DNA of 64,000 nt. It comes from Lama glama. Its lineage: Eukaryota. Made by a program: the position numbers and the translations under genes. The notes under the pieces were generated by a model. That model ran no database searches, had not been told where the DNA came from, and worked only from the letters and a program-made list of their open reading frames with translations. Below are positions 1 through 64,000 of the stretch, piece by piece (position 1 is the stretch's first letter; every line of letters begins with the position of its first letter). The DNA is taken from the NCBI GenBank assembly GCA_028534125.1, contig CM052826.1, positions 16,740,001 to 16,804,000 of the forward strand, read 5' to 3'.

Positions 1-84
1 TTTATGTTATGGGTATGTTACCAGAATTTTAAAATAATTTGTAAGTGTTTATATAATATCATAATAGAGAGAAACTGTTTTGTG

Positions 85-275
85 CTGGGAAATGTTTAAC
101 AATGGGCTCTCCAGGGGAAAAAAAAAGGCCCCGATTTGTAGCAGTTATAGGTTTCTGCCAATTTCAAGCTACCAACGTGATATCAGATATTAGGAATTCA
201 GATGTCTCCGAATTCCTAAAAGTTAACAAATCGGTTCTCACAGGTTACTATAAACCTGCTCTAGGATGCCACCAG
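85..275. mobile_element. MER63-like hAT DNA transposon relic
   Basis: Resembles recalled consensus (gatttgtagc...atttcaagctaccaacgtga) with internal palindrome. Confidence 0.5.
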
Positions 276-1524
276 AATGTGAAAAACGTACATTTGCAAT
301 TTGTGCAATTTAAAGAATCATTATAAACAGGACACTCATGTCATCATCACCCAGATAGGAAGTAGGGTGGTGCCAGTACCACAGATGTCCTCCTTCCCTG
401 GTCACAGTCCCTTCCTCCCTGCAAAAGTGACCATCTTGACTTTATCCATCATCATTTCCTTGCTTTTCATTACTTTTTTTTTCAAGAAAGTGAAGTGAGG
501 GTTTATTAAGCAATAGTACACTCTCAAGGGGAAAGCTCATTACAGTTTTAATACCAACATGTGCATCTCTGAAACAGATAACTGCATCTATTTCTTTTCT
601 TTCTTTCTTTTTTTTTCCATGCTGACAAACTGAACTTTTTATCAAAGTATGACACACACACCAAAAAGTGCCCAGATAGTAAGTGGACACCTAGAAGAAT
701 TTTCACAAACTGAACACACTTCTGAATCCAACATTCCCAGCCCCATCCAGAGCAGGGGAATTAAGCTCCACCTCCTGGGAGGAGTGTGGAAGAATTTGTG
801 AGCAGATGTTAAAACTACGCTAAGTGATAAATACTTTGAGTGAGACACTTTCAAGCTCTGCAAAGATTCTGTTTCTCTTTGAAGTTCCACCCACCGATTT
901 TCACATTAGTTGATGGATCGTGTGTGTAGAAATTCTTACTGTGCTGTTTGTTTATTAGTAATTTTCCATTTACCTCTCTCCTTTTACATTTGCTATTATT
1001 GATTATTTGGAATCTGCTATCAGGAAGAGTTGTTTTATCTCCATTTATTTATTTGTTCAATCATTTATACTAATATGGACTCATGAACACTTATTTTTAT
1101 TCTTTGGGTTAAAATCCAGTGCTATTGTTATTTATTTCATTGTCCAAATTGTTCCAACTTTGGCCATTGGGAGCGCTTTCCGTTGGCCCCTGCTCTAAGC
1201 ATTTTATTTCAGGCACTGCTCTTTTGGCACAGCTTCATTTTTTTTTTTTTTTAAAGCACTTCCTCACTTTCTGGCACCACAAGATGTTCCAGGCTTATCT
1301 TGAATTTTCTCCGCCCCAGTCCTAGAATCAGCCACTCTCCCCAGGGAGCCTGGGTTCACTTTATTGGAGAGTGACACTGAGAGGCCAAGACATGGATGCC
1401 GACTCTACTCGTTGCTACTGGGGGTGGGGGCTGATGTGGTTGCTTCTAAGCTCTCTCAGTTGATAGTATTATTATTTTTTCAATATCGAGATGAAATCCA
1501 TATGAAATGAAATTAACCACTTAG

Positions 1525-2110
1525 ATGTTCCATATAAACGCATGTTCGTAGTAGCGCTAGTCACAATAGCCAAAAAGTGGAAACAGCCCAAGTGCCCATC
1601 AGCAGACGGATGGATAAACAAAAGGTGGTCCATGCACACAATGGAATATCACTCACCATAAAAAGGAATGAAGCACTGACACACACTACCATGTGGATGA
1701 ACCTTGAAAATATTATGCTGAGTGAAAGAAGCCAGACGTAAAAGGTCCCATATTGTGTATAATTCCATTAATAGGAGATATGCAGAGGAGGGAGGGAAAT
1801 AGCTCATGCTTAGAATGCAAGAGGTCCTGGGTTCGATCCCCAGTACCTCCAGTAAAAAGAAAAAAGGAAATATAGATGTACAGAACAGGTAAACCCACAG
1901 AGATAAAAAGCAGACTGGTAGTTGCCAGGGGTTGGGAGGAGGGAGGAATGAAGAGTAATTGCTATCAGGTATGCCTCTGGGTGATGAAAACGTTTTGGAA
2001 CTAGGTAGAGGTGGTGGTTGTACAACATTATGAAAATACTAAACGCCACTGAATGGTTCACTTTAACACGGTTCATTTTATGTTATGTCAATTTCATCTC
2101 AACTTAAAAA
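1525..2110 (+). mobile_element. L1 (L1MB-like) 3' end fragment, interrupted by a SINE
   Basis: Typical L1 3' text: cacaatagccaaaaagtggaaac, ggataaacaaaa, gaaccttgaaaatattatgctgagtgaaagaagccag. Confidence 0.8.
1787..1870 (+). mobile_element. tRNA-derived SINE (camelid Vic-1 type), internally deleted
   Basis: ggaggg..atagctca..tgcttag..gaggtcctgggttcgatccccagtacctcc + A-rich tail. Confidence 0.75.
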
Positions 2111-2129
2111 CACAACAATAAGGGCTCTG

Positions 2130-2320
2130 ATGATGGGCAGAGCTGGGTTCGAATCCCATTTCTGCCTTGTTCCTGCTGTGTGGCCTTGAGCAAGTCACTT
2201 AACCTCTCTGTGCCTTGGTTTCCTCACCTGTAAAACAGGGAGGATTCAATGAGTGCATCAAATTCTTAAAACAGTCAGTAGCATGCAGGAAGTGCTGCTT
2301 AATTAAATGTTATCTCTACT
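2130..2320. mobile_element. MIR SINE
   Basis: ctgggttcgaatccca...ccttgagcaagtcacttaacctctctgtgccttggtttcctcacctgtaaaa core. Confidence 0.8.
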
Positions 2321-2850
2321 TGATGCATTCCCTTTGGATTCGAACTTTATTCCTTTGTCCTTTTCTTCATGACAAATGCCTGGCCTTGGTTGCCCCCTGA
2401 GGTGTCTCAGGCCAAGGGCAATGCTCCAGAAGACAGGAATCATATCTGATTGTTCTGCTTCGAAAGGGCTGATGAATAATACGTTCCCCTTCTCTGCCTC
2501 TTCTCCCAGCGACTCTCAAGGGACGCACCCTTCTGCCCTTTTCTCCATAACCCTGATCTTGGCCAAGGGGCTGCCAAAGAACAAACACACCAGGAAATAT
2601 CTGCTGCCTGATTGTTTGAGTTTAACCAATTGTTCCAGAACCAGAAGCTTATTTTGTGCTTCACACGGGAATCAGTTTTGAGCCCAACACAGCTTCCTGT
2701 GTGACCTTGAGCAAGATTCTGAATTCATTAGTAATTCACCTTTCTGAATTCATTAGTAAGATGGCGATAATAAGTGATCTATTTCACAGGGCTATTGAAG
2801 GACTTGGGTGAATTTACCTCAGGGGCTTAGCACCGAGCATAGCAGAGTCA

Positions 2851-3302
2851 GTGCAGTGGGTTGAATGGTTACCTGCAGAAAGATATATCCACATCCTAAT
2901 CCCCCAAGACCCGTGAACATGATGGTATTTGGATTAAAAAAAAACCAAAACGGTCTTTGCAGATGTAATTAAGGGTTTTAAAATGAGATCATCCTGGATT
3001 ATCTGGGTGGGCTCTAAATCCAATGACAAGTGTTAAAGACACAGACAGAAGAGATAAGGCCCTGTGAAGACAGAAGCAGAGATTGGAGTGCTGCAGCCAC
3101 AAGGGCCAGGTCATGCCAGGAGCNNNNNNNNNNNNNNNNNNNNNNNNNNNNNNNNNNNNNNNNNNNNNNNNNNNNNNNNNNNNNNNNNNNNNNNNNNNNN
3201 NNNNNNNNNNNNNNNNNNNNNNNNNNNNNNNNNNNNNNNNNNNNNNNNNNNNNNNNNNCTCAGTTGTGGCGAAAGGTTACAGCAGTTGTGGGAAACTAAC
3301 AC
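2851..3302 (+). mobile_element. MLT1 (MaLR) LTR, contains N gap
   Basis: ggtctttgcagatgtaattaagg...gagatcatcctggattatctgggtggg...ttacagcag..ggaaactaa. Confidence 0.75.
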
Positions 3303-3654
3303 ATACGAATTGAGAAATGTTATCTGCTACCAATATCATTATTGTTATCATCATTGTTGTTATGGTCCGAGCATAAAAATGCACCCAAATCTTACGAATC
3401 CTAAGTAAAGTAATTCTTCAAATGTCTTAACTAATTTTACTTTTGAATAGCTAGTACATTCATGTGCTTCAAAAAACAAAAAACTGAAGGTTTACGCTAC
3501 AGTATCTCCCTCCCAAGTCTGTTTCCTTCCTTTCTGCCCCCTTGGTAACTCAGCACTCTTGCTTTCCAGAATTCCTGTGCACATACACAAACAAATATGA
3601 ATACGAGATCTTATCCGTCCCCACACCTGCTTTTACATTAAAGGTAGCATTAAA

Positions 3655-4700
3655 AAGTTTTTTCTTTTCAATGTGGTAAACTATATATAAAATATACCAT
3701 TTCAGCCATTTTTAAGTGTACGGTTCAGCGGCATTAAGTATATTCACACTGTTGTGCAACCATCACTACCATTCAGCCCCAGAACTTTTCCCTCTTCCCA
3801 AACAGAAACTCTGCACTCAGTTAGACAATAACACAGATTCCTCTTTTCCCCAACTCCTGGTAACCACCATTCTACTTCTTGTCTCTATTAATTTGCTTGT
3901 TCTTTACGTTGTAAAGTGGAACCACACAGTATTTGCCCTTGTGTGTCTGACTTCTTGGATTTAGCATGAGGCTTCATGGTTTATCCACATGGTAGAATGT
4001 GTCAGGATTTCAGTTCAAGTGGCATGTTTTACAAACTCTTCTATGCCTTCCTCCCCCGCCCCTCTACTTAACAACAAATGCTGGAGATCTCCCCTTTGCG
4101 AAGCTCTATTTATGCATCCTTGTCATTTTTCTACAGCCACGTCGTATTTTGCTGTATGGATGCCCCATAATTAATTTCACTGCCAGAGACAGACATTTTG
4201 TCATCCATTTGTTCTTACGTTAACACCACAATGAAGAACTTGGCTCAAATGTCATTTCACACGTATGCAAGTGTATCTGTAGGTAAATTCCGCAAAGTGA
4301 GATTTTTGGCTTGAAGATTATGTGCATTTGTAATTTTTTTTGCCAAATCTCCCTCCTTGAGGGTGCGATTAATTCACACTCCCTCCAGCAATGGATGAGA
4401 GGTCCTGTTTCCCTTCAGCTTCACCAACAGAGTGTTAACCAAATGTTGGATGTTTGCCAACAGGACAGGTGAAAAAACTGTATCTCAGAGTAGAGAAAAT
4501 TTCCCTTATCACCACTGAGGGGGAACATATTTCCATGTGTTTAAGACTATTTATAGTTTTCTCTTTCCTGTCTGGTCAATGTCCTTGCCCATTATTCCTT
4601 TAGCTTGTTGATCTTTTTCTTTCTGATCTCTAGGAGTTCTTTATATATTAAGGAGATGTACCATATGGTTATGAAATGAGTAGTAAATACATTGTCATTT
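3655..4700 (-). mobile_element. Old L1 fragments, antisense
   Basis: ttttaagtgtacggttcagcggcattaagtatattcacactgttgtgcaaccatcac etc. Confidence 0.65.
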
Positions 4701-5884
4701 CTCCAAACTTTTAAATCAATGACCAGTAACACTTATTGAGGATTTGCTACATGCCTGGCTTTGTCCTAGGTGCTTTAAACACACCATTTCTTTTCAACCT
4801 TACTGACAGCATTTTTTATCTCTAAATACTATAACACACATCTCTGAAAAATAAGGATATCTTCCTACATAATGTACTGCCATTTTCACACCTAACAAAA
4901 CATACAATCATTCTTCAGTATCATCTTACACCAAAGCAGATATTGAAATTCCCCTGAGTTTCATGTAGATATGCTTGTGTCCCAAGCATTTTCTCAAAAA
5001 GCTCAAGTATTTAGGGGATCATCTCTCTTTGTTTTGAGTTTGAAATCTCAATCCATTCTTTTCTTTTACAAATCTTCCTTTCAGTGTGATGGTACAGTGC
5101 CTCCAGGAATAGTTTTCCAAGATTGTCTTGGTCCATCAAAATCCTGCTTCCAATATATTTTCCCAAACCTGTTTGAGCACATGTCCCCTGACATTAGATT
5201 CCATTAGATCCATGGATATAGCTGCATAGTGTTTATATGCCATATATATATATATTTAACCCTATTGTGAATATAGTTTGAAAAGTTAGAAGAACCAGCT
5301 TGCTAATCATTCACTACAACTCATGTATAATAAGCAGAAATGCATGATGAATTCCCAGCAAAATAGAAGGACATCTTGTCTGGATTTCAGTGCACCAAGT
5401 GTCAGATTCTTATTTCATTACATCCACATTAGTGGATGGTTCTTAATTTAATTTTTTTCTCTCCCTTTGGGCAGAATTCCATGGAGACCTCTCAACCTTG
5501 ACACCTGGGTCAGGAGCAAGGCTAGCTTATTTTAAAATGCTGTTGTGTCTGAGTTTCACCCCATCAGCATCCTATTTTTTAAGAGCTACTTTGTTGCCTT
5601 CACCATTGGCTTAGTATTCTGTATTACGCAGCCTTCTTACTGCATCTTTCTAGTCCCCTAGGGATGGACGCCTACATTGCCTCCAATTTCCTGCGTCAAT
5701 GAGTATTCTTATCTGGGGCAAAACTTTCAGTGACTATAAAACTTGGAACAGAATTCCAAAGGTCTCTAAATCTAACAGCAACCCAATAACTGGCTTAAAC
5801 AAGAGAGAATGTTTGTCTCTGCTGGCAGACAGCCTGCGGACCCTGGGTTCTTCTGTCAGTTGCTCCACCATCCTCTAGAGCAGT

Positions 5885-6075
5885 ATCTCCAAGGACAGTT
5901 GCCGTGTCTGGAGATAACTTTGGTTGTCACACCTGCTGGCAGGGGGATGCTACTGGCATGTAGTGAGTGGTAGCCAGAGATGTGGCTCAGTACTGTACAG
6001 TGCACAGCACAGCCCTCTGTGACAGAGAACAATTTGGCCCCATATGTCAATGATGTCACCTGCCCTAGAATAGTC
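5885..6075. mobile_element. MER20-like hAT-Charlie relic
   Basis: gtctggaga..tttggttgtcaca...tgctactggcat.tagtgagtg. Confidence 0.65.
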
Positions 6076-6685
6076 CCCACTTCCTTTCATGACCAACTTG
6101 TTAAAGAGACTGGGACAGTTGTTCTGTAGCACACTCTACCCTCGGGGTTTGTCAGTTGCTTCCTGATGTCCTTTAACTTGTTTCTCTACCCTTGCTGTTT
6201 CCTGTAAACTGGACGTTAGGTTGAGAGACTTGATCAGTGTCAGGTTCAACATTTTGGCAAGAGATGTCCTAGGGAAAGCTGTGACCTTCCTTTGGTATCA
6301 CATCAGGAGGCCCGAGGGTCCCTCTATTGTGCTGCTGAGCTTCACTGCAGCTGACACTGGTCACAGTCTGGCCCCTGCGGTAAAGTCTGTGCCCCTACAC
6401 CCGGCGAACGCTCTGGTGCCCTGTGCATACCTTGCTCCCCACCTGATGTTTTATAACACCCATTGATGAGCACTGACTAAATTAATTATTTCACTGACTT
6501 TTGCAAAATGGTTATTTTTCTAATTCTCTCATTCCTGCCACATTTTTTTGCTGGCATTATTGGGCTGTTTGGTGACCATGAAAAGCTACCACAGGGAAGG
6601 CAAGATCATGCTTAATTTCTTACTTTTAATTACCAACGTTTCCAGAAAGGAATCGGTTGAGAGCTACTTACAATGGGTTCATAAA

Positions 6686-6728
<43 letters not shown>
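6686..6728. repeat. (TG)n microsatellite
   Basis: About 20 TG units with one interruption. Confidence 0.95.
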
Positions 6729-6729
<1 letters not shown>

Positions 6730-7370
6730 GTAACTTTCAAACTGAAGTATAACATACAAAATAGTGCACAGATCTTAGCGAGCTCAGGGAATTTTTACAT
6801 CCATATACCTGTGCTACCACCACCAGATAAAAATACAGACCATTTCTAGCCCCACACTCCCTTCCCTGCCTTTAAGTTCTGCAATGAATAATTTTGTTTG
6901 AAGGAATGATTTCCAGGCTTGGTTGTACCCATCGTGGGGTTCAAGGACTTCAGGAAGGTGGGGAAATGGATGGGCAATAAAAATAGGGCTCCAGGCCTCC
7001 TCCCCAACCAACACGGCTGGCCCTGGGACCCAACCTGTCTCGCAGGGGCTGAGTGACTTGAATTGCCAGTTGAGATTTAAACCAGGCGCCTCCTGCCTGG
7101 AAGTCTCATTTATTTTCGGGGCTCAGCTAGAATATCGAGGCAGGTGGAACTACTGCTGCTTCTTGTCTATCATCGAGGGTCACACTCTGGGGCAGCAAAG
7201 CATACTGGAAAGTCCCAGGAAAGGAAACAGACTGTCTAGGTTCTGTCTGCATGATCCTGGAGGAGCTACTTCCCCTTCTGAGACTTTGTCTACTTACCTG
7301 TCAAGTTAGGGGCAATATTCCACATTGCTGGGTTCTTGGGAGGAATTCTGCAGTCATGACTACCTCTACA

Positions 7371-7475
7371 TTTCTTTCTTTCTTTCTTTTTTTCCAATGG
7401 AGGTACTGGGGACTGAACCTGGGACCTAGCACAAACATGCTAAGCATATGCTCTGTGCTCTGTAGAGCCACCCTC
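7371..7475 (-). mobile_element. tRNA-derived SINE (camelid type), antisense
   Basis: (tttc)n tail, tggaggtactggggactgaacctgggacc...catgctaagca; imperfect TSD tacctctacatttct/tacttttacatttct. Confidence 0.75.
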
Positions 7476-7889
7476 TACTTTTACATTTCTGAGCTCACCT
7501 CCTAGCACTTTCCTCTTTGCTCATTCCACCCCAGCCAGCTGTTTTTCCTGTCCCCAGGCCTTTTGAATGACCCCTCCTCAAGTTACACAACCAACAGTGT
7601 TCTCTCACCATTACGGTACAGACTCTAACGTTGCTCTCACAGTCCTTATGAACCTTAAATATTAATCTCGCTGCTTATTGTGTCTCTTATTGTAGTAGAA
7701 TGCAGAGTCTCAGGACTTGTCTTTCTTCATTTTTACAGCCAGGGTCTTGCATGAAGGAAGTGTAATGTTGATTGAATGGAGGCAACAGGAGCTCAGAGAG
7801 GGCGAGCCACTTTCTCACTGTCACACAGTGGAATTTGAATTATAAATGCAGGCTCTGAGTCTTCCCTTTCATTTTCCTCCCTCTTTTGT

Positions 7890-8185
7890 CTCGGGTGAGG
7901 ATTAGGGCACAATTTAAGGGGTGTCAAAAAACTCAGTCACCAAGAAAATATTTTTAAAAATTAAAAATTAACGCAAAAAAAAAAAAAAGATCTGACCCTG
8001 CACTTGCATGACTCACCTCTTTCTGTCAGTCCTGGCAGATCCTGCTTTTATTTAAAATTTTGCTATTTTGTTCACCATGGGTTTATTTTTTCCCTATTAA
8101 ATTTGATATTTTAAAATATTGCATTAGAATATTATCTTGATTGAGTTTTTGCACCCGAGACGCTCACCGTAGTGTAGGCCCCGCT
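7890..8185. mobile_element. MER96-like hAT relic
   Basis: cacaatttaaggggtgtcaaaaaactcagt... with internally inverted AT-rich arms. Confidence 0.5.
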
Positions 8186-8269
8186 TCTACCTCTTCTTCT
8201 CCTCCCCTAGAGAAATTGAGGCACGGAGGACTAGGGGTAGGAATGGGGTAGGGATAGAGGATTGGTGCG

Positions 8270-9920
8270 GAGCCCTGTTGAGCGGCACAAGCTGCCCCGG
8301 GAGCGGCCAGGAGCTGACCTTTATTTATCGCCCGTGGTAGAAGCAGCTAATTAAGTCCCCCGCCTGCGGGAGACCTTTCCCCAGGGCGGCCCGCGCCTCC
8401 TGCGGGGCCGAGATAGTCGCGGTCGCCCGAGCAGCGGTGACCTTTCCGAGCCTAATGGGGCGGGGAGGCGGGAGAGCGAGGGCGGCTGCGCTTTCGGCCG
8501 GGTCTAGGCAGAAGCGGTGGCGGAGGCGTCACTCTGGGGCTGAGCTGTGGAATGGAACTCTGTCTCGGCTCCGCACGTCCATCCTACCAACATGGGGAGG
8601 GAAAGAGGGCCGGTGATGTCATCGAACCCCGAGCCGGCCTCCGCCGCCACCGTCACAGACGAGCAGCGCTGCGTCACCGCATTCTTTCGTGACGTCAGCG
8701 CACGAGGCCAAGAAGTGGTCCACCAAGGAAGGGAGAAGTCTGAAGGAGAGATCGTTGGTTTCTCGCTCTTTATATTTGGTAAGGCGTTTAAAGTACGCAA
8801 GGAACGGACTACCACTCCCAGCTGGCTGTGCGTGCCGCGCACGCACACGGCCTCCAGCGAACGAGCGCGGCAAACCTTGGGGTAGATTGACGTCCCTTTA
8901 GTCGAACCAGAAGGTAGATTTTACAGCCGCAAACCAATCCCGACCTCACAGACCCCACCCCTTTATTCTTAGCCCTCTGCTTCCTTGAGGGAGTGACGGG
9001 CTCGGATGCCTTTGAGGGCTCAGTTTCCTTTGATGGACAGTCATACTGATGAATCAGAACGCCGGAAAGTCGAGAGGACACTGAAAAGCGTGCCTCGGAG
9101 CCAATAACTTAGCGGCAGGGCCCGACGCCGTCCAGTAATTTTTCACGGCGCCGCCAATCACCCTGGACCCCGCCCCGGNNNNNNNNNNNNNNNNNNNNNN
9201 NNNNNNNNNNNNNNNNNNNNNNNNNNNNNNNNNNNNNNNNNNNNNNNNNNNNNNNNNNNNNNNNNNNNNNNNNNNNNNNNNNNNNNNNNNNNNNNNNNNN
9301 NNNNNNNNNNNNNNNNNNNNNNNNNNNNNNNNNNCGGGGACCCCGGCACGTTCTGTCCCCCTCCCAACATCGCCTCCGAGACCTCTGGAAAGCCCTTCCG
9401 CGGACAGAAGTGGGGAGAAGCCGAGGTAACTGGGACGGCCCTAGGGTGGCGGGCCGGGCCGGGGAGGGCGGCGGGGCCCGGGCGGCGGGTGTCGCTGTAA
9501 TCATAGTCTTGGGTGAAGGGGCGGGCGGTCAAAATGGCGGCGGCGACTGTCGGGGCCATGGGGGATGGGGCCGGGGCCCGGCTGGGGCGACACCACCCGC
9601 CCCCGGGCCCCGCGGCCCGGCCCCCGCGAGGGGCGGGCGCTCGCAGGCCGGCAGCTAGTGGAGGTCGGCCGGCCGGGGTGGGGGGCTTTTATATGTCGGG
9701 AGGTGCGGAGGGGCGGGACTGGGAAGGCTGGGCCAATGGGAGAGAGGGGGTAGCGAGGCGGGACCGAGGTGGGTGGGCGGGGCCAGGCCGTAAGGTGTGG
9801 GCGGGGCCGGCCGGTGCCCCGGGAACCGGGTGGGGCAGCTGCCGTCTAGGCCTTCCGGCTGCCCTAGGCAATGGGAGGCCACCTGTGCCGCGTCCCTTCA
9901 GAACCCGCCAGGACTGAGTG
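8270..9920 (+). promoter_or_regulatory. RFX1: CpG-island promoter of RFX1
   Basis: Sharp rise in GC/CpG; GC boxes; CRE TGACGTCA 8690-8697; YY1 motif CAAAATGGCGGC 9530-9541; CCAAT boxes; boundaries approximate; contains an N gap. Confidence 0.85.
8500..8778 (+). other. RFX1: RFX1 exon 1 (5' UTR; start approximate)
   Basis: Strong donor TTTG|GTAAGG at 8778/8779 within the CpG island, upstream of the ATG-bearing exon; TSS not determinable from sequence. Confidence 0.65.
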
Positions 9921-11924
9921 CCTGCCACATCTGAGGCCTCAGTTTTCCATCCTGTAGAGTGGGGAGAATTATTGCCATAGCCTCTTTTCTGCATTTCAGG
10001 GATTCCTAATTCCTTTCAGGAATTTCTCTAGGGTTCGTCCTTGAACTTTTTACTCCTATCTACTGTTTCTGAATGCTTTTTTTTAAAAAAAATAGATTGA
10101 CTGTTAATGTTAATTTTAACATTGCTATCTGCTCCTAAATCTACCTTCTTTCTGAGAGGAGGTGAAGGTAGACGTTTACATGAAGCTGTAGGGTGTATGG
10201 CTTTAGTCTGGACGATTTGATTTGCAGAAAGGGAAGCCTGTGGCAGAGAGGAGTATCTTGGATGCCTGAGTTAGAGGAACAGAAACTTGATCGCTTCTCT
10301 GTGGGCAGCTCTAAGATCTAAGATCTCCTGTTGTCCCTCGGCAGGGGGCTTGTTCCTGGAGATGGGACCATTCCTAACTGTATTGCCCATCCTAGTCTTC
10401 CTTTCTGAGAATGGGAAGTAAATGGTGCTCGAGGAAGTTTCTTAAGCTGCTTCTCTTGGCCAGACACATGTTTTTGTGTCAATCAAGTTGGTGTCAAGTG
10501 GGTCACATGTCACTGAGGAGGTACCAGCTTCCAGAGCCACGTGGGCAGAGAGCGGGACACTGAGGTCAGAGGAAAGGGGAATTTCTCCATGTTGGTTAGA
10601 AGAGAGTCTGCGTGACTGCTTTGCCAGGTGACAAGATCTGCCAGCTTGGGGAAGATTTTTTTTTTTAAATAGGCAGCCAGGCCAAGTCCACTTTGCTTAT
10701 TCTCTGTCTTGCTTTGGAGCTTGGTATTAACAGAGCCAAGTGCAAACTGCAGCTTTTTTCTTTTAAAATCAATCAATACACTTCAAGGAGAAGGAACATT
10801 TTGGGTTCTCACAAAGCTTTCCCCCAAAAATTTGAGATAAGGGTGGGAGATGTCACTTCTCCAGGGACTTTTCCCAGGCCCTCTTTAAGAGGTGGTTAGG
10901 ACCCCTTGAAAGTTAGGAAGAGTTGAGATTAATTTTCAGTAAAGATCTAGAAATAACCAAGTTGCCAGATCATTGGCATCTATTAGAAAGGGGAACTCTG
11001 AGCAGAAAGTGATGTTACCCGTGATCTAGTCCTGTATACTGCCCTTCCCACCCCACTGTATCTTATGCATTTGAAGGGCCCAAGCCCAGAGAGGTCATTT
11101 GACTACAGAAGGGAACACTGGCTTTGGTCGCTTGTCCTTGAGACAATCAACTGCTTTTTAGCTGTATGCTCTTGGGCAAATAACTTAACTTCCCTGGGCC
11201 TGAGTTTTCTCCCATCTAAACTAGCTGCAGTGCTCACTGGTAATGATTTTAATCTTATATTACTGTGCTGTGAATCCCATAATGGAATACATGTTGAGCA
11301 TCAGATACATAGTAATTGCTCAAAGTATGTTGGCTGCTACTGTTATTATGATGATTGTCGCTTCCTGTTCAGCCCTTACAATTACACCATTCGCATTTAT
11401 TTTTATCATTTTGCATCGAGCGAGAGCCTAGTGGCTTTAAAGCTTGACTCACTTGTTGGGCTGTGTGGGACGATGACAGGGATCCCAGGAGTTTATAGTG
11501 AGAAAGTGTCACTCTTCTAAGGTCCTCCTCCAGCTTTAGGAGAGTAGCCAGAAAGAAAATTGGCCTCAGACTCAACCTTCCAGGAGGCAGCTGGATGAGC
11601 TGGGGGGTGTGGGTGTTGTGGGAAAAGTAGGGACCTGGGAAAGGTGTCTCTGGAGCTGAGGGTCTCACCTTCCCCTCCTGCCACCCACCCCAGCATCTTG
11701 GGGCAGAAGACAGGGGATGGGCCAGGCAGACCCTCCCCAGGGACACGGCCTCCAGACAGCAACTACACAGTGCGGTCTTCCTGGCCTAAGGGGCCTCTTC
11801 TGGACCAGGAGGCATCACCTGCCCCTGTACCACAAGCTTGCTGCTGGCAGGAAGCAGTAGCTTTTTCACAAGGTCTTACCAGTTGGTAGATTCGAACTGG
11901 CTTTTGACACTCACTAGCAGGGTG

Positions 11925-12670
11925 TTCCCAGCATTGTAGACACTTATTTAACATTAAAAGTTAAGTCCCCACTGTATGCCTGTCAGTGTTCTGGTACCTG
12001 GGGTTAGAGTGATGGGCAAGGCAGTCCAGATCTCCAACCTTGGGGAGCTTACCTTTCTGGTCATGGAGGGAAGAGGAAAATAAACAAACAGGATACAGGG
12101 CCAGGGAGAAAATAAAACAGGAATATGTACTCCAGAGTACATGGAAGGGGGATGCTTGAGGCCTGAGAAGGTGACATATAAGCTGAGACATGAGTGATTA
12201 GAAGGAGCCAGCGGTAGAGGTGAGGAGAGCATGCGAGTAGGCAGAAGAGCTGGTGCAAAGGTCCTGAGGCAGGAGGAGGTCTGGAGCATTTGGGAAGGAG
12301 AGACAGTGTTGCTAGAGCACAACCAGAGTGAGAAAGGGGACTGGAGGGGCCAGATCCCCATGGGACCCTGCAGGTCATGGGAAGGGCTCTGAATTTTATT
12401 TATTCAATGTGATGGGGAGCCTTAGAGCCTTCTGAACAGAGGAGTGGCATGATGGAGTTTGTGTTTTCAAAGGATCGTATAGATCATATAGAGGCAAGAA
12501 TGAAGCTGGGAGCTAGTGATGAGGCTGTTGCAGGGGGCCCGTGCAGGAGATTATGGTAGCCCAGACTAGCACGGCGCTGATGAAGATGGAGTGATATGCC
12601 CAGCCTTAGGATTTACTTTGGATGAATTATTGACAAGCCTTAAAAACTAACTGGATATAGAGAATGAAGG
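11925..12670. mobile_element. L2 LINE fragments in RFX1 intron 1
   Basis: tgcaaaggtcctgaggcagga, gatggggagcc..agagccttctgaacagaggagtggcatgat typical of L2 3' region. Confidence 0.6.
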
Positions 12671-12819
12671 AATCTCACATCATTATATTTAATTTCCTCA
12701 TTCTCCGGAAAGTTCATTTTTGAAGCCATTCTACAGGTGAGGAAAGTGAGATTTTCCTTCCATTTCCTTGGGAGGGCCTTGTGTGTAAACCGTTTGGTTA
12801 AGGATCTGGCATCCAAAAC

Positions 12820-13122
12820 AAGTCAGCAAACTACAGCCTCCACCTGCTTTTTATGGCCTGTGAGCGGAGAATGATTTCTACATTTTTGAGGGGTATTTTG
12901 TGATGTGAATAATATATGACGGTATGTGAAAATTATATAAAATTCAAATCTCAGTGTCTAAAAATAAACTTTTATTGACACACAGCCACTCACTTGTTTA
13001 CATATTGTCTATGACTGCTTTCCCACTTCAGTGGCAGAGTTGAATCATTGCAATGGACTGTCTGTCCACAAAGCCAAGAATCTTGACTGTCTGATCCTTC
13101 ACAGAAATTTGCCAGCCCCTGA
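12820..13122. mobile_element. MER58-like hAT-Charlie relic
   Basis: gtcagcaaactacagcc...aataaacttttattg.cacacagccac...tttgccagcccctg. Confidence 0.7.
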
Positions 13123-15907
13123 CCTAAGGAATTGATTCAAACATTCTCCAAAAACAGGTGTTGGCTTTGAAGGCAGGTGCAGCCATTGGTGTTTTTTTTG
13201 GATTTTTTTGCGGGGGGCAGTTTCATTGCTAAGGAAAGATTTGCTGAGTGGTCTCTTGCTCAAATAGATGGGGAATACCTCATCCTGTATAGATATTTGT
13301 GACTTATGCCTCCCCAGGGAACACCCTACAGAACTCTGAATCTAGTCTTCCATAAATGGAAAAAAAAAAGGGGGGGGTTCCCTGGTGAAATAAATATGGG
13401 AAACTTGACATCCTGCATCGTTCTTCCTGAAGACTAACAATGACAGTGCTGAGAAGGTCTCCATTAGAGAAATCAGTTTAACTGTTTTATCCATCTCCAC
13501 TTCCCCCTTTTGAGCTCAGCCTTTCAGCTGTCTCATCGCTTTCTTCCCCTGCCCCTGACTGGAAAGGAGGAAGCCTGAAGGCTCTCCACCTCGAGGGGGA
13601 GAAAGCACCAAGTGTGGAGCTTTTAAAGCCCTTTCATGGTGGGAGGGCCCACAAGGGGCCAGCTTTCTGAGCTGGGAAAGCCTAGGCCAGGGTTTCTCAG
13701 TGCCCCCAGTACCACCTGCCTCAGAATCATCCAGGGGACTAGCTCAAACAACAGACTCCAGGGTCATCCCAGACTCTGGCAGTGGGGCCCAGGAACCTGC
13801 ATTTAATCAGCTCCCTGCATAAGGCTGATGAACACAAGAGTCAGAGTTCCCCTTGGTGCCTCTTTCCAAGAGCTTGAGGATCATGTTTGTCTCCTTCCCC
13901 CTCCAGCCCCATATAGCATGGATGTTTGTTGAATGAATAATAATAGCAGCTTCCACTTCTCAGCACTTATTGGGTACTGGGCTGATCACATTGGATTTTT
14001 ACAACAGCCCTATGAATTGGGTGTTTTCATCATCCCCAGGTAACAGATGGGGAAACTGAGACCCAGAGGAAGGTCATTTACATGTTCATGAATTAAGAGA
14101 CAGGCCAGGGTTCCTGTTGAGGTGGGACTGACACTGGGTAGACAGGTGCTGATCATGTGCAGTAACTGGAGCAACTGATCTGGGCCAGAGTTTGGACTCA
14201 GTAGTGCAAAGAGGCCCACAAAGACGGGCCCCTCTAATGCTGGCAGGAAGGAGTTTGAGGAAGGCAGGGGCTGGGGGAAGATGTCTTCTCTGTGTGCATG
14301 GCAGACAGTAGCCTCTTCCCTCTCCAGATGGGCAAGCTCCCCCTGCTGCCTGAGTCCCCAGCAGGCCACCCTTCGATCCTGCCCCGTGGGAAAGCCCAGG
14401 ACAGTTCCTCACCGCCTGGACCAGGGCCCAGTCCTCCTATCTCTGCCCCTCTCTCTATAATGACCTGGCTTGGCAGGGAAGGTGGCCCCAGGGCTCTGCC
14501 AGCTCTACTCACCCCAGCCATCAGAGCCCTGCAGCCCCTCCCAGCCTACCCCAAGCCCAGAGAGCCCACCCATGTGCAGACAGAAGCTCCTGTTTCCTTT
14601 GTAGACAGTTACCCAAAGCAGGGAGGCAGGGCCCAGAGGCTTTTTGTAGTTTTACTCGGAGCCTTGTTAAAGGGCCCTGGGCAATGACGGGAATCAGAGC
14701 CATTTTTAAGTGCTCACGCTGCAGTAGGTGTTGGCCAAGCACTGCCCACATGATCAGACTGCACTCAGCAACCCTGTATTGTAGGCCCGCTGTCTTCCCA
14801 TTTCACAGATGGGGCAGTGGAGGCCCACGGAGAGGAAGCCCTTTGCACAAGTCACACCTAGGAGGTAGCCAAGTTCAAGTCGTGCCCTGACTGGACCAGA
14901 GCTTGTGTCTCACCTGCCCTGCCCGCTGCTGACTTGGCAAGAGGGATGGGGCTTCACAAGAGAGACAGTGTCCCTCACCCAGCACCTTGGGAAAGGAACC
15001 TCAACTTTTTAGCAGCCAGAAAAGCTGCCTCTGCCTGGTCAGGTGGGCCCCGTTCTGAAGTCAGCAGCGGCTGCTGGGCCTGCCCTGTGGCCATGGCCTG
15101 CTCCCAGCCTGGTTACCCCTGGCCCTTCAAGGGCCCTCTCTCTGTGATGAGCTCACATCTGGTATCGCCACCCTTAACTGCCTTCACTTCTGTGGCTGTG
15201 AGCAGCTCAGGGGTTTGTTGGACTCAAAACACCTTCCCGGTGTCTGGCACCCCACTGGGGATGATACTCAGCCAAGAATCCCAGCCCAGATGGTGGCTGT
15301 GCAGGAACTGGCACAGGCTGGCTGGGAGACAGCTTGCCCCATGACTTTCCTTTCCGGCAATTAGCTGACTAGTCAAGTGCTCAGAATGCCCAGGGTTCAG
15401 ACTCAGTCCTGCCACTTCCCTGCTGTGTGGCATGAGGCTAACTCCTTAACCTCTCTGAGTCTCAGCTCCTCCTCTGGCGGACCAAACAGAAACTCAGATG
15501 TGGTTGTTGCAAAGTTTAAAATGAAATAAATGTAAAGAAAGTGCCCAGCCTGGCAGATCCCTCAGGAGAACCGTACTATTTGTACTATTTGTTACCGGGT
15601 GAAAGCCAGAGTTCCCCCCAGCACAGGGATCTCCCACACGCCGGGTGCTGGGAGGACGAGAGCAGGACTCCTGGGCGGGGGTGAGTGGAAGAGGTACAGA
15701 CTAGCCTCAGTTCATGGTTCCCCTGCAGTGTTGGGTTGGTTATATCTTGCCAGCCCTGGGACTTAATTAAGTTACTGATGAACCCGTACGTGTCTCTAGG
15801 GAGCCAGGATCTGTCCCTGGTTTCCTCTGCCTGTAGATTAATTCTTGTTTTTCCTTCTTCTTCTTTTTTTTTCTTTCCCCACCTCCCCTTCTTCTTCCCA
15901 AGCAAGC

Positions 15908-15930
15908 AAAAAAAAAAAAAAAAAAAAAAA
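15908..15930 (+). repeat. A23 mononucleotide tract in RFX1 exon 2 5' UTR
   Basis: 23 consecutive A between the acceptor and the ATG. Confidence 0.9.
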
Positions 15931-15964
15931 GGCCTTATTTATTATCATTTTCCCCACTGTTGGC

Positions 15965-16283
15965 ATGGCAACACAGGCGTACGTTACCGAGCTACAGGCA
16001 GCCCCGCAACCATCCCAGCCGCCACAGGCCCCTCCACAGGCCCAGCCCCAGCCGCCGCCCCCACCCTCAGCAGCACCCCAACCCCCCCAGCCCCCAGCCA
16101 CCGCCGCCACCCCCCAGCCCCAATATGTCACTGAGCTGCAGAACCCCCAGCCCCAGGCACAGGCACCGGGCAGCCAGAAGCAGTATGTGACAGAGCTTCC
16201 GGCCGCCCCCACGCCCTCGCAGCCGGCCGGCGCACCCGCCCCGTCCCCAGCATCCCAGCAGTACATCGTGGTCACCGTCTCTG
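15965..16283 (+). CDS. RFX1: RFX1 exon 2 coding part (exon likely starts 15903)
   Basis: Long pyrimidine tract + AG 15901-15902; [15 protein letters not shown]...QQYIVVTVS; donor G|GTAAGT. Confidence 0.97.
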
Positions 16284-19200
16284 GTAAGTGGACATGTGCT
16301 TGGAGCCAGGGCACTCTGTGAACAACTCCGAAAGGAGTTTTGGGGAGCCTAGCATCCTGGATGGGGGAGCATAGTGATGCCCTCCTACTGTCACTTACTG
16401 TGCCTGTCACCAGGAGGGCAGCTTCAAACTCTTTGGAGTTCCCAGGTGGGATTTGGGGGGCATCTCTGGGGAAGGAGAAGTCAGGCCAAGCAGGGAGGCC
16501 TCTGTGCCCCCCAACTCCTTCTCACCAGGGCAGCTCTTAGAGCTGTTTCTGTCTCTAGCCTCAAGTAAGATGTCACTTGAAGAAAGGATTGGGCAGTGGA
16601 GTTAGTTTGCAAACACTTGCTGAAGATAGAGGGTGAGCAGACCACCGTCATCCACAAAGGGGTCATGACAGCTTCGTGTGCTCAGGGGACATGTGTGCGG
16701 TGTTCCCTGCGGCAGTTGGAGGAGGTCTGCTGGGAGGCCTGGAGACATCACTTCCCCTTCCTGCCCATTTCATTTCTGGCCAGACTCGGGCCAAGTGGGG
16801 CTCTTGGCTGGGCTAGTTCATGACCATGTGATGTGGCCCAGGGCTCCTGTTTGTCACTGTGGCTGCCCTTTGAGGCCATGGAGCAAATGACCAGGAAGCT
16901 TGGGTGATTCCTGCTTACAGCATCTTCCCCATGCCTGTGTATTCCAGGATGGGGAGGGGCTGAGCAGGAGGAAGTGGGAGCAGAGGGTCAGGATAGGCAG
17001 TCACTCCCCTGAGGGAGAAGGTGGGGCTCAGAATGGGACTGGGTGTCACTAGCGGTTTCGGATGCGCTCTGTATAGAGCAGAGCATGGGGCAAAACCCCA
17101 CGCTGAGGCTGGCCCCGGTCCTTCCAGGGCAGACAAGGAGGTAATGCGGATCCTAAGGGCATCCTGGGAAGCTGCGGAAGGAGCAGGTCAAGACTGCGTT
17201 TAGGACCATTGGACAATAGCCAAAATTTGTGGCAATTGGCATGGCCCCGGAGGACCAGGACAGATGCAGCTGGGCCCCAGAAGTGTCCTAGAGGCTCCTG
17301 GCAGTGTCGGGGTCCCTAGGGAGGGCCAGGGGTTAGGGCTACACAGGAACTCAGGACAGTGACTCTTTACCACACAGACTGGTGTGGAGGGATGGTGGAG
17401 AGTCATGCTAAGTGCACCGGCACCGAGTGAGGCCAGGCCACAAATCTCCTGTGGGTTCTCCGTGCTGCACAAGGATCCTACCACATTTCCTCGCCAGTAT
17501 ACCTACCCCCCGACTCTCCGAGAAGCTCACTCCCTCCGCCCTGTCTCCCCTAACCTCCATCACCTCCTTCTCACTCTGTGCCCTTGACCTCTGACCCTGA
17601 TACTGACCTCAGCGAGGACAAGGCATCATCACATGACAAGAAGGACTCCATCTCCACCGCAGCCAGCCTTCTAGCTCCTGGGTCTATCTGCACCCACCAG
17701 CTCTGCTTTCTCACTGCTCAAAGGGTGAAGCACCCCCCCACCCAGTCCTGCCGCCTGTTCCAGGCTGCCCCCTCCAGGACTTGCTCCAGCCATCCTGGCC
17801 ACCTCACTTGGTCCCTCTCTTGCAGGTCTCTTCCACCAGATTGCAAAGAGGAAACAGCTTCCATTTTAACTAGGACCCCCCCCAGTCCCTGCACCCCCTT
17901 CAACTGCCACCTGTTTATCTTCCCTTGAAGTTAGAATTCCTCAAGGGATTCAACCTTCCTCCCTTCACCTGGTGCTCTCTCCTCAGCTGCCTGCATCTTC
18001 CCTCCCCAGCATCCCAGTCAGGGCCACCCACAGCCCCCATCTTGTCGATCCACAAATCACTCATTCTTCCTCTTCCTTGGCCTCTGGGCAGCGCCTGGCA
18101 CACTGGTCCTCCTCCTCCCAGAGGAGTCCTCCTGCCCTGGTCTCTGCCCTCCTCCCTGCCACCCCTTCTAGGTACTCTTTGCTGCTTTCTCCTCCTCTGA
18201 CCTTGTCAGCAGTGAGCTCAGCAGTGACCTGAGGCCTCCTCTCTGCACCAGTGACTGCTCCTCCATGGTGGCCTTGTCCGGTGTCTCAGCTTTTGATGCC
18301 ACCTCTATGCTGATAGTGCCCACATTGAGGTCTGCGCCCTGGCCCTCAGCCCTGAGCCCGCACCACCTGCAGCCCATCCACTCAGTCAAAGAGTCCTCTC
18401 AAACCAGCATGGCCAAAGAGAAGTCTGGGGTTTTTTTCCTTCTTCAGATCTGGCCTCCTTCGAGACTTCCCTGACCTAGTAAATAATACCCCTAAGCCTG
18501 GGTCAGCCTTCGCGCCTGTCTTACCCATCCTGAGCAAGCAAGGCCTCTTGGTTCCATCTCCTAAATTCAGCCAGAACCCACCACCTCCCCCAGTTCCACA
18601 GCGCCCACCCTGGTCCAGCCTCAGCTCGCCCCACCACAACCAGAGGGAGTCCCCTGACAACTGTTGATTAGGTTCATGTCCCAGTTCAACCCAGATGTTT
18701 CCACTGAGAAACCTTGGTCTGGTCTTTCTTGGCCATAGGAGATCTGGCCCCATGTAGCCCACAGGAAAGGGCTTTAAAAGCTCCACACTCCCTGTCCCCC
18801 TGCTGACAAGTGTCCAACCTCCTGACTCTAGCTTTAAGGACTGCTGGCCATCCAGTCCCACCTGGTACCAACCTGCCCCCTTGCACACCTGCTTCAGTCC
18901 CACTGGCCTTCTTGGGTCTCTGCAAACCTTCCAGACTCAGTTCGCCTCTGGGCCTTTGCACCTGTGGTGCTCTCTGCCTGTAGCACTCCCACCCCAGACT
19001 TTGTGGTGGCTCATCTCTTGTGGATACTGGCCTGACCCAGTTCAGCCCTCACATCCCATCAGCCCCTGCACAGCCAAGAACAAGTAGGAGGACTTGCTTG
19101 TCACCACTGGAGGACTTTTCATAGCCTCCAGGACATCTTATTGGCCCTGGACCTCCTGAGTGCTGGCTTTCGCTGCTTCGGGTGTCCAGGGTCCCCAGAG

Positions 19201-22200
19201 CAAGGGTCTGGAATAGGTGCATGGCTTAAGACTCCAGAACACCCTAAGTCCCAGCCTGCCTCCTCTCCTTCCCTCGGCTTCTGTAGTTCCTCCCAGCGTT
19301 CCTAGAGAGAAGCCCTGGTGCTTAGAGGTCAAGGGCTTTGTCCCACCTCCCCACTCCAACCGTTAAGCTTTGAGCACTCTGTGGACAGGTTGCAGTGTTG
19401 GTGTGACGGGCTGTTGGTTGGAATCTCAGCCTCCCTTCTTTGGCTGGGCAGTGGTTTCTCTTTCATAGTGGTCCTAGGGAATTTCATCTCCCTTCTGCTT
19501 CTGGTCCTGACAGGAGCGAGCCTGTCCCCAGAAGGGTTGCTGGACGATGCTTCCTTCATTTGTTCTGAGGAAGAGGAGGTTGACTTGTGCCGTTGTCACC
19601 AAACTTGCTGCTCCATTGACCACCCCCCATCCCCTTGCAGTGATTTCCCAGGGTTCCCCCATAACCCTCCCCCAGGTTAGTGTCCCTTTTATCTAAGGGT
19701 GGCTTTGGGGCCATGTAAGCGATTCCTAGGGGTGGAGGTGGGGGTGTAACTGACACCAGCGAAAGCTGCAACAAGGCGCCTGGGGCTCCTCCAGAGCCAG
19801 AAGCAATCTGAGCTGACCAGGGACCCAGGGAATCACAGGGAGGAAGCAGGGAGGGGCCCTGGACCCAGACCCGGAGCCCAGGCTGGAAGCCAGCCAGGAG
19901 CAGCCCCAGAAGCAGCTCATCTAGCCCAATCTTTGCAAGCCCTGCCCTAAGGTGACTTTGGAGGTGGTGGGCAGGAAGCTCAAATTTCCCTGCTTAGGGA
20001 CAGTCCTCTAGATCCATAAATCCCCATGCTCAGAGGCCACCAGACTCTCACCCGAAACTCGAACAGAAGGAGGGTGCTGTGAGTCTCTATCAGCCGTTCC
20101 TCAGAAGGTGAAACCAGCCTGCTGGAAGGGGATCGGGCTGGGCTGAAGGAAGGACCACGTCCAGACTCTCTTCCCTGCTTCTCTCTCACTTGGGAGTCCT
20201 TGGGAATCCAAGTAGACTTGTGTCCGGGAGAGGGACAGGGAGGGTGTTTGTCAGTATGCCAAGCATAGATGGGGAAACAAAGATCAGGGCAGACAAAGGA
20301 CCTAGGACCCTGTGGGCAGCAAGGACCCACAGGCCCCCCCAAAGAGCCTTTGACTGAAGTCATCCATGGGAGCAAAGGCTCAGGAAGGGGAGGGCCAGAC
20401 TGCCCCATCTGTTGTCCATGGTGAACTGGGCCCCTGCTTGGAGCCAAGCCTCTCAGGCTTCTCTCTGTCTTCCTCCAAGTAGACTGTGGCATTTGAGGCA
20501 CGAGTAGATCTCAATGAGGAAGTGTACGGCCAGGGAGGAAGAGACGCTTATCAGATCGAGGGACAGGAAATGAGCTGCCGCTTCCGGACTAGAGACCTGA
20601 GACGGCGGGGCCCTCCATTCTGGGCGTGCATATGCTCAGAATGGAATCTGCACACTGATACGAGCACTCAAAGGTGTCCCCCTACACACACACACACACA
20701 CAGCAGGGGCAAGACACGCTGGTCACAGGCAGATGGGCTCACACATAGGAGGCCCTTTGTCCAAAGAGTAGACTTTGGAACGTCACCTGTTCATCTTCAT
20801 GATGTGGCCCGGTGTGCCCTCCTGGCCTGGCAAGCATGGGGCTTCGGCCGTGAGGGCCACCGCCGAGGCAGCAGATGGGCAAGACTGCTTCCCGGGCCTT
20901 CCCTGTCCCAGGCAAATGCTTGATCTCAGCAAGTCCCCAGGCCTCCCACTTCTCAGGGTCCCACTCAGAAATCAATCCTGGTGTTTTCATCAGAGCCCTG
21001 GAGCCTAGGAGGTGGCCCGGGGCCAGCCCTCCACTTGCTGCCCACCCTGAGCCAGGCTAAACCTGCCACAGGCCTCCTTGGTTAGCCACTGTCCCTTGGG
21101 CTGTGCCTGGCTCCCTGTGCCCCGTGTACACCCAGGTGTGTCGGGCCTGTCACGTGACTCGGGGCTTTCTCAGGTTTCTCCCCGTGGGCCAGCTCAGTGA
21201 GGGCCTCTTCTGTCACCGTTCAGGGGAACCCAAGTGGCTGCAAAGAACGATTCCAGCAAAACAGAGGGATCAGTGCCTCCCGGAACTGGCTGCACAGGCA
21301 GCTGGCTGAGCAGGCTGGGGTTGTCCCAGTGCCTGCCCCACCTCTGGCCATCACTCCCCACCACCCAACATATACACATGCATATGCTCTGCCCCAGACT
21401 CAGCCCTGATCTCCTTGCTTCTACCTGGGATGACCTTTCTGTCCTGGCCAGGTGTTTCTCCATGTCTCTCCACACAGCTGAAGCCCAGCTCTCAGCTTTG
21501 GAGTCTGAACCCCAAAGGGATGCTCTGGACCTTGTGGTGTCCCCATAGGCTCCCAGCTCACTGTCCTCCTGTACCTGCGTGCCTGAATTTGCACACCACT
21601 GCCTTTGGGGCCTCAGCCTAGGCCTGACCCATGACTCTGGGTTCCACACATGGTGTGGGGTTCATGTGGGCACAGACATGGGCCTGTGTCCTGGCCTGCC
21701 AGTTCCCCACTGGGTGACCTCAGGCAAGTCACTTCCTATCTTCTGGTCTCTGTTGCTTTCTCTGAAAACAGAGGTAATAAAAGTTCTTTCCACCTCCAGC
21801 TGCCCAGGAAGACCTAGTGCGGTGCCCAGGGCACCGGAAATGCTGTAGTTCCTCCTATTACTCCTTGCCCACCTCCCTCCAATCCTGCCAGGGGGCCCCC
21901 AGAGGGCAGGGCTGGGACCTTGGCTCCTTCCAGCCACACGCTGGCGGAAGGACAGGTACATGTGCGCCTCTAGCCCCACCATGCCTCGGAAACTACTGGG
22001 AGCAACCAGGCCACACAGCAGGTGGGATAGATGGTGTCCTGGCTAGGATGAGGGTCTCCCAGCCAGTGCCTGTCAGGGACACTTGAACTCCATGCCTCTC
22101 CCCACCCCAGCTCCCCGTTAATCGCTTAGCAATCCATGCTTGAAACTTGACCTGCGCCTTCCTGATAACATCTCCAGGTACCAGCCTCCCTCCTGACCCC

Positions 22201-25200
22201 ACAGCGTGGCCCCAGCCCTGCAAGGGCCCTGCTCGGGCTGTGCCTGCTGGGAGGGACATGTTTATCCCAAGAGGGCAGCCAGGAGCTCTGCATCCACTGG
22301 GGGGATTAGCTCCCCAAGGTTGCCGGTATAAAGCCGCCCACGCACCCTGTTGTTCCTGAAGAGGTGGGCAAGGAGCAAGGAGTGCCAGGCAGGCTCCCCT
22401 GGATGGATGAGGGGCAGGGGCTGGGTGGGAGCGGGTGGGCACCATGTTCCATGATTCCCTCTTCTCGGCTGCCTGTCAGCGTGAGTACCTGCCTGCCCAG
22501 CTCCAAGCCCTCAGCCACCCCCACTGCTCTGAGGATAGGGGGGCCGGGATGCTGGAGAGGAAGGGGGTGTTTGGCTATAGGCTAGGAGGCCTTCTGGGGC
22601 TACTCCTCTGACCAGCTTCCATACCTGGGAAGCCAGGGATTATCTCAAGGATGGTGGCTCCAACACCTTCCAAGGCTGCCAGGACCCTGGCCGGGGTAGG
22701 GGGTGGGGAGGGCGGTGTTAGTTACTATCCACAGTCCTGTCTGTTGGTTAAAGGAATCCATCATCCCTCTGAGCCTCACCATGGCTTTTCAGTCACCCCT
22801 TCTGGTCTGACTTCGGGTCGATGAGGGTAGGAGTGGGGGTGAGGCTGCTTCTAGGAGGAGGTTAAGGATTATAATTCCTTGTGGCCCCCAGTCCTCCCCA
22901 ATGGGCAGTGTTCTGAAGCCACAGCTCTGGTGGGGGCCAGGCAGGATTCTCGGAGAGGCTTGGCCCCATTGTAGCTGTGGCTTCAGGCTGCATCGTCCCA
23001 TCCCCATGGGGCTCAGGCTCAGGATAGGGGCAGGGGCAGCAGGCAGAGCTGACCTGGTGACCTTTTCCTCACAGAAGGTGCCATGCGGGCCAGCGAGACT
23101 GTGTCAGAGGCCAGCCCAGGCTCCACGGCCAGCCAGACTGGAGTCCCCACTCAGGTGGTTCAGCAGGTGCAGGGCACCCAGCAGGTAGGACACGCCCCTC
23201 CCCCAGGGGTGGGTAGAGGGGGCACATGAGGGGGCAGTGGGGCTGTGGCCGCAGGTACCTTGCTCCCCCCTCCGCTGCCAGAACCATCTGCTCACCTGCT
23301 CTTATCAAGATGTTCATTGCTACCGCCCCTCCACCCACCTGGGCCTGGCCTCCCTGGGGAAGCCAGCATGGCTCAGGTCCTTACTCCTTCCCCCGCAGCG
23401 GCTGCTGGTCCAGACAAGTGTGCAGGCCAAGCCGGGCCACGTGTCACCCCTCCAGCTCACCAACATCCCAGTGCCCCAGCAGGTAAGGGCTCCGCATCCA
23501 GTCCCCGCCCTTGCAGCCTCCGCAGGGTGGAGAAGCAACCCCTATGGCCTACTTGGATGGGCTGTCACCAGCATCGAGGACATGGGTCCTATCCAGGGGC
23601 TGCCCCGCCTGCTGCTTCCAGCTGGTGAGGCTGTGTCAGGGCCCGTCAGGGAAGGAGGAACTGCAGGAGTCATCTTAACAGAACTAAGGATTGACTGTAA
23701 GGAGTGTGGCTTGTGGGTCCAGTCCCAATGTCCCAAAGCAGAGAACCAGAGCCAGTTAGGAACCAAGAGCCCATAGCCAGCACAGGGGCTGTGAGTGCAC
23801 CGTGGTCTGTCCCCTGGAAGGCTGCACAGTGGGTGCCGGGGCCCAGCACAGTCTGGGACAAAGTCCTGTCTGGTTTCAAGGGTGAGAGCACATTTCAAGT
23901 GGCCTGTGGAGCCAGGCTCCCTGGACACAAACCTTGGCTCTGTCTCTTATGGGATCCAGGACCTGGGGCAAGTACTTCCGCTCTCCTGGGCCTCACTGTC
24001 ACCCTCTGTGAAGTGGGGGAGCGACTGTGGCATCAGGACTGTTGGGACGATTCCGTGAGCTAATATGTGTGCAGTACCAGGACGTCACCAGGTACCACAC
24101 AGGTGCTTGTTAAAACCATATGCGCTGTCACCAGTGAACTGTGGTCCTTCTCCCTCCCGGCTCCAGGCTCTCCCCACGCAGCGTCTGGTGGTGCAGAGCA
24201 CAGCCCCGGGCGGCAAGGGTGGCCAGGTCTCCCTGACAGTGCATGGCACCCAGCAGGTGCACTCGCCCCCTGAGGTAGGTGGTGGCCCCTTTGGCTACCC
24301 TCCCTGCCCCTCTCCCCAAAGGCATGAGGACTCACTCCCCCAGACTCCTTGCAGACCCTGGGTGGGATGGCTTGACCACTAGATTCTTAGCTCTGCTGGC
24401 TTTGAGTTGAGTGTCGGGCTCCAGGAGGAGGAGGCAGCTTCCCTCACTGGGTCAAGATAAGCCTCGAAGCTCTGGCTCAGGGCACTGCATCCCAGGCAGC
24501 AAAGTGGGCCCCTTTACCCTTGACAGGGTGGGGAGAGGCTCCTCCTCCAAGCACAGGGTGATTCTGGGGACCCCCAACCACCAAGGAGGGTTTGGAGGCA
24601 GGCAAGCCATGGGTGGCCAGGAGCATGGGTGTCAGCATCAGGAGCTCAAGGTCAGACCCCCGGCTCAGACCTTTAGTCCTGGGGGACTCTGGGAAGGCCC
24701 TCGGAGCCTTCTGAGCGCAAAGTGCTCTGTGTGTAAAATAGCTGATGATACAAACTGCCCATTGGCGTGCTGACATAACATGGCCCAGAGCTAATGGGGG
24801 CTCTGTAGCCAGGACACTTGGGTTCAGTGCCTGGCGCCACCACTCACATGTGTGTGGCTCTGCACACATCCCTTCCCATCTGTGCCTCATCTGGAAAGTG
24901 GGGATCCCCTCATCTACCCTCTCTCATCCCAGGGCAGCATTTCTGGGATGAACTCTGAGCCTTGCCCTGGGATGACTGGGGTTGTGGGAGGGACCATGGG
25001 ATGCACTTGGTTACCAGCTTTGGTGGTTTGGGTACATCCCCACTGGCTGCTACCCTCTCCAGATAGCTCTCAGGACAGCCCTCCTGAGCAGAATTGCTTC
25101 AGGTCCTGGCTGCCCCACACAACAGTCCCGTGTCTCCTTCCCTTGCAGCGGTCGCCGGTGCAGGCCAGTAGCTCCTCCAGCAAGACGGCTGGGGCTCCCA

Positions 25201-28200
25201 CGGGCACGGTGTCGCAGCAGCTGCAAGTCCACAGTGTCCCGCAGAGTGTCCCCGTCACCCAAGAGGTACCAGGCCAAGGCGGGCAGTGGCAGGGGCGAGG
25301 GATCCTGGCCAGGCGGCCTCTGCGTCCTCCTTCAGCTGTCCGTGGGATTTGCAGTAGGGAAGGCCAGTGACAGACAAGCAGATGGGGGTCCAGCCCCACC
25401 TTGCCACCTGGGCCTTTGGCAAGCACCTCTGCTTCTCTCCAGACTATGCATTCTCATCTAAATAATGGCTTCTGCCCTGGGGGCCTGGGGGCCTGGGAGC
25501 AGTGTGGTTGGGGCTGCTGTGAGGATGAGATGCCGTCCTGGTGGAAAGCACCTCGCATTGAACGGGCCCTGGAAATGGCTTCAGAAAACAACCTGAGCCT
25601 CTTTGAGCCCATTTGCCTGGAGAAAACCCCAAGGCCAAGTCTTGGCTCACCCCTAAAGGGCTCAGGGAGAGGCCTCAGCCTCCAAATCCATGCCCAATCT
25701 TCTGCAGAAGGCCTCATTCGAGCTGCCAGCCATGGCGGCCAGAGCAGGTTAAGAAGCAAGGGTTGTCTGTCATCTGGTTGGTAGCACTCAAGTTGAGGGG
25801 TTCCCAGCCCCTTGGAAAACCAGATGAAAGCCACAGACCCTTTCCCTGGAGGAGAGCAGAAACCCCACCCTGGGATTCATAGGTATTCTGCTGCCTGGCC
25901 TCCCAGCCTCCCTCAACCTCTAGACCTAGGTTCAAGACCTGGCTCCATCACTCAGCATCTACCCTCCCCCCAGACTCTGTCCCTCACTCTGTGCCTGAGG
26001 ACGCAGAGTGAGCACAGAAGTGAGGACAGTCCGCATCATGGAGGTGGGGGTGTGAGATAACCCACATAGGGAGCTGGGGTGGAGAGCAGGGACTCACTCT
26101 TTTCTTACCGGGCTGCTGTGAGGCTTACAAGTTCATGTGGGCAGAGGGTGGTGCTTGGGGACAAGTGGGCAGCCATCCTCACCATGGTTACCATATTCTG
26201 ACTCACCTTTCCTTCCCCAGAGGTCTGTGGTCCAGGCCACTCCACAGGTGCCCAAAGCTGGCCCCGTGCAGCAGCTCACAGTGCAAGGGCTCCAGCCAGT
26301 CCATGTGGCTCAAGAGGTGTGTGTCTCCCCCACCTACTTCTGGGCAAACTAGGGCTGGGCCCCGGGCTGGGCTGGGGAGGGGAGAGGTGCAGTCCCTTCA
26401 GGCCGCAGGGAGGGTGTGGAGCTACCCTGAGGGGATTTAGTTGGGTGTGGGGGAGGCAGCTGGAGCCTTCAGAACCGCAGCCTCACCCTGGGCTCCGTGG
26501 GCTGCAGACGCGGTCCTGTAGCCTTCCTCTTTCCCCGCACCTGGCAGTTCAGGGCCCAGGATTTGCTAAGAGATACCGGATTCTCCCCTCCCTGACTCGG
26601 GGTGGGCATCTTCTGGTCGGGTTGCTGCCTGAGCTCAGCNNNNNNNNNNNNNNNNNNNNNNNNNNNNNNNNNNNNNNNNNNNNNNNNNNNNNNNNNNNNN
26701 NNNNNNNNNNNNNNNNNNNNNNNNNNNNNNNNNNNNNNNNNNNNNNNNNNNNNNNNNNNNNNNNNNNNNNNCCACGCCGCCACCGGAGCCGCCGCCCCGG
26801 CCGCCCACGCCCGGGCCCCGGCCGGGCGTGCTGGCCCAGGAGCCACCGCCGCTCCCGCCCGCGTGCAGCGGCGAGGCCCCGCAGCTAGGCAGCCCCGAGC
26901 CGCCGCCGCCCCATTACGAGCTGGGCGCCGAGCAATGGGTGGAGCTGGTGGGTGTGCTGCCCCCGCACCTGCTCCTGCCGCAGCAGAAAGTGGTCCTCGA
27001 GCCACTGCCCGGGCTCCCGGCCCAAGCCAGCCCCGACCAGAGGGTCAGGATCCAGAGAGTCCCCCAGGTGCTAGTGTTCGGCACGGCCGCCACGGCCCTC
27101 AAAGTAGGTGGCGGACGCACGGGCAGGGTGCAAGGGGCGGGCGGGGCGGGATGCGCTGGCCCCGGCCCGTGCCCGGCCCCCGCAGGCCTTGTAGACCCCC
27201 ACCTCCACCCGGCCAGTCTGGTGACCTGCCTCTGATTCCCCTAAAGCGGGCTCCATGTCCCAGGCTCCGCCCCTACAGACTGGGGTGGGGGATGGGGTGG
27301 GGGAATTCAGGCCCCGCCCCTAAGGCTTTGTCTGTAGTTCCAGGTTCTGGCCCACAAATGGGGCCCCACCCCTGGCCCCGACTCCACCCCTAGCATCCTG
27401 TGAACCCCCCCGCACCCCCCCCCGACCCTGTTCATAGGAGTATGTCCCTGATGCAGGCTCCAACTCTGAGGCCTTGTCTGTAGTTCCAGGCATCGACTTT
27501 AGTGACAGCCTTGTCCCAGAACTTGGCTCTGCCCCTGGAGTTCAACTTTCACACTCAACAGTAGGAGTCTGGGGTCCCCTCTGGCCACCTTACCTCAGGC
27601 CCCACCCTTGCTGTCCCCAGCCCAAGCAGAGAGTCTTGGCTTCTCCTGACACAGTTGTGCCTAATTCCCAGCCTGTGGGCCTCTGACCCCTGACCCAGTC
27701 CAGGGTGTTCAGAGAGCCCAGAAGTGCAGCCTTCCAGCTAGGTGTCCCAGCGAACTTAGGCAGCTGCCAGACCTTTAGAAGCAGAGGCAAGGAGTTGGCC
27801 CACCCCTGACCCTGTATACCCTTCCTCCCACACCAGGTGCAGCAGCTCCAGCAGGTGCCAGTCCCACATGTGTACTCCAGCCAAGTGCAGTATGTGGAGG
27901 GCGGCGATGCCAGTTACACGGCCAGCGCCATGTGAGTGGGGGGGAGTGCTGGGGGAGGGGACAGGAGGAGGGGCATGGGTCTGCCCAGGATCCCCCAGGA
28001 CTTGAGGCCTCAGCCCTCAGTGAAGCAGCCAGCCTTCAAGGCCTCAGGTGACAAATCAGATGGTGGGTACTCCCAAACGGCAGCCTGCCACCACCAGGAA
28101 GAGGCAAAACAGAGGGACCCTGGCACGTTGGGAAAAGCATCTCAGCATAGCTTAGGGCTTTGGAGTCAGGTGGGGTGGTTCTTTGCAAAAAAACCCAAAA

Positions 28201-31200
28201 AACAAAAGTGAAAAATTAAAAAAAAATTTTACAAGATAAGAATTTCTAAGTAATAGGGAGTGCTAAATGGTGAAAAAAGAACTCTCTTTCACTCCTGACC
28301 CGCAACCCTGCCCCGGAGGGGATGCTGTGATCTGTTTCTTTGTTTCCTCCCAGAGGAACTGAGAATTGAAGTTACCCACATTCTTTGTTCAGAAATAGAG
28401 GCAGTATGTTCTGTCCCTAATTTCTTCCCTAGCCACCTATCTCAAAGCTCTTCCACTATTAATTAGACCATGTGGGTACCCGTCACCTCTTAACCGCTGT
28501 ATGATACTCCTCTGTACAGCCACAGCCTGAATGACGTAGCCAGTCCCCACCCAGGCAACCCGTAGGTGACTTCCACTCCCTGGTGCTGCACACATCTCAG
28601 CATTAGCATGGGCCACATCAGCAGATGTCGTGCCCCAGGCCTGCCCTCACCCCGGCTCTGGCTTCTTACCGGGGACCCTCCATACACCACCTTCCATCTC
28701 CCAGTTTCTGTGGTAATAATTCCAGGACTTAGAGTTACTGTAGTTGTTGTGTCTGTGTTTTGGAAGTTTCATTTGGCTTTCTTTGCATTTACCTGATTTT
28801 TTTCCCTTATATCCCTGTCGCCTGTCCCTCTGGGCATGCCACTGGGGGTGGATTAGTTCATGGAATGACTCGGACCCTGGGTCATGATGCTGTGGCTGAC
28901 CCCAGGGGAGTGGCCCCAGCACCTGAGTCGTGGCATCCAGTTTCCTTGGAGTTCTGTCAGTTTATTTCTGGTGCTGCCAGTCTTATCTGTGCAGTTGACC
29001 AGAGCTGGCAGGGACCACAGAGGGCATTCCAGAGAGGAGCCTGGCTCTCGAGGCCCATAGGGGCTCCTTCTGCCTCCCCTGGTCTGTTTTTGCTTCTGAT
29101 TGAATTCTTTCCTCTGTTGATTATAGTGCGTGATCACACATAGTCCACCGATGCCATCGGCTTCTTCTGCTGTGAAGTTCTTGTATCTCTTGTCTCTCCC
29201 TCACAGTGGGTCATTACCATGTTCCCAGCCCTTTGTCGGCCCTGTTCCTCGCCCTAACCAAAGTCATAGTCTCTGGGCCTCCATCCCTGGGCCTGTCCAG
29301 GTTGTGTCCAGAGATACACACATTTGTTTATTCTTTCAGCAAATAGCTCTTGAAGCAATGTTTTCTTGGGAGCACGTGTTGCGTGTGGGGTGCTGGGCAC
29401 ACTGTGGTCCCTGCTGGGGGAGGAGGGCCGGCAGGAGCGCAGCACTTGGCTCAGTTCACGCACTCGGTGTCACTTGAGTAGTAGATGTGGATGCATCTGA
29501 ACCAGGAAATAGTGAGCAAGAGCTGTATCCTGGGGTCTGATGGGCGATGCTCACCTTGAGTGACCACACCCCCCCACCCCAATCCCTCTCCTTGCTGCCC
29601 CCAGAGGCCCGCAAGACTCCCTCCCCTTCATCCTTTGGCACCTTCTGAGCCAGGCCATTCCTGACTGGCCTCCCTCTCTTTCTGAATTTAAAAAGTTGAA
29701 TGTATGTTTTAAAATCACTAATAAATATATTAGGAGGGACTGAAAAATCAAAACTGTGTCCAACCATGTCTAGTGAGGTGCCTGCCCCATGTCCATGAGC
29801 CCTCCACCCCCTCAGATGGCAGATGTAGCTATGAAATGCCACATCATCCCTCCTTTCTTCCCAAGGCACCATCCACACCCTTCCCTACCTCTTTTGTTCA
29901 CCTAATGGGATGGATGTTCTGGGGCTTGTTCTTTGGCAGGACCTCAAAACCTCCCTCCTCCCTTACCCCTGTGTAGGATTCCATCACCTTTTACCTTAAC
30001 AGCCCACTAAAGATGCAGCCCCAGTCATTTTTACTCTCTTGCAGTGACTTGCAGCCTTGAGCCCACCTCACCTGATGCAGGTTCTGGGGTAGCTGGAGAA
30101 CTCTCTGGGGCGGGATATATCACTGGGTCAAAGGGAAACCCATCTATACTCCGACAGTCATCACCAACCAGCCCCTCCAGGTGGCTACTGGACTTAGAAG
30201 CAGAGCCCCCCACACCCCCTTCCTGACTCGTGTACCTTGGTGCACACCACCTTCCGCAGTGCTGTTGACTTACCCTTGCACTTGGCTTCTTCTCTGGCTC
30301 CCTCGCCTAGGACGTTAACTCCTCTAGGGCAGGGCCTTTTCTGCTTTGTCCACTATTGGATTTCCCATACCTTGAACAGTGTCCAGCATACAGCAAGCTC
30401 TCAGTAGTTCTTTTTATGATTGAGTGAAGTGTGTGGCCTGTTGCAAGTTACCTAGCCCTTCTAGCTCCACTTGCTCATGTCTGAAGTGGGGACTCCCAAG
30501 TCAGGGGCTGCTCTGAGGATTAAATGAAAAATTGCTCGTCAAGCACTTGGGGTGATGACTGGTCCAATATGGAGGGCTATTGCTTCACCCTCCCCTTCTG
30601 GGAGGCCCCCTGCTGCAGAACTCCCCTCAGTCATGCCCCTCGGCCACCCACCTCTTGTCCCCTGACTCTCTCCCTCTCCTTTCACAGCCGCTCCAGCACC
30701 TACCCCTACCCCGAAACGCCGCTGTACACGCAGACCGCCAGCACCAGCTACTACGAGGCCGCGGGCACAGCTGCCCAGGTCAGCACTCCTGCCACCTCCC
30801 AGGCGGTGGCCAGCAGTGGCTCTGTGCCCATGTACGTGTCTGGCAGCCAGGTGGTCGCCAGCTCCACCAGCAGTGGGAGTGGGGCCAGCAACAGCAGCGG
30901 TGGTAGCGGCGGCAGTGGCGGCGGCGGAGGCGGTGGTGGGGGCGGCGGCGGTGGCAGCAGCAGTGGCAGTGGAGCAGGCACCTACGTGATCCAAGGCGGC
31001 TACATGCTGGGCAGTGCCAGCCAGTCCTACTCTCACACCACCCGTGCCTCACCAGCCACTGTAAGTGCCAGCCCAGGGCCCGGAGGAGGCAGGGCAGTGG
31101 GGGTGGGGGGACCCTGGCTGGAGGTGGTGGGTGGTGGTTGTGGGCCACCATCAACAGGAGCCTGGGTGGCCTGGTGCCAGGGTGCTCAGGTGAAAGTGGC

Positions 31201-34200
31201 CTGGAATTAAATCTTCGCTGTGTGGAGTCAGACAAGTTACTCAGCCTCTCTGGGCCTCAGCTAATTGCATGAAGCTCTCAGAGGTGATACCCCAGAAGCA
31301 TCATCTACTCAGATAGTAGATGGTGATGGCGGATAGACGGCAAGGGGATGGAGAGGCAGACGCCACCATGGGAGGAGCTGCTCTGAACAAGGTTTTGTGT
31401 CCATCTGGCAGGCAGAGAGATAAACTCCCTCTGCCCAGAGGCAGCTCTGTGGAGCAGCCCTAGATCCTAACGCTGACCAGGCCCCTCACCAGCTCTGTTA
31501 CTGTGGCGGGGTGCTCCTGGAGTGGTCCCTGTCCCTCTTGGAGCTTGGGGTCTGGAACGATGGCTTCCCCTCATTTTTAACTACTGCCCTCTCCCATGGC
31601 GACCCACTGTGGACCCCATAACCAAGACGGAAGCTTTCTAGGAAGGCCAACCTTCCCTCAAGCCATGTGGCCTGGCTTCTAGTCTGTTTTATTAAATGCT
31701 GACATAACTGATCTCATGACCCACTAATGGGTCCTGAAAACATGGCTCACTAGAACAGTGCTATCTGACAGCACGTTCTCCAGTGATGGAAATGTTCTCT
31801 CTGTGCCGCCCAGTGCAGAGGCCTCTGGCTGCGTGAGGCTATTGAGCACTTGAAATGTGAGTTTCCAGGCCCCAGGAACTGAGTTGAGTGGTTTTTTAAA
31901 AAACTATTTTGAAAGAATTGTAAAGTCACAGAAGCTGCTGAAATAGTACAGAGATCCCTGTGGCCCCTTCCCCCAGGTTCCCCACTAATTATATTTTATG
32001 TAACTGCAGTTCAGTATCTAACTAGAAAACTGACATTGGTACCAGGCTGGTGTCTGCTTCTGTCTTTGTATCACATGGAAAGATGTGGGAAACCACCACC
32101 ATAATCAACATGCAGAACTGTTCCATCACCGCAAAGATCTCCCGCCTTTAGAGTCACCCCTGCCCTCCTCCTTCCGATCATCCCTAACCCCTCGCAATCA
32201 TGAATTGGTTCCCCATTTCTGTAACACTGTCATTTCAAGAGTGTTCTGTGAGCGGAATCCTACTTCATGTGACCTTTTGACATTGGCATTTTCCATTCAG
32301 CATAAATTAATTTAAATAGTTCTATGTGGCTGGTGGTGACTGATTTGGACAGTGCAGTCCTAGAGAATTCCATCGGATTTAGTTCCCATGGGTGACTGTG
32401 AGACAACGTGCCCTCTCGTGGGGTTGTCAGGATCACAGTCAGAAATATAGAGAGTGCTGAGCAGCGAGCAGTTGAGAAATGGTAGCAGTTAGCACTCTCC
32501 TGTCCCCCATCGGGCCCCAGGTCCAGTGGCTTCTGGACAACTACGAGACTGCTGAGGGCGTGAGCCTGCCGCGGAGCACCCTCTACTGCCACTACCTGCT
32601 GCACTGCCAGGAGCAGAAGCTGGAGCCCGTCAACGCCGCGTCCTTCGGCAAGCTCATCCGCTCAGTCTTCATGGGCCTGCGCACCCGACGTCTCGGTACC
32701 AGGTGGGGCCACCTGCCCCTGACAGCCCCCAGCAGCCACAAGGCTCACCCTCCCCCCACATTATTGAGGGCTTCAGCTCCCCTTTGTACCCTCACTCACT
32801 CCTCTCCAGCCCCATTTGGCCTCTTCACAGCTCCTCTGACACGTGCATGCTCCCACCCCAGGACCTGTCCACTGGCTGTGCCATGTGCCTTGCGTGTCTT
32901 TCCCCATCTCCTGGTCAAACACCTCCTGGCCCACTTAAATAAAACTGCAGCCTTCCACCACCTCTCTGACATCCACTCCCCCTTACTTTTTCTCCTCAGC
33001 ACTTAGCACCTTCCACAGGCCTTTTATGTTTCTTCTCTTGTTTCTGATCTGTCTTCCAGTGCTGAAATGCACATCCCTTGAGAGGGCGGGGGTTGTACAC
33101 AGTCAGTACTTACTCAGGGCCGTGGGGCAGTGAATTCCCTTAGGAAGGAGCAAGGAGCCATCCTGTGATCCCACCCTTCCCCGCTTCTCCTCTGTGACCC
33201 CCTCACACCTCTCCAGACTGAGCCCTGCTCGTCACTTGGTTCCAGCTCCCAGCTTAGGCCTTAGGCAGCACCTCATTCATTCATTCAAGCATACGTACAT
33301 GCATAACCTTGAGCAAAGTACTGCATCTCTTTGTGTCTCAGTTTCCTCATCTGTCAATCCAGGATGCCAGGAGCACGCTTCGTAGGGTAGGGATGAGGAA
33401 CACATGGATTCGTATGTGCTAAGTGCTCAGAACAGTGCCTGGCACGTTGTTACGAGTAGCAGTCAGCAAATAACTGCTAAGCACTCGCTCCCTGACGCTG
33501 GCCCTGGCTTCACAGGGCTCAGTCTGCAGGTGGGGGCCTCTCCTGGCACCCACAGTCCCTGCACTTCCCCAGCCCAGCACCCCTAGCTATGTGGAAAATG
33601 GGGCTCTGTTTGGCCCCCTAGCAGAGGGGAGGTGGGTGTGATGTGACCCTCTCAGGGGACGACTGGTGGCCTCCCCCAACCCAGCCCTCACCCTCTGCCT
33701 CCCTTCTAGGGGCAACTCTAAGTACCACTACTATGGCCTGCGCATCAAGGCCAGCTCTCCCCTGCTGCGGCTGATGGAAGACCAGCAGCACATGGCCATG
33801 CGGGGCCAACCCTTCTCACAGAAGCAGAGGTAGGAGGATGGGCCGGGCCCAGTGCTGGTGGGCAGGGAAGGGCATGGCAGCCCGTACCTGCTCCAGTCTC
33901 CTGCCCATCCTTTCCCCAGGCTCAAACCCATTCAGAAAATGGAGGGCATGACCAACGGTGTGGCCGTGGGCCCACAGCAGGCCACTGGGCTGTCGGACAT
34001 CAGTGCCCAGGTCCAGCAGTACCAGCAGTTTCTGGGTGAGGGCTCCCTGGGCTCTGGGGTGGGGCCTATGGCAGGGTCTTCGGGTCCTGGAGAGTGTGTG
34101 CATGGTTCACTTGCCCTCCCTGGACCTCATCAGCCCCACTGCACATGGGGGAACTTCTGTTTCATAGCAACGTGGTGCCAACTTAATGGGGTCCCAGGAT

Positions 34201-37200
34201 GAGGCTTGAAGGGGCAGGCATGTGGGGGATGAGGGGCCTCATGGTGTCTCTTCTGTCCCCAGATGCCTCAAGGAGCCTCCCTGACTTCTCAGAGCTTGAC
34301 CTCCAGGGCAAAGTGCTGCCCGAGGGCGTCGGGCCTGGGGATATCAAGGCCTTCCAGGTCCTGTACCGGGAACACTGTGAGGTAGGGCTTGTGGGCAGCG
34401 GGCAGGGGCAAGGGAGGGCCATGCAGCCGCCCAGCCTCATGAACACCCAGCCTCCCCAACAGGCCATCGTCGATGTCATGGTGAACCTGCAGTTCACCCT
34501 GGTGGAGACGCTGTGGAAAACCTTCTGGAGGTACAACCTCAGCCAGCCCAGCGAGGCGCCGCCGCTGGCTGTGTGAGTGCCTCTGCATTGAGGCAGGGTG
34601 TGGGAAAGGAAGTTGGTTGGGCACCATGTGAGTCAGCATCCAAGGCTGAGGGGGCCAGAGCTCAGACTTCGTGCAGGGGTGGGGGCTCCTGTCTGCCCCT
34701 GCAGTTTGTGGGGTGCACATGCCTTCTGAGCCCCGCTCAAGCATGTGCATGTGTACCAGTCTGATGCTCGGTGTATGGGATGACATGACCCCCAAGCCAT
34801 TTCCTCGCTGTGGGTGGGTAGGTGCCTGTGCCCTGGTATGCAGGGTGTAAGGTCCCTCTCTGACCCTAGGGGCATCGTGGCCTGGGTCAGCCTCACCCTG
34901 GGGGTCTGCGAGAAGCAGGGAGTACCTGCCTGATCCCTGGGTGGGGTGGGGGTGCTGTGCCCTTCTGACTCTGGATATGAGACCATGGAATGTCCTTGTG
35001 ACCCTGGGGTGGGGTGGGTGCCCACAGGCACGATGAGGCTGAGAAGCGGCTGCCAAAGGCCATCCTGGTGCTCCTCTCCAAATTCGAGCCTGTGCTCCAG
35101 TGGACCAAGCACTGTGACAACGTGCTGTACCAGGGCCTGGTGGAGATCCTTATCCCTGATGTGCTGCGGCCCATCCCCAGTGAGTGTGCAGCCCCTGGTC
35201 CCCCCACCCCGCCCCACCCCACCCCCGAGTCCCGACCAGTCCCCGCTACCACCCACAGGTGCCTTGACCCAAGCGATCCGGAACTTTGCCAAGAGCCTGG
35301 AGAGCTGGCTCACCCATGCCATGGTGAACATACCCGAGGAGATGCTGCGGGTGAAGGTGAGTGTGTGAGGGAGGCTGAGGGCCAGCTTGGGCCCACAGCC
35401 TGGCTCCTCCTTTCTGGCTAAGGGGCTGTGGGTTGGGGGCCTCGGTCTTCTGTGCCCGACAGAGGCAGTAAGATTTGTCCCCATGTTGTTCCCTCGGAAT
35501 GAACTTTGGGCGTTGTCTTTACAAACGAGCTTCCTCGGGTGCACACTTCTGAAACAACCCATTTGTGGTATTTTTGTATGCAACACAGCATCTTAAAAAA
35601 ATAAAAACCCAGTGCAAACTTGAACTAGTTCTTTTCAGATAACTTCAACAGAAAGTGCTTTTGTGTTCAGAATGAGATAAAATCTAAGACAAAAAAAAAA
35701 AAAGAAAATCTATAAGGCAACAATATTGGCCCTCTTCATCAAGGCTGCACATTCACTAACTACCAAGATGTGAGGAATTAGATGGGATGTGCTTGCTCTT
35801 GAGCAAACAATAATAATAAAAAGAAAGAAAAAGTTGTTTTTTTTAAGTCTTTAAGATGCTAACAAGACAGCTAAACAGAACTAAATGTCTGAAGAATGAC
35901 CCTTGGGTATGCTGGACACAGGGCAGGGCCCCGGGAGAGTAGAAGCTGGATCTAGGGGGGAAGCCCTTCTGATCTGGCAAGATTTAGATATTCATTTATT
36001 ATATATGCATTTATTGAGCACCTGCTGTGTGCCCAGCATGGTTCTCAGTGTTGGGACCATAGCAGTGACCAAGATGGACAAAACCCTGGCCCTTCCGGAG
36101 CTGACATTCAGGGGAATAATATCCAAACAAAATGAAACAGAAGGTTATGGAAGCAATGCCCTTTCTGAGCCGTGGCTTCTGGTATTTTCTTGTGTTTTTT
36201 CATTAAAAATAATAATGCTGTTCAGACCCACATTGATTTATCTGCACCCATTCTTTGAGTTGGTGGACACCCAAAGTTTGGAAATCCCGACCCTTTGGCC
36301 CCCCCCCAGTAAAAGCAAAAGGTACATCCCTCTCTTTTAGGAGGAAGGCTCACAGAGGTTGCAGTGGGTGGGGCCGGGACGGCGCGGGTGGGTTCCGCTG
36401 AAGCCACAAGCCTCGGGCCCCACAGGTGGCAGCGGCCGGCGCCTTCGCGCAGACACTGCGGCGCTACACGTCGCTCAACCACTTGGCGCAAGCGGCGCGC
36501 GCTGTGCTGCAGAACACCGCGCAGATCAACCAGATGCTGAGCGATCTCAACCGTGTGGACTTCGCCAACGTGCAGGTGAGCGCGGACGGGGCAGGCGAGC
36601 ACGGGTAGGTCCGGTGGGACAGGCCTGGGGCGTCAGCTGAGCCGCGGGCACTCGCTCCGCTGTGTCCCAGGAGCAGGCCTCATGGGTGTGCCGCTGCGAG
36701 GACCGCGTGGTACAGCGGCTAGAGCAGGACTTCAAAGTGACGCTGCAGCAGCAGAATTCACTGGAGCAGTGGGCAGCCTGGCTGGACGGCGTCGTGAGCC
36801 AGGTGCTCAAGCCATACCAGGGCAGCGCCGGCTTCCCCAAGGCCGCTAAGCTCTTCCTCCTCAAGTGGTCCTTCTACAGGTGCGCGCTGGCCGGGCGGGA
36901 TACGGGCGGGAAAGGGGCTGGGCCAGAGGAGGCTCCTCCTACCGCGGCTGGACCCAGAAAAGGTTCTGGGGCCAGGCCAAAATTGGACCAGAGAAGGCCC
37001 CGCCTCCTCGGGGGGGTGGGGTGGGCCTATATGAGAACACGCCCCCTTGAGGGTGGGACCACAGAAAGCCCTGCCTCCAGAGGGCTCACGGGCCTTTTCT
37101 GAAGGCCGGGGTCTTGCTGACGATGGGCGGGGCTAGGGCCCTCCTCCATCTTTCATGGACGCCCTAGGGAAGCCTGGACGGGGCCCCGCTGTGGTAGCTA

Positions 37201-37877
37201 GGCTTGCTCAAGCCTCGGGTCTTTGCGGCAGGGCATGGGGGCGAAGGGGTGAGTCCGGGTCTAAGGGTCTCCTCTCTGCCACTGCCCCAGCTCCATGGTG
37301 ATCCGGGACCTGACCCTGCGCAGCGCCGCCAGCTTCGGCTCCTTCCACCTCATCCGACTGCTCTACGATGAGTACATGTACTACCTGATCGAGCATCGCG
37401 TAGCCCAGGCCAAGGGCGAGACCCCCATCGCCGTCATGGGCGAGGTGCGCGCGGCGGGACTCTGAGGGCACGGGCGGGGCGTCCCTCGGCTGGACCCTCA
37501 CCCCTTCTCCTCTCCCCTCCTTCCAGTTCGCCAACCTGGCTACCTCCCTGAACTCCTTGGACCCGGACAAAGGTAGGTGAAGAGCTTCCCTACCCAGGGC
37601 CTGAGTGAGGCGGCGGCGTACAGGGGGGCTGGGGTGGAGGAGGTGCCAGCGGAGGCCTGGTGGCGCCGCTGCCCCGCACTGAGCCAGGCCTGGCCCGTGT
37701 GCCACAGACGAGGAGGAGGAAGAGGAGGACGAGAGCGAGGATGAGCTGCCGCAGGACATCTCGCTCGCGGCCGGCAGCGAGTCGCCCGCGCTGGGCCCCG
37801 AGGCTCTGGAGCCACCGGCCAAGCTGGCGCGGACGGACGCGCGCGGCCTCTTCGTGCAAGCGCTGCCCTCCAGCTAA
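15965..37877 (+). CDS. RFX1: Regulatory factor X1 (winged-helix transcription factor), complete spliced CDS, 20 coding exons, 975 aa
   Basis: join(15965-16283,23075-23184,23399-23482,24167-24274,25149-25265,26221-26316,27837-27931,30688-31060,32521-32702,33710-33829,33920-34035,34263-34381,34463-34572,35028-35179,35259-35356,36426-36575,36671-36879,37291-37444,37527-37572,37708-37877) = 2928 nt; all introns GT-AG with consistent phases; [11 protein letters not shown]... start, [28 protein letters not shown]...[13 protein letters not shown], ends ...[10 protein letters not shown]. Confidence 0.98.
23075..23184 (+). CDS. RFX1: RFX1 exon 3
   Basis: acag|AA; [17 protein letters not shown]...QGTQQ; |gtagga. 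Confidence 0.95.
23399..23482 (+). CDS. RFX1: RFX1 exon 4
   Basis: [28 protein letters not shown]; |gtaagg. Confidence 0.95.
24167..24274 (+). CDS. RFX1: RFX1 exon 5
   Basis: [36 protein letters not shown]; |gtaggt. Confidence 0.95.
25149..25265 (+). CDS. RFX1: RFX1 exon 6
   Basis: [19 protein letters not shown]...VPVTQE; |gtacca. Confidence 0.94.
26221..26316 (+). CDS. RFX1: RFX1 exon 7
   Basis: [32 protein letters not shown]; |gtgtgt. Confidence 0.94.
26772..27103 (+). CDS. Putative alternative RFX1 coding exon in intron 7 (5' boundary in or just before N gap)
   Basis: 110 open codons [18 protein letters not shown]...[22 protein letters not shown] ending at phase-0 donor AAA|GTAGGT, in frame with exon 8; CpG-rich. 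Confidence 0.5.
27837..27931 (+). CDS. RFX1: RFX1 exon 8
   Basis: [31 protein letters not shown]; |gtgagt. Confidence 0.96.
30688..31060 (+). CDS. RFX1: RFX1 exon 9 (poly-Gly)
   Basis: [13 protein letters not shown]...GGGGG...[10 protein letters not shown]; |gtaagt. Confidence 0.97.
30899..30970 (+). repeat. Coding (GGN)n repeat, poly-Gly/Ser of RFX1
   Basis: [24 protein letters not shown]. Confidence 0.9.
32521..32702 (+). CDS. RFX1: RFX1 exon 10 (DNA-binding domain)
   Basis: [25 protein letters not shown]...[10 protein letters not shown]. Confidence 0.98.
33710..33829 (+). CDS. RFX1: RFX1 exon 11
   Basis: [39 protein letters not shown]. Confidence 0.97.
33920..34035 (+). CDS. RFX1: RFX1 exon 12
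   Basis: [17 protein letters not shown]...QQYQQFL. Confidence 0.96.
34263..34381 (+). CDS. RFX1: RFX1 exon 13
   Basis: [17 protein letters not shown]...LYREHCE. Confidence 0.96.
34463..34572 (+). CDS. RFX1: RFX1 exon 14
   Basis: [36 protein letters not shown]. Confidence 0.96.
35028..35179 (+). CDS. RFX1: RFX1 exon 15
   Basis: [21 protein letters not shown]...PDVLRPIP. Confidence 0.96.
35259..35356 (+). CDS. RFX1: RFX1 exon 16
   Basis: [32 protein letters not shown]. Confidence 0.96.
36426..36575 (+). CDS. RFX1: RFX1 exon 17 (dimerisation domain)
   Basis: [30 protein letters not shown]...DFANVQ. Confidence 0.97.
36671..36879 (+). CDS. RFX1: RFX1 exon 18
   Basis: [22 protein letters not shown]...FLLKWSFY. 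Confidence 0.97.
37291..37444 (+). CDS. RFX1: RFX1 exon 19
   Basis: [31 protein letters not shown]...PIAVMGE. Confidence 0.97.
37527..37572 (+). CDS. RFX1: RFX1 exon 20
   Basis: [15 protein letters not shown]; |gtaggt. Confidence 0.95.
37708..37877 (+). CDS. RFX1: RFX1 exon 21 coding part (acidic tail, stop)
   Basis: [20 protein letters not shown]...[13 protein letters not shown]. Confidence 0.96.
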
Positions 37878-39123
37878 GACCGCGGCCTCCCCCGCCCCGC
37901 CCGCCCACCCTACCCCGCCGCCCCTCCTCGCCAGGGTCCCTCACAGCTTCTGTGGCTTCGCTGTCACCGCTCCAGTTTCGGCCAGGGCCGGGAGGGGGCC
38001 TCCGAGACAGGGAAGGCAAGGGGGTCCCCGCCCACTATGGGGCCGCACAATCACAGGGCCGGGCGGAGCCGCAGCTGCAAACTCTGACACAAAAGACGTG
38101 CCTTAAGGAACCCGCCGCCGTGCCCAGGTGCCCCCTGGGGCAGCCAGCTTGGCCCCTTGGCCCTAAGNNNNNNNNNNNNNNNNNNNNNNNNNNNNNNNNN
38201 NNNNNNNNNNNNNNNNNNNNNNNNNNNNNNNNNNNNNNNNNNNNNNNNNNNNNNNNNNNNNNNNNNNNNNNNNNNNNNNNNNNNNNNNNNNNNNNNNNNN
38301 NNNNNNNNNNNNNNNNNNNNNCATCACCTGGGGACCCGTCACTGTCAGCAGCAGTCCCGGGACCCCTCCCCCAGCAACCCCACCGCTTCCCCTTTCTTGG
38401 TATAAGTGCAATTAAAGCCGTGGGTGTCGCATCTTCTCCAGAGCTGGGCCCTCCCTTGCCCCACAGCCCTAGAGCGGGGCACTGCCTGGCCTGGATAGGG
38501 GGAGGGCAGCAGGGGCACTGCCTCCAGCTTCCAAAGAGCAGCAGGCTGGACCGGGCAACGGAGCCCGGAGGGGCCTGCCGCGGGCAGCGGGCCTGCTCCA
38601 AGTGCCCGTGCCTGCCCCAGCCAGGGCCGGGTACTCCGCTTGATCAGATCCAAGACCCTGAGTCCCGGGCCCTCCTCGCCGCTGGTTTGTAATGGAACCT
38701 CCATGCTCCTTCTCCCCCTGGAGACCTTGCTTCTCCTCCGTGCGTGCGACCCTGCCCCCCACATGACTATTGTGCGATTTGTGAGCGCCGCCTGAGCGGA
38801 GTTGGTAACTTGTTGGGTTTTTTTCCAACCATCATGGCCTTATCTGTTCCGGTTTTCTCAGTGTTTTCAACCTGTGAGATAGATGTTTCTGGCAAAAAGC
38901 GAAAAAAAAAAAAAGGAAAAAAGAAAAAAAAAGAAAAACCTGACCTATTGTATAAAAATCACTATTTTGTGTGCTCCGTGTGCTACAGCTTTTGGGGTGG
39001 CTTGCCCACTCTCCCTCCCTACCCCTCGGGGCCTCCCCTCCCCTGGCGGTGAAAGTGTCCACAGGTGTGGTAGTCTAGTGTGCCGAGCTGTTTTCTACCT
39101 TTTTGTAGTCTTTCTTAAAACAC

Positions 39124-39129
39124 AATAAA
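39124..39129 (+). terminator. RFX1: RFX1 polyadenylation signal AATAAA
   Basis: AATAAA about 1.25 kb after the stop codon, preceded by T-rich 3' UTR sequence. Confidence 0.8.
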
Positions 39130-39264
39130 TTCCGCTGTGATATTTGGCTACTGCTGACTTGCCGGGCCTTGGTGGGGGCCTTGGGGATGAGGGCTCCAGC
39201 TGGACCCCCAAGCACCTGAGTGGCAGGCAGTATAGGGAACTCAGTGACGTTCAGAAATTAAACA

Positions 39265-39270
39265 TTTATT
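39265..39270 (-). terminator. DCAF15: DCAF15 polyadenylation signal AATAAA
   Basis: TTTATT on + strand about 460 nt downstream of the DCAF15 stop. Confidence 0.8.
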
Positions 39271-39726
39271 ATGTGAAGAGGAACAGGGTGGAGGAGAGGG
39301 GTGATGGCCACGAGGTTCACCATTGGGAGGGTGGTGCTGGGGGTGGTCAGGGCAAGGATACAGGGTCCATCTGGCCTCTAGGGGTTGGGGGGCAATGTCC
39401 ACACCTGTAGCCGAGGAAAGGGGCAAGCTCACAATGAACGAGTGCCCGTGCCCAGCTTAGGGTGAAGGCAGGTGCCCAAGGCTGGTGGGGCAGGGGACTC
39501 CCTCCCTCTGCCCCTTCCCAACTTAAATAGGCATAAATAAGAAGTGTCCAGACTCTCAGGCCACCAGGGGCTGCCCTGCCCAGCCCCCTTCCCGCAGCTT
39601 AACACTAGTGCCGCTCATCGGTCTCATCAGTCGGTCAGCCGGTCAGCTGGGCAGAGGCTGCTGGGAAGGCGGCCAGCTCCCAGGCCGCGGAGGTAGTTGG
39701 AGTCAATGTCCAGGGTGGCCGGGCCC

Positions 39727-39782
39727 TCACAGCACAATCCACGTGTACCGCTCACTGTCCGCCAGAACCTTCAGTGAGCACC
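39727..39782 (-). CDS. DCAF15: DCAF15 exon 13 coding part (stop)
   Basis: [20 protein letters not shown]. Confidence 0.95.
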
Positions 39783-42700
39783 CTGCAGGGAAGGATGAGG
39801 ACGGAGCCTTGGAACTTCTGCTCACCCAGGCCTGTCCCCCTAACTTGATATGGGCCCAGAAGGTTCTGGAAGGCAAGCACCCTACTGAGTTATCTTCTGA
39901 CTCCTGCCTACAGCCAGTTAATAAATGTCTGCTGAATGAATGAGTGACTGGCCAGGGCCCCCAGGTGTCACACCTGAGCTGCCTCCCCTCACCCCAATGC
40001 CACAGTGTCCACTAGCACAGCCAACGTGCTCCACCATCCAGCAACACTTAGGAGTGAGCACCTGCTCCGGGCCCAAGCCCCAGGATAAGGACTTCAGTCC
40101 TGACTGTTGTCAGGTCACAGGGCCCACCTTTGTGCAGTGCCTCGTTGGTCATCCTGTTGACATATCGGCCGCTGCTCTCAGGCACCAGCCACTTCATGAC
40201 CATGTCCACACAGCTCTTGCGGTATGAGCTCCAGACGCTGCCGCTGAGAGAGACAGGTGCGCAGCTCTCAAACCAGCCCAACCTGCCCCCAGCCCTGGCC
40301 CCCCCAACCCCAGCCCTGCCTCACCTGGTCTGCCCTTTGACCTCAGTGAGGTCGCCCACGCTGACTGTCACAAAGATGCCTGTGTTGAGGTCCCATGCCA
40401 CCTTGAGGCTGGTGTGATAGGTCTTTGGTCTACAGTGAGGAGGGGTGGTGAGCAGAAGATAAAGGGGGTGGGACCACTTGGTCCCTGAGCTTGAAACCCA
40501 GCTACCCTGAGGGGCTTTCGTCTTTGGAGCAGTAACAAAGTTTTAGGAGCAGGAGAGTCTTCTCCCACCCCACCCCCAGCACTGAGGTGTCTTCAGTGCA
40601 GGACCCTACTGGGCAAGGGTGAGGGCGGGCTCCCTGCCCTCTCACCGGAGCTGGCCTTCCTCGGTGGGGGACGGGAACGCCAGGAGCAGCAGGCCGATGT
40701 TAATGAGGACCTGGTTGGTTTCTGGGCAGACCTGGGTTTGGGGGGTGTGGATGGTGACAGCTATTGAGAAAGCCGCCCAGAGAGGGAGGTCCTGGGCCTG
40801 CCCTGCCCCACCCCTGGGCCCACCTCCAGGATGACGATGTCATAGTCGCTGAAGGAACAGAACTGGTGACCCCAAGTGGCATCATGGCGGATGACCTCGT
40901 TGATGACATACTCGAAGTCCAGCGTGAGCTGTTCCACTGTCAGGTACTGACCCTGTGGAGAGTGGCCAGAGGCTTGCAAGAGGAGGCCTGCACCAACTGC
41001 CAGACCAGCAAGTTCCCCAGGAGCTGCCCCTCGGCCTGCCCGCTGCCAGCACCAACCTGGACAGCAGCTCGCTCCCGCATGGGCCGCAGGTTGCGACCTC
41101 GGAGATCAGTCACCACGAAAGGCAGGGAGATCTTGTCATCCTCAAACTCTGAGGGGGCAGGATGTGGGGGTAGGGATGGCAGTGGGAGGCCTAGAGGCCC
41201 CTCCAGGCCAGCCTCCCACACCTGGGACCCTGCCCGCCGAGTAGGCCCCCTGCTCACCATCCTCTGGCTCCGTCCCCTCGCTGGACCCCAGCACGTAATA
41301 CAGCTTGGTGTAGTTGACATATCCAGGCTCAGGGGCAGGTGCCTCTGTGGCAGTGGGGCTGTCCCGGGGCACTGCCTCCCCACCTGGGGCTAGGGGCTCA
41401 GAGGGCAGGCGGCAGCGGCTGTCTGAGGGCCCTGGGCAGGGGGGTGGCCGGACTTCCTCTGAGGCTCCACCCTTGGCCTCTTTGGCCCTGCGGAAGATGT
41501 CGGCCACAAACTCCTTGGCTTTGGCGATGGCGGGTGAGGGCTCGGGAGCTCCAGAGGGCCGGGCTGGGGCTGCTTCAGGGCAGACGCTGGGGAGGACAGG
41601 GGGCATCTCTGGGCTCTGGGGCCCAGGGGAGCTGGGAGGGGCCGGGGGGTACGTGGTATGGTCATACAGGATTTGGCAGAAGCTGCTATCGCCTGGAACA
41701 TAAAAATAAAAAGTGATGGAGGTGGAAAGGGGTCAACAGATGGGTTCAAGATCAGGACGCTCTCCTGACCTCCTTAACTCTGGAGGGTTCTTAGAAATCT
41801 TCCTTGAGGAGACCCTTCTAGAAGACTTACATATGCTGAGATCAGTCTGAAACACCCAGAAGAGAAAAAGGACTTTTAGACACAAACATGTGTGTGTGTG
41901 CACACATGCACTGACTTGTTCATTCAAACCTTATTCTTGGGCGTCTGCTGTATGCCACACTCAGGTCACAGGAGTGAACAAAACAGACAAAAACCCCTGC
42001 CCTTGGGGAGCTGACAGTCTATGATGATGAAAGATAGAAGCCACATAAGTCTGAGAGTTTACTACACAGCCCTCTGTCCTCCCCAACCTGAGCCAGACCA
42101 GCACAGGCACAGCCTGGCTGAATCCCAAACCTCTGTCTATGACTCCACCTGACGGGGGGCCAGAACCCCTGGGGAATGTATGGTCAGTGTGGAGGACCCC
42201 AACACATTCACCAAGCAGCACCGTGGCTGGGCCCTGGGCTCTGCCTGCCCTGCCTCCTTTGGGCCACCACAAGCAACCCCTGGATAGGAGAACTGTCCTC
42301 CCAGCTCAGAGACTCGAGGCTGAGGCTCAGAGAAACTTGTCCAAGGTCACACTGAGAGATAATGCAAGCCAACCAATGCACTCTTGTCTGCCAGAGTGGC
42401 AGCACTTCCAGAGGGAAGGGGGATGATGTTCGAGTTAAAACTCCCCGTCTGTGTAAATACCCTCCTATGGTGAGATGAGGGTTAAGACACGGGTAACAAT
42501 GCCCCTCACCTGGGCCTTGTGCACACGGCCGGATCTTGTGCCATGTGGTCCTTCCTAACTGGGCAGGGGCCCTCAGCCCCATCCAGGCCTGGCTTGCTGG
42601 GGACTCACAGCATGGCGAGAAGCAAGGCCTTGTCCACGCCGGCACAGGCGGCCAGGGCAGGGGCGGGAGGCCCCTGGCTGGTTCGTGGGCTTAGTTATAT

Positions 42701-45700
42701 ACATGCAATTTTCCTTTCATGTCCATTCTCCCTCCCCTCCACAGGGGCAACAGGGATCTTTATTTACCGGATTCTTGTCAAAAGTGGAACACATTTCTAA
42801 TTTATCTATAAGCGGCATCTGTATCAGATTCTAGACCTCCCTGTGTTCTTTCTGTATGAGCATGTCTTCAAGGCATGCTCTCTACAGCCATGCATGCTCG
42901 GGCTCTCCTTGGGCCTGCTGATCCAAGGGGAGTGCCCACCCTGTCCTACCTCTCCAATCCCCGGGGGTGGATACCAGGCTGCCCCCAGCTCCTGCCACCA
43001 GAGCCTTGGACATGCATGGCTGTGGGGCTGCTGGGCCAAAGGTACCCTCTGTTGCCATGAGTATCAGAGAGCCCCCAGGGCCCCATGTTGTCACCAGCCA
43101 GTGGCATTATCCAGCTTCCTAACGTTTGCCACTCTGTCAAGCAACATCATCTGATTTTTACTGGCATTTCTCCAAACACCAAAGATGTAAGATAGCCATC
43201 TGTCCACTAACCACTCCTTGAAATTTTTAAATTAGCATTTCTCTTTCTGAAGAGAAGGAAGCACTGCACCGTCTAGTATGGTAGCTGCTGACTACATGTG
43301 ACTATTTGAACTAACATTAACTAAAATTAAATTTAATCACATGAGACACTTTCAAGTGGCTACTGGTGGCAACTATAGCAGACACTGCAGATATGGAACA
43401 TCCCAGCCCCTGTGGAAAGTTCTAGTGAACAGCACTGGGGTGGGGTATGGCTGGGTTCCCACTTTCCCGCTTCCTGGCTGTGACCCTGGAGAGGGACTTC
43501 ACCTCTCCCGGCCTCGGTCTCCTCATCTGTGATGTGGGGGTAGTGACAAGACCGACCTCCTGGGGCTGCTTGGCCAAGTCCATGGATCACAGGCCCTGAG
43601 GCTGACAGTGCGAGGGGGGCCTGCCTGCTGTCCAGGTTGGTGCTGGCAGCGGGTAGGCCAAGAGGCAGCTCCCGGGGCTTACCTGCCGAGTNNNNNNNNN
43701 NNNNNNNNNNNNNNNNNNNNNNNNNNNNNNNNNNNNNNNNNNNNNNNNNNNNNNNNNNNNNNNNNNNNNNNNNNNNNNNNNNNNNNNNNNNNNNNNNNNN
43801 NNNNNNNNNNNNNNNNNNNNNNNNNNNNNNNNNNNNNNNCGCGCTCGGGTCACCTGCAGCAACACAGGCCACATGGCTCAGTTGTGGCCCCGGGGCGGAG
43901 AGGCAGGCAGCCCGCACCCCGGGCTGCAGCCCCTCACCTGGGTGGGCCCGGATGGCATCCCGGCAGGCGGCACAGCGGCCTGGTGGTGGCACGGCCACAG
44001 TGCTGATGTAGATGTCCCGGTGGTTCTCGTCACTCATCATCATCATGTTCATGAGCATGCCATTGGCTGAGCGGGTGCTGGGGGCCAGCACAGCCTCAGC
44101 AGCCCGGCCCAAGCGCCCACCCTCACCCACCCTCGGCCTCCCTGGCCCCAAGTCTCACTTGAAGCCGAAGACAATGACCTTGGAGGCATCACTGGGCCAT
44201 TCACACACGGTCAGGTACAGGTCACTGTAGATCTCTTCGTCTTGGAAGAGCCGCACCTGCCGGACCTGAGCAGCATGTTTGGGTAAGGGTAGGGTGGGAG
44301 CATACCCGGGGGCCTACGGGGGGGCCCCACCCGAGGCTGAATGATGCAGCCAATGTCAGGCCAGGGATCCCCAAGCCGCCCCCACCCCAAATCCCTCTGC
44401 CTTCCTGAGAACAGGCTGAGGAAGCTCCCAAGTGCTTCCCTTCACAAGCTGGGGACACAGGGAGGGAGGCTGGGCCCAGGACAGGATGCAGCCAATGGGA
44501 GCTCTGCCCAAGCAGAGGGGGCTCAGCCAGACACATCAGTTCCAGGCCTGACCCACCCTGAGACCTGCTCACCTCTCTGAGCTCATGTGCGAACTGGGGT
44601 AACAGCACTCACCTCCTGGGGTGGGGCATTTGAGGAGTCAAGGTCAGGGCTAAAGTGGCAGTGGCAGCCCGCTTGGTCCTAACAAAGCTAATGGGTCCCT
44701 CCTGGCCTGAGCCATTGAACCATATGAAATTACTGCTGTTTACCCATTTTCAACTCTAAAAATGGCAATTTCCTATAGTTCGACTCAACACTTGGAGTCT
44801 TGACAATGACTCCATGGGTACACTGTCTCCATTTTACAGCCATGGAACCTGCAGCTCAGAGGGGTGCCGTGACCTGCAGGAGTCATGCTGTTAGAAGGGA
44901 CAGCCCAGTGCCAGGCCCAGCCCTACCAGCTTGAGCTTGCTGTGGACGTTGAACTCCCACCAGTAGAGGTGGTAGATGTAGAAAGAGAAGTCGTCATCCC
45001 CGCTGCTGCTGGTGTAGGAGAGAACGTAACGGCCGCACTTGGAAAAGCCCAGGAAGATGTGTCTGTGGGGTGGTGGGAAGCGTCGAGTGGCCAGGTCAGA
45101 GGACAGCCTGCCACCCCACCCAGCCGCCCCCCTTGCTTGGCCCCAGCCTCACCCTGCATAGAGGAAGTCTTCATCCACAATATTCTTGAGAGAGACGCAT
45201 ACCCTGGGTGGCAGCTTTCGGAAGAGGCGAGGAGAGAGCTGCCCACTGATCTGCGGAAGGGACAGCCAGGGCTCTTGACGCAGGTGGCCTGCAGCCCCCT
45301 AGTCCCCTCACCCAAGGCAGAGCCGCACCCTTGGTGTCCAGCTCAGCCCAGCCCAGCCATACGGGCCCATTCCCTGCCAACCATAATGGTCTAGGTGGTC
45401 CAAGCTCTGGAAGGTGCGAACCGCTCGAGCCTGATTCTCTACCAGGGACGCGTGCCACCCTCCTGACTCCGTATCTCTTTACCCTTAGGGTTCCTCTTGC
45501 CCAAGCCCCTGGGGTCTGAGAACTAGCACTAGCATCACTCCCCCAGAAAGGTTCCCCAGTCACCCCTGGCCCACACTGGGCCACCTAGCAGCCTTCCTGA
45601 AGGCTGCCACTCTGCACAATGAGTTGCGGATGTCCAGGACCACTAAGGTGGCTGGGATGGGGGCTTGATCAACTACACTCAGCTGTCCCTAACTCACTAG

Positions 45701-46999
45701 CCTACACATGGGGTGCTTCCTCGGGACATCCCCGGCCTCAGCTGGGGGCCAATCAAGGCAGACAGAAGGATGAGTCTAACCAAGTGTCCCGACTCCCCCT
45801 TCTCAACTGCTGCCTTCTAACCAACTCCCTCACCCCAAAAACTTCACCAAGGAAGGATCTGGGGGGCCAGACAGGTATAAGTTGGTCACTGAGGAATCAG
45901 AGCACCTTGGGTCCTACTACCCAGTCTAATGGGGGAAAACAGCCCAGTCTTCAAGGAGATCCCAGTCTGGTGGAACAGCCCTGTCAGTGAGGCCCAGGCT
46001 GACAGGGAGACACAATCCCTGTCCAGGGAGCTTCCAAGTTAAGGGCGGAGCCACAGCCCAACCCAAGGAGCAATCAGTCTGAGGGTGGAGACTGTCCCTG
46101 CCCAAAGAACTCTAGTCAAAAGGAGAAGACATAGCCCTGTCCTCACAGAGTTCCCAGCCTAATGGAGAAGGCACACTACCCACTATCCACGGAGACAGTC
46201 CTGCCCCAGTTGCTGCTGACCTGACAGCAGATTCACATGTCTGCCCTCCCAGAGCTCCCAGATTGATGGGGGAAAGATCCCGGGCACACTGAGAGTTTAA
46301 AGTCTGATGGGGGAGACAGAGCCCTGCTCAGGTAGCTGAAGATCAGGCCTTCTCCAGGGAGCTCCCTCCCATTCAATGGGGAGGCAAACGCAGTTACAGG
46401 AACTCCCAGCTCCCGTGTGGTGAACGCTGGACAGAGAGAGGAACCCCAGGCGGAGAAATCTCAAAGCCGGTAGGGGCTTTGCCAAGGAGGCGGGAAGGCT
46501 CCGTAACGGAGAGGCTACGGGAGCAGGGTTTTGAAAAATGAGTCTGACCCTGGATCGCCCCCTTCCTCCTTATTCCCCCAGCGGCCTCTAAGGCCCCCTC
46601 CATCCAAGCCCCCTCCCCGGGGCCCCGCACCCAGCCCCTCCGTCCAAGCTCCTTCCCGGGGCCCCGCCCCTAGCTCCCTTCATCCAAGCTCCCCCTCCGG
46701 CACCCCCAATCCATCCCTCTCCCCGGGGCCCCGCCCAACCCCCTTCATCCGAGCCCCCTCCCCCGGAGCTCCGCCCCCAACCCCTCACCCCGCGAACGCC
46801 CTCCCTCCGCCTCCCTCGTCCCTCCTCCACACCCCCCGGCGCGCTCCTCCCAGACTCCAGGGCTCACCTTGACCCGCTCCAGCTGTTTGAGGACGTGCTC
46901 CCGCCGCCGCCCCACTGCCCGCTTCCCTCCGGCGCCCCCGGGGCCGCCGCCGCCGCTCCCGGCCCCGCTGTTCCGCTCCGATTTCGAGCTGGGCGCCAT
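39727..46999 (-). CDS. DCAF15: DDB1- and CUL4-associated factor 15, complete spliced CDS, 13 exons, 600 aa
   Basis: complement join(46868-46999,45153-45250,44927-45062,44159-44265,43938-44077,43683-43853,41258-41692,41057-41148,40824-40952,40646-40731,40325-40429,40128-40243,39727-39782) = 1803 nt; [14 protein letters not shown]...[17 protein letters not shown]; GT-AG introns, phases consistent; exon 6 interior is N. Confidence 0.97.
40128..40243 (-). CDS. DCAF15: DCAF15 exon 12
   Basis: [38 protein letters not shown]. Confidence 0.96.
40325..40429 (-). CDS. DCAF15: DCAF15 exon 11
   Basis: [34 protein letters not shown]. Confidence 0.96.
40646..40731 (-). CDS. DCAF15: DCAF15 exon 10
   Basis: [28 protein letters not shown]. 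Confidence 0.96.
40824..40952 (-). CDS. DCAF15: DCAF15 exon 9
   Basis: [43 protein letters not shown]. Confidence 0.96.
41015..41067. repeat. 53-bp inverted repeat, arm overlapping DCAF15 exon 8 donor
   Basis: 49/53 identical to reverse complement of 43625-43677. Confidence 0.95.
41057..41148 (-). CDS. DCAF15: DCAF15 exon 8
   Basis: [30 protein letters not shown]; weak donor CAG|GTTGGT. Confidence 0.95.
41258..41692 (-). CDS. DCAF15: DCAF15 exon 7
   Basis: [11 protein letters not shown]...[20 protein letters not shown]...[22 protein letters not shown]. Confidence 0.96.
43625..43677. repeat. 53-bp inverted repeat, arm at +6..+58 of DCAF15 intron 6
   Basis: 49/53 identical to reverse complement of 41015-41067. 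Confidence 0.95.
43683..43853 (-). CDS. DCAF15: DCAF15 exon 6 (interior is N gap 43692-43839)
   Basis: Both ends visible: cag|GT GAC CCG AGC GCG (GDPSA) and ..TCG GCA G|gtaagc (SAG); 171 nt keeps frame. Confidence 0.88.
43938..44077 (-). CDS. DCAF15: DCAF15 exon 5
   Basis: [46 protein letters not shown]. Confidence 0.96.
44159..44265 (-). CDS. DCAF15: DCAF15 exon 4
   Basis: [35 protein letters not shown]. Confidence 0.96.
44927..45062 (-). CDS. DCAF15: DCAF15 exon 3
   Basis: [45 protein letters not shown]. Confidence 0.96.
45153..45250 (-). CDS. DCAF15: DCAF15 exon 2
   Basis: [33 protein letters not shown]. Confidence 0.96.
46590..46780. repeat. Degenerate ~40-bp GC-rich tandem repeat in DCAF15 intron 1
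   Basis: Recurrent catccaagcyccyt(c)cccggggccccgc units at ~46601, 46641, 46681, 46712, 46746. Confidence 0.65.
46868..46999 (-). CDS. DCAF15: DCAF15 exon 1 coding part
   Basis: [44 protein letters not shown]; |gtgagc. Confidence 0.96.
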
Positions 47000-48754
47000 T
47001 TTCACCCCCTCCCTCCACTTCCGGAGCAACCGGTCTCTTCGCCCCACCCCCGTCGCCTCCTCATTGGCCCGTTCTCGGCACTGCGGCCCGCGGGTTGGGT
47101 GAAAGCCCGCACTCGGGGCCTTTTCCCGCTACGCCTGTCCATCACAGCCAACTCGGCCTTTGATTGGTAAAGACTGTACAGTCCCCGCGGCCCGTCGCCG
47201 TGTTCCCGCCTTCCCGCAAAGACGCACCCATCAGAGGCTCCATTTGCGCCCCTCGCCGAGCTGACTTTGACCGGATAGGCAGAGGCCCAGATCTGTCTCC
47301 ACGGCGTCACGCCCCCTTGTGGCTGGTGGGTTTCCATGGAGACCCAGGCGGTCCAGGCCTGTAGGCGGGGCGATGGGAGCCTGTGGTCCAGAAGGGCCCG
47401 AAACCCCAGCCCAGGGATGTCCGCGCCAAGTCCCGGTGCACGGAGGCCTGGCAAGCATCCCCGGGCCACCGGGCAGGGCCGAGGAAAGGGATTTGCAAAA
47501 TAAAAGGACATAATTCGATTAAAACATCTTTCAGATGGGTTGGGTGCGGGGGAGGTGGCGGCCAGGAGGCATGATGATGGATAATAACAGCATCATTCAC
47601 TTGTATAGCGCTTTACATTTGCCAGAAACAATTCCGAATTTACAATTCTATGAAGCAGGTCGCTGTTATGCCCATTTTATAGATGATAGTAATAACAATT
47701 GTTTGATGTCTGATATGTACATCCTCTTCCTGTGCCTTAGCTCATTTAACTTTCGTAGCCATTTTGGAGATAGGTCCTTTCATTATCTCCATTTGACACA
47801 TGCTAAAACTAAGGCCTACAGTGTAGCGCTCCTGAATACCTGGCACATATATACCTCAGATGCGACCTGTTGTGACTATAATCAGAGAAGAATCAAGTGG
47901 ATCTGGCTCTCAAATTCTTCCAGCCTCATGCATTCATTTATCCAACAAATACTTATTGAGCACCTAATATGTTCTAAGCCCTGGAGATATGGCAATGAAC
48001 AAGACAGATAATAATCAAGGGTATAAGTTTATATCATCTAATTCCAGGTAGGATTAGAGAGGAAGGAAGAAGGCTGCTTAGGACAGTCAGAGAGGGGCCC
48101 TGTGAAGGTGAGGAGGAGGAATATTCCAGCAAAGACAAAGGTTTCAGGGGGATGAGGGTGGCATGACTGAGGTACCACAAAAAGGCCAGTTGGGCCAGAG
48201 CAGGAATGAGCAAGGGAAAAAGGAAGGAAGGAAAATAGACAAGGACTTAGAAGCAGGTAGGGAGCGTATGAGGCTTGTAGGTAAATAAAACACTTGGATT
48301 TTACTCTGAAGCATAAAGGGAAGCCCCTGGAAGGTTTTTAATAGAAGATTATGGAATCTGAGATGAGATTTTAAAGATCATTGTGATTCAAAGTATTAAA
48401 TAAATACCCATGAGCCCATACTGATATAAATAAATGATTGAATAAATAAATGGGGGAAAGGGGCCAATCTTCCTTATAGAAGATGTCCAATTAATAAATG
48501 TAGAAGGAATGAGGGAAGTAGAAAATTACCATCTCTCAATTACCACAGAAATCAGTGCAGCAGGCAAGATCTACCAATGGATGCTAAAATTAGTGGATGA
48601 AACTTGCCTACCCTAAAAGTATGTCTCCTAAAATATTTATGAATTACTGGGAGTTTTTTAAAATGTTCATAAATTCTTTGATATGCCTCCCTCTGGGAGG
48701 TGGAAGTTAATTCCCCTCCTTGGATGTGGGCTGGATTTAGTGATTCATTTTTCA

Positions 48755-49100
48755 AAAAAAGTTTTTATTGAAGTGTAGTTGATTTATAATGTTAGTTTCA
48801 GGTATACAGCGAAGCGATTCAGTTTTATATTTTTTTTCTTTTCAGATTCTTTTCCATTACATGTTATAACAAGAAACTGAATATCATTCCCTGTGCTATA
48901 GAGTAGGTCCTTGTTGTTTATCTGTTTTATATGTAGTAATGTGCATCTGTTAATCCCAAATTCCTAATTTATCCCTCCCCTGCCCTTTCCCCTTTGGTAA
49001 CCATAGTTTGTTTTCTATGTCCATGAGTCTGTTTTTGGTTTGTAAATAGAATTTGTATCATTTTTTTAGGTTCCACATAGGAGTGATATCATATGATTAT
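48755..49100 (-). mobile_element. Younger L1 3' end, antisense, nested in an older L1MC/L1MD-like relic (~48385-49650)
   Basis: tttttattgaagtgtagttgattta...cagattcttttccatta...ccctgtgctata.agtaggtccttgttg. Confidence 0.75.
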
Positions 49101-49662
49101 TTGTAGTTACTCACCTTTAAGGAAGAAAGCATAGAATGGGAAAAAGTAAGCTGACAGTGAAGAAACCTGGCAAGATACCAGCACAATCAAGGGATCAAGG
49201 TTACCATTGTAGTGATAAGTCATGTGCATGTCAAGGGCCCTTGATGTGACCTATTGAGAAGGACACTCAGCTGTCTGGTATCCTCTCCAAACCCCATAAT
49301 CTCAGTCTAATGAGAAAACATCAGATGCTTGTCCCAAATGGAGGGACAGGACATTCTACAAAAGACCAGACTAATATACTTCAAAAGTGTCAGGGTCATG
49401 AGAAACCATGACCAAGAACCTGGCACAGTTTAGAGGAGTCTAAGATGTGATAATCAAATGAAATGTGACATCTCAGATGGGATCCTGGACCAGAAAAGGA
49501 CACTGGAGTGAAAACTGGTGAAATTCATATAAGTCTGTAGTTTAGTGCATAGTATGGTACCAACTTAGTTAATTTACTGTGGTTGTACAAGATGTTAAAA
49601 CATTTGGAGCAGTTGGGTGAAGAGTTGACAAGAATTCTCTGTACCAACCACCTCTGCAGATT

Positions 49663-50053
49663 ATCTTAGTCTGTTTAGGCTGCCATAACAAAAATACTAT
49701 AGACTGAGTGGTTTTACAACAAACACATTTCTCACAGTTTCGGAGGCTGGAATATCCAAGATCAAGATGCTGGCAGACCTGGTGTCTGGTGAGGGTCCAC
49801 TTCCTGGATTGTGGACAGATGCCACCTAGCTATACCCTCACATTGCAGAAAGAGAGAGCAAGAGAGAGGCAGGCAGACAGAGAGAGCGCNNNNNNNNNNN
49901 NNNNNNNNNNNNNNNNNNNNNNNNNNNNNNNNNNNNNNNNNNNNNNNNNNNNNNNNNNNNNNNNNNNNNNNNNNNNNNNNNNNNNNNNNNNNNNNNNNNN
50001 NNNNNNNNNNNNNNNNNNNNNNNNNNNNNNNNNNNNGAATTCAGTCCATAGCA
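49663..50053 (-). mobile_element. MLT1 (MaLR) LTR, contains N gap
   Basis: ggctgccataacaaaatactatagactgagtgg...ttctcacagttt.ggaggctgg...attcagtccatagca. Confidence 0.75.
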
Positions 50054-51114
50054 AAGATCTTCTGTAAATCAGAAATTATTTCAAAGTAAATAGGTTTTAA
50101 GGAGCTGGGGGGAAGGACACTATGGCCACTGTGTATAGGATGGTTTGTGACGGGGACAAGAATGGCCCCAGAGGGGCTAGAGAAGGAGGTGATGGTGGCT
50201 TGAATTCTGATAGTAGCAGTAAAAATGGAGAAATGTGGTTATGTTCAGAGCTGTCGGGTGATGCTCATGGACTGTAGAGGTGAGAAAGGAGTTAAATATG
50301 GCTTTAGCGCCTGTGGGGAAGGCGTTGCCATTTTCTGATGTGGGAAAGGACAGGGAGGACACAATTTGAGCCAAGTCAGTTGGACATGTGTTTACAAGAG
50401 GTTCCACTCCCTCATGCAGACCCCAGGTCTTGGGAGAGCAAAGCTTTTCCTGAAAGCTCCTAGGAATCCACACTTGGTGACTTCCCAACAAGTTGACCAA
50501 ATTGCCCACCTCCTGGCAGCCTGAAGCCCTTTCAACCAGTGACCCATTTAAGCGGGATGAAGGAAAGCAGACAGGGGGTCCCCCTCATCCTCTTTCCAGA
50601 GCTCCACCCACCCCAATAAAGAGACCTTGTATCAGTTATCCATTGTTATATAAAAAGCAACACCAAACACAGTGGTGTAAAATAACAATAATATTTAGTC
50701 TTATTATCTTGCACAGTCCTAAGTGTTGGCTGGGCTCGGCTGGGCAATTCTCACTTGAGGTGTTTTATGCAGCTAGAGTCAGATGGTGGCTGGGGCTGGA
50801 GTCACCTCAAAGGCTTCTTCGTGCTTCACATGCTGTCTGTTGGTCAGAACAGAACCGAGTGGCTGGTCCAAGTGTCTTGGGCTTCTTCACAGCATGGTGG
50901 AGGGGTGCAAAGGGCAACTCCCGTGAGAGAGAACCAGAAGCAATGTGTATCCGCTTTTATGCTCTAGGCTCAGAAATGGTATTAAATTACATCTACCTAA
51001 GTCTATTGATTGCATTAGTCACAAAGGTCCACCCAGATTCAACGGAAGGGACATAGACTCCAACTCTTAATGGGAGAATGGAAGGACGCATTGTCAGAAA
51101 ATCACATGGTCCCA

Positions 51115-52087
51115 GACCTAAACAGACATTTCTCCAAAGAAGACATACAGATGGCTAACAGGCACATGAAAGACATTCAACATCACTAATTACTCGAGAA
51201 ATGCAAGTGAAAACTACAATGAAGTATCATCTCACACCAGTCAGAATAGCCATCATTAAAAAGTCTACAAACAATAAATGCTGGAGAGGGTATGGAGAAA
51301 AGGGAACCTTCCGACACTGTTGATGGGAATTTAAATTGGTGCAGCCACTACAGAAAACAGTATGGAGGTTTGTTACAAAACTAAAAATATTTGTATCTTT
51401 GTCTATTTTTATACTTTTTATAATGTTTGTTTTTGTTCTCAATATATATATCATATAGTATATAAAGTGTTTCTCCCCTAAATCTGTCAGTCCTTGAATA
51501 TAGTTTCACAGAATACTTACGTTTACTTTCTATTTTCAAAAACTTACTATGGGAAACACTCTTTGGAAACAAATGTGTTATATGTGAAAAAAAGAAAAGC
51601 TGTATAGAGATTCCTTAAAAAACTAAAAATAGAGTTGCCATATAATCCAGCAATCCCACTCCTGGGCATATATCCAGAGAAAACTCTAATTTAAAAAGAT
51701 ACACACACCCCAGTNNNNNNNNNNNNNNNNNNNNNNNNNNNNNNNNNNNNNNNNNNNNNNNNNNNNNNNNNNNNNNNNNNNNNNNNNNNNNNNNNNNNNN
51801 NNNNNNNNNNNNNNNNNNNNNNNNNNNNNNNNNNNNNNNNNNNNNNNNNNNNNNNAGCAACACATATGGCCTTAGAAATGATCATGCTAAGTGAAGTAAA
51901 TCAGAAAGAGAAAGACAAACATCACATAATATAACTTTTATGTGTACTCTAAAATATGATACAAATGAACTTATTTAAAAACAGAAATAGACTCACAGAC
52001 ACAGAAAACAAACTTCTGGTTACCAGAGAAGAAAGGTGGTGGGGAGGGATAAATTAGAAATAAAAATTTTTTAAAGGAAAAAAAAAT
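51115..52087 (+). mobile_element. 5'-truncated L1 with 19-bp target-site duplication
   Basis: ORF2 C-terminal/3' UTR text (aacagacatttctccaaagaagacatacagatggc...), A-rich tail, TSD agaaaatcacatggtccca at 51096-51114 and 52088-52106. Confidence 0.9.
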
Positions 52088-53409
52088 AGAAAATCACATG
52101 GTCCCAAAAGAATTTAAATAACTATGCAATAACATTTTAATAAATTTTTTAAAAAGCATGTGGAATGTGAGATATTATGATGACCACCTTTGGAAATTAC
52201 AACCTGCCAGTCATCTTTTATCAAATGTTGATACATCTGAATGATCAAATATTGAATATACAAAATAATATTTTAAAATACATATGTCTTGTCTTGAGAC
52301 TAAAAGTATTACCAGGATCCTTGAACATCTCATCACCTTTATTTGCCCTCAAGGTAGCAACATCCTGGAATTTTGTTCTATCATTCTCACATGTTCAGAC
52401 CCCTAAATAGTATATTACTTGTTTGGCCTGTTTCGTACTTTCATGCAAATGGATTTATAATGATGTGTAGTTGGGAGTGAGTTATTTTCACTACCGTATA
52501 GTGAATGCCCCGTAATTGATTTATCCATGGTCCTGTGGGTGGAAAGTGCAGATATTTCCAGTTTGAGGGCTAATCATTATCAATGCTTCACTCTTGTATC
52601 TCCCAGGGAAATTTTGCAAGAGTTTATCTGAGGCTCATATCTTGGATTGGAGTTGCTGGTATGTGCCAAATTGCTTGTCCAAAGAAGTTGTACCAATCTA
52701 CACCTGTAACAACAATGAGCGTTCCAGTTGCTCCACATCCTGAGCAATACTTGCCACTGTCAGATTTCTTTAGATGTGTCCTTTACCAGGTCAGAAACAC
52801 AGCCATGTTGTGTCATTCATGTCTGCTAGGAACATCCCAATCAAGCAATGTATTCATATTCTTGTTGTAAAAATATATAACCTGTGCCCAAAAGTGGCCT
52901 CCCCCAAACTTGGTGCCCTCCCTGAGCTTCCTCCTCCCAACACGACACTGTTACTGCTTCTGTGGAGTTGTGGTTGACACACAGGTAGATATGTCCATTC
53001 TACTGCATGTGCAGAACCCACAGAAAGGCACTGTAGATTCTGAGGAGGGGTCCCTCTGCTGGGGCAGGGACAGGCATGGGACACCCCTTGAACAAAAGAA
53101 GGACACAGATGTCCTCATGAAGCCATTAATTACTGTGGCCAAACCTGTATGCAAACTAATATGTATATGAAATTGTTTAATATACATATTTCAAATACAC
53201 ATTGTACATAGTGTATATACATTTCACATATGTATTGTATTCCAGTGTACTTAAGTTTGTTACATATACAAATAAATTTGTTCCACTATACTTAAGTTTT
53301 ATGTATATGTGTGTATGTATAAATATATATGTAACAAGTTCATTGGAATACAATTTATTGAAGAAACTTCATTTAAGCTTGCCTATTTGTAGTAAAAATT
53401 TTCTTTATC

Positions 53410-54160
53410 ACATTAAAAAAATTGTGGTGACATGTATATAACATAAAATTTACCATCTTGGCTTTTTTTAAGTGTACAATTCAGTGGCATTAAGTACATT
53501 TGTATTGTTGTGCAATCATCACCACCTCCATCTGCAGAACTTCTCCATCACTCCAAACAGGACCTCTGTCCTCATTAAACACCTACTCCTAACCTTGTCT
53601 CCCCCAGCCCCTGGCACCCACCATTCTATTTTCTGTCTCTATGAGTTCAAAACTCTAGGGACCTCAAGTAAGTATAATCATACAGTATTTGTCCTTTTGT
53701 GACTGGTTTATTTCACTTCATCNNNNNNNNNNNNNNNNNNNNNNNNNNNNNNNNNNNNNNNNNNNNNNNNNNNNNNNNNNNNNNNNNNNNNNNNNNNNNN
53801 NNNNNNNNNNNNNNNNNNNNNNNNNNNNNNNNNNNNNNNNNNNNNNNNNNNNNNNNNNNNNNNNNNNNNNNNNNNNNNNNNNNNNNNNNNNNNNNNNNNN
53901 NNNNNNNNNNNGGTCAGTTCCTTGCTATGGTTTCTTTGGGTGTATATCCAGAAGTGCAATTGCTGGAACATAATTCTATGTTTAATTTTTTTTTTGAGGA
54001 ACTGCCATACTGTTTTCCACCCCAGCTGTACCATTTTACATTCCTCAAGGTGTGCAAGGTTTGCAATTTCCCTATATCCTTGTTAACACTTGTTACCTTC
54101 TGGGTTTGGGTTTTCTTTTTTTGTTTTTTAATACAAGCTAACCTAATGGGTGAGATCGTT
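53410..54160 (-). mobile_element. L1MB-like fragment, antisense, contains N gap
   Basis: taacataaaatttaccatc...aagtgtacaattcagtggcattaagtacatt. Confidence 0.75.
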
Positions 54161-54586
54161 TACTTTTTAAATAAGTATTAGATTCACACAATTCAAAATT
54201 CAACACGAGGAAGACCTAGAATGGGCAATAAGCACATGAAAAGATGCTCAACATTATTAGGCATTAAGGAAAAGCAAATAAAGTCACAATCATAGACCGC
54301 TACATACCCTCTAAAAAGGCTCCAATTAAACAGACTGACTATACCAAGTGCTGACAAGGATGTGAGGGAACTGGGACTCTGTTAGGCTGCTGGTGGGAAT
54401 GAAAAATGACACAACCAAGCTGGAATACAGTTTCTCAGGTTTTCAAAAAGTTAAATGCACACCTACCATACGATCCGGCCATTTAACTCTTACATATTTA
54501 CCTAAGAGAAGCTTTTTAAAAGACACATGAGGACATTATATGAAGTGAAATAAACCAGTCACAAAAGGGCAAATACTGTGTCTTTT

Positions 54587-54733
54587 GAGGGGAGGGTATA
54601 ACTCAGTGGTATAGTGCGTGTTTGGCATGACTGAGGTCCTGGGTTCAATCCCCGATACCTCCACTAAAAATAATAAGCAAATGAGTGAGCCTAATTTCCT
54701 CCCCCCCCAAAAGTAAATAAAATAAATTTTTAA
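54587..54733 (+). mobile_element. tRNA-derived SINE (camelid type) nested in L1 (~54205-55320)
   Basis: ggggagggtataactcagtggtatagtgcgtgtttggcatgactgaggtcctgggttcaatcccc; TSD aaaagacacat 54518-54528/54734-54744. Confidence 0.85.
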
Positions 54734-55512
54734 AAAAGACACATTTCCTCAAAGACTCATATATGACTATCCACACCTGCTTTATTTGTATTATCCAAAA
54801 AAGGGAAACAAGCCAAAAGTCCCTCTACCTGTGATTTAAAAAAAAAAGTTGGTTCATCCATTCAGTGGATACTACCAAATAATAGAAAAGAATGAACTAT
54901 GGTACACTTAAAACGAATACAATGTTATATGTCAATTATATCTCAATTAATATTAAATGGACTTTTTAAAAAACCACTATAGTACATGTGACAACATGAA
55001 TGAATCTCATAACAGCTACCAAATGGAATAAGCTGGACAGCAGAAATGATACACTCTATGATTCCATTTATTAATTTCTAGAAAATGTACCATAGTCCAT
55101 GGTGATGGACAACAGATCAGTGGTGGCCTGGGGCTGGAGGTGAAAGGAGGGAGGGAGGGCTGACAAGCATAAGGATGCTTTTGGGGGTGACGGAAATGTT
55201 CACGAACCATGGTGATGGTTTTTCCCAGGTGCATCCATGTTGAGTTTTGAAATGATGAGTTTTGTCTCATGTATATTTTAAATATTTTCATTTTTATTGT
55301 ATGTCATATACACCCCAGTCAAGTCTTTAGTTCAACAGGGATACAAGGATATATGGTGGCAGGCTCCCCTTCCCGCTGGGCCCCAGCCTCCCAGTTCTCC
55401 CCGTAGAGACCACCAAGCTATGAAAATTTTTAGTTTATAGAAACAATGAATACTGTTGGCCTTGCTCTGAAACTTTTTTTTTCTCACAAGATGAGCTCTA
55501 CTGACTAATCCA

Positions 55513-56095
55513 TGTCGTGGTTTGAATGGTGAGCCACAAAAAGATGTGCTGATATCCTAACCCTCAGACCACGTGAGTATGAACTTATTTGGAAAAAAGA
55601 TGTAATTTAGTGAAGGATTTTGAGATTATCTTGGATTAACCAGGTGTGCCCTAAATCCAATGACCAGTGTCCTTAAAAGCTTAAGAGGACCCTCTGCGCT
55701 CACACAGGCACCTCTCCATCCATGTGGCCCGCTGTTGTCTATGGCAGCGTAACCCAATAAACACCTCTTCTATTCTCAGAAAGAAAGGAAGGAAGGTAAG
55801 GAGAAGGGTAGAAAAACTGACATACGCGGATAAAAGACCATGTGAAAACCGAGGTGGGGAGTTCCCTGACGCAGCTCCAGGCCCAGGAACGTCAAAGATT
55901 GCCAGCAGCCATGAGAAGCTGGAAGAGAGCCCAGGAAGGAGTCTCCAAAGGAATCAACCCTGACAACACCTTGACTTTGGACTTCGAGCCTCCACAAGCC
56001 CAAAGAAATAATCTGGCCTTCTGAAATGAATTCATTTCTGTTGTGTAAAGCCACCCAGTTTGTGGTCATTGGTTACAACGGCCCTTACAAAAGTA
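55513..56095 (+). mobile_element. MLT1 (MaLR) LTR
   Basis: tgaatggtg..cc.caaaaagat...gaacttatttggaaa...aagccacccagtttgtggt. Confidence 0.7.
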
Positions 56096-56730
56096 AGGCA
56101 GGGAAGAGGAGATAGAGTCAAAAAAATTGCTTCTGATCGGCGGATTTGGTGAGGAGGGGGGGTTCTCTGTGTGAGTGAAATGAAGTGAAGTTGCTAGCCC
56201 TGTGGGATGGAGGGAAAGAGGGAATTTTTACTATTATAAACAAGCCCGTATGGGAACATCCTTGTACGTACCTGTTGGGGGCTGTGTAAGAACTCTTGCA
56301 GAACAGATTGCCGGTCGTTGGGTGTTGCAGAGAGGGTAATAATCCAAATAATTCACTTGCTCCTTTTCCCGGACCAGATCCGCCCCGCCCCCAGCCATTT
56401 CTTGGTTCCCTGCGGTCAGGTAGGACCACGTGACCAATTCTGGCCAATGAAATGGGAGCAGGAGGGTCGGGTGGCCCTTCAGAGTGGAAACACAAAAGAT
56501 GTGATGGCGAATCTGGCTGTGTCACAGGATCAGCTGAGCAAGGACTGCTTGCTGTTCAAGACGGTGCAGCCCCTGTTGGACGGGGTCCCTGGGTGACTCT
56601 GTGGCTCAGAGGTCCTGCTGCTTATCTGTTGAGATTCTGTCGTGGGGATGACCAGCTCCGATGTTAGTCACTGACATTTGGGGCTGTTTGTAATGCAGAA
56701 TGATCTTGGAGATATATATATATATATATA

Positions 56731-56925
56731 TAACCCTTGAACAGCCTGGGGGTTAGGGGGCTGACCCTCTGCACAGTCAAAAATCCGTGTATAACTCTAC
56801 AGTTGGCCCTGCGAATCTGAGGTTCCAGGTTTGCAGATTCAACCCACCATAGATCATGTACAACTGTAGTACAAATTCAATGAAAAGAATCTGCATATAA
56901 GTGGATCCATGTTGTTCAAGGAGAT
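56731..56925. mobile_element. Short Tigger1-derived element
   Basis: Inverted ends acccttgaaca... / ...tgttgttcaagg; ggggttagggggctgaccc..gcacagtcaaaaatccgtgtataact; flanked by TA-rich repeats. Confidence 0.75.
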
Positions 56926-57044
56926 ACTATACATATGTATATATACACATATACATATGTAGGAAATATATACCTGTATATATGTATACATATATAATAC
57001 AGCTGAGATATGTATATCCTTTTACATATATAAAATCTATACAT

Positions 57045-57410
57045 ACAAGGAGATTTATTATGAGGAAATGACTCATGTGATTTTAGAGGCTAAGTCCCAT
57101 GAGCTGCTGTCTGGAAGCTGGGGACCCAGGAAAGCTGGTGGTATAATTCCAGTCTGAGGCCTGAGAACCAGAAGAACCAATGGTGTACGTCCCAGTCCTG
57201 ATGCAAGAGAAGACGCATGTCCCCACAGGACGGTAAAAGGGATGAGTTCCTCCTTCCTCTGCCTTTCAGTTGATGCCCAGGCACACTGGGGAGGGCCATC
57301 TAGCTTATTGAGTCCATGGATTCAAATGCTAATCTCCTCTGGAAACACCGGACTGAGGAGCCCAGAAAGAATGTTTAATCCGGGCATCCCATGACCCAAT
57401 AAAATGTTAT
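57045..57410 (-). mobile_element. MLT2-like (ERVL) LTR
   Basis: gagatttattatgaggaa.tgactcatgtgatt...aagctgggacccaggaaagctggtgg...ttcaaatgctaatctc. Confidence 0.65.
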
Positions 57411-59914
57411 CATATGATTTTATATTTGACACATACACATGAACCATCACAAGTACATGGCAGGCACATCTTCAGTTTTACCAGATACCTTCAGGTTCCT
57501 TTCTCACCCTCCTTCTCCACAGCCATCGCGTGCTTCTCTTCTGCCCCCACCTCAAGTATAAGCACCCTTGAGGGATCTCCCTTTGACTCCCTTCTCTTCT
57601 TCTAAGCTTTCTCTTTGGCAAACAGCATCCGTGCTGTGGCTTCAACTCTCACGTCTGTGGGTATCCCCTGTGTCCACTAGGACGAGATTCAGTTTTTAAA
57701 AGAGAAGAAAAGAAATAAAAGAGAAGTGATGACTCAAACAAGAGAGATATGTTTTTCTCTCACTGTCAGGCTGACTGGCACTGTTTGTGTGAAAAGGCCT
57801 GAAATTCCATGTGTTGCTTTGGTGTCTGAGCCTCACAGGGCCCCAAAGGCCTAGATGTGAGTTTCTGTGCTTTTGTCAGATAGGCACCCCTACCCCAACC
57901 AGTGGGAAAGGCTCCCCACCTGACTAGTTCTCTATCACCCAGACCAGCCACACCTCATCTGGTCCCCTAATGGGTTTCACCTCTCTGCCACACCAAGAAG
58001 TTATTCAAACAAGCCAATCACATCCTCCTATGGGAACCAGAGGTCACCCCACCCTTTTGTCACCACCAAGTCCACCTCTCGTAGCCCTTACTTCTTGGCT
58101 CTGCTCCCAAGTGCACCTCCCACATATGGCTCTACATTGTGTACAATGTCCTCTTCCAATTCTGGCCTGTGAGTATTTGTGACTAATTAAATGATGATGA
58201 GCTCAGCTATCCAATGTTAGGTGTCATGTGTTTGGCCATCTATACTATTTAGGGCATGTGATTCCTCTTTCAGTAGGGCAAATAGCAAGTGATCAAAACA
58301 CTGGTCAGTCCATGGATAGCGCAGACTTCCATGGTATGTGAGACCCAAGTTCCTTCTATTTTGTTGCCCTACCATTCAAGGCCTCTAGTTCCAAGACAAT
58401 GTCATGGCCCAATATGGCTGATAGAGTTCCAGCCATCACATCTACATTGCAACAGTAGGAAACAGAAAGGCACCCCCCACTTCCTCAAAGTTGCACATAC
58501 CACAGCTGCTTATACAGTCATGTGACCACATCTACCTGCAAGGGAGCCTGGGAAATGTAGTTCTTTATTTTAGGCAGCCATACGCCCAGCTTAGTATCAG
58601 TAGTATTATGGATTGGGTCCAGATCCTGAAGGGCTCATCAGTAAGACGAAGGCTCATTGAGGAGTTTGGCCTTAGTCTGTGTCTCAGGACTGGATGCCAT
58701 CAGAAGATGAGGAGGGGCAGGCCCAAGGTGTGTCTTGGGATTGTTAACTGGTACTGAGTTAAGATCCCTCCTTTCCCTTTCCAACTGGGAAATTGTATTT
58801 TCCATAAGCTTCTTGCTCCCTCCCACATCAATCCTGCCCCTTCTTCCCCACTAACCAAAATGAGACCAGGTTGCTGCACCATCTACTCTGTGTTACTGCA
58901 ACTGTCCCTTGTCCCCCTGACCCAACAGTCCTCCCTACTCTGAGATCAGAGCCTCAGGGGAACCAAGAGACACCCTTCCCTATGCAAATCTCCCCATAGG
59001 TACAGACACAATCGTACATGCAGTTCATAAAAGTGTACTAAATGCTGATTCTGCCAGGCTCTATGTTGGTGGACCATACTCTGTTGCTATCCCTGCAGAA
59101 CTCCCTCCTGGGCAGGGCAGGGCAGCGGAGGACTGGGTTGGGCTGGGCAGAGCTGGAATGGGCAGAACTGGGCTGAGCACGGCAGAGCATATAGCAGGGA
59201 GTTCGTTACATGATGATAAAGCCAGTGGGTCATTTATAAGAGTAGTGGTTAAGTTTCTAGCCAATCAACACATTCTATCTCTCTGGCCACAGGGACTGAT
59301 TCCAGATGGATATGTGACCAAAGCTTAGGCCAATGATAGCTTGGGGCTTTCAGCTGGACAAAGCTGGGGATATCTTGGCATTACACAGAGAAGCCTGCTG
59401 GTAGAACTGAGAGTTAAGTGAGAGACTCCATCCTGAGGATGTCATTTGAGGCCCTGGATCCAGCTATGCCTGAAGGACACCCCCCTCAACGTTTCCTTTC
59501 ATGAGTTAATAAATACCCTTGTTTGCGTTAGTTAATTTGAATTGGATTCTCTGTCCTTTGCAACTGTAAGAGGCCTGCCAGAAACTCACACAGCTTGGTT
59601 CTCACTGCTGTTTCCCTTGGGGCTAGGATCAGTGTCATAGTTCAGTAGCTCCTTGGGGCTGGTCCCATTATATTGCTAGGAAGCCTGAGTCGCTTCTACA
59701 CGATGTCCAAGCTAGTGGCTGTAGTCCCACCTGGAGAACTTGGAGTGGGGCCTGCTGTTCTCTTCTCATCAAAGCTAAGACCTGTCTTCTGTCCCAGCCC
59801 TGAGGGTCCTCTCACAGGAGGCCACACAGTCCTGGGAAATATGGTCAAATGACTACCTCTTTGGGTCCAAGTTTCCTCCTCTGTGGAAGTGGGGGTTAAT
59901 AATACAGACACCCT

Positions 59915-60027
59915 GGGGGGAGGGTATAGTTTAGTGGTAGAGTGCATGCTTAGCATGCACAAGGTCCTTGGTTCAATCTGCAGTGCCTCCACTAAATAAA
60001 TAGATAAATAGTTAAAATTAAAAACAA
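59915..60027 (+). mobile_element. tRNA-derived SINE (camelid type) with TSD
   Basis: ggggggagggtatagtttagtggtagagtgcatgcttagcatgcacaaggtccttggttcaatc; TSD aatacagacac 59901-59911/60028-60038. Confidence 0.9.
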
Positions 60028-61741
60028 AATACAGACACTCTGTCTCTTCATCATTCTCCCACATCTTGGTCCCTTCTTCCCACCCACCTGAGATACTTCA
60101 CTTTTATCTCTCCATGGCTTGACCCCCAAGTCCCCTATAGTAGATACTGTCTAGGGCCTACCATGGCCCCCTCAGGCCTCAACATCAGGCACCTAATATC
60201 TCTTTAGGGATGGGGCCTGCTCTACCCAGAGTGCCAGGGAATTTAGGCCCCTTGGGGGCAGCCCTCAACCAGTGACTGATGGAGAGAGTTGGAGGATCAA
60301 TACCCCAGCTGTCTCACCCCTTGGGTGGGATGATTCTGATCTCCCAGTGTTCCCCAGCAGGACTGAACCCCAGCTGCCTATGGCAGGAATTTGCTTGATA
60401 ACGAGAGTGACCAACAATCCCAACCTGCCCAGGACTGAGGGTCCATGGGGTGTAGGATTTTGAGGTCTAGAACTGGCAAGTTCCAGACAAGTTGATTTCA
60501 CTTGTGATAACTCATTGATTTTTGACTGCTCCCTTCCTTCCCTCTGCCACATTGCTGCTTCCCTATAGCTGCTGTCTCCAGGACAAATGTACTCAATCCT
60601 CATCTCAGTCTTTTTCTGAGAGATCCCAACTTCCTTCATGCCCTTCGAGCAGCCAAGCTGAGCATGGGGGGAGGGGCAGATTCTGTGCTGAGAACTTTCT
60701 GGTTTTGCCTTGTGACAGCCTTTAGAGGAAGGGTCTTCTGTCATCTCTATTTTATACGTGGAAAAGCTGATATTCGGGCAGGAAAACTTCTAGTCTGAAG
60801 TCACCGCACTGGTGAGTGGAGCATTTCCGGGGATCGGACTTTGGGCAGAGACAGGCTTCCTCATCCCTCTGCACACAATGTCACTCTGCTGTTGAGGGCC
60901 TGGGGCTGCCAGGCATTCATTGTCTCACCTACTCCTGATGCATCATCCCATTTAATCCTTACACCACTCCCGAGAGGCGAGACAACCATTCCCCCACTTT
61001 GCAGAGCAGGAAACCAAGGCCAGAGAGGTGGCAGAGCCCAGGTTCAAACCCAGGCAGGCTGCCCCTGAGTGCACATCCTTAACCACAGGGCTGGTGCCTC
61101 GATACGTGTAATTTCCTTTGGGCGGCAGCTGTGGCCATTTGGGGAGGGGGGAATCTCACTGCCAGTGAGGCCAGCGGGCAGTGGGGGAGGAGAGGCCTAG
61201 ATGGCAGACCTGGCTGGGAGCTCCCAGGCTGGTGTCTGGACTGGCAGGCTGAGCCCAGTCCTGCCCTGACCCCTCGCTGCCAGCCCCAGTTCCTTGAGGA
61301 CTCTCCTGTGCCCTGAAGTGTCCTCCACTCCTCTGCCCCCACCCCTACTCCTGCGGTCGGCCCAAATACCAGACAGGGCGAATCTCAGCTTTCCCCCAAA
61401 CATTCTTTGCTCCTGTGGCCCGGCCCAGGCTGGCCGAGGTTACGCAAGCAGAGCTGGGGTGGTGGAGGGGCGCGGAGGGTGGGGGGAGGCGGGTGGGACG
61501 GAGGGGATGGGCTGGCCTGTCCTCACCACCCCATCTGGCGCCTGCCCGCCCTCTGCAAGGCGGGGAAAGGGTGGGCCAGCTTCCCTGAGCCCCTGGGAGA
61601 ACAGGCTGGGGGGAGGGTGGCCTGTGCCGAGAGATGGGGGGCGGTGGTGGCCACAGCAGAACCTCCAGGAGGTGACCGCCTGGTTTCCATTAGGGAGCCC
61701 TGGTCAGAAGTTCGGGCAAGACGGCAGAGCTGAGGCTGGCT

Positions 61742-64000
61742 ATGGTAAGGTAGGGCAGGGGAGGGTCTGAGGGTGGGGCCTGCCTGCCCACCCACCCCAC
61801 TGTAGGGATGCTCCTGTTGCCATGGTGACCCAGTGCCCATCTGAGGACACCCTGACCCGTCCCTCAACTCCCAGCGGCTGAGCATATTGCTGCTGCTCCT
61901 GCTGCTGCCTGGCCACCCACCCACCCTCGGCATGGAGGACGCCTCCTTCCCCCACCTAGGGGAGAGCTCGCAGCCCCCGCCCCGGGCCTGCCCCCCACGC
62001 TGCTCCTGTCCCCGAGCTGACACAGTGGACTGCGATGGCCTGGACCTGCGGGTGTTCCCGGACAATATCACCAGGGCAGCTCAGCACCTCTCCCTGCAGG
62101 TGGGGCCTGGGGGTGCAGGGTAGCACCCAGGGGAAGCAGGGAGGAGAATGGGAAGTGCTGGAGTTGAGGGTGTTGGGGCGTGGGGTCCCTGTGCAGGGAT
62201 GAGGCACTGGGCATGTGGGTCTTGGCACTGGTGAAAGCTGGCCTTGAGAGCGCAGGGGACTGTATGTCAGAGGTGAGAGGAGGCGGGGGTACAGATGTTG
62301 GAAGTGGGAGAGGGGCTGAGAGTTTAGGGGTGGATGTCTTGGTGATTAGGAGTTGCTTAGGATTGGTTTGATGGGGCATTTGGGGTCAACTGTAGGGGTG
62401 GATGGGGTGTGGGGGGGCTAATGTCTTTTTGGTTACTGGGCTGTTACTGGATAAAGAGGTAACAAGGCATTTCGGATCGAGTATGGGGTGATGGGGCCTT
62501 GGGGCTCACTGTTTAGGCTGATGGGAAGCTGAGACTCAGAGCTCGGGGTCATCTGTTGAGGGCTCAGGGTCACGGGCGTCAGGGTGTGAGTGCCCCCACC
62601 CTGCCCCACAGAACAACCAGCTCCAGGAGCTCCCCTACAACGAGCTGTCACGCCTCAGTGGTCTGCGGACCCTCAACCTCCACAACAACCTCATCTCCTC
62701 CGAGGGTGAGGGGGACAACGGGAGGCCGCCTCTCCCCAGCACAGTCCCCGCTGCCCTCTCTCTGTGGCTTGGTCTGTGGGCAGCTCTGCGGTAGTTCCCA
62801 GAACTGCCCTTTGCTGAGCAGGATGGAAACTCAGGGGGTGGGGGTGGGAGCTGTGGCTTTTGAGGACAAGGAGGGGCAGTGCTCGGAGGAACCTCTGCCA
62901 GTCCCCGGCTGGATGGGAGCACAGGCTCTCCCCTGCCCTCCCCCACCAGGACTGGGGTCCCCTCACCGCCCACCTCACTCACAGGCCTGCCGGATGAGGC
63001 CTTTGAGTCCCTCACCCAGCTGCAGCACATCTACGTGGCCCACAACAAGGTGAGCCCCCTCCTCACCCCAACTCCTCGAATCCCCTGCCCAGGCCTGGCC
63101 CGGCAGGGGTGCAGCCCAGGAGGGGTGCAGATGGGACAGCGTGGGGCTGGAAGGGGACCACCTGGACCATTGCAGCTGTGTTCCCGCAGCTCTCTGTGGC
63201 TCCCCAATTTCTGCCCCGCTCCCTCCGTGTTGCTGATCTGGCTGCCAATGAAGTGACAGAGATCTTCCCGCTCACCTTTGGGGAGAAGCCGGCTCTCAGG
63301 TAGCCCCTGGCCCAGCCCAGGTCCCCCTGGGGTCTCAGACATGCCTGGGATCACTCCTTACCCTGGGGATCCGAGGGGGATCGTGAGCCCACTCTGCAGG
63401 GATCTGGAGGGGAGACAGGACCCTGGATGCTCTGTCTGGAGAATTCCAGACTGAAGTGGAGGGAGCACACACACACTCACACCCCCACACTGAAGGCAGC
63501 CCTGACCTGGGGTGCAGGGTGGTGGGGAGGCCAGGGCCAGGCTGGTGGCCGGAGCCTGGCTCCCCTCAGGTCCGTGTACCTCCACAACAACCAGCTGAGC
63601 AATGCCGGCCTGCCCCCCGACGCCTTCCGCGGCTCCGAGGCAGTCACCACCCTCAGCCTTTCCAGCAACCGGCTCAGCTATGTGCCGCCCAGCCTGCCGC
63701 CCTCGCTGGAGCGACTCCACCTGCAGGTACCCCTCCTTCACCTCACCACCCCCGTGTCCCCACCTCCTCGGGCCCCCTGCACCTCTCTCCTAGGGGACCC
63801 CTCCACCTCCTCACAATTCCGGCCATAGGAAATGTCTCTCTCCAAGTCTCTTCCCTGTGCATGGGTCATACACAGGTGCTCTCTGAGCAGATGTGCTCAG
63901 GCGAGCTCCTCCTCCCTTACTCTAGAACCCTCCGTGGCTCCCTGCTGCCCTCTATCCTGGACCGTCAGTCTCATTCTCTTCTCCCTTCCCAGGACAACCT
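61742..64000 (+). CDS. PODNL1: Podocan-like 1 (small leucine-rich repeat protein), 5' part, truncated by window end
   Basis: join(61742-61744,61875-62099,62612-62705,62985-63049,63190-63299,63570-63726,63993->64000); M|[13 protein letters not shown] signal peptide, CPPRCSC...VDCDG LRRNT cap, LxxLxLxxN repeats; synteny with DCAF15/RFX1. Confidence 0.94.
61875..62099 (+). CDS. PODNL1: PODNL1 exon (signal peptide + LRRNT)
   Basis: [31 protein letters not shown]...AQHLSLQ. Confidence 0.94.
62612..62705 (+). CDS. PODNL1: PODNL1 LRR exon
   Basis: [31 protein letters not shown]. Confidence 0.94.
62985..63049 (+). CDS. PODNL1: PODNL1 LRR exon
   Basis: [22 protein letters not shown]. Confidence 0.93.
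63190..63299 (+). CDS. PODNL1: PODNL1 LRR exon
   Basis: [37 protein letters not shown]. Confidence 0.93.
63570..63726 (+). CDS. PODNL1: PODNL1 LRR exon
   Basis: [52 protein letters not shown]. Confidence 0.94.

Follow-up and report, generated by a model that had tools for sequence, protein, structure and literature searches.

Intron 7 of the camelid RFX1 gene contains, on the + strand, a stretch with coding-type composition far beyond chance and in one frame only. The stretch follows the frame of position 26774 in the 64-kb window (the whole stretch of DNA analyzed here, to which all coordinates refer) and ends at a good 5' splice site between 27103 and 27104. We give a probability of roughly 0.55 to the reading that this is the camelid counterpart of the CpG island described in intron 7 of human RFX1, and that it harbors a genuine, evolutionarily kept RFX1 coding exon, which we favor as an alternative first exon. 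The evidence in hand comprises the coding-type composition, the donor, and the conservation of frame and junction in one felid gene model; the actual splicing, the 5' end, the translation, and any effect on RFX1 activity are inferred.

Gene structure and coding-type composition of the candidate exon

By translation, RFX1 exon 2 carries the start methionine at about 15.97 kb and is followed by five more coding exons ending at 26316, while exon 1 is presumed to be non-coding and to lie in the island at 8-9.6 kb. On that exon count, and with exon 1 presumed non-coding, the host intron is intron 7, and the initial annotation, which had named the same intron, is correct under that condition. Translation and splice signals on the + strand identify exon 7 at 26221..26316 (32 residues, RSVVQ...VHVAQE, phase 0 at both ends, with the donor GAG/GTGTGT directly after 26316) and exon 8 at 27837..27931, where VQQLQQ... 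begins in phase 0 directly 3' of the acceptor ...CACACCAG/GTGCAG. An N run, one of eight in the window, occupies 26640..26771. It is followed by 110 codons without a stop at 26774-27103 on the + strand, whose translation is exactly the peptide reported in the initial annotation. Most of our tests took the 98-codon part at 26810..27103 (+ strand); the open frame also takes in the dozen codons that separate 26810 from the N run. Composition and a felid match mark this part as a candidate coding exon rich in Pro, Leu, Val, and Gln, and its translation includes the PPHY motif noted earlier. PPxY motifs are ligands of WW domains.

The proposed donor, annotated earlier as AAA|GTAGGT in phase with exon 8, is likewise where it was placed: the 5' splice site GTAGGTGGC (27104..27112, + strand) follows CTCAAA in phase 0 relative to the 27837 start. 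It matches the 5' splice site consensus MAG|GTRAGT at 7 of 9 positions, compared with 7/9 for the exon 7 donor and 8/9 for the exon 8 donor. Because of this match, and because the coding signal stops at the same point, we regard it as a usable 5' splice site. The phase by itself is cheap, since each Val codon supplies a phase-0 GT in this frame, and 15 of the 23 GT dinucleotides listed in 26810-27300 are in phase 0.

Openness of the frame cannot be counted as evidence either, because it is expected by chance: when the stretch was simulated 5000 times with a first-order Markov model, 24% of the simulations left the given frame fully open and 58% left at least one + frame open. The neighboring frame from 26773 is open for 206 codons, and the candidate exon's own frame continues past the donor to reach 153 codons in all. 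A chance open frame as the whole story is ruled out, however, by periodicity and codon usage at the level of real exons. GC content by codon position is 0.845 / 0.555 / 0.891, in agreement with the GC3-rich codons described initially. The codon-position GC periodicity of 0.48, in a 183-nt window at 26897, is the highest among 61,159 windows and phases across the 64-kb window, and the next ten separate peaks (0.42-0.33) are all coding exons by eye, eight of them in RFX1, one antisense at 40803 (which we take to be probably DCAF15) and one in a leucine-rich-repeat gene at 63574. Followed in 60-nt steps, periodicity reaches 0.47-0.62 at 26900-26960; by 27080-27110, where the donor lies, it has dropped to 0.0 and then -0.08.

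Codon usage was scored as log-odds trained on eight RFX1 exon pieces of the window, with real exons left out in turn. The candidate exon scores +0.69 bits per codon in its own frame and -0.79 and -0.57 in the other two, which falls within the range of the real RFX1 exons in the leave-one-out runs (0.42-0.98 bits per codon), whereas the sequence 3' of the donor scores -0.43. Among 188 controls in all, the highest score of the 58 GC-rich intron controls is 0.125 bits per codon, and the 130 windows taken from the window's three other CpG islands reach 0.197 at best. Periodicity and codon usage thus bear out the initial choice of frame, with coding behavior only up to the proposed donor. A decayed triplet repeat was rejected as the source of the periodicity, as TRF finds 0 arrays in 26810-27103, and a gene on the opposite strand was rejected because the codon-aligned minus frame contains stops.

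A felid gene model and other sequence comparisons

The earlier suggestion that automated gene models may already contain this exon proved right. An NCBI automated model from the jaguarundi, Herpailurus yagouaroundi (P0001, 'MHC class II regulatory factor RFX1-like, partial', 124 aa), matches the candidate exon at 82 of 91 residues without a gap (E 2.3e-43, a comparison at the protein level alone), and in it the exon runs into exon 8 across the same K|V junction (...TAATALK|VQQLQQ...). At the motif level, PPPPHY is present in both peptides. The frame is kept in the one other species compared (1/1), and P0001 contains the same exon, joined where the initial annotation had predicted. Unlike a complete isoform, P0001 is a fragment with an open N terminus on a 2154-base contig and is silent on the 5' end and on expression. 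Gnomon partial models can be ab initio, and P0001 may be such an ab initio extension, so we treat it as evidence of conservation rather than of expression.

The protein searches considered named proteins of 54-217 aa (0.55-1.75 times the query length), a range that leaves full-length isoforms outside. Within it no named protein besides P0001 carries the exon, and a search with P0001 as query returned P0001 alone. Sample-only candidates were excluded before scoring (47 in the exon-peptide search and 60 in the P0001 search), and the blank result consequently carries less weight. No Pfam family matches the 98-aa peptide at E up to 10, RFX1_trans_act (PF04589) included; P0001 most likely owes its PF04589 label to the part that exon 8 encodes. 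Against PDB sequences the peptide matched only the TARBP1 methyltransferase 2ha8_A, over 26 residues at E 1.2, a hit that we ascribe to chance; no relative turned up in the Atlas, where the best score of 0.82 is at chance level. AlphaFold2 with a two-row alignment gave no confident fold (pLDDT 46, pTM 0.17), a result that does not discriminate between the readings. The sole structured-RNA match, mir-3099, scores 19.6 bits and stays below its gathering score of 95. The rest of the 64-kb window contains no second copy, its best tblastn (E 0.56) and blastn (E 0.026) matches being short low-complexity pieces. A scan for sigma-70 promoters and terminators found nothing, these models not being applicable to a mammal.

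Among the 24 sequencing runs listed, 20 (from 9 studies) contain at least half of the words sampled from the exon, with an identical word share of 0.81 in 14 of the 20. Four runs, all from one study, are RNA by record and most of the others are guessed to be RNA; word presence in them could mean pre-mRNA or DNA.

The CpG island and the 5' end of the candidate exon

CpG islands are commonly defined by a length of 200 bp or more, GC of 50% or more, and a CpG observed/expected ratio (o/e) of 0.6 or more. The candidate exon at 26810-27103 qualifies (294 bp, GC 0.748, 29 CpG, o/e 0.71), and the island contains 7 GC boxes. Its first 100 bases 3' of the N run have GC 0.88 and CpG o/e 0.97, as the initial description of a CpG-rich exon implied, compared with an o/e of 0.32 before the N run, 0.0-0.45 per 100 bases in the flanking exons and intron, and about 0.1-0.2 around exons 7 and 8. 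An intronic 3' tail of the island extends over 27104..27300 (GC 0.736, CpG o/e 0.53) and includes, at 27135-27149, three GGGCGG boxes that overlap one another. The island has its 5' edge within the N run at 26640-26771, and the start of the exon, whether an ATG, a transcription start site, or an acceptor, may lie there too.

An isolated CpG island within intron 7 of human RFX1 is described as an enhancer (Ohashi et al. 2004, Oncogene, cited by PMC5805701, PMC8106159, PMC4625569), and the relevant passages of those three papers report that this enhancer is methylation-sensitive, that the island is hypermethylated in glioma and breast cancer, where its methylation is linked to silencing of RFX1, that pSTAT3 is bound at intron 7 with IL-6/STAT3 control in lupus T cells, and that an assay fragment of 273 bp holds about 30 CpG. 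The camelid island resembles it in gene, intron, isolation, and GC boxes, a likeness of position and composition alone, and the 29 CpG in the exon's 294 readable bases are close to the human figure. In the same passages the human island is described purely as a methylation-sensitive enhancer bound by pSTAT3, with no mention of an exon, a frame, or a transcript start, and our literature search yielded no description of an exon in RFX1 intron 7. The readable camelid intron (26317-26639 and 26810-27836) contains 0 matches to the STAT motif TTCNNNGAA, a count for this motif alone.

Within the 98 readable codons there is no in-frame ATG; the single ATG present, at 26935, lies in another frame, and P0001 has no Met among its 92 exon residues. 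The initial annotation had pointed to a CAG at 26636-26638, directly before the N run, as a possible but weak acceptor. The CAG is present and its tract is indeed poor, with a pyrimidine fraction of 0.60 against 0.76-0.80 at the better acceptor-like sites at 26546-26552. The latter belong to a pyrimidine-rich tract at 26523..26552 (+ strand; pyrimidine fractions 0.80 and 0.76) with two acceptor-like AGs, which could put the first base of an exon at 26548 or 26553. From 26553 onward the frame is open up to the N run, and at the nominal length of that run, which is an estimate, it is out of the exon's frame. Acceptor-like AGs 3' of the N run have weak tracts, with pyrimidine fractions of about 0.5.

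Competing explanations and possible RFX1 isoforms

Intragenic ('orphan') CpG-island promoters can give rise to alternative first exons, and the camelid stretch has the corresponding order of features, as judged from its letters: an unmethylated-looking island in a gene body, then a splice donor, then CpG decay. Read on the + strand in the 26774 frame, the exon would end at the 27103/27104 donor and be spliced in phase 0 to exon 8. Directly ahead of VQQLQQ..., the resulting RFX1 would carry a Pro-rich segment of at least 110 residues, extra or alternative, that includes the conserved PPHY. Transcription starting from the island itself would make the exon an alternative first exon, whereas with an acceptor within the N run or 5' of it the exon would be a cassette, our second option. 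We consider the first exon more likely because CpG o/e drops from near 1 on the 5' side to lower values beyond the donor, where GC boxes lie, and because the acceptor-like AGs 3' of the N run have weak pyrimidine tracts. The first-exon isoform would lose all of exons 2-7, including the PQ-rich N terminus, and would keep the DNA-binding, B, C, dimerization, and C-terminal domains. Exons 2-7 presumably encode much of the Gln-rich activation domain.

As an internal cassette, the exon would be spliced to exon 7 at 26316 and to exon 8, its acceptor being either a site before or in the N run or the phase-0 AG at 26838-26839, and it would place 88 to about 185 residues within the activation domain. 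The end of exon 7, the start of exon 8, and the end of the candidate are all phase 0, a start at 26840 would give 264 nt or 88 codons, and the readable exon lacks a Met. The strong pyrimidine tract with AGs at 26546-26552, and the open frame from 26553 to the N run, also suit a cassette, although that frame disagrees with the exon's frame at the nominal, estimated length of the N run. The constant word share of 0.81 across 14 runs would be compatible with a fixed 5' boundary about 60 bases into the query, but filtered words or a variant could equally explain it. Internal exons of gene bodies are normally CpG-poor, whereas here o/e rises to 0.97 against about 0.1-0.2 at exons 7 and 8; the AGs 3' of the N run have pyrimidine fractions of only about 0.5, and the P0001 sequence continues upstream past the 26840 site. 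Taken together, a cassette seems to us unlikely.

A non-coding origin has a stronger claim. The island could be purely regulatory, its sequence kept for factor binding and untranslated, with the frame, the GT, and the felid model all incidental, and we regard this as a quite possible account, if not the one we prefer. The human intron-7 island has the enhancer activity, tumor hypermethylation, and pSTAT3 binding reported in the passages cited above, the camelid stretch is itself a CpG island with 7 GC boxes, and its open frame is what chance would give; there is no readable in-frame ATG and no clear acceptor, the available text of a FANTOM5-based study names no intron-7 start site (PMC5838959), and the ab initio status possible for P0001 would fit as well. 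What a non-coding island would not lead one to expect is the top periodicity of the window together with exon-grade codon usage, in one frame that ends at a good donor; the window's three other islands peak at 0.197, compared with 0.69 for the candidate, and TTCNNNGAA occurs 0 times in the readable intron. Enhancer and exon roles are, moreover, compatible. An artifact or relic (a contig misjoined beside the gap, or a defunct piece copied into the intron from another gene) seems very improbable to us. The stretch does adjoin the N run, and its presence in many small runs could point to a more abundant source elsewhere, but it is contiguous with exon 8 without any N, it has no Pfam, PDB, or Atlas parent (the best being the TARBP1 methyltransferase at E 1.2), and the 64-kb window has no second copy of it. 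On the felid contig, too, the exon lies together with exon 8, which indicates that the arrangement predates the split of the two orders.

A coding exon that begins in the island therefore remains our preferred reading. In its boldest form, the intron-7 'enhancer' island would be both an alternative promoter and a coding first exon, conserved at least across Laurasiatheria and giving an activation-domain-poor RFX1 isoform headed by PPxY; we offer this as a speculative proposal that is probably too strong. The available text of the FANTOM5-based study of human RFX genes lists three RFX1 start sites, with none named in intron 7, and reports alternative start sites for the testis-specific pC@RFX1 and for RFX4 variants (PMC5838959). 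As described there, those forms change the N terminus and keep the DNA-binding and dimerization parts, as the proposed isoform would, although pC@RFX1 shortens the region upstream of the activation domain and so begins further 5' than intron 7 (PMC5838959).

RFX1 acts as both an activator and a repressor, with an N-terminal activation domain and a C-terminal repression domain according to a review. In an isoform whose activation domain is swapped or interrupted, the action on RFX1 targets would change its sign. If the first-exon reading is true, the gene would have a built-in form that is repressor-biased or differently degraded, with the repression parts intact, and methylation of the island would switch isoforms and not merely tune an enhancer. 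Should the island also be an exon or a promoter, the methylation results from glioma, breast cancer, and lupus T cells would need to be re-read in terms of isoforms. A GC-rich exon beside assembly gaps, as this one would be, can escape reference annotation.

RFX1 layout and the intron-7 open frame

RFX1 lies on the + strand of the 64-kb window, and its coding exons were identified by translation. Exon 2, with the start Met, lies near 15.97 kb (15965-16270) and is followed by further coding exons at ~23.08, 23.4, 24.17, and 25.2 kb, exon 7 (RSVVQ...VHVAQE; 26221-26316), exon 8 (VQQLQQ...; 27837-27931), a Gly-rich exon (30.7-31.07 kb), the DNA-binding exons (from 32.5 kb), and a last exon ending in ...ALPSS at ~37.87 kb. 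A CpG island at 8-9.6 kb is presumably the site of a noncoding exon 1, and on that presumption the intron holding the candidate exon is intron 7. An A-rich run at ~15890-15960 (KKKKKKKK in one frame) abuts the start codon on its 5' side, after a T-rich run, and may represent the tail of an element retroposed into the 5' UTR or an intron.

The initial annotation had proposed a hidden Pro-rich exon in intron 7, and the features on which it relied were found as described: the 110-codon peptide (26774-27103), its CpG richness and PPHY motif, the donor AAA|GTAGGT at 27103|27104, the CAG at 26636-26638, and phase 0 at both the end of exon 7 and the start of exon 8. The open frame by itself is no more than chance would provide. 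In 5000 simulations of matched composition, any one specified frame of equal length lacked stops in 24% of cases, and at least one + frame did in 58%; the neighboring frame (from 26773) has no stop for 206 codons, and the proposed frame continues open for 43 codons beyond the donor. Phase-0 GTs are also frequent in this frame, since every Val codon gives one.

Coding signal and conservation

Independently of openness, two measures agree that the candidate stretch is coding sequence, and in exactly the frame proposed. One is a periodicity score, (GC1+GC3)/2 - GC2, computed in 183-nt windows in every phase across the whole 64 kb (n=61,159). Its top peak, 0.48 at 26897, is the candidate exon, and the ten separate peaks ranking below it (0.42 to 0.33) were all judged by eye to be coding exons: eight from RFX1, one antisense at 40803 that is probably a DCAF15 exon, and one from a leucine-rich-repeat gene at 63574. 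Peaks from noncoding sequence in the window begin at ~0.30. In 60-nt steps, the score was 0.47-0.62 at 26900-26960 and collapsed at the donor, reaching 0.0 and then -0.08 at 27080-27110. No tandem repeat array able to mimic periodicity was found by TRF in 26810-27103. The other measure is a codon-usage log-odds score trained on eight in-frame RFX1 exon pieces from the window, which for 26810-27103 gave +0.69 bits/codon in the proposed frame, with the two remaining frames at -0.79 and -0.57; the second half of the candidate scored +0.84 and the open stretch past the donor -0.43. Real RFX1 exons scored 0.42-0.98 when left out one at a time, while controls (best of three frames, both strands) reached at most 0.125 in GC-rich introns (n=58 windows) and controls from the other CpG islands of the window at most 0.197 (n=130 windows).

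A search of named public proteins with the 98 residues of 26810-27103 scored three candidates, with 47 sample-only candidates set aside, and a single match passed: P0001, a 124-aa NCBI automated model from the jaguarundi Herpailurus yagouaroundi named "MHC class II regulatory factor RFX1-like, partial" (E 2.3e-43). As had been anticipated, then, an automated gene model already contains the exon, called by the NCBI pipeline as part of RFX1. P0001 consists of candidate-exon sequence followed directly by exon 8 sequence. Over the exon, 82/91 aligned residues are identical in a gap-free alignment; PPPPHY is present in both peptides, and all of the last 26 residues before the exon 8 junction are identical (26/26). 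The match implies that this reading frame, the position of the donor, and the proximity to exon 8 are older than the carnivore/camelid split. P0001 is a single partial model from a contig of 2154 bases and may be an ab initio extension, and the conservation may reflect constraint at either the protein or the DNA level. A second search with P0001 as query (candidates of 68-217 aa; 60 sample-only candidates set aside) returned P0001 itself only, the length range of both searches excluding full-length RFX1 isoforms.

Exon or regulatory island

We put the probability at about 0.55 that the stretch is a genuine alternative RFX1 coding exon, conserved and lying inside the known intron-7 CpG island, likened to the human island by location. 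The initial interpretation is partly supported, and beyond what the open frame alone justifies. A less probable reading, though one to be taken seriously, is that the island is regulatory only. In the consulted parts of three papers that cite Ohashi et al. 2004, the seventh intron of human RFX1 holds an isolated CpG island reported to have enhancer activity, which shows hypermethylation in both glioma and breast cancer, and pSTAT3 is bound at intron 7 in IL-6-treated T cells; those parts do not mention an exon or transcript start in the island (PMC4625569, PMC5805701, PMC8106159). Our literature search, partly loose in aim, found no description of an intron-7 exon of RFX1. According to the consulted part of a FANTOM5-based study, three start sites are named for human RFX1: a canonical pair and a testis-specific site that shortens what lies upstream of the activation domain (PMC5838959). 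That the stretch is an artefact or relic seems very improbable.

Twenty-four rows of sequencing runs were listed for the exon, of which 20, from nine studies, hold at least half of 32 sampled words (a share of 0.81 in 14 rows, 0.78 in two, 0.75 in one, and 0.59 in three); four added rows hold none. Among the 20, four are recorded as RNA (metatranscriptomic, from a single study), ten are only guessed to be RNA, and six are of unspecified kind. The pattern is compatible with an exon that is transcribed and has a fixed boundary, and equally with pre-mRNA, DNA, or filtered words.

The 5' end and the peptide

Given a real exon, a first exon would have about double the probability of a cassette. At CpG-island promoters, first exons follow the order of island, exon, donor, and decaying island. 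CpG observed/expected is 0.32 just 5' of the N run (26640-26771), 0.97 just 3' of it, 0.94 across the donor, and 0.13 at 27301-27836; because this profile resembles such first exons and exons of the gene body, 7 and 8 included, are CpG-poor, we favor a first exon with its ATG within the N run. The readable exon contains no in-frame ATG, its sole ATG (26935) being out of frame, and three GGGCGG boxes lie at 27135-27149. For a cassette, acceptor-like AGs 3' of the N run have poor pyrimidine tracts (~0.5). One of these, the phase-0 AG at 26838-26839, would yield a 264-nt, 88-codon cassette, and P0001 extends upstream of it. On the 5' side of the N run, a favorable pyrimidine tract carries AGs at 26546-26552, and no stop interrupts the frame from 26553 before the run; this piece has little coding signal (0.17) and is out of frame with the candidate at the nominal run length. 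The window holds eight N runs of 132-189 bases, this one included (first 3124, last 53911), several in or beside CpG-rich sequence at the RFX1 5' island, the intron-7 island, and an island past the RFX1 3' end; GC-rich exons adjoining such runs may be under-annotated in the assembly. Downstream of the intron-7 island, within the same intron, is a 40-nt direct repeat (27305-27344 and 27451-27490; 83% identical, 146-nt spacing). A mir-3099 match in Rfam at 27191-27308 fell below threshold (19.6 bits; gathering score 95; E 0.64) and was dismissed as chance.

Pfam, PDB, and Atlas searches and AlphaFold2 found no known family, relative, or confident fold for the peptide, which fits a disordered Pro-rich region like the remaining N-terminal half of RFX1 and proves nothing. 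A weak match of residues 34-59, around AEQW..PP, to the TARBP1 SpoU-type methyltransferase domain (PDB 2ha8; E 1.2) was likewise set aside as chance. The candidate exon has EQWVELVG after PPPHY (26930-26950), exon 2 contains three copies of QYVTEL, and VQYVEGG occurs in exon 8; by BLASTP, a 14-residue stretch of the new peptide aligns with the exon 8 part of P0001 (6/14, E 0.17). These likenesses may be chance or a common short motif of RFX1 N-terminal sequence.

Follow-up and report, generated by a model that had tools for sequence, protein, structure and literature searches.

In MAPT exon 10 and SMN2 exon 7 (TSL2), short local stems of less than 10 bp sequester the 5' splice site. Over longer distances, PCCR pairs (reported in 2021, PMC8052449, and for BRD2/BRD3 in PMC10789245) consist of two complementary regions in one pre-mRNA, one of them near a donor, with exons enclosed between them; looped-out exons show lower inclusion, and active splice sites are depleted of complementary regions (PMC8052449). 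Short complementary intronic sequences (at least 30 to 40 nt) flanking exons can drive circularization (Liang & Wilusz 2014, PMC4201285). Finally, inverted repeats and RNA hairpins arise de novo by template switching (Loytynoja & Goldman 2017, PMC5453318; Monttinen & Loytynoja 2022, PMC8794818), which the published four-point model describes as events within tens of bp (PMC5453318).

The inverted repeat described here, in the DCAF15 gene of a camelid, shares features with these systems. Like the PCCR pairs, it places two complementary regions, one near a donor, around enclosed exons of a single pre-mRNA, with exon suppression or unproductive splicing as the predicted outcome, and it would form a stable two-segment duplex, far more stable than typical PCCRs. 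Unlike them, it lies over a donor that is active and constitutive, an arrangement depleted in the PCCR catalogue, and it shows neither covariation nor conservation, since one arm appears to be lineage specific. As in circularizing repeats, short complementary sequences flank exons, but the arms are not of Alu/SINE type, and one overlaps a donor while its partner is placed at the extreme 5' end of the intron upstream. As in the MAPT and SMN2 stems, a donor is base-paired in the predicted structure and would be less accessible to U1; that helix, however, spans 53 bp and is closed over 2.5 kb. With template-switch mutations the locus shares a reverse-complement copy apparently made in one event, a perfect stem created de novo, microhomology at the junctions and a switch-and-return scar. 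The template, however, lies 2.56 kb away rather than within tens of bp, the pair is long-range and reaches across two exons instead of forming a local hairpin, and the return point would have duplicated a functional 5' splice site.

The features of the locus are collected in Table 1; the window referred to below is the whole 64-kb stretch of DNA that was analyzed.

Table 1. Coordinates of DCAF15 features, repeat arms and putative insertion scar (window positions; a slash marks an exon-intron boundary)
Feature	Position	Strand	Remarks
DCAF15 exon 6	43683..43853	-	171 nt; interior 43692-43839 masked N, unfilled
DCAF15 exon 7	41258..41692	-	435 nt; disordered segment
DCAF15 exon 8	41057..41148	-	92 nt
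DCAF15 intron 8	40953..41056	-	104 nt
DCAF15 exon 9	40824..40952	-	129 nt; premature TGA 40884-40882 if joined to exon 6
Arm 1	43625..43677	-	Reverse complement of exon-8/intron-8 junction; intron 6, +6 to +58 of exon-6 donor
Arm 2 (source)	41015..41067	-	Last 11 nt of exon 8, donor CAG/GTTGGT, 42 nt of intron 8
Direct repeat copy 1, GCAGGTAAGCCCC	43674..43686	-	Holds active exon-6 donor (43683/43682); last 4 nt CCCC = first 4 nt of arm 1
Direct repeat copy 2, GCAGGCAGGCCCC	43616..43628	-	Ancestral donor position, now GC, not GT; first 4 nt GCAG = last 4 nt of arm 1
Putative net inserted block, 58 nt	43625..43682	-	New donor intron bases GTAAG + arm 1

The minus-strand gene was identified as DCAF15 on the basis of exon 9, which is identical at 43/43 residues to the DCAF15 chains in the PDB, and of exon 7, which shows 99.3% identity to Camelus dromedarius DCAF15. 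Since dromedary gene models join exons 6-7-8-9 normally and all DCAF15 exons in the window are intact, normal mRNA is presumably still made. The splice sites, reading frame and exon and intron coordinates given in the first-pass annotation of this DNA all held, as did its statement that skipping exons 7 and 8 (527 nt combined) would cause a frameshift: in silico, joining exon 6 to exon 9 leads into the frame of the ORF at 40882..41055, whose stop lies 58 nt upstream of the exon-9 end, which exceeds the 50-nt distance to a junction set for NMD substrates, and is followed by four junctions, four further DCAF15 exons being located downstream.

A repeat search and a script count agreed with the earlier description of the arms as reverse complements: each is 53 nt long, the pair is 92% complementary (49/53 positions, with the last 29 nt perfect), the spacing is 2557 nt, and no gapped extension beyond 53 nt was found. 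A 26-nt core is found at exactly two places in the window, compared with an expectation of 0 from 100 shuffles; among inverted repeats of at least 40 nt within 10 kb, the pair is the only one in the window without a SINE or L1 origin. A transposon-derived pair, which had already been doubted, was considered and rejected: only two copies are present in the 64 kb, arm 2 coincides with an exon-intron junction that is single copy and conserved among mammals, and an Rfam search returned no match on either arm.

Which of the two arms is older could be judged from read-through ORFs of other mammals. In those of some 15 species, intron 8 starts with Val-Gly-(Ala/Val)-Gly and, in the non-camelid ORFs P0230-P0236 and others, continues into related intron-8 sequence; because other mammals share this intron start, arm 2 is the ancestral copy, and the GTTGG donor of exon 8 is likewise ancestral across placentals. 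In contrast, the arm-1 peptide is absent from the exon-6 read-through ORFs of four non-camelid laurasiatherians (P0186, P0187, P0189 and P0192), in which exon 6 ends in ..SAG and is followed directly by Arg-Pro-Pro, Arg-Ser-Pro or Arg-Leu-Pro. This comparison was made at the peptide level on unlabeled ORF calls, with taxa deduced from 32 exon-5 residues (P0186 and P0189 match Carnivora/Equus, P0187 matches Eptesicus exactly, and P0192 matches bats at 31/32). P0189, carnivore- or horse-like, has the MIR and the ORF end in common with the window but is 25 codons (75 nt) shorter from exon 6 to the MIR. We conclude from these ORFs that arm 1 is derived and probably lineage specific, and the conservation in other mammals on which the first-pass annotation had made its own proposal depend was not observed in this set. 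Since the comparison sets one camelid genus against Carnivora, Perissodactyla and Chiroptera as its only outgroups, the insertion is dated only to the interval between the split from those three orders and this camelid. Its relevance is limited to camelids, and it has no bearing on DCAF15 regulation in other mammals.

Arm 1 is bracketed by 13-nt direct repeats (11/13 identity) that share 4 nt with the inverted homology at either end; an identity of 11/13 in this geometry occurs at 8 of the 61,938 positions compared in the window, a chance frequency of 1.3e-4. These flanking repeats were missing from the earlier annotation. The downstream copy, directly after arm 1, reads as a second ..AG-Arg-Pro-Pro in a different frame, like the intron start in other mammals. 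The flanking repeat suggests that arm 1 was inserted by templated copying, in an event that also duplicated the exon-6 donor. While the DNA was being replicated or repaired, a nascent strand with the exon-6 donor (..GCAG/GTAGGCCCC) at its end would have jumped, via the CCCC microhomology, to the opposite strand 2.56 kb away, copied in reverse orientation approximately 49 nt spanning the exon-8/intron-8 junction and returned via the GCAG microhomology, arriving 13 nt behind the place it had left. The resulting 58-nt insertion would provide intron 6, from +6 on, with the exon-8 donor in antisense and would leave the exon-6 donor in two copies, of which the upstream copy would later have changed from GTAGG to the consensus GTAAG and the downstream copy, which would shift the frame if used, from GT to GC. 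Expected marks of a templated insertion are present, namely a reverse complement that is derived (according to the peptide-level outgroups), microhomology at both junctions and a return scar, whereas the template, 2,557 nt off, is not within the short range of the four-point model; the distance fits long-range FoSTeS/MMBIR-type switching better. A similar scar would be expected from other routes to templated insertion, polymerase-theta end joining and a staggered break with fill-in among them.

The subsequent history of the arms gave no sign of selection on pairing, and their decay is neutral looking. All four differences are one-sided transitions, of which arm 1 carries three and arm 2 the fourth; two are decayed CpGs, the CpGs of the arms all lie outside the perfect 26-nt core, and no compensatory substitution is found among the four. 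It had been argued that the differences become G-U wobbles on the DCAF15 strand only, as would be expected if pairing were selected there. The count itself was reproduced (three G-U and one A-C on the minus strand, against one G-U and three A-C on the plus strand), but any transition that gives G-U in one orientation gives A-C in the opposite one, and three of four is not significant (one-sided binomial p = 0.31); given this, the two CpG decays, the lack of compensatory change and the presence of changes on both arms, the strand-selection argument fails. Arm 1 has the look of a recent copying error rather than of a conserved switch.

In RNA, the arms could nevertheless pair and hide the exon-8 splice junction. 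When a 2,752-nt pre-mRNA segment was folded, the helix (-121.6 kcal/mol) appeared in the MFE structure with 52/53 pairs and a pair probability of ~1.0, a net gain of about -76 kcal/mol over the local hairpins of the arms (-20 and -25 kcal/mol), so that the proposed duplex is predicted to be thermodynamically dominant. The exon-8 donor, on the other hand, is not notably weak, contrary to what had been stated: its U1 duplex energy is -9.4, whereas the donor of exon 7 has -8.1 and that of exon 9 has -8.9, and its sequence is the ancestral one. In the model that we favor, and regard as reasonably probable, a camelid-specific template-switch insertion gave rise to a 53-bp helix that, in a fraction of transcripts, would bury the exon-8 donor, adjoin the exon-6 donor and loop out exons 7 and 8, constitutively lowering exon-8 donor efficiency; some intron-8 retention or exon 7/8 skipping, leading to NMD, would occur alongside normal mRNA. 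If the helix acts in vivo, the locus offers a clean natural experiment, with one datable mutation placing near-perfect antisense over a constitutive donor while duplicating a second donor, and with later point changes in the spare and used donor copies that show the gene coping. It would also extend the template-switch hairpin idea from local stems to kilobase-range pre-mRNA structures touching splice sites.

The strongest competitor, which we consider possible but rather unlikely, is that the insertion is real while in vivo the helix seldom arises or is soon unwound, be it through cotranscriptional loading of U1 or SR proteins, local hairpins or helicases, leaving DCAF15 splicing unchanged. 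Each arm indeed has a local hairpin of its own, annotated dromedary mRNAs are spliced normally, the arms decay like neutral sequence, and repeat effects are not predictable from thermodynamics alone (PMC4201285). However, both the net folding gain and the near-certain pairing predicted for the full segment speak against it, as does timing: arm 2 is transcribed only ~635 nt past the intron-6 acceptor, so that arm 1 is probably still present when it emerges. Additionally, the word content of RNA runs exceeds what exons alone explain. Should the helix have no effect, a tolerated -120 kcal/mol duplex over a donor would be informative as well.

A stronger version of the favored model appears doubtful, namely that the single template switch, by giving DCAF15 a 53-nt antisense, has turned a substantial share of the pre-mRNA into exon 7/8-skipped or intron-8-retaining, NMD-targeted transcripts that are kept for dose setting; if true, one replication error would have created a natural splicing regulator de novo. 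Less probable still is the first-pass proposal, which we regard as speculation, of an evolved, regulated structural switch in which an exon 7+8-skipped NMD isoform tunes ligase dose, possibly in a feedback loop with RBM39. Geometry and premature stop are as such a switch requires, the predicted helix is very stable, and both changes in the duplicated donor favor correct exon-6 definition, which points to some splicing-related selection at the locus; moreover, unproductive splicing under structural control is known in BRD2/BRD3 (PMC10789245). Against this stand the lack of arm 1 in four other mammals, the nonsignificant G-U bias, the missing compensatory substitutions and the position of the helix, which adjoins the exon-6 donor and would hinder as well as reposition it. 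Our literature search retrieved no report tying DCAF15 to a long-range RNA structure or an unproductive-splicing isoform, and DCAF15 is absent from the portion of the PCCR catalogue supplements consulted. We know of no regulator or condition that would operate such a switch.

It is very improbable that the flanking complementarity favors back-splicing of exon 7, or of exons 7 and 8, over linear skipping. Inverted repeats of 30 to 40 nt flanking exons do suffice for circularization, although overly stable hairpins can inhibit it (PMC4201285), and the length of exon 7 is favorable; still, a circle of exons 7 and 8 would depend on an exon-8 donor that is buried by arm 2, and arm 1 lies 1.9 kb from the exon-7 acceptor. 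Finally, an assembly artifact, a concern raised earlier since an N run ends only 15 nt from arm 1, is scarcely credible: the run and its flanks add up to exactly the exon-6 length that the dromedary protein requires, which marks it as a same-length mask, the arms differ at four positions, and 0.99 of the sampled words of 40824-43691, about 3% of which would vanish with the 58-nt block, are present in nine DNA runs, which come from three studies and carry four organism labels (one sample is unflagged as a possible source). A point against the favored model is that so stable a helix across a working donor might be expected to carry a heavy cost, and yet several organism labels show it fixed; unwinding in vivo could account for this, and so could a useful role.

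The DCAF15 arm pair is real. It is an unusual structure whose origin is clear and ordinary, exemplifying anew two known kinds of element, templated inverted insertion and long-range pre-mRNA complementarity. As the first-pass annotation had described, arm 1, in intron 6, and arm 2, which spans the exon-8 donor, are reverse complements at 49 of 53 positions (the last 29 without a mismatch), with a spacing of 2,557 nt. The gene context that it gave, both the exon/intron map and the placement of the arms, is borne out by the splice motifs from which our exon map was built; gene identity was taken from PDB sequences, the DCAF15 chains being identical to exon 9 at 43/43 residues. Exon 7 shows 99.3% identity to Camelus dromedarius DCAF15, and Pfam searches of the single exons, pieces too short for the purpose, gave no matches. 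Dromedary gene models join exons 6-7-8-9, all exons in the window are intact, and a normal DCAF15 mRNA exists.

Coordinates of the DCAF15 features and masked stretches discussed here
Feature	Position or length	Strand	Remarks
Exon 6	end 43683	minus	donor CAG/GTAAG; arm 1 begins at +6
58-nt block	43625-43682
Arm 1	43625-43677	minus	intron 6
Exon 7	41692-41258	minus	435 nt
Exon 8	41148-41057	minus	92 nt
Arm 2	41015-41067	minus	11 exonic nt, donor CAG/GTTGGT and 42 intronic nt
Intron 8	104 nt	minus	between exons 8 and 9
Exon 9	40952-40824	minus	from splice motifs
N run in exon 6	43692-43839
Other N runs	3124-3258, 9179-9334, 26640-26771, 38168-38321, 49890-50036, 51715-51855, 53723-53911

The window has exactly two copies of the 26-nt core of the homology, and none of 100 shuffles has one; the arms form the sole inverted repeat of at least 40 nt, with copies at most 10 kb apart, in these 64 kb that is not obviously of SINE or L1 nature. 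The other inverted repeats of that length are a pair of tRNA-derived SINE fragments (1822-1876 and 7373-7427, 78%) and a pair of L1 3'-end fragments (53682-53721 and 54540-54579, 98%). No gapped or colinear extension of the arm homology was found, a neighboring 23-nt inverted pair (I10) is not colinear with the arms, and an Rfam search returned no match on either arm.

That the structure is an assembly artifact beside a gap is very unlikely, since the N run there, together with its flanks, yields an exon 6 of 171 nt, precisely the length required by the dromedary protein, and is thus a same-length mask rather than an assembly gap, and since nine DNA runs hold 0.99 of the words sampled from the region. 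These nine (three studies, four organism labels, one run coming from a sample without a possible-source flag) belong to a set of 14 DNA runs, from six studies and under five labels, that contain 0.97 to 0.99 of 300 words sampled from 40824-43691. Loss of the 58-nt block would cost about 3% of these words, so the nine runs by inference contain it, runs at 0.97 to 0.98 being uninformative either way. The window holds eight N runs in all, each 132 to 189 nt long.

The ancestry of the arms was judged from open reading frames (ORFs) in the protein collection that read from an exon into the following intron, a comparison of peptides rather than of orthologous intron DNA; three primate-like ORFs (P0003, P0005, and P0237) were left out of the argument. 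In about 15 other mammals, ORFs running from exon 8 into intron 8 always start the intron with Val-Gly-(Ala/Val)-Gly, and several go on with camelid-related sequence (e.g., ..QAEGQL.., ..QNQGQP.., and ..QARGQP..); both arm 2 and the GTTGG donor within it are thus ancestral. Four ORFs run from exon 6 into intron 6, and their exon-5 residues point to the taxa: those of P0187 are identical to the bat Eptesicus, those of P0192 agree with bats at 31/32, and those of P0186 and P0189 fit Carnivora or Equus. Past ..SAG comes Arg-Pro-Pro, Arg-Ser-Pro, or Arg-Leu-Pro in all four, followed by a ..TAFAV.. motif that they have in common; the camelid sequence reads 19 residues encoded by arm 1 and then ..AG-Arg-Pro-Pro again, in another frame. 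The carnivore- or horse-like P0189 shares with the camelid the end of the ORF and the downstream MIR-derived stretch, whose read-through peptide in P0189 is ..HVTEEETEAQRG.., and its interval from exon 6 to the MIR is 25 codons shorter. On these peptides, arm 1 is derived. The MIR-like SINE core itself lies in intron 6 at about 43470-43560 (minus strand) and provides an anchor for orthology on the downstream side of the insertion.

A 13-nt direct repeat flanks arm 1; its copies, GCAGGTAAGCCCC (43686-43674) and GCAGGCAGGCCCC (43628-43616), are identical at 11/13 positions, a level that the same direct-repeat geometry reaches at 8 of 61,938 window positions. Repeat and inverted homology overlap by four bases at either end: CCCC closes the first copy and opens the homology, and GCAG closes the homology and opens the second copy. 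Such a scar is what a switch-and-return event leaves. In such an event, the nascent strand would depart after ..GCAG/GTAGGCCCC, prime on the complementary GGGG in intron 8 of the other strand, and copy back across the exon-8 donor to ..GACAGCAG, whereupon GCAG would re-prime at the end of exon 6 and the donor region would be copied a second time. The outcome would be a net gain of 58 nt and a doubled exon-6 donor, its copies 58 nt apart, of which the downstream one would shift the frame; outgroups would be expected to carry ..CAG/GTAGGCCCCCC.. once. Template switching is known to make inverted repeats and RNA hairpins de novo (PMC5453318, PMC8794818). The published four-point model, however, covers short range only, whereas the template here lies 2,557 nt away, and the event may therefore be closer to long-range switching of the FoSTeS/MMBIR type.

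The downstream donor copy now has GC at +1/+2, and the upstream copy reads GTAAG; the Arg codon of the outgroups implies that the ancestral upstream donor was GTAGG or similar. Both changes favor the frame-preserving site. Two changes are too few for proof, but they suggest that selection acted to restore splicing once the insertion had occurred. At its sense end (43625/43624, minus strand), arm 1 reads ..ACAGCAG/G after a moderately pyrimidine-rich run and resembles a 3' splice site; with just 58 nt separating it from the exon-6 donor, this site is unlikely to pair with that donor.

The copies differ at 4/53 positions in the arms and at 2/13 in the direct repeat, too few for dating. In our judgment, this divergence is far below that expected of a neutral intron over at least 60 Myr, which probably places the event in the camelid stem or crown, the peptide outgroups being non-cetartiodactyl. 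With the non-primate outgroup ORFs taken as the ancestral state, three of the four arm differences arose on arm 1 and one on arm 2 (CCG to CTG); two of the four are CpG decay, and none is compensatory. All four are transitions, giving three G-U pairs and one A-C on the minus strand and one G-U and three A-C on the plus strand. The first-pass annotation had taken this bias toward wobble pairs as a mark of selection on the DCAF15 strand, a claim that does not hold up: with n = 4, three of four gives a one-sided binomial p of 0.31, sense-strand C-to-T change and CpG decay explain the bias, and any transition makes a G-U on one strand and an A-C on the other, which leaves the strand argument weightless. 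The perfect 29-nt end was likewise rejected as a sign of selection. It contains no CpG (every CpG of the ancestral arm falls beyond the perfect 26-nt core), and in arm 2 it consists of coding and donor sequence; this suffices to account for one perfect end. The arms thus bear no apparent sign of selection on pairing.

The duplex itself is predicted to be very stable, at -121.6 kcal/mol on the DCAF15 strand versus -114.5 on the opposite strand; the arms folded singly reach only -20 and -25 kcal/mol. In a fold of the whole 2,752 nt from the end of exon 6 to the start of exon 9, 52 of the 53 pairs are present in the minimum-free-energy structure, with pair probabilities of about 1.0, an equilibrium result that is silent on kinetics, proteins, and helicases. 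The exon-8 donor had been called weak, which its U1 pairing energy contradicts (-9.4 kcal/mol, versus -8.1 for exon 7 and -8.9 for exon 9); with an energy like its neighbors' and an ancestral sequence, we rejected this donor as the designed part of a switch. Arm 2 alone is partly palindromic (41030-41067, minus strand), with a local stem (CUGCUG.UCCAG / CUGG.CAGCGG) whose loop holds GUUGGUG, the first intron bases at the exon-8 donor, the whole arm folding at the -25 kcal/mol just mentioned. Since the read-through Val-Gln-Val-Gly-Ala-Gly is common to several mammals, this local donor hairpin may be ancestral.

The helix would bury the exon-8 donor, and its start at +6 would also leave U1 little room at the exon-6 donor; the proposal that the exon-6 donor is left free and brought to the exon-9 acceptor is thus too simple. 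In conserved long-range complementary regions of pre-mRNA (PCCRs), looped-out exons show lower inclusion, PCCRs are rarer over active splice sites, and very stable ones keep clear of the 75 nt adjoining splice sites (PMC8052449). The DCAF15 helix, in contrast, breaks all three tendencies, as would be expected of a recent accident rather than of a refined element. As claimed earlier, loss of exons 7 and 8 removes 527 nt and shifts the frame to a TGA at 40884-40882 in exon 9 (the frame of ORF 40882..41055, derived from exon 9 alone), 58 nt ahead of the exon end and with four further exons downstream.

Five RNA runs of the X15-X20 set hold 0.32 to 0.37 of the words sampled from 40824-43691; by our calculation, exons 7 to 9 alone could yield about 0.20, a value that rises to about 0.30 with introns 7 and 8 added. 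This is a weak hint that, over 40824-41900, RNA contigs retain introns 7 and 8 unspliced along with the 3' end of intron 6, for which pre-mRNA or DNA carry-over would look alike. Our best estimate is that the helix would cause a constitutive, partial loss of splicing efficiency, as intron-8 retention or as exon 7/8 skipping with NMD. Its main rival is a fully silent scar that leaves splicing unaffected, and the main value of the locus is as a natural experiment that can be tested with minigenes. Circularization of exon 7 or of exons 7-8 is possible in principle, as repeats of 30 to 40 nt suffice, but overly stable stems can inhibit circles (PMC4201285), and the exon-8 donor required for a 7-8 circle would lie inside the helix. 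The regulated NMD switch, or feedback loop through RBM39, proposed in the first-pass annotation is unproven, with no support beyond geometry: a literature search found no paper tying DCAF15 to long-range RNA structure or to exon 7/8 skipping, and DCAF15 is absent from the PCCR catalogue supplements covered.

Other DCAF15 models vary in this part of the gene. Annotated isoforms from Rhinolophus sinicus (P0167, X2), Ciconia boyciana (P0164), and Acipenser ruthenus (P0199, X2) join exon 6 to exon 8; skipping of exon 7 is in frame and removes a 145-residue disordered segment, and it may be an old, productive alternative independent of arm 1. A Tinamus guttatus model (P0010) runs from exon 6 through 20 unrelated residues to exon 9, and its lack of exons 7 and 8 probably stems from a gap in GC-rich sequence rather than from biology. 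Two dromedary models (P0149 and P0150) carry an extra 16 or 30 residues past ..HSKLKL, corresponding to about 44300-44900 in the window, and a model from the dolphin Sousa chinensis (P0163) has a similar insertion at the same place; these extra residues suggest a retained intron or alternative splice sites between the exons for residues ~120 to 125. Finally, the C-terminal exons of RFX1, at about 36200-38000 on the plus strand, converge on the 3' end of DCAF15, as they do in other mammals.
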